Assembly: GCA_001600695.1 (NCBI GenBank)
Contig: BCKQ01000003.1
Coordinates: 904,654 to 968,653 of the forward strand
From: Ascoidea asiatica JCM 7603
Taxonomy: Eukaryota > Fungi > Ascomycota
Reading direction: 5' to 3'
Length of the DNA stretch: 64,000 bases
Of this stretch, positions 1 to 64,000 are shown in pieces. Numbering within the stretch: position 1 is the stretch's first letter; every line of letters begins with the position of its first letter. A program made the translations under genes and the position numbers. The notes below the pieces were generated by a model, which was given only the letters and a program-made list of their open reading frames with translations, was not told the origin of the DNA and ran no database searches.

Positions 1-107
1 TTCTTTTAAAAAAAAAAAAAACATTTTTAACTTAAAATAATAATAGACAATCTCTTTTCACAGAAAAAAAAAAAAAAAACATTTTAGTAGAATATATAAT
101 ATAATTT

Positions 108-584
108 TTAAAAACATTTTGAAATTGAATCATAAGCAGGAGTTGTATTTATATAATTATTTTTATGATAATTATTTAAATTATTAGATAAGAATAATAA
201 AATTTTATTTAAATTTTTTTTTTTTTTAATTAATAAATTAAATTGATTTCTTTCAAATCTATATAATAAAATTATTGGTAATGAACGATTAAAATATAAT
301 TGTAAACCATTTAAAATTTCAATTAAAATATCTTTATCAATTATTGAATTTAAATTTTTTAATTCTGAATTTTTAAAATCATTTAAAATTGTTACAATTG
401 TGAAATTTATTGGTAATGGTAAATCAATTAATTTATGATTTTTAGTTATATTTTCCCAATCTTCAACTAAGAAATATTTTAAATTATCAGGTATTATTAA
501 ATTTATTTCCAAATTATTTGAATCTTTATCATAATCATTATTATTTGAATTACGATTATCATTATTGTTATCATTATCATTTGG

Positions 585-625
<41 letters not shown>

Positions 626-1082
626 CATCAGTTATTGTTCTTCTTCTTCTTGTTGAACTTAAATCATTTGAATTTGAATTTGAATCATTTGAATGAGAAT
701 TTGAATCATTATTATTTATATCATTAATTTTTTTAATTGAATTACCTAAAGTTATAGAATTTGTTGAATTTAAAGCAGCTTTTTTTAATTCTTTTTGAAT
801 TTTAAGATTTTCAAAAGTAAATGGTAAAACTCTTTCATTTCTAACCCATTCATCCCAAGTTGATTTCCAACCTTTATAATGTATATAATAAAAAAAATGA
901 GTATCAGTACCAACGGAAGATAATAAAAATTCTGGAATTGAATTATTTTTTAAAGGTTCATGACCATCTTTTGTTATTATAAATTGTTTACTTAATTCAT
1001 AAGTTTTTAAAATTTTAGCCTCATATAATAATGGACCATGATAAGCAAGACATTTTGAATTTGGAGGAAGTGGTTTATCCAT
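108..1082 (-). CDS. EAF3: Eaf3/MRG15 chromodomain + MRG-domain protein (NuA4/Rpd3S subunit); MRG domain apparently internally deleted
   Basis: Chromo-barrel CLAYHGPLLYEAKIL...YYIHYKGWKSTWDEWV; MRG start LKYFLVEDWENITK, GLQLYFNRSL..LLYRFER; C-terminal YINTTPAYD. Confidence 0.93.
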
Positions 1083-1724
1083 TATTGAATTCTTTGTTGT
1101 TATATTTATAAATTGACTAGTTAATTAGTTGATTAATAGCCTATTGATTGAATAATTATTTCAAATATATATATTTATTTTATATACTTGCAAAACAAGT
1201 ATATTTTAAACTTATTTGATATGTGAGAAGAGAGTTTAACTGCCGTGGTGCAAATCGCGTAGTAATTTTAAAAATTACTTTATTTTCTTTTAATTTCATT
1301 TAAATTTATCACGCGTCGACCCACAGCGCTGGTAGACGTGGAAGGAGGTAATTTCATGTATTCAAACGCGGGTTACTGCAGTATCACATAATCAAACATT
1401 TTAATACATATTTGTACATATTTTAAAACCCATATCTGTGGGTCCAATATCCTCGGATATCCCGCGGTTTAAAAAGAAGACCCGAACCGTTGGTCTCATT
1501 TTATTTTCAGCTGTTCTATCACGTGCTCTCCTTTTTTTTATCTCTTAATCTGCTAGTTTAACCTTAATTGGTTTTCTTTCTTTAATTAACATTGTTATTA
1601 TTATTACTCACCTAAAAACTTTTCAATTTCCAGAGTTTGTAAGTAAAGTATTGGAATAAAGAACTTATTTCTAAAAATGTTATAAAACACAATAATAATA
1701 AATTCCAATATTTGAGAAAATATT

Positions 1725-3584
1725 ATGTTTATTAAAACAAATAAACTATTATTATCTACTTTATCTATTTCAAAGAATCATTTCAATCACTTTACTCACT
1801 TTAGTCACTTTAGTCACTTTAATCAAATTTTTCAAGTTTATCAAGTTAATAATCGTAAATATCATTTAAATTATAATAATCAAAGAAATATGTCTTCTGA
1901 AACTAATTCAAATGAAGTTAATGAAATCATTGAACCTAAGATTCAAATAGATTCTAAAGAATCTTCAATTAGTAATAACAATAATTCAATTCAAAAAGAA
2001 AATAAGAATAAAAATAAAAATAAAAATAAGAAACAAAAAGAAAATAAAAAAGAAAATAAAAAAGATTTAAATGATTTAAATCTTAATATTAAAACTCCAA
2101 AAGGAACAAAAGATTGGTCAGGTAAAGAAATTTTAATAAGAGAAAAAATTTTTGAAATTTTAATTAATTTATTTAAAAATCATGGTGGTGTAACTATAGA
2201 TACTCCAGTATTTGAATTAAAATCAATTTTAACAGGTAAATATGGTGAAGATTCAAAATTAATTTATGATTTAAAAGATCAAGGTGGTGAATTATTAAGT
2301 TTAAGATATGATTTAACTGTACCTTTTGCAAGATTTTTAGCAATGAATGAAAATATTAAAAATATTAAAAGATATCATTTATCAAAAGTTTATAGAAGAG
2401 ATCAACCTGCAATGACAAAAGGTAGAATGAGAGAATTTTATCAATGTGATTTTGATATTGCAGGTATAAATTATGATAAAATGTTACCAGATTCTGAAAT
2501 TTTAAAAATTTTATATGATGGTATAAAAAATTTAGGTATTTCAAATTTTAAAATTAAATTAAATAATAGAAAAATTCTTGATGCAATTTTTCAATTATCT
2601 GGTATTAATGAAAATGATATTAGAAAAGTTAGTTCTTCAATTGATAAATTAGATAAAGAATCTTGGAATTTTGTTAAAAATGAATTAATTAATGATAAAA
2701 ATCAAGATCCAAATTCAGTTGAAAAAATTGGTAATTATGTTAAATTAAATGGTAATTTAAATGAAATTTTAAATATTTTAAAAAATGATGAATTATTAAT
2801 GTCTTTACCTTCTGCAAAAGATGGTATAGAAGAAATGTCTCTTTTAAATGATTATATAATTCCATTTAATATTTCTGATTATATTATTTTTGATCTTTCT
2901 TTAGCAAGAGGTTTAGATTATTATACTGGTTTAATTTATGAAGCTGTAACTTCAGGTTCAAAACCTCCTGAAGATATTAAAGATTTAAATGATAAAAAAA
3001 AAAATTTAAATGAAGATGATGATGCTTCTGAATTTGTTGGTATGGGTTCAATTGCAGCTGGTGGTAGATATGATAATTTAGTTGGAATGTTTGCAAATTC
3101 AAATGGTAAAAAAAATATTCAAATTCCATGTGTTGGTATATCTTTTGGTGTTGAAAGAATTTTTTCAATTATAATTCAAAGATTAAATCAAAATAAATTT
3201 AAAGAAATTAAAAATTCTTCAACTGATGTATTTGTTATGGCTTTTGGTGGCGGTAAAGATTGGGATGGTTTTTTAAAAGAAAGAATTGAAATTACAAATA
3301 AATTATGGAATGCAAATATTAATACTGAATTTTTATATAAAAAAAAAGTTAATGTTAGAAAACAATTTGATCAAGCAGAAAAAATTGGTTGTCAAATTGC
3401 AGTAATTTTAGGTAAAGAAGAATATTTAAATGATAAAAAAATTAGAATTAAAATTTTAGGTGAACATGAATCTGGTAATGATGGTGAATTAATTGATATA
3501 AATAATTTAATTCCATATGTTAAAGAAAAATTAATTGAATTAAAAAATTTTGATCAAATAACAAAATTAGTTAAAAATTTATAA
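1725..3584 (+). CDS. HTS1: Histidyl-tRNA synthetase; upstream ATG (1725) gives a probable mitochondrial form, in-frame ATG at 1890 a cytosolic form
   Basis: KTPKGTKD, LRYDLTVPFAR, YRRDQPAMTKGRMREFYQCDFD, LARGLDYYTG, AAGGRYDNL; 55-aa extension without acidic residues before MSSETN. Confidence 0.97.
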   Translation: MFIKTNKLLLSTLSISKNHFNHFTHFSHFSHFNQIFQVYQVNNRKYHLNYNNQRNMSSETNSNEVNEIIEPKIQIDSKESSISNNNNSIQKENKNKNKNKNKKQKENKKENKKDLNDLNLNIKTPKGTKDWSGKEILIREKIFEILINLFKNHGGVTIDTPVFELKSILTGKYGEDSKLIYDLKDQGGELLSLRYDLTVPFARFLAMNENIKNIKRYHLSKVYRRDQPAMTKGRMREFYQCDFDIAGINYDKMLPDSEILKILYDGIKNLGISNFKIKLNNRKILDAIFQLSGINENDIRKVSSSIDKLDKESWNFVKNELINDKNQDPNSVEKIGNYVKLNGNLNEILNILKNDELLMSLPSAKDGIEEMSLLNDYIIPFNISDYIIFDLSLARGLDYYTGLIYEAVTSGSKPPEDIKDLNDKKKNLNEDDDASEFVGMGSIAAGGRYDNLVGMFANSNGKKNIQIPCVGISFGVERIFSIIIQRLNQNKFKEIKNSSTDVFVMAFGGGKDWDGFLKERIEITNKLWNANINTEFLYKKKVNVRKQFDQAEKIGCQIAVILGKEEYLNDKKIRIKILGEHESGNDGELIDINNLIPYVKEKLIELKNFDQITKLVKNL

Positions 3585-3703
3585 TAAACTAAATATCTAA
3601 TTGGTTATATATAGTATAATATAATATGAAAAAAAAAATAAAATAAAAACAAAGAAAAAGTAAATAAAGTAAATGAAATAAGTAAAGTAAATAAAATAAA
3701 TTT

Positions 3704-4790
3704 CTAGTGATTTAAAAATCTTATACAATAATCATAAATTGAAAATGATAATGCTGCTGATGGTGCACTTTTTATTACAGCTAATGTGAAACCTCTATAT
3801 AAACCAATTATACCTTCATTTTTAATAATTTTTTTACAAATATCATAAATTGAATTTTTATTATGATAAATATTATTAATTGGATTATTATAAATATATT
3901 TATAATTTTTAATTAAAATTTCATTATTACTACCTTTAATTTGTAATCTTCTTTTAATTAAATCTAAAGGAAATGTGATTCCTTTTGAAATAAAACCTGC
4001 TAAAAATCCAGATAAATATTGATTTATTAAATTTTTATTATTTTCAGAAATTTTTAAATAATTATTATTATTATTAAAAATTTTAAAATTATAATTAAAA
4101 TTTATATTTTTTTTAAAATAATCATAAGAATAAAATGAAATTCCAGTTGAAATTGAAACTTGATATAAAGTTGTTTTTAAACCTCCATAAAAACCATTAA
4201 TTCCTTCAGTTTTTATAATATTATTAATAGTTTTAAAAAAATGAAAAAATTCTTTAGAATTATTTGCAACAAATCTTGTTCTTAAAACATCAAATGGATA
4301 AGTTAATGTTGTTGCAAAACATCCACTTATTGAACCAAAAATTAATGGATTTAAATTATTATTATTATTGATTTTTGAAAAATTATCATTTAAAATTGTA
4401 TAACATGTAAATTGAGATGAACCATATAATATATACATAATTTCTGCAGGTACATTACCTTTCCAAAATGCTTTTAAACCATTTTCATTTTTATAAATTG
4501 AATTAGTTATATTTATGATAATTTTACCATTTTGAAAAAAAGAATAAGAATTTAAAGGTTTTATTGAATTAAAATTAAATAATTGTAATCTAATTTTAAC
4601 AACATCAATTGGTGATATAAGCGCTCTAGTTATCATTCCAGAAATTGAACCTGCAATTACAGAATCATAAGTATGTTTTATTTTACTTGAATGTTTGGGA
4701 TTATTGAGTTTATTGGATAAATCTAGTTTTGAATCAAATTTTGAATCATATTTTGTAGTTGTATTGAGATTATCGTCATTGTTATTGTTA

Positions 4791-4825
<35 letters not shown>

Positions 4826-4906
4826 TAGGCTAAGAATAGTCGAATTATTATTGAGATTTGGAGTATCTGAGACAAATTTTGATTTGAGGTTTGTGAAAAA
4901 AGGCAT
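3704..4906 (-). CDS. TPC1: Mitochondrial thiamine pyrophosphate carrier (SLC25 family)
   Basis: Three carrier signatures (PIDVVKIRLQ, PFDVLRTRF, PLDLIKRRLQ); FWKGNVPAEIMYILYGSSQF is typical of Tpc1/SLC25A19. Confidence 0.88.
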
Positions 4907-5406
4907 CGATGAAGAAGACTTTGATTAAAATTGATTAATGAATAACAAATAATAGTTTAAATAAGGATTAGTTATTATTATATATATATTCTTGAATAAG
5001 AAACATTTAGAAACAGAAGAAACAATTAAATGATGAGTAAACTCAAAGAAGAAGTTCAATATTTAAAAAAAATATAGTCATAAATGCATTTAAATAAACA
5101 AAAAAAGGTACTTTTATTCCAATACTTTTTTATATTCTTTTAAATTTACACCACTTTTAGGAACCATACCCGAAAAATATCAACCGACGGTCACAGTTTC
5201 TCTAGAAATATACGAAGTTGGGCCGATAATCCCCAATTAATTTGGGATATTTCGGGTATTTTTACACTTTTGGAGACAGTTTTTTTCTTTTTTTTGTCAC
5301 TAAATTCCTAAATAGTTAAATATTAAATAAATATAATATTAATCTCATTCATAATTAAATGATAAGGTAAAATATATAATATATAATATAAAATATAGAG
5401 ATAAAC

Positions 5407-6060
5407 TTAATAGATTCTTTGAGCAGGACCCATAGTTGATTTAATAACTAAAGATCCAACATTTTGCCAATGTTTTTTTAATAAAGAGACTAAGAAATTA
5501 GAAGCCATCATAATTTGATTAACTAAAACATCTTCATCCATTTCAACATTACCAATGGCAACAGCAAGACATAAAACTTTCTTTAATTGAAATTTAATGG
5601 TTGATTTAACATCATTAACTTTATTATTTAAATCATCATTATGAGAAACTGGAGTTGGAAATTTACCAGCTTTTGATAATTGAGGACCTAATAATCTTGG
5701 AACTTGTTTAATTAAAACTTCAGAAGCAATAAAAGCATTATATTTTTTTGCTAATTTTTTAATTAATTTTTTATTTTTATTTAATTTTTTTAAATCATCA
5801 ACTGACATAGCATCAATACCTAAAGATTTAGCTCTATCAACATCAAAAGCATCACCAAAAATACAAATGGTCATATTTGGTCTTGGAACTTGTGGTAATT
5901 TTAAAGAACCGGAGAAACGTTTATCTCTTTGAGGATCATAATTTTTAAGACCAACTTGTAATTCAACAGTTTCTAAAAAGTTTCTCTTTTTAGTATTTGT
6001 TGAATATTCAAGAATAGTTTTGACACTTTCACGAACAGAAGCAGAAGTAATTTTAGACAT
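5407..6060 (-). CDS. RPL1: 60S ribosomal protein uL1 (L1/L10a)
   Basis: 217 aa, near-identical to yeast Rpl1: [29 protein letters not shown]. Confidence 0.99.
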
Positions 6061-6270
6061 TTTTTAATATATTTAATATCGTCTCCCAAGTATATAATAA
6101 TTGGTATTCCAGAGTGGTTTTCGACAATGATTACTTATAATAATTACTTATAAAATTTTCAAAAGACTATTAAAAAAGCAGTTCCTTTAAAACAAGAAGT
6201 AATCATGAAATATTACGAAAAGCCATTCAAACCAAAACGATTGTCCATCACATCACCTATCTAAAAAAAA

Positions 6271-6370
6271 AAACCCTGGTTCAACAATGAAAAATAAAAA
6301 TGATTATCATAAATTGATCACGAGTTTACAGCTAGGGCTTTTGAATGTTTTATTAAAAATTGAGCACGTG
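6271..6370. promoter_or_regulatory. Tbf1-like and Cbf1-type (CACGTG) sites upstream of RPL1
   Basis: AAACCCTGG 6271, TAGGGCT 6333, CACGTG 6365; Tbf1+Cbf1 is the Candida albicans-type ribosomal protein promoter logic. Confidence 0.5.
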
Positions 6371-7171
6371 CAATATAACTCCATTCCTTTGACACAATTT
6401 ATTTGCGGTTATTTCCGCACCCACATAACTGGTTTTTCAATTTTATATATTTCAAGTCACCTGATATATTTTTAAAAAAAAAGGTTCCGGAGTTTGTTTT
6501 TCGGGTCCGTTTTCAAAACTCCCGAAGCGGAACAGCCTGGCGGAACACAGGCACGGATGTACTTTTTAGGTTTTCCAAATCAAGCTTTTTTATGCTGCTA
6601 AGCACATTCGAAAAACCTTTATGGCTTAGAACGCGATTATGTGACGTTGACGCTTTGGGATAAAAAAAAAATAAAAATTTTGGTTGAGTGAGCCAAATTC
6701 CCGGTCCACTTTTCACTTGTGTTGAAGTGAATTATTTTAACACATATTCTTCTATTATTTTTTAATTTTGTTCTAATTTTTAAGGTAAAAATCTGGAGAG
6801 GTCATTTTCACAATCCAATTTAGGATTAAACCTATATCTTTACGAATTTTTTTCAATTTTAGAAGTGTGAATATGCATTGTAAATCTTATAAAAACAATA
6901 AATACCTGTTTCATCAATGAAAAAAAAATGAACTAATTACCTAATTTACTAGTTAACTAATTATTTGTAAGTTAAATTTGAAAATATATTTCATATTATA
7001 TATATATAAATTCTCTCTTATTTTTTCAATTCTATTAATACTAGAAAATGTATATTATTGATTTCCTTTTCTTCATAGGTTTTTTGTCAATTAAAATTCA
7101 TCTTGTGAATAAAAATATTAATTTGAAATATAATTGGAAATAGAATAGTGAATGAAAAATACCAGTTATCA

Positions 7172-8236
7172 ATGAATCCTAATTTTTTGTATATTTATTA
7201 TTGTATAATATTTACTTTCAATAGTTTAATAATTAAAGCAGATTTTATTTCAAATCTTTTACTCTCTCAAAAGGATGTGAATGTGAATATTAATGTGGAT
7301 GTGAATGATGATTGTCCTATATGTGATCAACTAACAAACACTTGTTCAACAACTGATTCTGATTCAACTGATGATCAAATTTTAGAATGTTTTTGTAACC
7401 AAAGTGATGAATATTGGAATAATTTATATTCTTGTAATGTTTGTCGTTATCCAGATTTTGCTAATGATGTTTCCAGTGGAACAGAAGGAAAAAATATGAC
7501 TTGTAGTTCATATTTGAATCCTTCTTCAAGTTATTCTGATAATACAGAAGCAACAGAAACTTATTATGATGTATATCCCTATTCTTATAGTACAGAATCA
7601 ATTTCTATACCTGAAAATTGGGAAGAATCTTGTAGTTCAGCTGCTGATTCTGTATCTTCATATTGTGTTTCAACAAATTTAGGCGATAGTTTTGATGATA
7701 ATGTTTATTGTACATGGCTTCAATGTTTATGTGACTTAAATAATGAACAATATTGGTATGATGAATATAATTGTTCAACTATTTCATATAATAAAACAAC
7801 TTATGAAAATGATGTTATAGAAAATAAAAACCAAACATGTGGTGATCTTAGTCTTATTTCTTATACTTCTATTAATTTAACATCAGCAAATTCTGTAATG
7901 GAAACTGCATCAATGTATTTGGATAATTATTTAACTGTATCCAAAGATAAAATAACTACTAAAACAAAAAAATCTGATATTTCTACGGTTTCTACTACTT
8001 CAAGTGGTTTGAAATCTTCTTCTCCATATCCATCTTCAACAATATCCATTTCTGTCTCTGAAAAAACAGTCACTGTTACAAGCTCTGCTGCTCAAAGTAC
8101 TTTATCAACTCCATCTTCTACTTCACAATCTTCTTCAGAATCTTTAAACTCAGTGAATTCAAAAGATTCAGGTTCTAATTTACAAATTTCTTTTGGCCTT
8201 TCATTTTTCTCATTTATTGTTCTTTGTTTTCTTTGA
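7172..8236 (+). CDS. Secreted Cys-rich, Ser/Thr-stalked, probably GPI-anchored cell-surface protein of unknown family
   Basis: First ATG at 7172; hydrophobic N-terminus, two related Cys modules, S/T-rich stalk, C-terminal SKDSGS followed by a hydrophobic tail. Confidence 0.8.
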   Translation: MNPNFLYIYYCIIFTFNSLIIKADFISNLLLSQKDVNVNINVDVNDDCPICDQLTNTCSTTDSDSTDDQILECFCNQSDEYWNNLYSCNVCRYPDFANDVSSGTEGKNMTCSSYLNPSSSYSDNTEATETYYDVYPYSYSTESISIPENWEESCSSAADSVSSYCVSTNLGDSFDDNVYCTWLQCLCDLNNEQYWYDEYNCSTISYNKTTYENDVIENKNQTCGDLSLISYTSINLTSANSVMETASMYLDNYLTVSKDKITTKTKKSDISTVSTTSSGLKSSSPYPSSTISISVSEKTVTVTSSAAQSTLSTPSSTSQSSSESLNSVNSKDSGSNLQISFGLSFFSFIVLCFL

Positions 8237-8716
8237 GTTGTATTTAATAAAATTAAATATAATAAATAATTTTACAGTAATCTCTTCTTTTCTTTTTTTT
8301 CTCTTCTCTTCTCTTCTCTTTGTAGTTGTTTATCCTTAAATTGTAATTTTACAAAAATAAATACTAAAGTTTTACTAAAGTTTTACTAGAAATTTATGAT
8401 TTTTTTACCCCAGATTTTAATGTAACGCCGTATGCACGGTACTCCTTATTATGCTATTTAAATATAATTTCATTTCAAATTTTATTTGGCACAAATACAC
8501 TTTTCTTCATAATCAAAAAAACATCGAATCTTTTATCTTTCAAGAAGAACAGAGATTTTCATTCTTTACTTCTCCCATTGAATTTCAAAGTTTAAAGACT
8601 TTCAGAATTAGTTCATAGAAAAATGAAAAGGGGTTTATATAAATATGCTGAGAAAATTTCATATACTGTATCTCATTTACTTATCTGATCATATATAATT
8701 TTGCTTTTTTAAGAAA

Positions 8717-10030
8717 ATGCCAATAAGTTTACAATCAGGAAATAATGTTTCACTTGGAACCATTGTTTGGTTTTCTGTCAAACCAATGTTCAAAATATAT
8801 TTAATATTATTAAGTGGTTTTTTTTTAGGAAAATCAGATGTTTTAAATTATCAAACAAATAAAAAATTATCTCAAATAATGTTAACAGTCTTATTACCTT
8901 GTCAAATATTTAATAAAGTTATAACTTTTATAAATTATAAAGATATAAAATTAATTGGTATTATTGTTTTAACTTTTTTAGTAATTTCAATTTTCAGTTT
9001 AATTATTGGATTAATAATTGCATTTTTAACACCTGTTCCAAAATCTTGGAAAGGAGGTTCTATTGCTATTTCTTTATTAAGAAGTGATGCTGATGTTCCT
9101 GTTGCTTATCTTCAAAGTTTATTTGATACATTTGTTAGTAGTAGAGGTATAGCCTTCAATTGTATCTTTGTTTGTTGTACTACAATTTTAACTTTCAATT
9201 TAGGTGCTTATAAATTAATTAAAAATGATTTCAAAGAAAATTTAGAATTGGAAGATGATACTTTAATTCTATCAGATGATCAGGATAATTTTAGAAATGA
9301 AAATCAAGAAGAAATAAAATCTCAAAAATCAAATTTATCTTCAAATACAAAAAGAGCTTTATATAGCCTTTTAGAAAATCTTTTAAAACCAATATCTTTT
9401 ATAACAGTTTTATCATTAGGAATAACAATGTGTCCATGGACTAGAGCTCTTTTTGTAATTACAGATAATTTTAATTATAAAAATAATCCTCCAGATGATT
9501 TACCTCCTTTAAATTTTTTAATTGATTTTTCTTCTTATATTGGACAAGCTCAAGTTCCATTAGGATTACTTTTATTAGGATCAACTTTTTCAAGATTATC
9601 AGGAACTTTTGAATTTAGAAAAATAAAAAAATTACTTATTTCTTCTTGTTTATTGGCAATATTAAAACTTTGCATTTTACCAATTATTGGTGTACTTTAT
9701 ATTTTATTGATAAAAAATAAATTTCATTGGTTAGATACAAATAATAAGGATGAAGATAAAATTGCAGTTTTTGTTATGATAATAAATTTTGGAATTGCCA
9801 GTTTAACTTCTCAGATTTATCTCACATATTCATATATTGAAATGCGAAAAGAAAACAGGTTAGCTATTAATAAAGACATTAGTGAAGAAAATGTTATTGA
9901 AGATAACTTAAATGATGATCATGTTCAATTAGATTGTTTGGCTTTGTTTTTTGTTTCTGAATATTTTATATTGTTTTTTAGTTTACCCTTTTTAACTTCA
10001 TTTACTCTAAAAATTATTCTGAAATTATAA
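8717..10030 (+). CDS. Ecm3-like auxin-efflux-carrier (Mem_trans/PILS) family transporter
   Basis: SLGTIVWFSVKPMFKIYLI, LLPCQIFNK, PWTRALFV, PPLNFLIDFSSYIGQAQVPLGLLLLG. Confidence 0.88.
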   Translation: MPISLQSGNNVSLGTIVWFSVKPMFKIYLILLSGFFLGKSDVLNYQTNKKLSQIMLTVLLPCQIFNKVITFINYKDIKLIGIIVLTFLVISIFSLIIGLIIAFLTPVPKSWKGGSIAISLLRSDADVPVAYLQSLFDTFVSSRGIAFNCIFVCCTTILTFNLGAYKLIKNDFKENLELEDDTLILSDDQDNFRNENQEEIKSQKSNLSSNTKRALYSLLENLLKPISFITVLSLGITMCPWTRALFVITDNFNYKNNPPDDLPPLNFLIDFSSYIGQAQVPLGLLLLGSTFSRLSGTFEFRKIKKLLISSCLLAILKLCILPIIGVLYILLIKNKFHWLDTNNKDEDKIAVFVMIINFGIASLTSQIYLTYSYIEMRKENRLAINKDISEENVIEDNLNDDHVQLDCLALFFVSEYFILFFSLPFLTSFTLKIILKL

Positions 10031-10090
10031 ATAAAGTTTTTATTTTTGTATTTCTTTTTTTTTCTTATTTGTTATGAGTATATAGCTATA

Positions 10091-12050
10091 TCAAAGCTCA
10101 TTATGATTAATATTTATTATACTTTCTTCATTCTCATATTTTTGAATATTTTCTTTGAAACAACCAATTGGACTAGTAATATCAAAATTATATTGACAAA
10201 CTTCAGGTTCAGTTACTTTTAAAATTCTATTTTCACTTCCACATTTAATATTAACTATACCTTTTCTAATTGGACCATTCCAACATCTTGCACCATTTTC
10301 AAACATTAATCTAACAGCAGAAATTTTATTTGATTGATTATTATTATCATCATCATCATCATCATCATCATCAACATCAAAATTTAAAAAATTATTAGAT
10401 TCATCTTTAATTTTTAAAATTTCAAAATTTTGATTATAAGAACCAATTTTAACACCATTTCCACCTTTTTTAGGTTTTTGATGAATATCACCAGTAAAAC
10501 ATAATTCATAAATATAATCACCAATTGATTCCGAAATACAATCATCTTCTAAAGCTCTTAAAATATCATCAGGACCAAATTTTTTTTCAGAATCTTTAAG
10601 TTCATCATTTTCAAGTTTATCAATTTCAGTTTCAATATTATTAATTTTTTGTTTTAAATCTTCAATTTCTTTTTTTTTATTTAAAACTTCTTTATTTTCA
10701 TTTTCATTTTCATCAATGTTATTTAATAAAATTTCAGTTTTTTCTGAATTTAATTTTTTTAATTTATTATCTTTTATACGATTTGTACCTAAAAATTCAT
10801 CAATAATTGAATTATAATTATCATGAATTTTTTCCCAAAAAGATTTTTCAATAATTGTTTCAGTTTTATAATATTCATTTTCAATTTCAATATCATTTTC
10901 AATTTCATTTTCTTTTTTAAATTCTTCAATAAATTTATCAATTGGTTCATTAAATAAAACAAATTTATTTATAATTTCATTTAATATATTTAATGAATCA
11001 TTATTAGAATTTAAATTATTATTAATATTATCATTAGAATTTGATAAATATTGTTGAAAATCATTAATTGTAAGTTTAACAATATTATTATTAAAATTTG
11101 GATTATAATTTTGAATAAAATAATTTAAAATTTCTTTTAATTGATTAATTGAATTAATTAAAATTTGATTATTTTCATTAAAGAATTTTAAATAATTATT
11201 AAAATTTGAATTTAATAAAAATTTTTTATCATTTATTAAAGAATCAATTTTAATATTAATTTCATTATCATTTTTAATATTTGAAATATCTTTAATTAAA
11301 GAATCTAAATTTAATTGATTTATGAAATTTGATTTTAAATTATCTAAATTTGAAATTAATTCTGAATTATTTTTTATTAATAAATTATTTTGATTATTAT
11401 TTTTAAAGATATTAAAATTTTTAATTGAATCTTTTACAGCTAAATCATTAATTGATTGATCAAAATTAATTGAGAGATTATTAAGAATATTAAATAAATT
11501 ATTATAATCATTGATGAAATTATTGAATTGAATTGAATTAGAATTTAAAATTTTTAATAAATTATTATTAATTAAAGGTTTAAAAGAATTTAAATAAATT
11601 GAATTTAAATTATTTATAAAATTATTTATAAAATTATTTTGAAAATTATTTTGAAAATTGGTTTTAAAATTTGAATTTAATTTAATTAAATTAATTAATT
11701 GATTATTTAAAATTTTTAAATTTTTATTAAAATTTTTAAATAATTTTTTTTTATTATTTAAATTTAAAATTAAATTTTTTTTTAAATTTAAAGAAATTTT
11801 AATTAAATTTAATTTTAAATTATAACTAATTTTAAAATTTTTAATAAATTGAATTAAATTTTTATTATAAATTAAATTTAATTCATTACATTTATTTGTA
11901 CAATTTAAATTTTTATTTAACCATTCATCAGAACCATCACAACATTTATTATAATCACAAATTCCATCATTAATTTTAAAATTATCTATAAACATTGGTT
12001 TAAAACCAGAATTTTTACAATAAAATTTAATTTTTTTAAAATTTTTTTTA

Positions 12051-12087
<37 letters not shown>

Positions 12088-12400
12088 AGTTAATATTTAA
12101 ATTTGAACATGCAGAAGTTCCAGGTTCATCACTACCATCAGGACAATCACAATAATTATCATTAATTTTATTTAAATCAATTTCAATTTCTGGATAATTA
12201 ATACATTGAAATTTATTATTTTTATTTGGTTTATAATAATGTTCATCATTTGGAGAAATTCCAATTAAATTAATATTCTTATTTAATTCATTATTTAATT
12301 CATTATTTAATTTATTATTATTGTCATGTATTTCTAAAGAAAGTATTAAAAGAATATTTGATAAAAAGAGAATTAAGATTTTGAATTGAAATTTAAACAT
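10091..12400 (-). CDS. GTB1: Glucosidase II beta subunit
   Basis: Signal peptide; INDNYCDCPDGSDEPGTSAC and CCDGSDE; C-terminal MRH domain (YELCF, NGARCWNGPIR, EPEVCQY); ends HNEL. Confidence 0.93.
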
Positions 12401-12877
12401 ATTTTTGTTTTAATGAATTGAATTGAATAGAATTGAATAGAATCTAAGTAGTTTAATCAATTGAAAAAAACAAGAATTGAAACTCAAGAAAAGAATCAAA
12501 TTCAATTTTATTCGAAGAATAGATTATTTCTTTACAATTGATAAAAAGATGTGAATAAATAAAATAATTGAACCAATAAAACCTATAAAAAGAATATAAA
12601 AAGAATATAAAAAACATAAAATAAACATAAAATAAAGGTTTAATTTAAACAAAGGCAAATTTCGAGTGGACAACTGGAGCCCGGAAGTGGAAGGCACGTG
12701 GATGGTCTGATTTGAACCCCGGAATTTAAAACAATAGAGCCCTGACATTTAGAGCCCTGTCGCTTAGAGCCCTACTTCCCAGAACCAAGCACAAAACCAA
12801 CCAAAAATATTTCAAAAAGAAGCAGACGAAGCAAAAGCACCAGAAGAAGAAGAAGAAGAAGAAAAGAAGAGTCAACT

Positions 12878-12970
12878 GAGGAAGAGGAAGAGGAAGAGGA
12901 AGAGGAAGAGGAAGAGGAAGAGGAAGAGGAAGAGGAAGAGGAAGAGGAAGAGGAAGAGGAAGAGGAAGAG
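12878..12970 (+). repeat. (GAGGAA)15.5 perfect polypurine microsatellite
   Basis: Read directly; preceded by a (GAA)n tract at 12843-12870. Confidence 0.97.
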
Positions 12971-12973
12971 CTT

Positions 12974-13843
12974 TTAGTTGATTTTCATGTATGTGATGGA
13001 ATTGTCTTGTTCTTTGATGAATGCTTTTATTAAAACTTTTTTTGGTTTATTTTTCATAATTTCATAATTAAATTTAAAATTATCATAATTATTATAATTA
13101 TCATTTAATTTTTCATTTAATCTTTCAAAATATAATTTATTATCTTTAAAATTATTTAATTTATTTTTTTCATTTTCATTTTTATTTAATTTATATTTAT
13201 ATTTATATTTAAATGAATATGTATTTATAAAATTTTTTAAAAAATCATTAATTAAATTACATTTTAAAATTTTAATTTTTGAAAAAATTAATTGATTTTT
13301 AAATATTAAATTTTTTTTAATTAAATTTAATTTTAAATATTTTAAATTTAATAAGAAATTTAAATTTAAATTTAAATTTCTTATTAAATTATTTTCATTA
13401 ATTAATTTATTAAAATTTCTAAATAATTTATCTTTTTTATTTAAAAAATTTATTAATTTTAACCTTTTAACAATAAAAATATTTGAATAATTTAATGAAT
13501 AATTTAATGATATTAAAATATTTTTATTAAATAATTCAAATTTTTTTTTTTTTATTAAATTTTTATTAAAAAAAAAATTTTTATTTAAAAATTCTTTAAT
13601 TAAAATTTGATTTTTTTTAAATTTATAAAAATTTATTATTTTTTTATTTTTTTCATTTAATTTTAATTCTTTAAAATAAAATTTATTAATTAATGTAAAA
13701 TTTTTAATATCTGGATAATCTAAATTATTTATAATAATTTTAAATAAAATTATATCAAATGGTAATTTACTTAATTCTCCATTTCCATTATAAATATTAT
13801 AAATATTACTATCCTCTTCTCTTTTAATATTAACTTGATTCAT
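12974..13843 (-). CDS. Divergent F-box-like protein, extremely K/N/I/L/F-biased
   Basis: LSKLPFDIILFKIIINNLDYPDIKNFTLINKFYFKEL fits the F-box pattern; remainder not recognised. Confidence 0.55.
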   Translation of the reverse strand: MNQVNIKREEDSNIYNIYNGNGELSKLPFDIILFKIIINNLDYPDIKNFTLINKFYFKELKLNEKNKKIINFYKFKKNQILIKEFLNKNFFFNKNLIKKKKFELFNKNILISLNYSLNYSNIFIVKRLKLINFLNKKDKLFRNFNKLINENNLIRNLNLNLNFLLNLKYLKLNLIKKNLIFKNQLIFSKIKILKCNLINDFLKNFINTYSFKYKYKYKLNKNENEKNKLNNFKDNKLYFERLNEKLNDNYNNYDNFKFNYEIMKNKPKKVLIKAFIKEQDNSITYMKIN

Positions 13844-14153
13844 TTGATAAAGTAGATTATTATAATTGAATGATTATGATTGAAAACTAAATGATTAGTT
13901 GATTAGTTGATTAGCTGATTGATTGATAGATAAATAGATGATTGATTGATAGATAGATGACTAGATGATTAGATAATTATATGACTAGATTAGATGATTA
14001 GATAAATAAGCAAATAGAGATTCAATTAGCAAATATATTCTTATTCGATGATTGATTATATATCTATTCGATGATTATTCAATGATTGATTATATATTTA
14101 TATATCTATTCATCTCATCCCTTGATAGTGTTAGTTAATATTGATATTAATAA

Positions 14154-14203
14154 AAGTACAGTAGTAAATACAGTAGTAAATACAGTAGTAAATACAGTAG
14201 TAA
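14154..14203 (+). repeat. 12-bp tandem repeat (TACAGTAGTAAA)x4
   Basis: Read directly. Confidence 0.9.
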
Positions 14204-14960
14204 AAATCAACACTGCTTCAGATTCTGAAACCGAGATATTTGAGACTATGAGATAATTGCTACGAAAGTGACTCAGTTCTTTAACTACTGCATAACAACC
14301 ATAAACAACCATGAATAACCTATTTAATAGATAAACAATAAATATATTAAATAAAGGAATAAATAAAAAAGTAAAAGATAAAAGAATAAAAGAATAAAGG
14401 AATAAATTAAGGTAAAAAAATAAACGAAATTAGTTTACTTTACTAATTCATTATTTATTAAAAGAACCCCTGATTGATTGATTGATTGATTGATTAAGTA
14501 ATGATTATGATTATGATTATGATTATGATTATCAAATTGTTTAATGTTTAATAGATAAGAGATTATTTAAATTTATTAAATGAATGACCCTTTTTTAAAA
14601 TTTAATAATAAATAATCTTTTAAAAAATTTAAGGGTTTAAAATTTGATTTACTATTTGTAATTTATAATTGAAATACAATAGAAGTAAATAAACAAAAAA
14701 ATTTAAGAATTAATTAATCATTAAGATATTGAATTAGAATTAGAATTATAAACTGAAAACTTTTACATATAAATTTTTTTTTTTTTTGAGGTTAAAAAAA
14801 AAAAAAAGTTAACGTTAAGATAAGGTAAGATAAGATAAGATAAATAAAAATAAAAAAGAATAAAGAATAAAGAAATTAGAAATTAGAAAGAATAATGATT
14901 ATTTATATTAAATTTGAATAAATTAATTAAAATTTAATAGATAAAAAATTCATTAATTTT

Positions 14961-16406
14961 CTATGATTTTTCAGCAGATGGAGCTGAATCTTCAGCAGCT
15001 GGAACAATTGCAGAAGTACGAGATTTAATACTTCTAATTGGTTGAGGAATATACATCTGATTTTCATCTTCATCTTGTGTTGTCCATTCACCAATTTCTG
15101 CACCATCTGTACCTAATTCTTCTTCTTCTGGTTTTAATCTTAATTTAAGAAATGGAATTTTATCCATTATAAATAAAATTATATATGTAACACAAAATGC
15201 CCATAAATCAGTTGAACAACATGCAGCTAATTGATAACCTAATTGTTTATAATGATGATTTAACCAACCACCAGAAATAGAAGTTGAACCATCAGTTGCA
15301 GCAATATAATCAGCTGCAAATAATCCTGTTAATACAGAACCAGTAAAACCACCAACAGCATGTAATGAAAATACATCCATACCATCATCAATATGAATAA
15401 GTTTTTTAATATCAACAGCAAAATTACATGCAATTGCAGTTAAACAACCAATTGGTACAGCAAAATAAACAGGTACAAAACCTGCAGCTGGAGTTATACC
15501 AACTAAACCTGCAATTGCTCCACAACATAAACCAACAGTTGTATATTTTTTACCACATCTAAAATAATCAACAAACATCCAAGTTAAAGCACCAACAGAA
15601 GCTGCTAAATTTGTATTAACACAAGCATAATATGATCTAATTGTTGAATTACCTGTTGAACCACCATTAAAACCAAACCATCCAAACCAAAGAAAAACTG
15701 TACCTAAAACTAAATATGTTACAGAATGTGGTTTATATTTTGGTAAACCTATTGAAGTTATTGGATCATGTCTTTTACCTAAAATTAATGCATAAGCTAA
15801 AGCACCACAACCACTTGTTTGATGAACAGGACCACCACCTGCAAAATCTAAAGCACCTAAAACTGTTAACCAACCTTTTGGATTCCAAGTCCAATATGCT
15901 ATTGGACAATAAACAACAGTCATCCAAATAAATAAAAAAACCATCATTGGACCTAATCTTGCTCTTTCACAAGCTCCACCTAACATAAGTGCACCAGTAA
16001 TTGCAGCAAACATACCTTGATAAAAACAAAATAAAATATCAGGTACTGTTGAAGTTACAGCAGGTGCACCTAAAACATCTTTTAAACAAAAATTTGTTAA
16101 AGTACCTAAAAAATTTGAACCATCATGAGAAAAAGCTAATGAATAACCCCACCAAAACCATTGAAATGTGACTAAAGAAGTTGCCATAATTGAAGCCCAA
16201 ATTAAAGATAAAGCATGTTTTTTACGTGCCATTCCAGAATATAATAAACCAACACCAGGTATAATCATTATAAATACTAAAACTGAAGAAATTCCAATCC
16301 ATACCATATCTGCAGCAATAAATTGAGTATTTAAATCTACAGTTAATGAATCACCACCAGTACCAGTACCTGTAAGGCCTGAAGGTAATGCAGTTTCTTC
16401 AGACAT
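14961..16406 (-). CDS. MEP2: High-affinity ammonium permease/transceptor
   Basis: GTGGDSLTVDLNTQF, DFAGGGPVH, LWFGWFGFNGGS, twin His retained (PVHQTSG, FSLHAVGG), tail IPQPIRS. Confidence 0.96.
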   Translation of the reverse strand: MSEETALPSGLTGTGTGGDSLTVDLNTQFIAADMVWIGISSVLVFIMIIPGVGLLYSGMARKKHALSLIWASIMATSLVTFQWFWWGYSLAFSHDGSNFLGTLTNFCLKDVLGAPAVTSTVPDILFCFYQGMFAAITGALMLGGACERARLGPMMVFLFIWMTVVYCPIAYWTWNPKGWLTVLGALDFAGGGPVHQTSGCGALAYALILGKRHDPITSIGLPKYKPHSVTYLVLGTVFLWFGWFGFNGGSTGNSTIRSYYACVNTNLAASVGALTWMFVDYFRCGKKYTTVGLCCGAIAGLVGITPAAGFVPVYFAVPIGCLTAIACNFAVDIKKLIHIDDGMDVFSLHAVGGFTGSVLTGLFAADYIAATDGSTSISGGWLNHHYKQLGYQLAACCSTDLWAFCVTYIILFIMDKIPFLKLRLKPEEEELGTDGAEIGEWTTQDEDENQMYIPQPIRSIKSRTSAIVPAAEDSAPSAEKS

Positions 16407-18083
16407 TATCTATTGTACTTTTTTACTTTTTTACTTAATTACTTAATTATTTAGTTCCTTGATTGATTGATTGATTGAATGAATATAATCTTAAATCCTA
16501 GAGTTTAATAAATGAATAATATACAATAGAATTATAAGAAATGATTTATAAATTATTTATAAATTCAAATCAATTGAAGTAAGTTATGAATTCGAGAAGT
16601 GAAAACAAAACAAAAGAAAAGAAAACAAAACAAAACAAAAACAAAAGAAAGAAGAAAGAAGAAAAGAATTAAAAGAAGTAAAAGAGGTTTATTAATTGTT
16701 TTACAAATGAGAGCGAAATTGAAGTATTAAATATTATTTCTCAAAACTTAAGTTTATAAGTTTATAAGTTTATAAGCTTAAGTTTAAACTCACAAATTCA
16801 AATATCAAAGCTTAGTAAAGTTACCGTTACACTTCTCAATACACTTGATCAATACACTTGATACGCTTACCATTACCATTATTGTATTTTATTTTATTTT
16901 ACTTAGACAAATATACCTAAAAAATGAGTTTTATAAAAGATTTTAAATTAAACTTCTTAAAACCCATAATTATTTGATAATTATTTGATAATTATTATAT
17001 ATTTCAATTTAAATTAATTTTAGAATATTTAGTTTTGGAATGGAGCCACTGATGCCTAGTAAAAAAGAAGCTAAAAATATTTAAAAAGATTTAAAAAGAT
17101 TTAAAAATATTTAATTTATAAAATTTTATTAAATAAAATTATATTTTTATTTTTACGAGCATTTAATGAATTTATTAAAAACCAATAAAATGTATTAAAT
17201 TGACAAAAAGAAAACCGGGATATGCAAAATATTGCAATTCCAATCATATACAGTATAATTTTCAAAATTGAATTGTGTGAGTGATTCATATGAAAAAGGA
17301 TTAGTGAAATATATTTGTATCTATTTTAGATCCTTTAAGTCTTTTACATCTTTTACATCTTTTATATCTTTTCTGTTCTTCATCTTCTTCTTCTGCTTCT
17401 TCTTCTTCTTCTTCTTCTTCTTTATATTCTGTTTCATTGATTTTACACTAAATTCCAGGGTGCTGAAGAAGCCCAAAAGAGCTGGAGCTGGAGCTGGAGC
17501 TTCCACTGTTATCCAGCCAATCAGCGCACTGAACACCGGTCCAAGAACCCAAGAATCCAAGAATTCCCTCAGAGAGTTGGAGACTTGGCGAATGCTGAAG
17601 AAAACGCTGTGAAGACGATGGCAAAGACGCTGTGAAGACTCTTTCTTGGCTAAGAATGGCTCGTATTCTTCTTGTGGTGTCTCTCGCAGTTCCACCAGAG
17701 TTTCGTGTTTCTGCTGACTTTGCTGACTTTGCTGACTGTTCTCGGAAAATGATCAGCACACACAGCTTCAAAGGAGATCTCTCGCCAGAAGAACCATTTC
17801 CAGAAGGTTCTGCTCGTGACAAAGACGTTTCGGCGACCTTTCGAAGCAGAAGAGCCTGAATCGGAGTGGGAATAGTGCAAAACTTCGCAATATTGCAACG
17901 GCGCCAGTGCTTACATAGCACAAAACACGCCAACTTTGTCACTAAGAACTGTGCACTCTTACACAGAGCTTGAACGCGACTCACCGGCTATAACTAGGGT
18001 ACGCTTTAATATACAGAAATTATGAGTTTTGTTCTTCTTTGAATTGCTTCTTTTTTTAAAAATGGCCTTCTTCATCCAACTCC

Positions 18084-18378
18084 TGACTCAACAGCTACAG
18101 AGATAAGAGCTGTATAGCCAATAAAAGTTTGTTGGCTTATCTACACCTTTTAAGTTCAAGGGAATCTGCAGGATGCTATTATGGTCGCAAGGATACAAGG
18201 ACCGTTTACAGCATTGCATTGCGTTGGCTTGATATCTAGTTACTATTCTAGGTTCAGACTCGCGTTTGATTCCATCTTTATTACCAGGTTATTCGTTTCT
18301 GAATCCTCGTATTTCGTATTCTTCACCTGAAATCTGCTTATCTTTTCAACTCCTCAGACCCCTGTCCCATTCACGTGA
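18084..18378. promoter_or_regulatory. Nitrogen-responsive UAS candidate for MEP2: GATAAG/CTTATC x3, Gcn4/AP-1 site, Cbf1-type site
   Basis: TGACTCA 18084; GATAAG 18102; CTTATC 18136 and 18337; TCACGTGA 18371. Confidence 0.5.
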
Positions 18379-18892
18379 ATCAAGTGGCTAGTTGTCCTGT
18401 AATTTCCGATTAACTTAACTAAGTTTTTAAAAATTCTCATTTCGGCTTTTTAATTTCCCTAATTGTAATTTTAACAACTCGGGAACTTCAGGGGCTTAAT
18501 TTGAATTGAAAATTGAAAACTGAAAATTGAAAAATTATAAATTGAAAAATTATAAATCTTTATTCCCAGATTCGAACCGGTGAACTTTTTAAAAAATCTT
18601 TGAATTCCGGTTATCAAATCAGGTGACATAATTCCAAATACCCTCGTATTTACTTTATCAAAATGTTAGGGCTCTAATAACATCTGATCAGAGCCCTGCT
18701 ATCAATTTTATTAAGATTTTATTAACTATTGGAATTCTAATGAAAAAAATATAAATAAATAAATAAATAAATAAATAAATATTCAATCAATAAATAAAAT
18801 AACAATTCATTCAATAAATCATTCAATAAACAAATTAATAAAATATTCAATAAAATATTCAATAAATTATTCAATAAACTATTCAATTCATA

Positions 18893-19987
18893 ATGTGGAA
18901 ATCTAATATTGATTACTCTTCAAATCGTCATTTAACTGATAATATTCATAAATTAATAAATAATGATATAAATTTAAATAATAATAATAATAATACTAGT
19001 AGTAATAACACTAATAATAACACTAATAATAACTCTAATAATAATGATAAAATTAAAATTATACCTTTAATAAATTCAAAAAATTCTTTATCTCAATTAT
19101 ATAATAAATCTTCTTCTTTTCATTTTAATAAAAAATATATACCAAATGATGCTTTAAAACAAAAAATTTTATCAAAAAATAATTTAATTTCAAATTCTAA
19201 TTCAAATTTAAAAAAATCTAAATTAAATTCTAATTCTAATTCTAATTCTAATTCTAATTCTAATTCTAATTCTAATTCATTCAATTCAAATACAATTGAA
19301 ATTGAAATTAAAAGAATTTTAATAAATTTATTATTTTGGTCAATATTTAAAATTTTAAAAAATTTTTTATTAATTTTTAAAATTTTTAAAAAAATCTTAA
19401 TTAATAATTGGTTTTTATATTATTTCTTATTAAGTTTTCAAATTTTATTTATTTTAAATATTTTTATGGGATTTTATAATATTTTATTTAAAAAATTCTT
19501 TAATAATTATTTTTATTTTTATTTACCAACAATTTTTTTTAAAATTTTAAATTTAAATTCAAATAAAAATAATATTATTGATAATATTAATAATAATAAA
19601 AATAATAATAATATTAATAATATTAATAATAATAATGAATTTGAAGATACTTCTTTAAAAAATTTATCAAAAATTAATTCATTATCTTCTAAATCTTCTT
19701 TCAATTCAAATTCAAATACCAAGATTTCATTAAATTCTAAGAATAAATCTCAATCTTTTAATGAAAATTTAAATAAAAATTTAAATACAAAAAAAAATAA
19801 TTTCAATTCTTCTTTTAATCCATCTTCTTTCTCTTTAAATAATAATAATATAAATAATAATATAAATAATAATATAAATAATAATCAAAATAATAATCAA
19901 AATTCTTCTTCTACATTCAAACCAAGTGCTAAATATCTTTATATGATGAATACTCCAACTTTAATAAGAAAAAATGGTTATTATTGA
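18893..19987 (+). CDS. POM34: Nuclear pore membrane protein Pom34-like
   Basis: EIEIKRILINLLFWSIF and LFILNIFMGFYNIL transmembrane segments; C-terminal FKPSAKYLYMMN resembles the Pom34 tail YIPSSKYxYMMN. Confidence 0.75.
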   Translation: MWKSNIDYSSNRHLTDNIHKLINNDINLNNNNNNTSSNNTNNNTNNNSNNNDKIKIIPLINSKNSLSQLYNKSSSFHFNKKYIPNDALKQKILSKNNLISNSNSNLKKSKLNSNSNSNSNSNSNSNSNSFNSNTIEIEIKRILINLLFWSIFKILKNFLLIFKIFKKILINNWFLYYFLLSFQILFILNIFMGFYNILFKKFFNNYFYFYLPTIFFKILNLNSNKNNIIDNINNNKNNNNINNINNNNEFEDTSLKNLSKINSLSSKSSFNSNSNTKISLNSKNKSQSFNENLNKNLNTKKNNFNSSFNPSSFSLNNNNINNNINNNINNNQNNNQNSSSTFKPSAKYLYMMNTPTLIRKNGYY

Positions 19988-20289
19988 ATTAGTTATATAT
20001 ATATATAGCAAAATAGTAAATAAAAAAATGTTGAAATTTCAATATATAAGAATTAAATAGAATTAATAATTAAGTAAAAAAATTAAAAAATGTATTATTA
20101 TTATTATTATAATTATTATTATTATAATTATTGAAATTATTGAAATTATTGAAATTATTGAAATTATTATTAGAAAAAAAAGTAGAATAAATGAATGAAA
20201 ACAACAACTTTCTCTCTTATAATAAAAAATAAAAGAAGAGAAATTTAATAAAAACTTATTTTTTTTTAAAAACAAAAAAACAAAAAAAT

Positions 20290-20359
20290 AAAAGATTGAA
20301 AACAAAAGATTGAAAACAAAAGATTGAAAACAAAAGATTGAAAACAAAAGATTGAAAAC
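20290..20359 (+). repeat. 14-bp tandem repeat (AAAAGATTGAAAAC)x5 between convergent genes
   Basis: Read directly. Confidence 0.92.
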
Positions 20360-20579
20360 TGAAGATATTTAAAATAATTATAATGATATAATTAAATAAA
20401 TAAGTTAGTTAATTTATAAAAAAAATTAAATAAAAATATTATAAGTTTAAGTAAAATTATAAATTTAAATAAATATTAGTTAGAATAAATAAGTATAAGA
20501 AAAAATTTGAACAAAAAAACAAAAATAAACAAAAAAAAGGTAAATAAAAAAGTAAATAAAAAAGTAAATAAATAATAGA

Positions 20580-22205
20580 TTAAATATTGACATCAAGAAC
20601 TAGACTAACATCATCAACATTTGATTTTGAAAGATCTTCTAAGAAAGGTAAAAGATCTAATAATTCATTGTCATGAGTATCAGAGAACCAGCTCGATATT
20701 GGGACAGCATGTTGTGGATGAAATATATAAGAAGCAGTAGAATTATCAATAATTATAGTTTCTTCTAAAGGTCTACCAATTTGAGATAAATTTTTAATAT
20801 AATTACCTTCATAAGTATAACAACTTTCTCTAAATAATCTATGATGAACAATTTTATGTATATCTAATTCATCAATAACAGGATCACCATATTTTGAAAC
20901 ACTTGCAGTAAAAATTACAACTTCAAATAATTCTCCAACTTTTTTCATAAATTGATCAACACCAGGACGTTTAATAACATAAACATTATGAACAGCATTA
21001 TCAATTTCTACAGGTATTACAAAATCTGCAGATCTTGAATATTTAAAAGAAGAATGAACTAAAGTTTCATCAAGATCTAAAATTAAACATTTTCTATTTT
21101 TTAAATTATTTGGTTTATTTTCTAATAACCAACCAGTTGAAGCTATAACTTGATCAGGTTGAATTGCAGTTAAATCTAATTCTTCATCATCTAAATCATA
21201 ATCTTGATCTTGGTTTTGATCTTGGTTTTGATCTTGGTTTTGATCTTGGTTTTGATCTTGGTTTTGATCTTGATCTTGGTTTTGGTCATTATCATTGTCA
21301 ATATCATGATTATTATTTTGAATATTTGGTTGTCGAGAAATGATTTTATTTTGAATATCTTTAGTATTATTATCAATAGTTGAATTATCATTATTTGAAT
21401 TTGATTTAGTAATTGTATTATTATCTATATCATTATTATCTTGAATATTATTTTGTATATTATTTTGTATAATATCTTTTGAATCAATTTTTATATCATT
21501 TTGTATATTATTTTGTATATTATTTTGTATATTATTTTGTATATTATTTTGTTTATCAATTTGAATAATATCATTAGTTTTAGGACTCATTTCTTTTTGA
21601 TTAATTTGATTAATTTGATTAATTTGATTATTGATGAGTATATTTTTATTATATGAGGAATTTCTTTTTTTCTGTTTATCTTTATCTTTATTTTTTTCTT
21701 TATCTTTTATTTTATCTATTATTTTATTTTTAGTTTTATCTTTATCTTTAATATCTTTAATATCTTTAATAGGAAGTTTTGATTGATTAATATTTTTATT
21801 ATTATTAATTGAAATTGGTTCATTATTTGTAGTTGAAGAATAAGTTGTTGAACTTGAAGAATTATTATTATCGTCAATTGAATTAATTAAATTTTTATTA
21901 TCTTTATCAATTTTATCGATTGTATTACTATTACTATTGTTATTATTATTCTTATTATTCTTATTATTCTTATTATTCTTATTATTCTTATTATTCTTAT
22001 TATTATTATTTTTATTTGAGGATAGTTTTTTTTTATTATTTGTATTTAAAGAAGAAGAAGAATTATTTTTAATTGTTGTACCAGTATTAATTAAAGATTT
22101 TTTATCAGATTTTGAATTATTTGAAGAATTTCTTTTTGATTTTGAAGAATTTGAAGAATTTGAATTTGATGAGCAACATAAAATTGTAGATATTAATTTA
22201 TCCAT
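20580..22205 (-). CDS. PSR1: Psr1/Psr2 plasma-membrane SCP-family HAD phosphatase
   Basis: N-terminal ISTILCC; [41 protein letters not shown]. Confidence 0.94.
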
Positions 22206-23161
22206 TGAAAAAAAGATTAAGAGATATATAATATATATAATATTATAATAATATATTATAATATATTATTAATTTTATTATACAAATATATAAATGATAA
22301 TTTGATGTGATGATATATATATATTAATAAATTTTAATAAGTAAACAAACAAATAGTTTATAAAAATAAAAAAAAAAAAATGAATATATTTAACTTTAGA
22401 CTATTTATTGTTTAAAAAAGGAAAATTCATTTGCCAACATCAAAATATAAATAAAGAAGTTGTATAAACAATTGATGTTTTGTAATAGTGAAAGTATTGA
22501 AGATGATTAGATGTAATTCACCTACTGTTCTTTTATTTGATTGTATTCTTGAATGAATACTTTTGATGTATTTGGAATATATGTGATATATATGTGATAT
22601 ATATCTGAATATATCTGAATATATCTGAATATATCTGGTATAAATTTGATAACTTTGAAATATTTCTGATAATTCTGATATTTCTGGTGTTTTTGAGATT
22701 TCTGCAGCGGGAAAAGCTCTGTTTTTTCTAAAACTCTGCGCGTGCACACGGCCAATGAGAGAAAATTCTGCAACGCTGCAAAGCGGAAGCAGCACGTGAC
22801 GCCACTGCTGCCTGTTCTCTTCGGGTCGGATCTCTCTCCGCACGTGTCTTTTGTCTCTGTTTTTTGTGGCTTTGTCTCGTTTCTGTCTTTGTTTTTGTGT
22901 TTTTGTGTTTTGTGTTTTATTTTTGGCCTGCTTTGTTTTTTTTGCCACCTGAAGGAGATCTGTCCCGGGTAACGGTCTCGGGACAATTGCTGTTTAAATG
23001 TCCCGTTCCGCGTTTCGGAAACTCAATCTGAAAATTTATGTGATCCACAAACTTGGTCTCCAAACCTAAATTTAATTTTTATTTCTAGAATAACTAGAAT
23101 AACTAGAATAAACTATATATATTAACAACTAAATCTTACAAAGGGATTGAAAACCTTTCTT

Positions 23162-24404
23162 TTATTCTTCCTCAGACGGGAGTAAATCAAGTTCTTCTTC
23201 TAATTCTGCAAAAAAATCTGCATCCATATCTGATTCAATTCCATCTTCACTCTCAGATTTATTTCCATTTCCATTTCCATTTCCATTGTCATTTACATTT
23301 ACATTTACATTTGAAACATCAATATTCTCTTTTTCTTTCTTATTTTGATTATCATTCTTATCTTTACTATTTTCATTATTTTCATTATTTACAATTTTAT
23401 TCATATTTTTATCTTCCTCTATTATTTTAATTCTTTTATTACCTTCATCTTTTGTTTTTAATGGTGAAAGTGCTTTTCTTTTCTTGATTATAACTCCTTC
23501 TGGTTCATTTATTTCTATTTTACTTTTTTCTTTCATTATATCTTTATTTTCTTTCTCATTTTCATTTTCATTTTCATTTTCATTTTCATTATCTTTATTC
23601 TTTTCATAATCATTGTCATCATCACTTTCTTCTTCATCTTCATCTTCTTCTTCTTCTGATGAAGACTCATTTAAAAAATCATCAATTTCTTTATCAATAT
23701 CATTATCTTTCCATAAATCTTCATTTGTCACTTCTTCTTCATTATCTTTCCAATTCCCATTCATATTACTCTTATTATATTCATCTGCATCTGCATCTCC
23801 ATTTTCATTATTCAGTATATTTTCATTCATTACATTATTATCTATACCTCCATTTATATCTTCTTTTAAATTCATTAGATCATTTTCATATTCATTCTCA
23901 TACTCATTATCATTCTCATTCTCATTTTCATTTTCATTTTCATTTTTATCTTGAATTTTTTGTTCCATTTTATACCTCCTTAACTCTTCCGAAGTTAATT
24001 TTATTTTATTATTATTATTTTTATCATTACTATTATTATTATCAAGATTAAATTCAAATTTTTTTTCTTCAATTCTTTCAAAATTTACTATACATTTAAA
24101 TATCCAATCTGGATGAACAATTTTAATATTATCTGAATAAAAAAATCTACCAATTCTTGCTTTATATGTATTAGGATTTCTACAAATAATATGTGTAACT
24201 TTTTTATTAACTTCTGTTGAAATTTTAGCTCCAAATGATTTTATCCATATTATTGTATCATTAAAATTTATATCAATATTTCTTGGAAAAATTCCTGAAA
24301 ATAAAAATACACAATCTTTAAATATTTCTAATTTCATTTTTGGTATAATATCTTCAATATCTGGAATTTTGTTTAAATTTATCATTTTATTTCTTTTCCT
24401 ACTC

Positions 24405-24448
<44 letters not shown>

Positions 24449-26353
24449 CGAATTTAAAGGATATAGTTTTTCCATTTCTTCGTAATATTTATCATGAATT
24501 TTATTAAGTACTTTTTCAAGATTTATTAATTCTTCATCATCATCATATAAAAGCTTTTTAATTGTATTCTTTTTCTCTTTTTCTTCATCATCTTTCTTAT
24601 CTTTTTCCTTTTTTTTATCTTCTTTATCATCTTCTTTATCTTCTTTATTTACTTCTTCTTCTTCTTCTTTTTCTTTTGACATTTTTACTTCTTTTCCAAT
24701 TTTATTTCCATTATTCTTACTTATATCTTTTTCATCATTATTATCTTGATCTCCATTCATTTCAATATTTTCTAAATTTTCTATAGTTTTATTATCATCT
24801 AATCGTTTTTGTAATTGAGCTAAAGGTCTTTCATGTTGTTGAACTTCTAAAGTTGCTGTTCTTTTCAATTCCATTTTTGAAGTTTCTTCATTTAATAATT
24901 TTGATCTTTCATTCATTTTAATATTCTTTTCTCCATTTCCATTTCCAATATCAATATTTTTATTTTTATTTTTATTCTTATTCTTATTCTTAGTTCTAGT
25001 TTCACTGAAAATATCAATTATCAGTTCACTATCATCATTATCATCATTAATAATCTTATCAATACCATTATTATTTTCATTTTTATCACCATTTTCATTA
25101 TGAATGGATTCATCACAATTACCATTAGATACAATTGAAGGTTTTGATGATGAATTTTTCTTTAATTCTAATGCTTTATCTTCTGTATTTTCAATAACTG
25201 TTTTAATTTCTTCATTATAAGCTTCAAGATAATTTTCTTCAATTTCTTCAATTTCTTTTCGTTTTTTTGATGGTCCTAATAATAAACCTTGTTTTGGTAA
25301 AAAATTTGAATTTATATCACCAATTCCAATAAAAAAATCATATGGTATAACTTTTATTAAATTTGGACACCAATCCCAAACATCACCTCTATCATCAATA
25401 ATTATAACCATTGAAGTATCAACAGGAAATAATCTACTTAAAGATTTTTGTAAAATTGATCCACTTTCATCTCTACTTAAAATTCTATCACCAAAAAATT
25501 TTCCATCTGGATCAATAATTTTGGAAATTTCAATTGCATATGATCTTGTTGCCATTGTATAAATATGTAATTCAAAATTTTTACTAATATTTTCTAAAAA
25601 ATTTTTTAAACCTGGTCTTAATTTAACATGATACCAACATTTATTTTGTTTAATTTGTATTGATTGATTATTTATATTTGGATTTGTTGGTAAAAAAACT
25701 CTATCTTCAATTAAACAAAAAGATTTAACATCTTTTAAAGAATTATAATTTGGATTTGTTGGATCATTTTGCCATTTTATTACAGTTGGATCAACAGCTG
25801 TATGAATAATTGTTTGATCTAAATCTACAACTAAAATTAATTTTTTTTGATTTAATAATGATCTCATATTTTGTTTTTCAGATTTTTCTGCTTCATTTAA
25901 TGAAATTTTTATATCATTTGATAAGTGAGATCCAGAAATTTGATTTTGATGAAATTCATCTGTATCTTCAATAATTGCTCCACAAGTTGCACATAAACCA
26001 GCAAATTGAATTGAATGTGTACAAGGTTCTTTAATTTTTGCTATTATAAAACCGGGATTATTAATTTCATCACCATTTTTAATAAATAATTCTTTAACAA
26101 TTCCATCTAATGGAGATTGAAAAGTTCCAATTAAATTTATTTTTCTTTTCGGTCTTTCAATTCTATTTTTTTGAATATCTGATAATATTTGTGATTCTAA
26201 TTCAGAATCAGGTATCTCCTCAAATGAATCATATGAATAATTTAAAATCTCAGCTTCTTTTTTTATATGTTCATTGATGGACATCATTAATTTAGATACC
26301 CTTACTGGAAAATGTGTCCACGATGGTAAAGCTAAAGGAGTTAAATCAGACAT
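23162..26353 (-). CDS. FCP1: RNA polymerase II CTD phosphatase (first ATG at 26353, MSDLTP)
   Basis: EPCTHSIQFAGLCATCG; LVVDLDQTIIH; VKLRPGL; IIDDRGDVW; BRCT domain (VTHIIC...VHPDWI). Confidence 0.95.
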
Positions 26354-27169
26354 ATATATATGTATATATATATATAACTCCAATAATTTTTAAAAAGCAA
26401 TGAGGAACCCACTGAAGTAATATAAAAATAAGCAATATTCTAATTGTCTTTTGATTTTTGATAATCGTTCACTGTTGATATATTTTATAATTGATTAAGA
26501 ATTAGCTAATTTAGTCATAAACAACAGACTGGGAAATAAAAAAGCGTTACTTAATTGAACTTTGATCTAGTTGCTAGTCTTTCTTTATTCAAATATTTAT
26601 AATATATTATAATTTCAATTCGATCTACTGTCTATTCAATTGTTAATTTATTCATCTATTCATTTATTCCTCCATTCATCGATTCCTTCATTTATTTATC
26701 TCTATTTATCTTTTTATTCACTGTTTTCCTCAAATCTGCTCAGCAATCGCTCAAATTCTGGAGATTTCATTAACTCTGCATATATCCGCCATTAATCCGC
26801 ATCCATCACCCGGATGCTTATTTCTCTATTAAAACGTTCCTATCTACTGTACAATCTACAAATAAGAACAAAATAACTAAAAATAAATACCAATATCAAC
26901 ACAGAGATATAATACGTAGAGCACTAGAAATTAATGAAGTAGTTTATCGATCTTCAAAATAATGAAGTTTATTCTCATATCCTGAAGGGGTTCAATTTAC
27001 AAATCCAAGTCAAATCAATTGATCAATTTTGGTTACTACAATTTTTCAGACAAACAAATTGTTAAAGAAAGAAAAGTAATCAAAGAAACTCATTAAATTC
27101 ATAGGTATACAAAAAGTCATCATTATTCTGATTTATTTATATATTGTCAGATCACTTGAAAGATCTCAT

Positions 27170-30100
27170 TTAAGAACTTAATATTTTGATCTTCGCTTCA
27201 AGTTTATTTCTATTTTTTAAAAATAAACTTTCAAAGTTTTCACATTTTTCAAATATCTCATTAATGACCCTTAATTTTGTAATTTTTATATTATCTCGGT
27301 TAAATATAACTTTAGCATTAATACTCTTATTGAGCTCAATTATTTTCTCAAAATTAATTTCTTTCATGCCATCAACAGTCTCATAATTATTAAACATGTC
27401 TATTCCTATTTTCAACTCAATCTTCATCATAAGTGTTTGATTTTTTGAATTTATACCCATTTTAATATTCAATAATTTTGAAGTTTGATCAATTTCAATT
27501 TTCAATGGAACTTTCAAACTCAACTTAAAAATATTTTTATCTAAAATCATCAAAGATTTCAAAATTAATATAAAATTTTTCATATATTCTAAGCAGCTTT
27601 TACTTTTTTTCAATTTTTCAATTTCTGAAAAATACTTTTTAAAATAATCAAATAAAATTCCCTTTTTTATCCCAAATCCAAATTCCCCGTCATATTTCAA
27701 GTTTAGATCATCACTAAATCTAATTTTAATATTTTCAATAGTTTTAGGTTTTTTGAAATTATATGAAAAATTGATAATCTTCTCATTATCCGATTTATAA
27801 ATAAAATCATCTTTTCTGAATAACAATATCCCAAATTCTACTTCTTTCGATTCACTATTCAAAGTTAAGAGTTTTACACCACTAGATTTAACAAGAGAAT
27901 TTATCTTATCTTTATTTTTTTTTCTCTCTTCTGGTCTTACATTCTTTTTTATCTCTAAAAGTTTTTCATTTTCTTTTAAATCTCTCTCTAGATTGATTAG
28001 TTCATTTTTCTTTCTTTCAATTTCTTTATTTCTTTCTTCAATATCTTTCTCATATTCTTCTATTTTTGATTGCATTGAGTTCATTTCTAGGCAAGTATTT
28101 ACTAATTCTTTTTTCAAAGAAAGTAAATTTTTTTCTTCATTTTCGTTTAATATTCCTTCCTTAAAAAGAATTACAACCAATTCATTATTTATTCTTTTAT
28201 TCTCCTTAACAAGAGCTGCGTTTTGTTTTTCCAAATCATTCAATGTTTTAATTAAAAGTTTTTCATCCTTTACTAATTTTCCTAAATGTTCTTCGAGTAA
28301 TCTTAAAAGTCCATCTATTAATTGAGATTTCCATTCATACCATATTCCCTTTGCTTCTAAATTTGAATAGCTTTTGGCTATTTTAAATTGTTCTTTTAAT
28401 TTTTTTTTAATTGATGAATTTGAAGTAAAAAAATCTCTAATTACTTGAGGATTATTTTGTATAACTTCTTCGGATAATGTTTCATAATCAGTACATCCTT
28501 CGGAAATATATTTCTTCAATTCCCTACAACCAAATTCATACAACTCTAAAATAGGTAATTGTTCAATTGCTTTATTATAATCTAATAAAGTAGGATTTTC
28601 CATTCCATTTTCTTCCTCTAGTAAAATTGTTTTAGATTCAATTTGTAAATCATCATAAAATTGTATGTCTATAGCTTCGAGAAATTGTTTTATTGAAACT
28701 GGTGAATAATATTGATCGGATATATCTCCAAGACTATCCTCTTCTGGAATTGGTTCTAAGTTTTGATTTGCAATTAAACTCATAGAATCTAAATCTTTGG
28801 AAATTATACTTGGATTCAGTTTCTCAATGTTTTCCAAACCATTAACAATGTTAGGGCCTGAAGTTTCAGGTTCTAAATTTTTTGAACTTTCTAAAATTTC
28901 TTTTTCTATATCTTTATTATTTTCAAATGAGGAAAGTCTGTCTGAAGTTGAATTTGTAATTTCATTGATTTGAATTTGTGTAGTTGTAGGAGTATGTACT
29001 TTTATTGGAGATATTGATCTTCTTTTAGGAGGATTTTCTTTCAATGTAATTGATTTTATTAAAGGCAGAGATTTCCTTTTACCATTTGAAGATTTTCTAA
29101 TTGGAGAATTGAAAGGCGATGCTAGTGGAGGAGAATTCACAGGACCTGAGACTGTTAAACGTCTTGAAGGAGATTTGTTTTTTACCGGAGGACCAAGCCA
29201 TTTGGAAGGAGATTTCAATATAGATTTTAAAGGAGATGAAAATCTAGTATTAACTTGAGATTGATCAGAAACTACTACTTCTCTTGAAACTGTTGATACT
29301 TTCGATATTATCGGACTAATTTTGGAGTTCTGACCAATAGTATTAGTCTCTGTATTTTGAGTTTTCATTTCTGGTGATTTTAACTGAGAAGAAATTTCCA
29401 AAGGAACATTTAGAGGCCCTGTTCCAACTCCCAATTCTGCTTTGCCTAGTATTAAAGTGGGTAAAGTATTTGAGGAGTTATCAGGTGAAAAATTTGATTC
29501 AGATAAAATTGGTTCTTGATGTATCAAAGATTGGTTCTGCTCATCAATATTTGCTTCTGATACATGCAATGATTTGACTTGGTTTTCGGGAATATTATCA
29601 TTAAGATTTTTTTCAGAATCACCTGTCTCAATTAAAGAACTTACATTAGTTTTTCTTAAATTACTAAATTTGTCTTTTTCAATATTGGAAACATTTTTGA
29701 ATACAATCTCAGCAGATTTTTCTGAAAGTTCAGGAGAAGATTTCAGAGTTATTTCTCCCAAATTTTTTGTGATATTAATTGTTTGTTCATCATCAGTTAT
29801 ATCATCACCATCAATATAATCTTTTTCCTTAGAAGTTTCTTCCAATGAATTTTCTATAGCACTCTTATTCAAAGGTTCAGAATTGGAAATTGTGATTTGT
29901 TTTTTAGTTTCTTGAATGGTACTTAACTGTTTTGTCACCTCCATAGTCATTTCCTCATCAGAGCTTACCTCATTATTTGAAACTGATTCAATCTGATCAT
30001 TATATATTTTCCTAATTTTACCCAAATCCTTTGTTACATCCATTGTCATTTCTTCTGCAGATTCAAAAGATTCATCATCACTAGCCTCTATGTCATTATT

Positions 30101-31966
30101 TGATATTTTATTATTTGGAAATGTCAATAAGTTAGAGCCGTGTAAAGATTCTCTAATATTCTGAATTTGTTTAGTAAGTTCCATAGTTTGCTCCTCATCA
30201 TCATTTTTCTTTTCTTGAAGATCACCATTGTGAGAATTATATATACCAGTATTATCAGCTAAAGCCATTTGAATTTTATTCCTTATATTTCCCAAGTCTT
30301 TGGTGATTTCCATAGTCATTTCTGTTTGATTTTCATCTTCTTCTTCAATTACAGAAGGTATTCGTAGACGATTTATTTGTTGTAATTTTGTGAGTTCCAT
30401 TGTTTGTTCTTCTTCCAAAGAAGTGTCAGAATCATTAGCAATTTCATTTTTTTTATTAATTTCTCCCATTTTTATATTTTCATTGAGTTTTTGCGGTATT
30501 TTCAATTCTTTTATTAAACCTAAATTTTTTGTGATTTCCATTGTTGTTTCAGTCTGAGCTTCTTCATAATTATTTGAATTTAAATTATGAGAAGTTAAAT
30601 CCATTGTAATTTCCATATTTTCAGTCTCTTCATTTTCATCATTAGATTTTGACTTTATTTGTATATTATTTGTAACATCCATTGTGATTTCCATATTTTC
30701 AGTTTCTTCTTCATTTTCATTTAATTTGGTCTGAGTATTATTTGTTAAATCCATTGTTAACTCAGTATTGTTTAATGTTGAATTAAAGTCTGAAGTGAAT
30801 TCTTTTTCATTATAATTATGAATTATCTCTTCATTGATTTTCTCTTTTGATTTTTTCAAATCTCGTTCACTGTTAATATTTTCAGAAATATTATTTTCAT
30901 TGTCATCTTCTTGAGTAAATTTCAATGGTGAAAAATTAATTAAAGATGGTTTTTCAAAGTTTAATTCGTTTGTAGAATTCTCTAAATATTCATTATTGGA
31001 AGAATTTTCTTTCTCTTTTTCTTTTTCGTTTTCGTTTTCGTTTTCGTTTTCACCTTCACTTTCCGAAGAAACTTCATTATCAGAGAATACTATACTTGAT
31101 TGATTTTTATTTGATCTCATTTTTGAAATTAAATCACTAATTTCTTTAGTTAAATCTTTTCTTAAAATACCATCATCTTCATCTTTTTTATTCACAGATT
31201 GACCTGATAAGAAAGATGAATCAGTATTTACTAAAGATGAAACAATACTTGTTATTTCTTCTTGAGTTATATCATCATTACTAATATCAAAACTAGTGGA
31301 AATTCTTCTATTTGATTTGTTTTTTGAAGGAAGTTTAGGCATTTTAGCAGAACTAATATTTTCATTTGAATCATTTTTCTGATTATTTCTACTGGATAAA
31401 TTATTTAAATTTGAAAAGATATTTTGAATGGTACTTGAAGTTTCAGTATCATTATCAGTATCATGATCATGATCGGCATCATGGTCACTAGAACTAGAGA
31501 TTTGATTTAATCTATTATGAATATCATCATTGTCACTTAAAATATTACTACTAGTATTACTACTAATACTATCTGATCTTAATGGAATAAAATCAAACTT
31601 ATGCATAGTAACCTCAGGAGCAAAACTAACTCTTCTTTTGAGCTTTTCTTTGAAAGAAATTATTGTAGTATTATTTTTTTCAGGTGATAGATTCAGGCTT
31701 AAACTATCTTGATTCAAAACTTGTTTTTCCATTATTGCAATTGTATGATTATCTTTATCTAAAATATCATTAAAAGATTTTTCTGCTGGGTCATTTATTG
31801 AAGTAAAATTGATAGAATTTGTTGAAGATTTTAAAATTCCTTTAGTTGGAGCTGGAGCTAAAGAATATCTTCTTTTTCTCGACAGTTTTTTAATAGTGGA
31901 AGCATTATATTCTGAATATCTTCTTTTATTGGGTATTACATTTTCTTTATCGAAATTCATTTTCAA
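27170..31966 (-). CDS. SPC105: Kinetochore scaffold Spc105/KNL1
   Basis: GILK and RRVSF PP1-docking motifs, 11 MELT-like repeats, Spc7 domain (AKGIWYEWKSQL), coiled coil. Confidence 0.92.
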   Translation of the reverse strand: MKMNFDKENVIPNKRRYSEYNASTIKKLSRKRRYSLAPAPTKGILKSSTNSINFTSINDPAEKSFNDILDKDNHTIAIMEKQVLNQDSLSLNLSPEKNNTTIISFKEKLKRRVSFAPEVTMHKFDFIPLRSDSISSNTSSNILSDNDDIHNRLNQISSSSDHDADHDHDTDNDTETSSTIQNIFSNLNNLSSRNNQKNDSNENISSAKMPKLPSKNKSNRRISTSFDISNDDITQEEITSIVSSLVNTDSSFLSGQSVNKKDEDDGILRKDLTKEISDLISKMRSNKNQSSIVFSDNEVSSESEGENENENENEKEKEKENSSNNEYLENSTNELNFEKPSLINFSPLKFTQEDDNENNISENINSERDLKKSKEKINEEIIHNYNEKEFTSDFNSTLNNTELTMDLTNNTQTKLNENEEETENMEITMDVTNNIQIKSKSNDENEETENMEITMDLTSHNLNSNNYEEAQTETTMEITKNLGLIKELKIPQKLNENIKMGEINKKNEIANDSDTSLEEEQTMELTKLQQINRLRIPSVIEEEDENQTEMTMEITKDLGNIRNKIQMALADNTGIYNSHNGDLQEKKNDDEEQTMELTKQIQNIRESLHGSNLLTFPNNKISNNDIEASDDESFESAEEMTMDVTKDLGKIRKIYNDQIESVSNNEVSSDEEMTMEVTKQLSTIQETKKQITISNSEPLNKSAIENSLEETSKEKDYIDGDDITDDEQTINITKNLGEITLKSSPELSEKSAEIVFKNVSNIEKDKFSNLRKTNVSSLIETGDSEKNLNDNIPENQVKSLHVSEANIDEQNQSLIHQEPILSESNFSPDNSSNTLPTLILGKAELGVGTGPLNVPLEISSQLKSPEMKTQNTETNTIGQNSKISPIISKVSTVSREVVVSDQSQVNTRFSSPLKSILKSPSKWLGPPVKNKSPSRRLTVSGPVNSPPLASPFNSPIRKSSNGKRKSLPLIKSITLKENPPKRRSISPIKVHTPTTTQIQINEITNSTSDRLSSFENNKDIEKEILESSKNLEPETSGPNIVNGLENIEKLNPSIISKDLDSMSLIANQNLEPIPEEDSLGDISDQYYSPVSIKQFLEAIDIQFYDDLQIESKTILLEEENGMENPTLLDYNKAIEQLPILELYEFGCRELKKYISEGCTDYETLSEEVIQNNPQVIRDFFTSNSSIKKKLKEQFKIAKSYSNLEAKGIWYEWKSQLIDGLLRLLEEHLGKLVKDEKLLIKTLNDLEKQNAALVKENKRINNELVVILFKEGILNENEEKNLLSLKKELVNTCLEMNSMQSKIEEYEKDIEERNKEIERKKNELINLERDLKENEKLLEIKKNVRPEERKKNKDKINSLVKSSGVKLLTLNSESKEVEFGILLFRKDDFIYKSDNEKIINFSYNFKKPKTIENIKIRFSDDLNLKYDGEFGFGIKKGILFDYFKKYFSEIEKLKKSKSCLEYMKNFILILKSLMILDKNIFKLSLKVPLKIEIDQTSKLLNIKMGINSKNQTLMMKIELKIGIDMFNNYETVDGMKEINFEKIIELNKSINAKVIFNRDNIKITKLRVINEIFEKCENFESLFLKNRNKLEAKIKILSS

Positions 31967-32228
31967 TTATAGAATAAATTTTATGATTTGAAAAATAGTT
32001 TTCTCTCTTGATACAGTTTATTAAGCGATTGAAATTCTAATATTATTGAAGCGAATGAGTGTTATTAAATATTAGTTATAATTACTATTGATATAAAAAT
32101 TATCAATATAAAACTCTATTAGATCAATTGTAAATTCTCATATCACTCCTAATATATTTGATCTTTTGATGATTTCAGATCAAAAACCAGATTTATTTCT
32201 GAATGTTTTGTATTTATTGAATTATTGT

Positions 32229-32254
32229 GTAAACAAACGAAATTTGTAAACAAA
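32229..32254. promoter_or_regulatory. Two tandem forkhead (Fkh/Hcm1-type) sites upstream of SPC105
   Basis: GTAAACAAA at 32229 and 32246. Confidence 0.6.
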
Positions 32255-32370
32255 CCGAAAGTTCGAAGGTCCGTGGTTTTGGATCCGTGCTGCTGGATCT
32301 GAGCTTAGCTGTTAAGTAAGGCCGGGTGATGCCATAGAAGGATAATAGATAAAATAATATTTTTTGTATT

Positions 32371-33513
32371 TCAATTCACTTCTTCTTCTTCTTCTTTTTT
32401 TACTGTTGAATGTTCTTTTTTCCATTTATTTACAAGTTTTTTATCAACACTTGAACAAAGTCCTTGATAATTTTCATTGATTCCAAAGATACATGAATTA
32501 CATTTCTTACCTCTTGAACCACAAATTGATTGTCCAAATCCAACTAATAAGAAATTAATTTCTTCCCATCGATCTTTTGGTAACCATTTTTCTAATTGCA
32601 TTCTTGTATCTTCTGGATTTTTTGATTTTACCCAATTCCATTGATTTGATAATCTATGTACATGAACATCAACCCCAATTCCAGTTACTATACCCCAAGC
32701 ATGTTGTAATAAAAGAAACCCCATTTTCGGGCCAACTCCAGGTAATGCTTTTAGTTCTTCTATAGTTTTTGGAATATCTCCATTATGTTCATTGATTATA
32801 ATATTACATGTTCTTTTGATAAATGAAGCTTTTCTTTTATGAAATCCAACTTGGAAAATTAATTCATTAAGTTTTTCTTCTTCTATATTTGAAATTGAAT
32901 TAGTAGTAATACCTTCAGGAAGAAGAAAATTTGTTAGTTTTTTCATTGCTTGAAAATTTATTTCATCTTTTGTTTGAGATGAAAGCATTAAAGAAATTAA
33001 AGTTTGAAATCTTTGAATCTTTGGTGTTAATTTATATTCTGAATATTCTTTTGATAAAGTTATTGGAATCATTCCACAACCCATAGTATCAACTGGAGTA
33101 ATTATTTGAGATCTTTGAATTTTTATAGCTTCATACATTTTCTCAAAATTTTTCGGTATTTTAGGTATAGCATTTTCAATTTCAACTTTTAAATGATTTA
33201 TTTTTCTCTTTTTATTTTTTTTAACCAATTTAATATTTTCGTCAGTATTCTCTTCAATTTTTATATTTTCTTCAATTTTAGTTGTGATATTCTCATTGGA
33301 ATCAATGATTTTTCTTTTATTACTTTTGGGTATTATTTTTTCATTTACTTCTGGTTTTATATTAAAATTATACTCATTTTCTTCATTCTTTATGATAGTT
33401 TTCATTATAGCTTTCACATTTTTATTACCTGTGTTATTTGCAAAATATTTCGACAGAATCTTTGAAGAATTTGCAATTCTAGTGGATTTTCTTAGTATTA
33501 TATCCTTTACCAT
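32371..33513 (-). CDS. NTG1: Endonuclease III-like DNA glycosylase/AP lyase (Ntg/Nth1)
   Basis: LMLSSQTKDE, HhH motif LPGVGPKMG, GIGVDVHVHRL, C-terminal Cys cluster. Confidence 0.93.
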   Translation of the reverse strand: MVKDIILRKSTRIANSSKILSKYFANNTGNKNVKAIMKTIIKNEENEYNFNIKPEVNEKIIPKSNKRKIIDSNENITTKIEENIKIEENTDENIKLVKKNKKRKINHLKVEIENAIPKIPKNFEKMYEAIKIQRSQIITPVDTMGCGMIPITLSKEYSEYKLTPKIQRFQTLISLMLSSQTKDEINFQAMKKLTNFLLPEGITTNSISNIEEEKLNELIFQVGFHKRKASFIKRTCNIIINEHNGDIPKTIEELKALPGVGPKMGFLLLQHAWGIVTGIGVDVHVHRLSNQWNWVKSKNPEDTRMQLEKWLPKDRWEEINFLLVGFGQSICGSRGKKCNSCIFGINENYQGLCSSVDKKLVNKWKKEHSTVKKEEEEEVN

Positions 33514-33867
33514 TATATTCTTTTATTGATATATTTTGTATAAATCTTGATCTAATTTATTAAAAAATATTAATCAAAAGTATTTCTATAATAAATATAT
33601 AAAATAAATGGCTATAAAGTACCGATATTTTATTAAGAGTTTTTCAGCTTGGAGCCCTAAATAGCCATTTTTCAATTAACATTAGTTTAACTTTATTTGA
33701 AAGAATATCCGTATCTTACTAAAGAAAATTTGGGAAAATCAAAAAAATGTAAATATTTCAAAAAAATTAGATAAACCAATTATTGAATTTAAAATTTGAA
33801 AATAATCAAGAAATTACTAAAATTTTTTTAAATCTTTTGAAAGTGAATAGTCAAAGAAACTTAATCA

Positions 33868-35301
33868 ATGGTTATTTTAGATAATGAGGATAATCTCATC
33901 AATACCTTAAGCAAAAGAACATCAATATTATTTAAAGAAAATGAAGAATTATCATCATTTATACCTTCAATTGATAAAGAATCTTATAAATTATATAAAG
34001 CTTCAAAATTAAAAACAAGTTATGGATTTAAAAGAAAACCAATTATCAAAAAAATTGATAAAGATGAATTATTAAATGGTAATTTAAAAACCGAAAAAAT
34101 TTCAAAAGAGTTAATTAAAACATCAAAATTAGATGAAAAAACTTTAAATTTAAAAGAGACTTATGATATTATAAAAAAAGATAGAACAGATTCTTTGAAA
34201 CGTAGCTTAGAAAAACTTATTGATGATGATGATGATGATAATAATCCTCGGGATAATAACGATTATGATGGTCAGGAGTATAAGGAAGAAAAAGATCAAC
34301 CTAATTTAACAGATGATGAAATGATTTTCAGTGTTTCGGAATTAGTTAAAAGACAAAAAGTTAATATAAGACCAAAAGCTGAAAAACATGATGAATGGAA
34401 ATTACTTAGTGTTATTGTTGGACATACAGGATGGGTTAGATCTTTAGCTGTTGAACCAGATAATCAATGGTTTGCATCAGGATCTGTTGATTCTACAATA
34501 AAAATATGGGATTTAGCTTCAAGAACATTAAAATTAACATTAACAGGACATATTATGGCAGTTAGAGATATAATTATTTCAAATCGTCATTCATATATGT
34601 TTTCATGTTCTGAAGATAAAACTGTTAAATGTTGGGATTTAGAAAGTAATAAAGTTATAAGAAATTATCATGGTCATCTTTCTGCAGTTTATACAATGGA
34701 TTTACATCCTTCTATAGATATAATTGCAACTGGTGGTAGAGATTCAACTGTTAGAGTTTGGGATATTAGAACAAGAATTCCAATTTTTACATTAACTGGT
34801 CATGGAAGTAATATAAGTAATATAAAATTTCGAGATTCAAAACCAGAACTTATTTCAACATCATTAGATGGTACTGCCAAATTCTGGGATCTCAGAACTG
34901 GACAAAATTTAGAAACTCTAACATATCATACCAAGAGTATAAGAGGATTAGCAATCAATCCCAAAGATAATACATTTGTGACAGCATCTCCATATGAAAT
35001 TAAACAATTTGGCCTCCCAGAAGGTAGATTTATCAAAGACTTTATTCCCAATAACCAAGGAATCATCAATACATTATCAGTCAATGACGATGGAGTATTA
35101 TTCAGCGGTGGCGATAATGGATCTCTCTCATTTTATGACTGGAAAAGTGGCACTCAGTTCCAGCAGATGATGACAACACAAATGCCTGGGTCCATTGAGG
35201 CTGAAAGTGGAATTCTCACCTCGTGTTTTGACCAAACTGGCTTGAGATTGATCACCGGCGAGGCTGACAAAACAATCAAAATATGGGGGCCTTCGCTTTA
35301 A
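33868..35301 (+). CDS. PRP46: Pre-mRNA splicing factor Prp46/PLRG1 (WD40)
   Basis: [62 protein letters not shown]. Confidence 0.96.
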
Positions 35302-35388
35302 GACCCAGATCCGGAAGCAGACCCATCAAAAACTGTTGCCACAACTGCCACAACTGCCATACCATCCTCAACTTCTGGTCCCGGTGCC

Positions 35389-35538
35389 TTTTGTGTTCTC
35401 GCTCAGTTGTCAGGCTCTTTGGCTTCTGATATCATTTTCCTCTTTCTTTTCCTTTTACTTTTCCTTTTACTTTTCCATCTTCAGCTTCTTTCAATCAGTT
35501 GACTAAACGCCTGCTGTTTAAAGAAAATGTTAACCGCC
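35389..35538. promoter_or_regulatory. Meiotic promoter elements upstream of the SSP2-like gene: MSE core and URS1-like site
   Basis: TTTTGTG at 35389 (reverse complement CACAAAA, Ndt80/Sum1 MSE core); TAACCGCC at 35531 is one mismatch from URS1 TAGCCGCC. Confidence 0.45.
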
Positions 35539-35779
35539 AATATCAGTAACTAAGGTTAAAGTGGTATACTTAATTATTTCTTTACTTCTTTTTATCTATA
35601 TACCTTCAAAGCTAATATTCTTCCAAATTTTTTTTTTTAATCAAGTTACAAGGAAAATGATATGAATGATTATAATTTATGATAGTAACCATATTAATTG
35701 CTATATATATATAAAAAAAAAAAATTTGTTGATTGTTGTTAACTCCTCTTTCTTTTAGCTTTATTTTTAAGTCTTTGCT

Positions 35780-37204
35780 ATGTTTCGTCAGTTAACTGTT
35801 GTCGAGGGTGAAATAAATAAATCAAACGAAGTTGCTTCATTATCTCTAGACAAAAAAGACAATCAATTAATTTCAAATTTACCTTCTATTCCAAATGGGC
35901 CTCAGATCTATTCAAAATCTGCTTCAATTCGCCCTTCTAGTCGTTCTAGAATTCTCTCATTATCGAGTTTATTAGGTGATTCAAATTCAAAATCAAAACC
36001 TGAAAAATTAGGTATAAGAAGATTAGCAAGATCTTATACAAAAACTCTTGCAAACTGGATGGATAATTCAAATAATATTAATACTTTAGCTCCAATATCA
36101 ACTAATGATATGAATGAATCAAAAAATGTGATAAAAATTTTAAATTATGCTCCAGATTCAAATAATATAAATTTAAAAAATCAAAATTCAATCAAAAAAG
36201 ATTTCAATAAACTTGATATAAAAGGTGTTGAAAACTCTTGTTTGGTTCCAAATTCGAATATATCTAATATAGCTCCTTTAAATAATAGAGATATTGAAAA
36301 TGATCAAAAAATAAAACTAACTAAAAATTTAGAAAAAAATAATTCTTATAGAAAATTAGGTTCAAGAGATTTAACAAAAAATGAAAATTTATCAAATAAA
36401 ATACTATTATTTGATAAACCTTGTATGAATAACTTAACTTTTTATTATCCTTCTTTCTTTTTTTTTGCTTTTTGTTTTAAGCATATTTACTAATATTCAA
36501 TGATAGCCAATGGAATTTCAAAACCTTATAACCTTGGTGGTAGAAGAGTTGTAATAATTAATGATTTACCTCCTAATACAGGTTTGAATAGTCTTCTTTC
36601 TCATATATGTGGTGGTCCTCTTGAACGAATTTCTGTTTATTCAGATAATAATAATAATAATGGAAACTCTCAATTAATAAAGGCTGTCAAACTAAATTAT
36701 ATCTTTCCAAAAGATGCTATTTGTTTTATGAATTATAGTTTGACTGGTTTATTTGTTGTTAGCGGTAAAAATTTGAAACCAGAATGGGCTTCTAGAGAAA
36801 TTTATGATTCTGAAGATACTGAAACTTATTTTCATAAACCAATTTCTCCAAGTTTAATTTCTCAAATCAACTCAGGTGCAAGAAGATGTCTTATAATCAA
36901 AAAACAAATATTTGGAAGAAATTCTTCTAATTCTGGAAGACATTATCCTTCACCGAAATCTCATTATTCGGATCTTGATATTGAAGATATTAAAACTGAT
37001 TTTGGAAGATATGGTTCAATTTTTGATATTGTTCCTGTCGTTTCTAGAAAATTATGTGTTTCAATCAATTATTATGATATTCGTGCTGCAATTTTAGCCA
37101 AACAAGAATTTGAAAACTATAATACTTTATTTGGTAAAAAATATCAAGAATGGAATATTTGGTATGGAAAAGATACAACTGATAAGAGCTGCATTCCTCT
37201 TTAA
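35780..37204 (+). CDS. SSP2: Ssp2-like sporulation protein with two RRM-like domains; join(35780..36422,36507..37204), 446 aa
   Basis: The two ORF-track pieces join in frame across an 84-nt intron (GTATGA...TACTAAT...TAG); RRVVIINDLP..SLLSHICGGPLERI and IWYGKD; PUS7, the neighbour of SSP2 in S. cerevisiae, lies in the same window. Confidence 0.75.
36423..36506 (+). other. Spliceosomal intron (84 nt, phase 1)
   Basis: Donor GTATGA 36423, U-rich body, branch TACTAAT 36488-36494, acceptor TAG ending 36506; removes the stop at 36491. Confidence 0.85.
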
Positions 37205-37519
37205 TAACTATTTTTCCTTTTTTTTATACTGATAATAATAATAACATTAAAAATTTCCAAAAAATTTACTTTTTATATATTATATTATGAAAGCAATATT
37301 TATATTCAAATAAAAAATAAAAGTATTTACATAACACATTTAACTCGTAAGATAAATATTTAATTAACTTTTAATTGAGGAGCTAGTTCTTTTTAAACTG
37401 ATTGTCAGCTCGTTTTTTATCTTGATGATATACTGTATATATATACATATGATAACCAATTTTTTCTAAAATGCTTTATTGAACGATTTATTTACAAGAT
37501 AATTTACTTTAAAAATGAT

Positions 37520-37879
37520 TTACCAAACATTTTCAGATTCTCCTTCTAATCTTTTTACCCTTACAGGTTCCCAATCTTCTTCAGCTAATCCTTGTAATTT
37601 ATAATATTCCTCTTTTAAATCAACTTGTCTTTTTTCTTTATTCAAATTAATAATATCTTTATCATCTAATTCTTGTAATTGTCTATCTCTCCTTTCAAAT
37701 CTAACTGCTGTAAAATCACTTAAAGCATATGATCCATATGCCATTAATGTTAAAAATGGTAATCCATATAATAAAAATGGATGTTTTTTTAAATTTTTTT
37801 TGATTATCCCACTAAATGACTTCTCATATCTTAATCTTTGTGATGCTGTTAAAAATTTTTTTGTTCCAAATACTCCCAT
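37520..37879 (-). CDS. COX16: Cytochrome c oxidase assembly protein Cox16
   Basis: KHPFLLYGLPF TM segment, FTAVRFERRD, VDLKEEYYKLQ, WEPVRVKRLEGESENVW. Confidence 0.95.
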   Translation of the reverse strand: MGVFGTKKFLTASQRLRYEKSFSGIIKKNLKKHPFLLYGLPFLTLMAYGSYALSDFTAVRFERRDRQLQELDDKDIINLNKEKRQVDLKEEYYKLQGLAEEDWEPVRVKRLEGESENVW

Positions 37880-38219
37880 TATTCAAATTCAAAAAACTTA
37901 TCAGTTTTAATTAGAGCCATTTCTATTAAAATAAATAATTAAAATTAAAATTGAAAATGATTTTGGTTAATTTTATTTTTCTATATTCATTTTCAAACCC
38001 CGTGTATTTGGGGTCTGTTTTAGGGGGGTCTGGCTAATGATCTCAGTTTTTTAATAATAAGTTTGATATTTCAAGAGATCCTTCTTAACTATGGGAATAT
38101 CAAACTTTTAACGTTAAACTAAATAAGGAAAGCATTAGAAATATAAAAATTCAGACAATAAAGCTGTTTGATTATATTACAAATGCTATTAAAAAAAGAG
38201 TAAAGTCATCCTAATAACA

Positions 38220-38627
38220 ATGAATCAGCTAAATTCAAAGGAAGCTAAAGAATTTGAATTACTAATAGAAGTAAAAAAACAGAGGGATTTCATGAATGTA
38301 AGTAATGACCCCATTGATTACTATGGGCTCACTTTTTTTTGTCATATTAGATGAAGTTTAATCAATTCAAAGTTGTAATTCTTTACTAATAATAAAACAT
38401 TTAAATTTATTTTTTATTCTTGTTTATCATAATTTTAGTTATATGCAACTACTGTGGAAAGATGTTATACAGATTGTGTTAATGATTTTACTTCAAAAGG
38501 ATTAACTGAAAAAGAAGAAGGTTGTATTGAAAGATGTGCAGATAAATTGATAAAACATAGTGAAAAAGTTGGTAAAAAATTTCAAGAAGAGCAAGCTGCA
38601 ATGGAGAAATTACAATATGGAAGTTAG
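38220..38627 (+). CDS. TIM9: Small Tim chaperone Tim9; join(38220..38297,38439..38627), 88 aa; missing from the ORF track
   Basis: Exon 1 [26 protein letters not shown]; exon 2 [52 protein letters not shown]...; twin CX3C. Confidence 0.95.
38298..38438 (+). other. Spliceosomal intron of TIM9 (141 nt, phase 0)
   Basis: Donor GTAAGT 38298, branch TACTAAT 38384-38390, acceptor TTTTAG ending 38438. Confidence 0.92.
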
Positions 38628-39253
38628 AAAAACAGATGTAAATAGTGAAAGTTTTTTTTTTCAACTTTTCCAAGTTAAACTAAATATGTAAAATAGAAGA
38701 AATTATTACCGTAATTAAATATATTAATCGATTCAATTAATGAATTTGAGCTTTATATAAAAAGAGAGAAAAAAAATATTAGCACTGTATTCAAGAAAAA
38801 AGAGCATTAAAAAACAGAATAACTTTGAAAGTAATGATATAAATGTACATGATAGAATAAGATAACAAATAATTGGAAATACCAAATTAAAAATGATTTT
38901 AAAAAATCGAAAGCTAAAAAAAGAAAAAAAATTTGATGTCTTTATATTTATCTTTTCTTTTCTTATAATAAACCGGAATGCATAACTCAATATGAAAAAA
39001 AAAGACTTTTGTGAAGAGAATTTTTAATAGGTATGAAATATCTTTATAATTTATTCACTTTATTTTTTTGTTTTTTTTGAAGATTTGGGTATGCAAAATG
39101 ATTGATTGAGAAAAAAAATATGAAGATAAACAAGAAAAAGTTCAAAAGAGAATAATTAACAGAAGTTGGATATGGTACATAACAGTTTAGTTTTATTTTA
39201 AATTAAAAAAAAAAAGCATTAATCATATAAGGAAATTTTTTTTGTGATACAAT

Positions 39254-42148
39254 TTAATCTAATAAATTAGCGATAGAAATTTTTCTTCTATTCTGATCCA
39301 TCTTTTTTGATTCCGCAGTTTTTTTTTGCCTTTCTTGATTTAGATTCTCCTGAGATTGATTATTCATTGTAGCATCTCTTACAGGATCAAATTTTGGAGG
39401 TTTAGCATTTACATTTTGAGCAGTTACACTTTGAGGGTCTACATTTTGAGAACTCACATTTTGAGAATTCACATTCTGAGGATTTATATTTTGAGAATTT
39501 ACATTCTGAGAATTTATATTCTGAGTATTTATATTCTGAGTATTTTCACTTGGATTAAAATGTGGATCAACACTACCATAATTTATTGGTTTTGAATAAC
39601 TTGTTGATTCTTGATTAGCAGAATAATTGATATCAGTTCTGAAAGGAGCTAAGTTTGAATAAGAAGGTGTTTTGAAAGTTTGATTAGGATTAGGATTAGG
39701 ATTAGGATCATTCGAAAATTTAGATTCTTTTGGAGAATGATTGAAAGAAAAATTAAATCCCATAAACGGTGATGGTTTTATAGGCGCTAAACTCGAAGGT
39801 TTATAAATATTTGATGAATTAATGTCATTAATATTTTTATTAGTTGGAGCAGAAGAAATAGATGGACCAGAAAAAGAAAAGCTTTGTTTAAATAATCCTG
39901 ATTTTGCAGAAAAATTTGGAGGAGAAGTATAAGATTGCAGAGAAGGTAATTTAATTTCAGAGGGTGGATTATAATCATTTTGAATATTTGTTGAAGAAGA
40001 AAATGGAGAAATTTTAGTTTTATTTAAATTATGAATTAAAGGTTGATTTTGATTAACTGGACCTGAAATTGAATATCTTTGAGTCAGATAATTATCAGAA
40101 TTTAAATGACCTGGGAAATAATCCGGAGCAATTGAAGCTCTTCTTGAATCAGGATCATAATCATTTGACATAACAGTAATTGAATTAGTACGTGAGCTTA
40201 TTGCAGGATTATATCTTTGAGATTGAAGTAAAGATTGAGGTTGATGTGATTGTTGTGGGGGTGGATGTTGTAAATTAGTTAATGGAATATTTGTATTTAA
40301 ATGAGTATTATATTGAGTAGATTGTGAATTTTGAAAATATTTAGAATTAATATTTGTTGGAACAGTTGCAGCTGAATGTCTTCTAAAAGTTTTTGGATCT
40401 TCAACTAATCTTCGTTTAGCGCTAGAAGTTTCTAATAAATTATTTGAATTAGTATTGAAATCTTTATCTTGATTAAAATTATAATTTATATTAGTATTCA
40501 AATTAGAGCTTGTATTTGTAAAGTTTTGATTATTATGTTGATTAGTATTTTGATTTTGATTATAAATTGTAGAAATATTATCATTTTTTCTTAATTCCAT
40601 TGAACTTCTACTTGAATATAATCTATTTGTATATGAAGGTAATTTTTTTGGAATATTTTGATTTATGATTGAATCTTGATGATTTTTAGAAGAAGATGGA
40701 ATATTAGAGGATGAAAATGAATTATCATTTTGAAAATTTTGAATAGAAGTATGTTGTAAATTTGAAGGTATTTGAACTGGAATTGGAATTGGTATTGGAA
40801 CTTGAATAGGAACAGGAACAGGAACATGAACAGGAATTGACATATCATTTTCTGAAGGTATATAAGTATTTGATAATTGTGATGGACGACGAGTTACATA
40901 ACGAGATTGTAATAAATGATGATTATCAGAAATTAAATGAGCATTTGGTGATAAATTTGACAGATTGGAAGTATTTGAAGCTGGATTATATGGATTTAAA
41001 GATGAAGGATTATTATTTATATTACTCATAGTATTTATATTATTTGGATTATTTATAGTATTTATTGTATTTATTGTATTCATACTATTCATACTATTCA
41101 TATTATTCATATTATTCATATTATTCATGCTATTCATATTATGTAATTGTTGTTGCTGTTGTTGAAAGGGTTGTTGATGATGCTGTTGTTGCTGTTGTTG
41201 CTGTTGTTGTTGATTTATTGAAACTTGAGAAGCTCTTCTTCTTTTATTAGCACCACCATTCCACCAATTTTTTATTGAATTATCAGATCTACCATTTAAA
41301 TGTCTTGCAATTTCTGCCCATTTTTTACCATATCTTGCAACTAATTTTTCTATATGAACACCTTCTTCTGGAGTTATTGGAGTTTTATTTAAAGTTGGTT
41401 TTAAATTTTGATGATATCTTTCTCTACATTGTTTTGGAGTTCTAGTTTCTAATAATTTTGAAATTTGTACCCAATTTGAAGCACCATGAGATTTAATTAA
41501 ATTCATAAGAGTTTCATCTTCAAAAGCAGACCATGGACCTCTTTTAGTTTGTGGTTGAATATGACTTGTATGACTATTTGTGAATTTTTTTTTCATATTA
41601 CTATTTGTATTTGTCATATTATTATCATTAGATATATTTTGATTTGAAGATAAAGATGAAGATGAAGTAGCGCTAGGAATAGAAGATGAACATGAAGGAG
41701 CAGTGTGAGCAGTAGGAACAGGAATATGTTGTGTATGAGAAGGAGGAATATTATTAATTGTTGGTAAAGAATTCTGATTCTGATTCTGATTCAAATTTGA
41801 AGGGTAATTATAATAAGAATCATGATAAGAGTCTTGATAAGAATCTTGATAGGAATCTTGATATGAATTTATAGGTACATTTGGAGGTATATTTTGATTT
41901 TGAGTAATAGATGAAGTTGAAGTTGAAGTTACATTAGATAATGAATTTGAAGAAGATTTATTTTTTAAAATATTTGTCTTATCTGATTTATTTGCAGTTA
42001 ATAAAGAATTAGCTGGGGGTAATTTAGTTATTTGATTATGCATATTATTATTATTATTATTATTATCATTATTATTATCATTATTATTATTATTTGAATT
42101 GGATTGAATTGGAGGTATATTTGGATTTAAATAATTATTGTAATTCAT
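39254..42148 (-). CDS. Two-repeat Myb transcription factor of the FlbD-like fungal group, with N/Q-rich disordered regions
   Basis: KRGPWSAFEDETL..NWVQIS..RTPKQCRERYHQNLKP..WAEIARHLNGRSDNSIKNWWNG; several RRxS PKA sites; C-terminal ISIANLL. Confidence 0.9.
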   Translation of the reverse strand: MNYNNYLNPNIPPIQSNSNNNNNDNNNDNNNNNNNMHNQITKLPPANSLLTANKSDKTNILKNKSSSNSLSNVTSTSTSSITQNQNIPPNVPINSYQDSYQDSYQDSYHDSYYNYPSNLNQNQNQNSLPTINNIPPSHTQHIPVPTAHTAPSCSSSIPSATSSSSLSSNQNISNDNNMTNTNSNMKKKFTNSHTSHIQPQTKRGPWSAFEDETLMNLIKSHGASNWVQISKLLETRTPKQCRERYHQNLKPTLNKTPITPEEGVHIEKLVARYGKKWAEIARHLNGRSDNSIKNWWNGGANKRRRASQVSINQQQQQQQQQQHHQQPFQQQQQQLHNMNSMNNMNNMNNMNSMNSMNTINTINTINNPNNINTMSNINNNPSSLNPYNPASNTSNLSNLSPNAHLISDNHHLLQSRYVTRRPSQLSNTYIPSENDMSIPVHVPVPVPIQVPIPIPIPVQIPSNLQHTSIQNFQNDNSFSSSNIPSSSKNHQDSIINQNIPKKLPSYTNRLYSSRSSMELRKNDNISTIYNQNQNTNQHNNQNFTNTSSNLNTNINYNFNQDKDFNTNSNNLLETSSAKRRLVEDPKTFRRHSAATVPTNINSKYFQNSQSTQYNTHLNTNIPLTNLQHPPPQQSHQPQSLLQSQRYNPAISSRTNSITVMSNDYDPDSRRASIAPDYFPGHLNSDNYLTQRYSISGPVNQNQPLIHNLNKTKISPFSSSTNIQNDYNPPSEIKLPSLQSYTSPPNFSAKSGLFKQSFSFSGPSISSAPTNKNINDINSSNIYKPSSLAPIKPSPFMGFNFSFNHSPKESKFSNDPNPNPNPNQTFKTPSYSNLAPFRTDINYSANQESTSYSKPINYGSVDPHFNPSENTQNINTQNINSQNVNSQNINPQNVNSQNVSSQNVDPQSVTAQNVNAKPPKFDPVRDATMNNQSQENLNQERQKKTAESKKMDQNRRKISIANLLD

Positions 42149-43400
42149 ATTGAATAACGTTTTTTTATTTTAAATTGAAATCAAAATTTAAATCAAGAGT
42201 AATTGAGTTGAAAAGAATAAAACTACAAATTGATTGAAGAAAAAAAAAAATGATAGAAATAATTAAAAGAAAATAAGAGTAGATAATAGAAGAAAGAAAA
42301 CAAAAGAAAAAAAAAAGCAGAATTAAAAATAAGGAATGATTATTGATATTATCTTATATTATGTTATATTATATTATATTATATTATATTATCTTTTTTT
42401 CTTATTATCTTAATATTAACTGAAATTAAATTATACTGAATTATATTATTCTAATTTACAATCAAAGATATTTACTATAAACAATGTGAAAACGGAACTA
42501 GAATTGAAGTTAATAATCAATGAATAATAAATAATAAACAAATCTTAACTCAGATTTGATTTAAATTGACTTTTAAATCTTATAAATCTTATAAATCTTA
42601 TAAATCTTATAAATCTTATAAATCTTTCAATTCTTTTATATATTTTTGAATATAGGTTTTTATTTATTTTTTAGTTTATGTATTGACAGTTTATTAATTG
42701 AATATTTGAATGATAATTTGAATGATTATTTAATAAGCAGGTATGAAATATAATTACAATTAGATCAATTTTACTTATTAAACTGATTTAATAAAGAATT
42801 TTTTAAAGAATATTGGTAGTTAGAATTGATAGTAATTTGGATAGTGAAATTGATAGTAAATATAATAGTAAAATTGATAGGAAATTGAAATTGAATGATA
42901 AAAAATGAATATAAATTTAAAAATGAGTATTAAAATGATGTTAAAATAATGTTAAAAGTATATTAAAATGATTTTAATATGGAATTTAATATGTATTTGG
43001 ATGGTGGTTTAATTGAGCAGTGAGAAAACAGCAGAAAATGAAAGAAATTTGAAAATGAAATGAATGAAAGAAAAGTGAGTGTACATAGAAGAAAATAAAG
43101 AAAAGTAGTGTGGTGTGGTGTGGTGTGGTGTGGTGCAATTGGGGGCAGACTATCGCAGCAGATAGTACGCGAGGAAGAAGTTTAAATCCAGTGGCAGCTG
43201 AGCCGGTGAATAAGTCGGGTTAAATAAATCACAGCGGTAACGTTTAAAGCTACAGCAGAAGTAAAAATCAGATTTAAGAGGCTAACACAGAGACTAACAA
43301 AAACTACTGAAGTCTCTGAGGTTTCAGATGTCGGCGGATTGTGAGGTAAGAAGTCTGAGGTGGGAAGTGAGAGAAATATAACATTAGTGTTAACATCGTA

Positions 43401-43436
43401 TTGCAGTTGCAGTTGCAGTTGCAGTTGCAGTTGCAG
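43401..43436 (+). repeat. (TTGCAG)6 microsatellite upstream of the Myb gene
   Basis: Read directly. Confidence 0.95.
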
Positions 43437-44466
43437 AGGAAGAGGAAGAGGCAAAAGCAGATGGCCATGGTTTATGAAAGAAATGAGAATATTCGAGCTG
43501 TTTGCAATATTGCTACTTTATTTCTATTTACTTTAGTTTACTGAGCTTCAATACCGTTTATATTTAACTTTACTGGGATCTTGTCGGTTATTTGTTCAAA
43601 CAAAGAGTTACAAGACTGAATGAATGGACAAATCCAGATTCATTTGAAACTTGAAATGTGGGAGATTTGACCACAAAAGCAATAAAAACAATGCAATGAC
43701 TTTTCCGTGGTGGAGATTACTGTAATTTTACTGTAATTTTACTGTAATTTTTTTCTAAGATTGCTTTCTCTTCAGAAACCGCACAAACAGGAAAAGATTG
43801 AAAAAGCACATGAAGAAACAAAGCAGTACCGTATTTTTGGTTTTCGTTTATAAATCCCCCCCCCCCTGCTTTGAGTAATTTCCGAAAAACCCGTTTTCGG
43901 TTCAATTTATATACAGTATGTATGTGAATTCCGTTTTTTAAAGGTGTTTCAAATAGTAATAAATTGGCAGGAATAACTTACGTTTTAATACCGTAGTTTA
44001 GTTTAGTTTTAAATTCAATTTAATCCCAAAATTATATGAAAACAGTTGGTTCCATAGACTAAAGTTAGGACTAACGTTATTTAAATACCACAATTTACGG
44101 TATCACCACCAATATATCACTTACCATATTTTTCCTTATTTTCTACTGTAAATTACAATCTCTAACATTAATATATGAAAAAAAAAGAATTTTAATAGTA
44201 GTAACCGATATATTTAATATACATGAAAATATAATTTAGAAGCTAAATAAGTAAATAATTTATTAATATTATTAAAAATGATTGATTTATAAAAAAAAAT
44301 AATTTATAAAAAAAATAATTGACAAAAACATATGTGAAAAATAAAACCGGATTATTTAAAGTAGGAACAAGAAACAACAAAATACATACAAAATAATAAA
44401 AACTAAATAAATAAATAAAAAAATATTAAATAAATGCCCTTGCAATAATAAAAATAAAAACAATTG

Positions 44467-44499
<33 letters not shown>

Positions 44500-44685
44500 C
44501 CTTAGCCAAATTATTACATGAAATGAAAATATAACCCACCAATATACTTTTGTTGTTTGTTTTCTTCATATTTCCTTTATACCTTAAAATATTTATAACT
44601 TTTTTTTTTTTTTTTTCTTCTTTTCTTTTCTTTTTAAAAGCTAAAGAATTTAATAATAATAATAATAATAATAATGATTATTAAT

Positions 44686-45444
44686 CTATTCTTTTTCTTC
44701 ATCACCTTCCATGAATTCACCAATTTGAATTATTGAACCAACAATTGCTAAAGCAGCTAAAAGTATTGAACTAATAAATTGAAGAGCAACACCAACCCAA
44801 ATAAAAACTCTTGATAAATTTGAATATGATGAAGTTAAATTAAAATAATCATTATCCATTTTACTAAAGATTCTTGTTGCAGTATTTAAATTAGTTTCTT
44901 GCCAAACTGCTGCAATTAAAGATAATGAAAATCCAATATATGAAATAAAAGCAGCATATTTATAAATACCAGGATGTGTTGAAGGTGAAATAAATGCAAA
45001 CATTATAACAGTTAAAGTTGAAATTGCAATTGAAACAATTAAAATATATGGAGTTAAACAATTAATTCTAAATAATCTTGCAGTATCATTTAAAAAATAA
45101 GCTAATTGTTTATCAGATGTTGAAGATAATGTAAAAAAAGAATCTGAAGTTAATAAATTAATTTCATTTGAACCACAAGTCCAAGAATGTGATGAATCAT
45201 CTTTAATAACTTGTATACAAGATGCAAAATATCCAACTTGAACATTTAATTCATTAATTGATGCAGATGATGTTGAAGAAATATATTTTAATTCAGCCAT
45301 ATAAAATGGTTTACCTTCTTTTGAAGTTGAACCTCCAACTAATAAAGATTCTAATATTATAAATACAATTAATAATAAAATAACATAATGTCTTGGTTTA
45401 ACTGATTTAACTTTTAATTTATTAAGATAACTTTGAAAACCCAT
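44686..45444 (-). CDS. Fig1-like tetraspan (Sur7/PalI/claudin superfamily) membrane protein
   Basis: Four TM segments; extracellular VQVGYFASC...WTC motif; ARLFRINCLTPYILIVSI resembles the Fig1 family. Confidence 0.72.
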   Translation of the reverse strand: MGFQSYLNKLKVKSVKPRHYVILLLIVFIILESLLVGGSTSKEGKPFYMAELKYISSTSSASINELNVQVGYFASCIQVIKDDSSHSWTCGSNEINLLTSDSFFTLSSTSDKQLAYFLNDTARLFRINCLTPYILIVSIAISTLTVIMFAFISPSTHPGIYKYAAFISYIGFSLSLIAAVWQETNLNTATRIFSKMDNDYFNLTSSYSNLSRVFIWVGVALQFISSILLAALAIVGSIIQIGEFMEGDEEKE

Positions 45445-46461
45445 TTTAGTTACTTGTTACTTGTTACTTGTTAATTGATTATTTGATATTTAATATTTAA
45501 TATTTAATATAATATATAATATATATGATTAATGATTGAATTGTTGATTTACTAATGATCTTATAATTGGTAATGTAAACTTATAGTAAATAATGTTAAT
45601 TATAATATTGTAATTTATTTTTTAATTGATAATGATATTAATTGAATAAAAGAGATTTTAAAAAGAAAAGAAAATTAATCTTTATATATTAATTATAACA
45701 TTGTTATTATATTATTTTTTAATTTCTATGGTTTAAAAATTGAAATTGAAATTGAAATTTAAATTGAAATGGCTTGATAAGGAATTTGAATTATAAACAA
45801 AAGTAACTAAGGTTACTAAAATTATACGATATAATATTAGTAAATCATTTAATTTTATACATTTTAATAGAAATATAATTTTAATTCAGTAATTTATCTT
45901 TGATTTTATAATATAATTAATAAAAAGATATAAAATTAATGAAATTTAAACTCGTCTAAATTAAAATATAAACAATAAATGAAATATATTCACGTGATTG
46001 AAGCTAAATATTCTTAAGAAACATATTAAACGTAGTAAACGAGGTTAAAGATCTCAGATAATACAATACAATACAGTACAGTACTGTTAATACTGCTACT
46101 GCTAGGCGTAATGATAGATCTACTCCATTAACAACAGAATACACCGAGTGAGTGAGTGAGTGAGTGTATTTTGATATGAAGTTTCATTGCCACTTCAACA
46201 AATCTAGTCGAGTAAACTTATTTCAAGTGCAAAAAGTGTTGTTGTTTAATTTTAGGGCAAGAACATGTCACATGTTGTATCACATGATTGCGGATATAAA
46301 TCATTTATTTATTTAATTTCGGTTATTCGTTATTAATACCGTTAGGCTATTAGCACTGGTTCGGCAATAGAAATTCAATTAAAAGCATTAGTTGATGACA
46401 TTTTTTTTTTTGATTGAAGAGTTAAAAAAGTAACTTCAACGGGTCGAAAAACAGACAGTAA

Positions 46462-46493
<32 letters not shown>

Positions 46494-46996
46494 TTTAAAC
46501 TAGAAGAGTGAGTCAAGAATATCGATTTAATTGGCGGATATTGTAAGAGGATATAATAATATTATTAGATTTAAAATAAAAGGAGAATATGATAATAAAA
46601 TACAGTAAATTTATCGGTAGTAGGAGATTAGGAGTTTTATTGAAAGCTATTATTTATTAATATTTTAATATTTTAATATTTTAATATTTTAATATTTTAA
46701 AAAATCATGATTTATTTAATGAAGTCATGAACTTTGATTCATTCAAATGATTAAAAAGCAGTCATTTTGAATTTTCATTACACTTAGCTTTTATCGGATT
46801 TCCTTTTTTTATATACAGTATAATCGGAAAATTTATAAAATTTTTCCATTTGAAAAACTGCTTAATCATTAATAATCATAATACAATAAATAGTGTTAAA
46901 CATTTTGTAGGAACCAAAAATGAATAAAGAAAAAGAAGAAAAAACAAAAAATAGCGGGAGGAAGTTAACCTTAAGTTAGAGCCCATAGTCATGTTG

Positions 46997-47006
46997 CCTA
47001 AATAGG
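46997..47006. promoter_or_regulatory. CArG box (Mcm1-type site)
   Basis: CCTAAATAGG = CC(A/T)6GG, flanked by TTG and AAA; TGAGTCA sites nearby at 46509 and 47044. Confidence 0.5.
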
Positions 47007-47198
47007 AAAACACAGTGGAATTTTGATAAAAATCTGCAAAGAATGAGTCAAGGTGAAAATAAACTCAATCTTGAGAAGTCATTGATTCATTATCGTTCTA
47101 TCGTTAAATAGATACAAATTATGTTTATATCTCAGATACGACTCACATAATTCACTTACTTCGCAAACACATATTAATAAGACCATACCATACCACAC

Positions 47199-47242
47199 CA
47201 TAACAGTTACTAGCATAACAGTTACTACCATAACAGTTACTA
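47199..47242 (+). repeat. 15-bp-period triple repeat CATAACAGTTACTA
   Basis: Copies at 47199, 47214, 47229. Confidence 0.95.
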
Positions 47243-48163
47243 ATCGGTGAGCCAAGCTTGTGGTACTTCATTTGCGGTGCTCTTCCTGGGCTTTTTACAC
47301 AAATCTCTTTTAATATCAGAGACATTTTGAGGAGTAGAATTTGACACCTCTGTTTGGAAAGCAGAAGAGCGGTCGTGGAGTGTGCAAAACTGGTGCTCTG
47401 GCATGGCTCTGCGTCGCACACCGCTTTTGCCATTGCTTTTGTTTCTCCCAGTGAAGGTCTCCGCACGGGGAACATGCTCCGGATTACACTAGATCCACCA
47501 AACGGGACTTGTCAAAAATAGCCGTTCCGCGGTGACTCTGGGTTTTATCCATGCGGATTTGGTAACACTGATTCCATTTCTGGAGGGCCACCGAGCACTC
47601 AAACGTGGTGGGTCTACTCTCCCTCTGTGGGCTGTGCATCTGTTGTACACACTTCTTAGTGATTCACAATTACGCAGTTTCTCTTCTTCTTTCACTTTCT
47701 GTTAATGAAATATAATAAATAATAAATAATAAATAATAAATAATAAATAATCAAACAAATCAAACAAATCAAACAAATTTTGAATTGGTTTCTTTTAAAA
47801 TTTAAATTCATTTTCTTTTTGCGAGAAAATTTAACATTTAGTTACTGATTGTATTGTATGTATTATTATTAATAGGCATTATTATTATGCTTGGTTTTCA
47901 ATCACTTTCTATAAAGTTTCCTATAAATACTGATATATTTCTCCCATTATATTTTTCATTGATTTCTTATTTTCTATTGATATATATTTTTAATTTTAAA
48001 AAACAATACAATAATAATAAGATAATCTTTTTAATATTTTCCTTTATTTAATTTTCAATTATAAATTTCTATTTACTTCTCTATTTCCATCTCATATATC
48101 TCATATATTTCATATATCTCATATATCTCATATATCTCATATATCATATATATATTTCATTTA

Positions 48164-50524
48164 ATGGCCTTAATCTCAAATTCTCAAGTCTTAAATCTAA
48201 TCAATTCAAATTTAAATTTAAATTCTTTAAAACCTTTAAATAATATTAATAATTTAAAAAAATTTTCTTTTTTTAATCATTTACCAATTGAAATTATTGA
48301 AATTATAATTGATTTTATTCCTCAAAATGATTTAGTTAATTTTTCAAAATTAAATTATTTTTTTTATAAACTTTCAATAAAAAAATTATATAAAAATATA
48401 TTCTTAACTGATTTAAACATTAATTTTAATAATAATAAATCAACTACAACCACTACTACTAATAATAACTTAAATTTAAATTGGTCAATTTTAAATTCAA
48501 ATAAAATTAAAAATTTTGAAAATTCTTTATCAAATAATAATAATTTATTATTAAAAATTCAAAATTTTATAATAAAAACTGAAATTAATGGTTTAATAAA
48601 AATTCCTTTATATTCTTTTAATTATCGTTATGAATTTTTAAATAATTTAAGTTTATTTACTGATTATATTTTAACAAATTGTCCAAATTTAAAAAATTTT
48701 CAAAATGTTCAAAAATTACCAAATCCTTTATTAAATTTACCAAATACTAATTCAATCAATAATTTAAATACAAATTCAAATATAAACGCTGATATAAACG
48801 CTGATATAGACGCTGATATTACTTTAAATTTCTCAAATAGTAATTCATCTTCATCTTCATCTTCATCTTCATCTAATTCTTTATTATCTTCTTCAACAAC
48901 TTCTTCAATTCAAGTTTTTGATCCTTATGGCGCTAAAAATTCTTTAAATAATTTAAATGATTTAATGTATTTTGAAATTGATTCTTTATCTTATTATCCA
49001 AATATTAAAAATTTATCTCTTATTTTACAAAATTTAAATGATCATTTTTATTCATCTAATAATATAATTTCAAATCCTTATAAAAATAATAAAATTTTAT
49101 CTAAAAATTTTTGTATTTATTTATTTAAAAATATTGAAAATTTATCAATTTTTTCTAATTTTCAATTAGCTTTAAAATTTTTTTATGATTTAAGAAATTC
49201 AATTAATTATCATTATAATATATTTGATTTAAAATCTCAAAAAATTCATTTATCAAATTTAAAATTAAAACTTGATTCTTTAACTTTAAATCATTGTCAT
49301 AGTTATTCTAATACCTCCAATAATGAAAATAATAATAATAATAATAATAATAATCCTATAAGATTTATTGAAAATCATTCATGTGGAAAATTAAATTTTG
49401 AAATTTTAGATTCTTTAATAATTTTAAAAGATTTAAAAGAATTAAATCTTAAAATTAATTGTTATAATAAAAATTGTTTATGTTTAAAAAATTTTATTAA
49501 AAATTTAAATTTAAAATTAATTAATAATCCTTTATCAAATTTAAAAAGTTTAACAATAATTTTTGAATTTAATATTAATGATAAAAATTATTTAATTAAA
49601 AAATCAAATTTATTAAAATATTTATATGATAATTTTAATAATACTAATATTAATTCTAAAATTAAATATTTAAATTGTTTTTTCAAATTTGGTAATTCAA
49701 AACAATTAATCAATTTAAATAATAATAATATTTTAAATTTTAAAAATCAAATTAATAGTTTTAATGAAAAATTTTCAAAATTAACTTCAAATGAAATTAA
49801 TTCTAATAAAAAAATTATTTCTAATACTCAAGTTTTTAATAATTATATTAATTATTTATCAAAATCAAATAATTCAAATTTTTTATTCAAATCATATAAA
49901 AATATGATAATCAATAATCCATTTTCAAGATATTTAATGTTACCAGATTTTATTTTATCTTATTTTTTACCTTTGATTTATAATAAAAATTTCAAAATTA
50001 TTAATGATAATTTATCATCTTTAAAAATCTCAACTCTTACAACTTTTTATAATCTTGAAAATTTAAATCCTTTATCTAAGTTTTTATTATCTTCAAATTG
50101 TAATTGTAAATCATGTTCAATTTTAAAAAATTTTGATATAAATCATAAAAATATTTATTCATTAATTATTAATGAAAATTTTCTTTTAAAACTTTTAATC
50201 AAAATTAATCAACTAAGAGTTTTTTCAAATTACAATTCAACAATTTTATCAAATTTCTTTAATTTTCCAATTTTATCAAATTCAAAATTTATAAATGAAT
50301 TAATTAATGAAAATAAAGAAATTGAAAATTCTTCATCTGATGATTTAAATTTAATTTTACGTATCATTTGTCATTCATTTTTACCAATTATTAGTCAAAT
50401 GTTATTAGGTAATGAAAATAATGAAACTTTACTTAATTTACAAAAAGTAATGATTGGTGGCTTTTTTTATCAAATTAGAAGAGATTTTAATGGAAATAGA
50501 TATTTTGAATCAATTTATGACTAA
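48164..50524 (+). CDS. F-box protein, Roy1 (YMR258C)-like
   Basis: F-box FNHLPIEIIEIIIDFIPQNDLVNF...KKLYKNIFL; LKELNLKINCYNKNCLC, CNCKSC and terminal SIYD parallel recalled Roy1 features. Confidence 0.65.
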   Translation: MALISNSQVLNLINSNLNLNSLKPLNNINNLKKFSFFNHLPIEIIEIIIDFIPQNDLVNFSKLNYFFYKLSIKKLYKNIFLTDLNINFNNNKSTTTTTTNNNLNLNWSILNSNKIKNFENSLSNNNNLLLKIQNFIIKTEINGLIKIPLYSFNYRYEFLNNLSLFTDYILTNCPNLKNFQNVQKLPNPLLNLPNTNSINNLNTNSNINADINADIDADITLNFSNSNSSSSSSSSSSNSLLSSSTTSSIQVFDPYGAKNSLNNLNDLMYFEIDSLSYYPNIKNLSLILQNLNDHFYSSNNIISNPYKNNKILSKNFCIYLFKNIENLSIFSNFQLALKFFYDLRNSINYHYNIFDLKSQKIHLSNLKLKLDSLTLNHCHSYSNTSNNENNNNNNNNNPIRFIENHSCGKLNFEILDSLIILKDLKELNLKINCYNKNCLCLKNFIKNLNLKLINNPLSNLKSLTIIFEFNINDKNYLIKKSNLLKYLYDNFNNTNINSKIKYLNCFFKFGNSKQLINLNNNNILNFKNQINSFNEKFSKLTSNEINSNKKIISNTQVFNNYINYLSKSNNSNFLFKSYKNMIINNPFSRYLMLPDFILSYFLPLIYNKNFKIINDNLSSLKISTLTTFYNLENLNPLSKFLLSSNCNCKSCSILKNFDINHKNIYSLIINENFLLKLLIKINQLRVFSNYNSTILSNFFNFPILSNSKFINELINENKEIENSSSDDLNLILRIICHSFLPIISQMLLGNENNETLLNLQKVMIGGFFYQIRRDFNGNRYFESIYD

Positions 50525-51735
50525 AAGTTTTTCCCTTTATTATTAACAACTTGCATGCCTCTTTTTTTATTCCTTTTTTTTTAATCCTCTCTCATTTCAT
50601 TTCAATGTCTTTTTTTAAAAAAATCATTCTTCAATTCAATTCAATGATTTTTTATTTTTATTTTTCACATTTCATTTAAGTATTTTATATTTACTTCAAT
50701 TTTTTCATTTCATCTCATTTTTTGATTATATTAAATTTTATTATTTTTTTTATTTTTTTATTGTGTAATGACCACTCTTTTATGACGAAAATATGCCTGA
50801 AAATCTTATATGGGATTCAAGAATATTATCATGTTTTCATTTCGTTTCGGAATAAACCAAAAGAACACTTATTATCAGTTTCTGTAAATATTAATGCATT
50901 TCATATCTAATTTACTGTTATATTTATTTCCTTTTTGTGTAGATTATTTTTATTTGCGAAATAAAATCGATCTGAGTCATTTGAATCATTTGAATCACTG
51001 ATTTCATCTTTCATATTCACTAACTCGATTAAGCCATTTGAATCATTTTTTTGAATCATTTCAAATAAAAGTAAAAAAACAAAAATTCAAAATTTTGAAA
51101 TCACTGAAATTTCAAAATTTCCCGAACTCAAAAATTTCCCGAACTTTTTTTTTTTTGAAAAAGTATTTCTGTCCCGGTACTGAGTTTACTCGGTTAAAAG
51201 AAACGCGCGGCATTTAATTTAAAAAAGGTAATTTTTCGACGTTTTCAGTAAGTTGTACAGCCTCGGTTCCAAAGACGTATTTAAATCATTAATTTTATTG
51301 AAAAAAAAGATAATTCACCAAATTCAACAAACTTCTTCAAAATATCACCATTTTTTTATTTTATTCTCTCATTCATCATTTTTACAAGCAAGCCCTTTTA
51401 ACTTGGGTTTAAAAGAAATGAAATTCATGCTTCTTGAATGACGAAAATGTCGAGAATAGAAATTATGATAATAATTTTTTAAATTTTTTTCTAATTGGTT
51501 TCTTAAATCTCCTAAATCATTATATCCAGCAAATTTTAAATGGTGTTAAAAAAGAAAAATCAGGAGAAAATAATTCAGTACTAATAACTGGTAAAATAAA
51601 AAAAACATATATTACAATTAATTGAATTACTATAGCAATAAATAAACTGTACATGCAGTATATATAATTTTATTTTAAGCTACACTAAGATTTATTTCAA
51701 TTTTGATAAAAGCACCAACACAAGCAAAATATCTT

Positions 51736-54378
51736 TCACTTTTTTTTGGTAGAATTAGAATAATTTGTTATATTAAGTATTCCCAAATAACTAGCCAACT
51801 CTTTTTTTTTTCTTTCTATACTTGCATTAGCATCCAAATGTATATCGTAGAAACTGATAAAAGAATTCAAATCTGTTTCAGATAAATTATCCAACTCAAG
51901 TGCTGAATTGATTATTGGTAGACTTCCATAGATTCCTTCACCAGGAATACCTCCATTTTTAAAAGGTATTTGATGAATTGGTAATCCAATTTTCTGTCTA
52001 TCTGTATTTTCTTGACGTATTAATTTTTTATTAATTTCTTTTAACATTTTTATAACTATTGAAAACTTTTCTTGACTAGCATTATTTGAATTTTCTGATG
52101 CAGTATTACTAGTATTTTCAACTGAAGTTAATTCTTGATTAGGATTTGAAGAGTCATAATTTTTTTGAATTTGAACATTTTTGGCATTAATATTTAAATT
52201 AGATTCATCTTCATCATTTTTATTATCATTTTCTGACATATCTGATACTTTATCAGGATTATTTTTATTCGGTATTTCATTTTTGGATTTATTCTTAGAT
52301 TTTGTTTTATTTTTTCTAGTATATTTCCTTTTTTTTGTTTTAGTTTCAACTTCACTTTTGATTTCATCATTCTCTTCAGCCACATCACTAAGATTATGTA
52401 TATTATTATCAATATCTTCATCAATATTAGATGATAATTTATTAAGATTATTATTAGCCGAAGTAGTAGTAGTAGCAGAAGAAGAAGAAGAAGAAGAGGT
52501 CTCTGAATTTTTTTCATCTCTTTTTCTTTTCCTTCTTAAATATTCAGTTTTTAAAGGAAATTTCGGTTCATGATAAATTTTGTGAACTTTTGCTAATAAA
52601 TCCATAAATTCACTACTTTTTGTATACTTCATTTGGTTTAAATTACTATTAGAACTTTCACTCGGTGTTGAACCCTTTATAGTCTTATTTTCAGAAGAAA
52701 GTGTAGATTGTTCTGGTGAAACAGAAGTATTAGAATTATTTAAATCTGGAGAAGAATCATTACTATTTCTATTAAATTTAGTTGGATTTGAATTTTCTTT
52801 TTTATTTGAAAAAGGTTCAACAAAATTATTATGATAATCGCTAATCATTTCTCTTACTTTTCTTGGTAAATAATCTATGGCAGCATAAAATCTATCAGGT
52901 TGATTATTATAAGTCCAAAGATTATAATTATCACTAACAACTTTCCAATTTGAAGCATCTTCAAAAGGATTATGTTCAGAAACTTCTTTTAATAAAGCAA
53001 TTTTATTTTCTAATTTAAAAAAATGTTTTGAAGTTCCTTTACATTTTGGATAAGATACACTTGATTTTCGACTGGAATTTGCACTTAAAAGTAAATCTTG
53101 ATTTAAATCTAAATTTGAGTCTTGATTTGAATTAGATTTTAAATTTTGATTCAAATTTAAATTGGAACTCAAATTAGGATCCAAATTAGGATCCAAATTA
53201 GAATCCAAGTTAGTATTTAAACTAGAACTCAAATTAGGATCTAAATTAGGGTCTAAATTAGGATCCAAGTTAGGATTTATATTAGGATCCAAGTTAGGAT
53301 TTATATTGGGATCCAAGTTAGGATTTATATTGGGATTCAAGTTTGGATTCATATTAGGATTCATACTTGGATTCATATTTGGATTTATATTTGGATTCAT
53401 ATTTGGATTCATATTTGGATTTATATTAGGATTTATATTTTGAGTTAAATGAGGATTTATACTTGGATTCATATTAGGATTTATATTTGGATTCATATTT
53501 GGATTCATATTTGGATTCATATTATTCATATTTAAATTCATATTTGGATTTAAATTAGGATTCATATTTGAAATTAAATTAGAATGTTGATGAGCATTTG
53601 ATTGATTTTGAAAATTTTGAAAAAAATTATTATTAGGATTTGTAGATAAAGAATTTGAAGATAAAATTAAAGAAGTAGTATTAGAATTAGCACTATTATT
53701 ATTTGAATTAGTTGTAACATTAAGATTTGTAGAATTTTGATTATTTTGTAAATTTGAATTAAGCGAAGAAACAGGTAATATATTAGAATTATTAATTAAT
53801 GGAGTCGAATTTGAATTTGAAGTAAAAGAATTTAAATCTAAATTTTGTGATAATGGAGTACTTAAATTTGAACGTTTTTTAGTAATAATATTATTATTAT
53901 TATGATTAATAATTTTTGGAGAAAAATTTGAGAAATCATAAACAAGATTTGTATTTGGATTATTATTTGAATCTAAAATATTAACATTATTAGCATTTGA
54001 AGTATGTGTTAAAGATAATTGATGAGAAGAATTTGATTGAAGATGTACATTTATATTTGAGTTTTGATTTTGATTTTGATTTTGATTTTGAAATTGAATT
54101 TGACGCTGATGATTATGATGTTGTTGTTGTTGTTGTTGGTGTAATCTAGATTGATTTTGAAAATTAGAATAAACAGTTGAAATAGAAGAAATGTTTTGAT
54201 GAGAAACAGAATTAGGCAGGACATTATGTAGTTGTTGTTGTTGTTGTTGTTGCTGTTGCTGCTGCTGCTGCTGCTGATTTTGCTGTTCTTGAGATTGAGT
54301 ATTGGCGTTAATATTTGGATTGAATTGATTTTGATATGCTTGATCATCATCATTATTATTGGATTGAAATGGCAACAT
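51736..54378 (-). CDS. N/Q-rich probable nuclear protein with a SANT/MADF-like segment and a Mug135-like C-terminal domain
   Basis: 880-aa ORF; FKLENKIALLKEVSEHNPFEDASNWKVVS; basic NLS-like RRKRKR; IPFKNG...LPIINSALELDNLS...FY...RKKKELASYLGI. Confidence 0.6.
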   Translation of the reverse strand: MLPFQSNNNDDDQAYQNQFNPNINANTQSQEQQNQQQQQQQQQQQQQQQLHNVLPNSVSHQNISSISTVYSNFQNQSRLHQQQQQQHHNHQRQIQFQNQNQNQNQNSNINVHLQSNSSHQLSLTHTSNANNVNILDSNNNPNTNLVYDFSNFSPKIINHNNNNIITKKRSNLSTPLSQNLDLNSFTSNSNSTPLINNSNILPVSSLNSNLQNNQNSTNLNVTTNSNNNSANSNTTSLILSSNSLSTNPNNNFFQNFQNQSNAHQHSNLISNMNPNLNPNMNLNMNNMNPNMNPNMNPNINPNMNPSINPHLTQNINPNINPNMNPNMNPNINPNMNPSMNPNMNPNLNPNINPNLDPNINPNLDPNINPNLDPNLDPNLDPNLSSSLNTNLDSNLDPNLDPNLSSNLNLNQNLKSNSNQDSNLDLNQDLLLSANSSRKSSVSYPKCKGTSKHFFKLENKIALLKEVSEHNPFEDASNWKVVSDNYNLWTYNNQPDRFYAAIDYLPRKVREMISDYHNNFVEPFSNKKENSNPTKFNRNSNDSSPDLNNSNTSVSPEQSTLSSENKTIKGSTPSESSNSNLNQMKYTKSSEFMDLLAKVHKIYHEPKFPLKTEYLRRKRKRDEKNSETSSSSSSSATTTTSANNNLNKLSSNIDEDIDNNIHNLSDVAEENDEIKSEVETKTKKRKYTRKNKTKSKNKSKNEIPNKNNPDKVSDMSENDNKNDEDESNLNINAKNVQIQKNYDSSNPNQELTSVENTSNTASENSNNASQEKFSIVIKMLKEINKKLIRQENTDRQKIGLPIHQIPFKNGGIPGEGIYGSLPIINSALELDNLSETDLNSFISFYDIHLDANASIERKKKELASYLGILNITNYSNSTKKK
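53165..53570 (-). repeat. Coding 12-bp minisatellite encoding ([ND]PN[MIL])n
   Basis: Plus-strand units such as GGATTCATATTT, GGATTTATATTA, GGATCCAAGTTA. Confidence 0.9.
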
Positions 54379-57091
54379 AATTAATTATTTTCAAAAAAAC
54401 AAAACAAAAGAAAAAAAAATGAAAGAAAAATGTGTTTATTTTTTTGATTAATTTTTTGAATATTAATTTGATTGATTCAGTTAGTAGTTAATAATAACTA
54501 ATAACTAGTAACTAGTAATTTAAAGTATAATAAGTAATGATTTAGTTAGGAATATATCTTTTTTAGTAATTAAAAAAAGTAAAATTAAAATTTAAACTAA
54601 GATTTTGGTATATAAAAGATAATAATTGAAGTTCAATTTATGAATACTTAAATTTAAAGCTAGTTGAATTGATTATTATAAGGTTTAGACCTTATTGAAA
54701 ATGATATATTGTATATGATATGGGATATAAGTTATGGATTATTAGTTATAGAATATAGGATATAGAAAATAGAAAATAGAATATAGAATATAGAATATAG
54801 AATAATTGAAATAAAATTTAAAATTGAATATGTTCTTAGTCAAAGGAGTGTCAGTGGGATATTAAGGAAATTAATTATTGGAATATTTGAAGATTTTGTA
54901 AGATTTTAAAGCAGAAGCAGACTAAAAAAAAGAACTTTTGAATTTTTTTTCTCTGAATAGGCTTTAATGTTATTATTATTATTATTATTATTATTATGAT
55001 TATTATTATTATTCACAGGTTAGAGAACTAGGCTGATATATGATATAAAGAGAAATAAGAGAATAGACTAGAATATTTCCAAAAAATATTGTTGTTATTC
55101 TGTCTATTTTCTCTTTTATCTATTATCTATTATATATTATCCTTTATCTTTTTTCTTTTCTCTTTTTTATCTTCTTTATATTATCAGTTGTCTTATATTA
55201 TTATCTGAGACTTTATGATGACTATTGATGACAATAACTGACAATTAATACAGCAATAAATGAGTATTTGATAATAATTATCAATGATGATGTTGAAAAG
55301 AAAAAGAAATTGAGAGTATGAAGACTGGCTTCAGATTCAGAAAAAAATGACTGGTTTCTAAGAGTGAAGGAGATTATTCTGATTTCGGCCAACACTCAAA
55401 GTTCTAAATTTCCAGATTTTGTTTATTTTATTGAATATATTACTGAATTTACTGAATTTACTGAATTTACTGAATTTATTAAATTTATTAAATTTTTGAA
55501 AATTTTATTTGTTTATTAAAACTCTGTTTTTTTTTTTGTTTGTCAAAGTTCAAAAACTTCTAAATTTGCAAAAATTGTGAAGTTTTTTAGGTAAAATTTA
55601 TGAAATTTCTAAACTTGTTAAATTTGTTAAACTTGTTGAATTCCTTAAGTTTCATAGATTTCTCGCAAACTCAAAATTATCGTTACTAGACTCCCAAATA
55701 CTCCCAAATATTGGAATTTATAAATTATTATACTTGCTTATACTTTACAATGCTAATAAGAGAAAACAATGCCTGTTATTAGTAATTTTTAGTAATCTTC
55801 TCAAATACTTGAATTTTTGATTGTTTACTTCTTGTTGTTTTTATTATTATTTTATTATTATTTTATTATTATTATTAATTAATGAATAAACCAACCTCAT
55901 TTAGAAGAGCAAACCGCTCATCATTTGCAAGCTTGCAAGTAAAGCATTTTTTTCTTTATTTCAATACTTTTACTGCTACAGCAAAATTCGGGAGAATTTG
56001 CATTCTTTCGTGCTTCTGGATCGAGAAGCAAGCACGTATACGTTCTTATAAAAATCTTATAAAAATCTTATAATAACGAATAATTATACTTCGGTATTAT
56101 AAGGCTTACTTCCGTTCTTGTTCATTTTCCCATTTCTCATTTCATATTTCATATCCTTGCCAATTTAAGGATTTGAATTGTGAATGATACGATACGAATT
56201 GTGAATTAAATTTAAATTCCTTTCATTAAGGAAAACAAAAAAAAAAAAAAAAAATAAAATAAATAAATAAATCATTCATTTTCAATAGACTTGGCAGACA
56301 AAGTATGATACGAGCAGGCAATTGAATTCAATTGCCATGTCTTATCAAATTTGTTTCTATTATGTGTTAATAAAGTTGAGTAGATGTATTTCCAACGCAA
56401 GTCAAACGCAAGTCAAACGCAACTTCATCACATTCTATACGCAACAATTTCATGTTATTCTTACATCAATAGTTTTAGAAGGGACTCCGGTTTTTCCGGG
56501 TCATCAATTGAAGACAAGTATACAGCCCTAGACGTATAATTACTACTTTAAACATATGCCCCTTCATCCCTTACTATATTAGGATGCCCGTATTAAGAGT
56601 GCACTGTATTCAAATGTAAAACAACGTACTGTTTAACATAGCCTTTTTTTCCTCGGTTAAGAATTTTTTTATTTTAATATTAAAATCATACTAATTTCTT
56701 TGTGATATCAATTATAATCCCGAGGAACGAAGTTGTTTATTTTTAAGCCCGCAGAAAAAGTACAGATGATGACAGCACGTTAAATTACATTTTGACACAT
56801 AAACTTTAATGCACAATCACCAGCCCCATGTTTTATGGCAAGTATCCTTGTCTATGTGGCTTGTTAGAAAATTTTGTGGGAAATTTTATCACCAGCGGGT
56901 TTTTATTTTCAAATGACCCATCCTAAATATTTCCTACTGTAGTGTAACTAGCTTTTCTGTAAATTACTTTGTTTGTTGTCCTAAAATTTTGTTGTAATTA
57001 TTATCGTCACTTTATTGTATTTGATACGATTTTACTAATGATTGATAGTGTTATTAAATTATATATCTATAATAATAATAATAATAAATAA

Positions 57092-57814
57092 TTAAATATA
57101 ATCAGGATGAATAACAACATTAATAAAAATTATAAATAAATTTATTATATCAATATAAAATGTAATCAATCCAATTATAACTTGATTTGGATAAACTCTT
57201 TTCATTATTAAACTTGTATCAATTAAAACATATGATAAAAATAAAATACTTAAAAACCAACTTATTAAAATACTATTAAAATTAAATTCAATAAATTTAT
57301 TTAAATAAAAATCTTTTAAATTTATAAATAAAATTCCTAAAATTATTGAAATTAAATTAATTATTGAACCTTCAATACTAATTAAATGAAATTTTAATTG
57401 AAATGAAAATAAAAAACTTCCAATTAATAAAAAAATTGAAATAATTATAGAATTTATAATAATTTTTGTATCAAATAAAAATGAAATTAATGATATTGAA
57501 TAACTTATTGAAAAATTTAATATTAAAAAAATTATTAAATTAATTTTATAATTTATAAATTTTATAAGTTCATATAATATTATTAAATCTAAAGTTATAT
57601 TCAAATTACTTATCCAAAATATCCAAAGATTATTTAAACACCATGAACTAAATTTTTCATTATTAGAAATCATATAATATAAAATCAAATTTAACAGTAA
57701 AATTACTATTAAATATGAATATAATTGTCTAACAAATTTATGTCTTATATAAATTTCATTATATTGAACATATTTCATTTCTTCTTCACAATCATTATCT
57801 TCATTACTGTCTTC

Positions 57815-57853
<39 letters not shown>

Positions 57854-58015
57854 GATAATTTCATTCTCATCACAATTTCTTCCAATATCATTGTCAATTG
57901 ATCCATAGTTATTATTGTTATTATTACTAGTACTAGTACTAGTAAGATTACTATTATCTGAATTAATAGTAACACCACTCATATTCTTCTTACTCATTTT
58001 CATTTTCGTTTTCAT
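57092..58015 (-). CDS. BXI1: Bax inhibitor-1 (TMBIM) family ER protein; first ATG at 58015, exact start uncertain
   Basis: IRHKFVRQLYSYL; about seven TM segments; YVLIDTSLIMKRVYP...FYIDIINLF keeps the TMBIM di-aspartyl pair. Confidence 0.8.
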
Positions 58016-58512
58016 TATCTGTAAATATATAGTCTCTAATTGTCTGTCTGTCTGTCTGTCTCTATTCAATATATTTCATTATTGAATCTTCTTAGTATAT
58101 TACATGCTTTCTTCAACAACTCACTCACTTCTCCTTTTATATCAAATTACTCACTGCTGTAATAAATATTCCTTCAGAGCTCATTTTAAATGAATATTTC
58201 TTAACTTCTTTCAATTCACCAATTTATTTATTTTTCAATTTCAAGTACCGCAAACATGGTCTCGTATCGGTTCCGATTACGTAATTTTTTTATTTTTATT
58301 AAAATCTGCTGTTGAAAATTTGAAAATTTGAAAATTTGAAAAATTCAAAAATTCACAAATTCAAAAATTAAACAAAGATTGAATTGAATCAAAATGAATA
58401 TAAATTATTATTCATTGTTTTTATTCTTATTGATTCCAGGGTTATGAATAAAAGTAATTTGATATATTGAATCAATAGAGAGTAGTTCAAATCAAATCAA
58501 GTTTGTTATAAT

Positions 58513-58990
58513 ATGCCACTCATTCAGAGAAATTTAATCAAAGTTTCTTCATTCTTTTATCCTTCTAGAGTTAATATTTCCAATTTCATTTCAATCAAAT
58601 TCAATCACACATCATCAATTGATAAAAAAAATATTAATAATGATAATATAAATTCAAATATTTCATTACCTGGAATTGTTAAATCAAAATTATCTTTTTT
58701 CAATCAAGAAGAATTAAAAAATTCAAATATAATAAAAAAATGGTTTTCATTTGGTAAACATATTTTAAAATTTCATTTTAATGGTGTTAAAATTTTATAT
58801 TCAAATAATAAATTTATAAAAAAAAATTTATTAAATTCAATTTATATTAATAAAATTAATTATAAAAATATTAATAATATTTATCCTCAATTACTTTCTA
58901 CTTCATTTTCATCTTCAAATTTTAAATTATCTGATTTTAATACTTATGTTTTAAATGAAATTTATATTTCAAATGTTGAATATAAAACTC

Positions 58991-59032
<42 letters not shown>

Positions 59033-59721
59033 TTGAGAAAAATTCTAAAAATTTAGTTAAAAAAAGTATTTTAAATATTAAAAGAAGTGAATATCAATTA
59101 ATATTAAGAACTTTTAATGATTATAATAAATTACCAAAATTTCTTATAATCTTAATAATATTTGAAGAATGTACTCCATTATTAGCTTTATTATTTCCAA
59201 AAATTATACCAACAACATGTTTATTACCTTTTACAAATAAAAAAATATATAAATCAAAAATTGATTTAATTTCAAAAAATAATTTTAAAATTTCAAATTT
59301 AATTAATGATTTTTTTCAAAATCAAAAAACTTCTTATCATTTTACTAAAAATGAATTAATTCAATTAATAAATTATTTTGATATCTCATTTGTAAATTCA
59401 TTTTCATATTCAATTTTTTTATCAATTTTTCCAAAAAAAATTTTACCTTTAGAAATTTTAAGAGATACTTTAAATAATTTTAAAAATGAAATTTTAATAG
59501 ATAATTATTTAATTTTTGTTGAAAAAAATGGGGTTGAAAATTTAAATATTCAAGAATTATTATTAGCATGTTTTAAAAGAGGTTTAATAACTTCAAAAGA
59601 TTATGAATGGATTGATTTAAATGTATTTTATAATGAATTTTCAAATGATAAAAAAAATATAATCAATGAAAAGCTTAGAAAAAGATTATCAGATTTCATC
59701 AGCATTTGTAAATATAAATGA
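58513..59721 (+). CDS. Mitochondrial LETM1-related protein (Pnt1-like)
   Basis: Presequence-like N-terminus; GKHILKFHFNGVK, RSEYQLILRTFNDYNKLPKF..IFEECTPL..PTTC, LNIQELLLACFKRG. Confidence 0.7.
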
Positions 59722-59977
59722 TTTAATATAATTTTTTTTTTTTTTTTTTCAATTTATCTACTTTTCTTTTCATTTCAATTTATTTTATTTCATTTTAATC
59801 TCAAATTTCTTTTCCAATTTCTATTCCAATTTCTATTTACTTCTTTCATCTCATATACAGTATACATATCATAATTCTCTTTTTAGATTTCTTTTACTTT
59901 ATCTGCTTTTCATTTCATCATGTTTATAGAAACTTAATAAAACTTGTCTATTTCAATCATTTAATCACATATTGTCT

Positions 59978-60616
59978 TTATTTAGTATTCTCTTTGAGAA
60001 AGTTCTTGAAATTCTTAATTTCAAATTCTTCTTCATCCAAATACTTTTTCAAAACATCAATATTAACTCTATTATTAGAAACTTTAACCCATGAAAAATT
60101 TTTCTTTGGATTAAACATTAATTCACTAATTTTAATTATTGATTTTTTTAAATCTAATTTAAATTGTTTTAATTCTTTTTCATCTTTTGGAATATGATCA
60201 ACAGAAAATAAATATGTACCATTTATTGATTTTGTTAAATCATAGTTATTTTTTTCATAATTTTCTTTTATTATATTATTATATAATTCAATAAAATTTT
60301 TTTTAATTAATCTTCTTTCATAATTTCTCCAAGATGCATATTTAAATGGATTTAAACTTTTAGAAATAAAAACTTTTTTAGCTTTTCTTGGATCAATATC
60401 TAAATCTTTATCATTACCTTCATAATTATCTTTATATCTAATTTGATATGATGGTGATGTCTTTTGAAAAAATCCTATGAAATGAGATTTTGGTAAATAT
60501 GTTAAATCAAAATATGGTGATCTATATTGCAATTTGGAAAGATATGCAATTCTACTTGCGTAAAAATATTGAAAAGCAGATCCATTTATTCCCTTTATAT
60601 CTTTTATTAGATTCAT
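59978..60616 (-). CDS. Basic 212-aa protein; candidate bacterial-type RNase P protein (RnpA-like), possibly mitochondrial
   Basis: ORF is well supported; family call rests on the A-xx-RN-xx-RR-xx-K-xx-F motif (aa 94-108) and flanking elements in RnpA order. Confidence 0.5.
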   Translation of the reverse strand: MNLIKDIKGINGSAFQYFYASRIAYLSKLQYRSPYFDLTYLPKSHFIGFFQKTSPSYQIRYKDNYEGNDKDLDIDPRKAKKVFISKSLNPFKYASWRNYERRLIKKNFIELYNNIIKENYEKNNYDLTKSINGTYLFSVDHIPKDEKELKQFKLDLKKSIIKISELMFNPKKNFSWVKVSNNRVNIDVLKKYLDEEEFEIKNFKNFLKENTK

Positions 60617-60810
60617 ATCTATTCATAAATAATTTTAACTTTTATTCTTTCTCATTACCAAAATCAATCAAATCATCAGAAAGAAATATTTATTTTATTT
60701 TACAAAAAAAACATCAATCTGAAAAATATTAATAAAGTTCAGATTTTCACCGGTAAAGAACTTTGAAGTTTTTATATTCGCTGCCGGTGCTAAACACAAA
60801 CAATATGAAA

Positions 60811-60842
60811 ATACCAGGGCTTTAACCATAGAGCCCTGGTAT
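60811..60842. promoter_or_regulatory. Inverted repeat ATACCAGGGCT-N10-AGCCCTGGTAT; palindromic Tbf1-like site or hairpin
   Basis: Perfect 11-bp arms at 60811-60821 and 60832-60842. Confidence 0.55.
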
Positions 60843-60944
60843 CGACACTGAAAAAGATTACAAACTTTGCTTCTGTGAAGAGATAAAAAATAATATAATA
60901 AATATAAATGAAATAAGATGAAGTATAATGAAAGAAGAATTTAT

Positions 60945-63137
60945 TCAAGTTGATTTAACAGAAACTGTGAAGTTTTCACTACGACGAGCTGTGTCTGTTT
61001 TCATCAATTCTCTTAATGCCATTGTTGCATAAGTACTTACACCTAATTTCATTTTAAGAATCACAGCTAACTTTTCACCAACAGGATTACCTTCTGAATC
61101 TTTTTGTTGGGGTATTATTTGTTCAACAGTAAAATCTTTATTATCTTTATTTCTATTTTTCATTTTCAAAATATCCAAATCTGTATAAACTAATTGTTGA
61201 ATTTCACTATCATATTTTCTAATTGAATATTCTAATCCTTTTGGTTTCTCAATTAATAATCTATAACTACCTGCAAAAGAAAATTCTCTAATGTTTCTAA
61301 CCATTTTAAAAGGATCCAATCCATCTTTTTTCATAATATCTATATATACATTTCTTAATTTTTCATTTTCTGGATAAATTACATCAAATCCAGGTGATGG
61401 TAAAACAACATCATAAATTGTTTTACTACCTGATTTAATTTCTTCTTCAGTAACAGTTCTAGCACGGATAAATTCATCTTCTTTGATATCTTCTTCAAAA
61501 TCCATATCAACAATTTTTTCAACTTTTGCTTCTTCATCATTAATTATAACTAAATCTCCTGGAACAATTTTAAATCCAAATAATTCAATTCTTTTACTTG
61601 CAACTAAATTCCAAACATAACTTTGATAAGCATGTCCATACATTATTCTTAAATTTCTTGGAATTTTCATTATACAATTAAGATATGAACCTGAACTATA
61701 ACTACCATCATCTTGTTTCTTTTGATTATCTAACGTTTTTAAAATTGTATATTCTGCAACACATTTTCTAGGCATTTTTTTTAATGCTAAATATGGATTT
61801 TTTTTTTCTTTCCAAATCTTTCTTGCTTCTATTGAATCAGGTAAAGCTAATTCTTGTTCAGATAATATCAATTCACAAACAGCTTTCCAATCATTATTAA
61901 GTAATTTTACACCAATTTGATGAGTAGAAATTGAAAATGTTCCAAATCTTTGCATACCAAAATAATTTATAAAACCTTTATTTTTAAGAACATCCATTGA
62001 TTTTTTAATAGTTTCTTCTAATGAAATTTCTTTATTCATATTTTCATCAAGTAATCTAACATCTCTAATTGTAATTAAAAATTGATTACCTTTTAAATCT
62101 CCTAAACTTAATGGATTATCATTATATGAAAAAGATCCAAGTTTAATTCCTTTTAAAATTTTATTTAAAGAATTAACTCTTGCAACTTTCAATTTTTGAA
62201 TACATGCTGCTTGAACTGTTACACCTCTTCTATCCTTTGTACCTGCATAACGAATAGATTTAGATGGAATTCTTAAAAATTTAGCAAGTAAATTTGCAAC
62301 TTCCATTGTTTCTTTATTTTCCTTATATATTAAAAGATGTAAATAATTCTTTTGAGGACCTAAACCAAAATCATTCTCAGGTTTTACATTTTGCTTAGAT
62401 CTTCTTGATTTTTCATTTGAAAGTCCAACTTTGAATGTATTTGAAGATGTTGTAATAGTTTCAAGTTTACCTTTAAAAACTTCTCTTAAAGTTTTATGAA
62501 TTTCACTTCTTTTGGACTTTTCATTATATTGATTTGTTGTCTCAAAATTCGATCCATTTTGCAAAACTTCTAAAATTTTATTAAAGTTTTCTTCACCAAA
62601 AAGTTCAATTACTTTTGATTTTTGTTCTTCAGGTATATCTATTGTTTTTTTGTCAGAAGTTTCAGGTTTCTCAGATTTCGATTCTTCTAGATCTTTTTTT
62701 TCAACATTTTCACCATTTGCTTCTTCCTGTCTCTTCTTAAATTCCAATTGACGTCTTTCTGCTCTCTTTGTTTTGGAATTTTCAATAGGGAATCCATCAT
62801 TGTCTAAATGAAGAACTTTATCATCAAGATCAATTTCATTGACTAAAAAATCATTATATCTTTGTTTCAAGATACCTGTGAAAGGAATAATATCATCAGA
62901 TATGAATCGAGTAATTCCAACATCTTCTTCAAGGACTCCAATTGATGGATTTATTTTAAAGTCTGATTTTGTTTCTTCTCTTGAATTTAAAATAGTTTCA
63001 TCTAATTTTACTTTTTTAGTCTGTGGTTGATCATTATCGGTATCAGAATCTAGCTTACGTCCTGCCTGCACTATTTCAACTTCAGGTTTTTCCACTATGA
63101 CATCCTTCTGATGCTCTTCTTGGTCTAAATTACTCAT
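60945..63137 (-). CDS. PUS7: Multisubstrate pseudouridine synthase (TruD family)
   Basis: GILKQRYNDFLVNEI, YAGTKDRRGVTVQ, GFINYFGMQRFG, HAYQSYVWN, STYATMALRELMK. Confidence 0.97.
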   Translation of the reverse strand: MSNLDQEEHQKDVIVEKPEVEIVQAGRKLDSDTDNDQPQTKKVKLDETILNSREETKSDFKINPSIGVLEEDVGITRFISDDIIPFTGILKQRYNDFLVNEIDLDDKVLHLDNDGFPIENSKTKRAERRQLEFKKRQEEANGENVEKKDLEESKSEKPETSDKKTIDIPEEQKSKVIELFGEENFNKILEVLQNGSNFETTNQYNEKSKRSEIHKTLREVFKGKLETITTSSNTFKVGLSNEKSRRSKQNVKPENDFGLGPQKNYLHLLIYKENKETMEVANLLAKFLRIPSKSIRYAGTKDRRGVTVQAACIQKLKVARVNSLNKILKGIKLGSFSYNDNPLSLGDLKGNQFLITIRDVRLLDENMNKEISLEETIKKSMDVLKNKGFINYFGMQRFGTFSISTHQIGVKLLNNDWKAVCELILSEQELALPDSIEARKIWKEKKNPYLALKKMPRKCVAEYTILKTLDNQKKQDDGSYSSGSYLNCIMKIPRNLRIMYGHAYQSYVWNLVASKRIELFGFKIVPGDLVIINDEEAKVEKIVDMDFEEDIKEDEFIRARTVTEEEIKSGSKTIYDVVLPSPGFDVIYPENEKLRNVYIDIMKKDGLDPFKMVRNIREFSFAGSYRLLIEKPKGLEYSIRKYDSEIQQLVYTDLDILKMKNRNKDNKDFTVEQIIPQQKDSEGNPVGEKLAVILKMKLGVSTYATMALRELMKTDTARRSENFTVSVKST

Positions 63138-63229
63138 TGAAATGTTATGGAATCGAGTTATAAAGAATTCACCTCGATTTAAACTAGTTTCTTTTGATCT
63201 CTTTTCTTACAAATTCTGCAGAATCCAAT

Positions 63230-63258
63230 AAATTTTCAGTGGGCAAACTGAAAATTTT
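63230..63258. promoter_or_regulatory. Two RRPE-like elements upstream of PUS7
   Basis: AAATTTTCA at 63230 and TGAAAATTTT at 63249, about 100 bp from the ATG. Confidence 0.55.
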
Positions 63259-63590
63259 CGATTTCTAGAAACAAGCATAAACACGCATGAGTGCAAAACC
63301 ATTTACGTGGGTCTAATAGACCCACGATAATTTCATTTGAATCAACAAATAACTTACAAAAACTATCAAGTAAAGTTATAATTTTATTTTTATTATTATA
63401 TATCCTAAATACGAAACCATTATTAATAAAACATTTAAACCCAGATAAAAAAGTTAGAAAATATGTAATTGAAAGTCAAAAAAATTGTTAAAAAGTTCAG
63501 AAAAAAGTAGAAAAAAATAAATAATGAAATAATTTAATAATGAAAGTCTATGAAAAATGAAAAAATGAAAAATAAAGAGTTGATAAAAAT

Positions 63591-64000
63591 TTAATATTGA
63601 TACTGGTAATTATTTACTACCCCAACAGTATTATATCTAACTAAACCTGGATTGTAGTTAGTATATGCAGTATTATAAGAACCAGGAACGTTTCCATATG
63701 CACCTGGTGGATAATAATTATTTTGAGGTTGAGCATATGAATAACCATTATTAGAGTAAGAAGGATTGAAATTGTTTGTTCCATAAGGATTGACATTGCT
63801 TGCACTATTGTATCTTCTTGCAAGAAGAATATCAACGTTATTATAATTTAAAGGTTGAGTAATAGAATTTGCTCTTGATGAGGCTCCTGAAGTTTTAGAT
63901 GAAAGAGAATGTAAATCTAGTTGCTGACTTAAAGTATCATAATATTGAGATGGTAAAGAAAGATTTTTTCCTTGATCAAGGATTGAAGGAGTCCTTGAGT
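63591..64000 (-). CDS. 3' end of an unidentified gene running off the window; S-rich then N/Y/G/P-rich tail
   Basis: Frame open from 63998 to TAA at 63591: SRTPSILDQGKNLSLPSQYYD...NPYGTNNFNPSYSNNGYSYAQPQNNYYPPGAYGNVPGSYNTAY...NNYQYQY*. Confidence 0.75.
   Translation of the reverse strand, partial: SRTPSILDQGKNLSLPSQYYDTLSQQLDLHSLSSKTSGASSRANSITQPLNYNNVDILLARRYNSASNVNPYGTNNFNPSYSNNGYSYAQPQNNYYPPGAYGNVPGSYNTAYTNYNPGLVRYNTVGVVNNYQYQY

Follow-up and report, generated by a model that had tools for sequence, protein, structure and literature searches.

The open reading frame (ORF) located between positions 59978 and 60616 (minus strand) of the analysed stretch of Ascoidea asiatica DNA (64 kb; hereafter, the window) is, as judged from sequence comparison, the A. 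asiatica orthologue of PET130 (S. cerevisiae YJL023C). From sequence profiles and a predicted structure we infer that PET130 proteins are strongly diverged and enlarged relatives of RnpA, the RNase P protein of bacteria, with which they would share the core fold. PET130 might therefore be an RnpA-derived cofactor of mitochondrial RNase P, a reading to which we assign a probability of about 0.5. The finding concerns the PET130 family as a whole, and the hypothesis can be tested in S. cerevisiae using existing strains.

The ORF starts with ATG, ends with TAA and codes for a protein of 212 aa. Its G+C content is 20% versus 23% for the window, and it contains no CTG codons, so the way in which A. 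asiatica reads CUG is irrelevant to its translation. The product had been described in an earlier note on this DNA as a basic protein with an N-terminus nearly devoid of acidic residues, and it has indeed a pI of 9.6 and one acidic residue among the first 36. A TGA is located in frame 9 nt upstream of the ATG; an upstream exon coding for a presequence was considered and dropped, in view of this stop codon and of splice and branch signals that were not credible by eye. An out-of-frame ATG (60625–60627) precedes the start codon by 11 nt; it opens a frame of 24 codons overlapping the PET130 start and, as read from the DNA, might reduce its translation. The ORF was identical in another, independent DNA run of this organism, which is uninformative on selection, and an exact-sequence look-up of the protein across public assemblies gave no match. 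The interpretation of the ORF as spurious was rejected on the basis of its 35 relatives and its confidently predicted fold. The elements of the gene and its product are the following:

59978–60616, minus strand: complete intronless coding sequence (212 aa plus TAA), orthologue of PET130 (YJL023C) by sequence comparison, single copy
60587–60598, minus strand: I-K-G-I (aa 7–10), family-specific N-terminal motif (Gly9 in 44/44 sequences, Lys/Arg8 in 42/44)
60557–60583, minus strand: aromatic-rich helix (aa 12–20), resembling RnpA helix alpha1 in the model
60434–60532, minus strand: strands aa 29–32, 36–42, and 56–61 (aa 29–61), resembling RnpA beta1–beta3 in the model
60350–60433, minus strand: predicted insertion relative to RnpA (aa 62–89; pLDDT ~60–67), ending in K86-S87-x2-P90
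60248–60349, minus strand: long helix (aa 90–123), resembling RnpA alpha2 (the RNR helix) in the model and by hhalign
60293–60337, minus strand: RNR-like motif (aa 94–108), A-x2-R-N-x2-R-R-x2-K-x2-F, aligned by hhalign to RnpA A59...F73
60200–60220, minus strand: strand (aa 133–139), resembling RnpA beta4 in the model and by hhalign
60119–60181, minus strand: helix (aa 146–166), resembling RnpA alpha3 in the model, the fold search and by hhalign
59981–60109, minus strand: predicted helical C-terminal extension (aa 170–212) not present in RnpA, with the family W-V...N motif

The ORF had been regarded as an orphan. An exhaustive phmmer search of 1.8 billion representative sequences retrieved 35 relatives of its product at E<1e-3 (best E 1.2e-14), and the names PET130 or Pet130p appeared among these matches or their 90%-identity clusters for K. 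marxianus, Saccharomycodes ludwigii, and Cyberlindnera jadinii; the orphan status thus had to be abandoned in favor of orthology with PET130. The cluster representative of K. marxianus PET130 was matched with an E-value of 7.2e-9 (phmmer), and Kluyveromyces marxianus PET130 itself with an E-value of 1e-17 over aa 6–196 (BLASTP). Family members were found in Babjeviella, Kluyveromyces, Brettanomyces, Kazachstania, Pachysolen, Candida arabinofermentans, Ambrosiozyma, Zygosaccharomyces, Saccharomycodes, Cyberlindnera, Scheffersomyces, Martiniozyma, and Magnusiomyces. The family is therefore spread across budding yeasts, Saccharomycetaceae included, and is not the feature special to the A. asiatica lineage that had been proposed. 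A six-frame search of the whole 20.3-Mb genome with the family profile detected a single PET130 locus (E 1.1e-56). A Pfam scan of the ORF gave no match, no Pfam model covering the PET130 family; a word-indexed homology search returned nothing for the ORF and, for the 36-sequence family alignment, only two of its own members.

Compared to S. cerevisiae PET130 and its budding-yeast orthologues, the A. asiatica protein aligns end to end, is encoded by a single-copy gene and contains the same conserved motifs. It differs from them in its length of 212 aa, the smallest among the complete members found, in being almost devoid of an N-terminal extension before the conserved domain, and in having Gln at position 51, which is usually Arg. 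The genetic context also differs: the neighbours of A. asiatica PET130 are a LETM1-like gene and PUS7, and the S. cerevisiae-type neighbourhood, in which YJL023C lies next to BBC1 and MPS3, is absent. Among the relatives, a PET130 gene adjoining BBC1-like and MPS3-like genes was found for P0002 only. Distant yeasts often lose synteny, so the lack of these neighbours is not an argument against orthology. The PET130 orthologues of two other yeasts adjoin an LSO1/LSO2-like gene (L119:4255-4929 and L120:6064-6348), an arrangement that the window does not show.

Conservation within the family was determined on 44 sequences. In the N-terminal and middle parts of the protein the positions kept were Gly9 (44), His45 (42), Arg51 (37), Lys52 (44), Ser/Thr53 (44), and Pro55 (37); around the insert, Asn68 (34), Ser87 (31), and Pro90 (42); and in the C-terminal part, Asp132 (33), Gly133 (44), Tyr135 (36), and Pro143 (35). 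The strand region (aa 29–61) contains the family-conserved residues F36, Y40, P42, and H45 and an R/K-K-S-x-P loop, which in the A. asiatica protein is Q51-K52-T53-S54-P55. Elements specific to PET130, for which RnpA has no counterpart, are the IKG motif, His45, the R-K-S-x-P loop, and the W-V...N helices at the C-terminus.

The structure of the protein was predicted with AlphaFold. Using the single sequence, the model was unusably poor (pLDDT 42.9), whereas with the 36-sequence family alignment it reached a pLDDT of 87.7 and a pTM of 0.83. This second model consists of a helix (12–20), three strands (29–32, 36–42, and 56–61), a low-confidence insert (62–89), a long helix (90–123), a strand (133–139), a helix (146–166), and then short helices to the C-terminus. 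The predicted fold follows the RnpA alpha-beta-beta-beta-alpha-beta-alpha order, with the insert and the tail added, and has the beta3-alpha2-beta4 crossover, as expected if the protein were an RnpA. Among the stretches that the earlier note had placed in RnpA order, SAFQYFY was located in helix 12–20, YRSPYFDLTYL in strands 29–32 and 36–42, the RNR stretch in helix 90–123, GTYLFSV in strand 133–139, and FKLDLKKSIIKI in helix 146–166; only KKVFISKS did not fit, since it was predicted to be a short helix, not a strand, within the low-confidence insert (pLDDT ~60). In RnpA, the cleft holding the 5' leader of the pre-tRNA has helix alpha1 as one of its walls.

When this model was used in a fold search, RnpA occupied ranks 1–3 of 48,161 chains and was the only family among the matches that also spanned the N-terminal helix: RnpA matches started at model residues 1–13 and stopped at residues 163–168, whereas other S5-domain-2-like folds started at residues 19–28. 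In Foldseek, RnpA entries were prominent, with TM scores by target of 0.39–0.55 and no significant E-value. A search of the ESM Atlas by shape gave a PF00825 cluster in first place. Using language-model features, PF00825 was carried by 16–17 of the 30 ESM Atlas clusters nearest to the protein; the top one groups 98 hypothetical proteins, most of them from Basidiomycota. Automatic annotation already tags some fungal proteins as PF00825.

A profile-profile comparison was carried out with hhalign, in which each PET130 alignment was compared to 32 RnpA sequences from diverse Pseudomonadota. The whole family (36 sequences) gave a score of 28.5 (P 9.8e-4, probability 22%, 112 columns aligned), the enlarged family (44 sequences) a score of 31.3 (P 5.6e-4, probability 30%), and a subgroup containing Magnusiomyces (14 sequences) a score of 35.4 (P 9.8e-5, probability 58%). 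These probabilities of 22–58% are supportive and lie under the usual bar of 90%; by customary criteria, the P-values do not suffice to claim homology. Column-permuted controls scored 10.5 ± 1.8 for the 36-sequence family (maximum 19.5, n = 200; reversed alignment 11.9) and 11.9 ± 2.1 for the Magnusiomyces-containing subgroup (maximum 18.6, n = 100), the PET130-RnpA scores being ~10 standard deviations over such controls. Ribosomal protein S9 of the same genomes, a basic RNA-binding protein whose chains were among the weak fold matches, served as the negative control: PET130 versus S9 gave scores of 11–12.4 (P 0.43–0.54) and RnpA versus S9 gave 13.6, below the PET130-RnpA score. No multiple-testing penalty was applied to the P-values, since the hypothesis in the earlier note had set the comparison in advance.

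The hhalign alignment overlaid the family Y-A-x-W-R...R/K...F on RnpA A-x-x-R-N-R-x-K-R-x-x-R-x-x-F, the R-K-S loop on the region of the conserved RnpA Arg27, and the D-G-x-Y ahead of strand 4 on the conserved RnpA Asp84; this last element corresponds to D/N132-G133 (Gly in 44/44), which precedes strand 133–139. Ser87 lies 7 residues ahead of Ala94, as Ser52 does ahead of Ala59 in RnpA. The ORF gave no match to PF00825 at E≤10 and did not reach the gathering threshold of this model; 2/36 relatives showed weak matches (best E 0.026), and a six-frame search of the whole A. asiatica genome with PF00825 found none. An HMM built from the RnpA set gave E-values of ~1e-4 on two family members when run on a small sequence set. 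Searches of the PDB sequences with the ORF (phmmer) and with two family profiles (hmmsearch) gave few matches, none of them RnpA and all with E >0.09. The RnpA interpretation held as far as the fold and the RNR-type helix are concerned, as indicated by structure prediction, fold search and profile-profile comparison.

The stretch aa 94–108 (nt 60293–60337) reads ASWRNYERRLIKKNF and follows the pattern A-x2-R-N-x2-R-R-x2-K-x2-F. Given the local amino-acid composition, a proteome of 3.5 million residues should contain the strict pattern ~0.02 times. Either in its strict or in its family-level form, the pattern had this stretch as its sole six-frame match within the window. In the RnpA reference set the motif is A59-x2-R62-N63-R64-x-K66-R67-x2-R70-E71-x-F73-R74, with every position present in at least 29/32 sequences; since it has the same spacing, the original claim that the stretch follows the RnpA RNR motif holds. 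The A. asiatica protein itself contains A, R, N, R, R, K, and F of the RnpA motif. Within the PET130 family (n = 44), the counts were 36 for A94, 43 for R97, 28 for R/K101, 32 for K/R102, 42 for R/K105, and 42 for F/L108, so that in the alignment these six positions of the RNR helix keep the exact RnpA spacing family-wide. N98 is present in only 9/44 members, and the RNR Asn (+4), the second Arg (+5), and RnpA E71 (+12) and R74 (+15) are not conserved across the family. In the orthologues the RNR motif is kept in part: at Ala, the first Arg, the basic positions +7, +8, and +11, and Phe at +14, and not at Asn and the second Arg.

Compared to bacterial RnpA/C5 (PF00825; PDB 1A6F, 1NZ0, 2LJP, and 3Q1Q), the A. 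asiatica protein is ~100 residues longer, with an insertion of 28 residues ahead of the RNR helix and a helical tail of 43 residues. In addition, PET130 falls under Pfam detection, does not conserve four of the motif residues (the Asn, the second Arg, the Glu, and the last Arg), and shows invariant IKG, His45, and R-K-S-x-P elements of its own; it is nuclear-encoded and coexists with Rpm2. Nuclear-encoded RnpA has been reported in prasinophytes (Ostreococcus tauri) and in the jakobid Andalucia godoyi, not in fungi; like PET130, these are eukaryotic nuclear genes, and the organelle genomes of both organisms encode an RNase P RNA (PMC4919922, PMC7050145). They are still recognised by standard domain models, whereas PET130 is far more diverged. 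Ostreococcus RnpA complements an E. coli rnpA mutant. Unlike in the prasinophyte and Andalucia cases, the mitochondrial P RNAs of the yeasts that contain PET130 are drastically reduced, retaining little besides P1 and P4 (PMC3790967), so that much of the docking surface used by bacterial RnpA is gone. The partial decay of the RNR motif and the new modules of PET130 may reflect the loss of this surface. In openly searchable full text we found no paper linking PET130 or a fungal protein to RnpA, and reviews up to 2024 did not mention a PET130-RnpA link.

The earlier note had proposed that this lineage may keep an endosymbiont-derived RnpA + rnpB holoenzyme, in which RnpA would act in place of Rpm2. 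The genome encodes RPM2 on the same contig, ~340 kb from the window: an ORF of 1081 aa (1303380-1306625; L152:1381-4626, minus strand) whose product matched the RPM2 domain PF08579 with 84.3 bits (cut-off 27.6). The presence of this gene contradicts the proposed replacement and implies that PET130 would work beside Rpm2, not as its substitute. S. cerevisiae has both PET130 and RPM2, so the two proteins must coexist there as well. Rpm2 and PET130 are alike in being nuclear-encoded and required for mitochondrial gene expression in budding yeasts, and both are found in A. asiatica; they are unrelated in sequence and size, Rpm2 being large and carrying the RPM2 domain. Rpm2 is probably a partner of the PET130 protein and not a relative. 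A six-frame search covering the 71 contigs of the assembly did not find COX1, and mtDNA is evidently missing from it; a search of this assembly, apparently without mtDNA, for RNase P RNA of the bacterial type with Rfam gave no match.

Most PET130 relatives have basic N-terminal extensions of 16–185 residues, typical of mitochondrial presequences. The A. asiatica protein has 8 residues ahead of the invariant Gly9 and a net charge of +2 in its first 25 residues, apparently without an N-terminal presequence; its presumed mitochondrial location derives from the PET130 family only. According to the role that we propose, Pet130 would enter mitochondria, where its basic RNR-type helix would bind RPM1/rnpB, the reduced mitochondrial RNase P RNA, at its conserved core and the aromatic helix-1/sheet cleft would hold the pre-tRNA 5' leader. 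Pet130 would act in this way as a small mitochondrial RNase P cofactor together with Rpm2, and its loss would block maturation of mitochondrial tRNAs and translation. Such a block would fit the respiratory-deficient, mtDNA-unstable phenotype of the S. cerevisiae pet130 deletion: this mutant loses mtDNA, and PET130 has been grouped with the translation and RNA-maturation genes required for mtDNA maintenance (PMC7453639). Rpm2, which is confined to budding yeasts, is the one protein identified so far in yeast mitochondrial RNase P, where further proteins have not been excluded; reconstitution of the enzyme from Rpm2 and RNA has never been achieved (PMC3790967). In its broadest form, in which all budding yeasts, S. 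cerevisiae included, keep a strongly altered RnpA (PET130) as a small RNase P subunit together with RPM1 RNA and Rpm2, the proposal is tentative, and we consider it plausible at somewhat under even odds.

The PET130 protein could have converged on the ribosomal protein S5 domain 2-like RNA-binding fold and acquired a basic helix by chance, with no RnpA ancestry. We regard this as improbable, since it would leave unexplained that RnpA ranks 1–3 of 48,161 chains and is the sole family spanning the N-terminal helix, that the hhalign score lies ~10 standard deviations over shuffled columns, well above the S9 control and also above RnpA versus S9, and that six motif positions appear at the exact RnpA spacing in 44 sequences; moreover, fold prediction and profile comparison are two independent lines of evidence. 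A further possibility is that the protein is a lineage-specific holdover, forming with rnpB a mitochondrial holoenzyme that replaces Rpm2. The RnpA-like features, taken alone, would be compatible with it. It is very hard to reconcile with the 1081-aa RPM2-domain protein encoded on the same contig and with the occurrence of the family in Kluyveromyces, Zygosaccharomyces, Kazachstania, and Saccharomycodes, which are kin of the Rpm2-using S. cerevisiae (PMC3790967), and we give it hardly any credit.

A different function for a true RnpA descendant deserves more attention, although we consider it less likely than a role in RNase P. PET130 could derive from RnpA and have left RNase P, its RNA-binding fold being reused elsewhere in mitochondrial gene expression, for instance in binding of rRNA, mRNA or tRNA, in ribosome assembly, or in RPM1 maturation. 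The RNR motif is kept only in part, and the family has acquired new conserved elements (IKG, H45, the R-K-S-x-P loop, and the C-terminal W-V...N helices), both of which speak for such a change. Purification of the S. cerevisiae mitochondrial enzyme yielded only the 105-kDa Rpm2 (PMC3790967), and the deletion phenotype, which is also that of many ribosomal and translation genes, does not single out RNase P (PMC7453639). On the other hand, the residues that PET130 retains cluster on the helix by which the bacterial protein contacts P RNA. To our knowledge, the RnpA fold family has no established role in organelles besides RNase P, which also speaks against a change of function. In Ostreococcus and Andalucia, nuclear RnpA accompanies organelle P RNAs (PMC4919922, PMC7050145). 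An RnpA-derived RNase P cofactor is the reading that we prefer. If correct, it would give a molecular mechanism to PET130, a respiration gene, and would explain the failure to rebuild the enzyme from Rpm2 and RNA alone. It would also bear on the protein make-up of RNA-based fungal mitochondrial RNase P, a question that is three decades old: the bacterial two-part design would persist in the mitochondria of fungi, next to an addition specific to one lineage, and the result would point to related PF00825-like proteins as the mitochondrial RNase P protein that other fungi seem to lack.

The neighbours of PET130 were also analysed. On one side, positions 58513–59721 (plus strand) contain an ORF of 402 aa with an Asn run, whose product barely passes the cut-off for LETM1_RBD (27.5 bits versus 25.3) and is probably a diverged mitochondrial protein of the LETM1/Mdm38 family. 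On the other side, a spacer of 330 bp separates the PET130 start codon from the stop codon of PUS7, which codes for a TruD domain. A functional clustering of PET130 with the LETM1-like gene and PUS7 was considered and dropped for lack of support. The PUS7-PET130 spacer contains a G+C-rich hairpin (60811–60842) with 14-nt arms that are 93% complementary and a 4-nt loop; Rfam and tRNA scans around the PET130 gene, this hairpin included, gave no match. A second dyad, CACCGG...CCGGTG, is located at 60748–60789. The hairpin is unique in the genome and lies in a region of 23% G+C, and an independent isolate differs at position 60809, just outside its stem.
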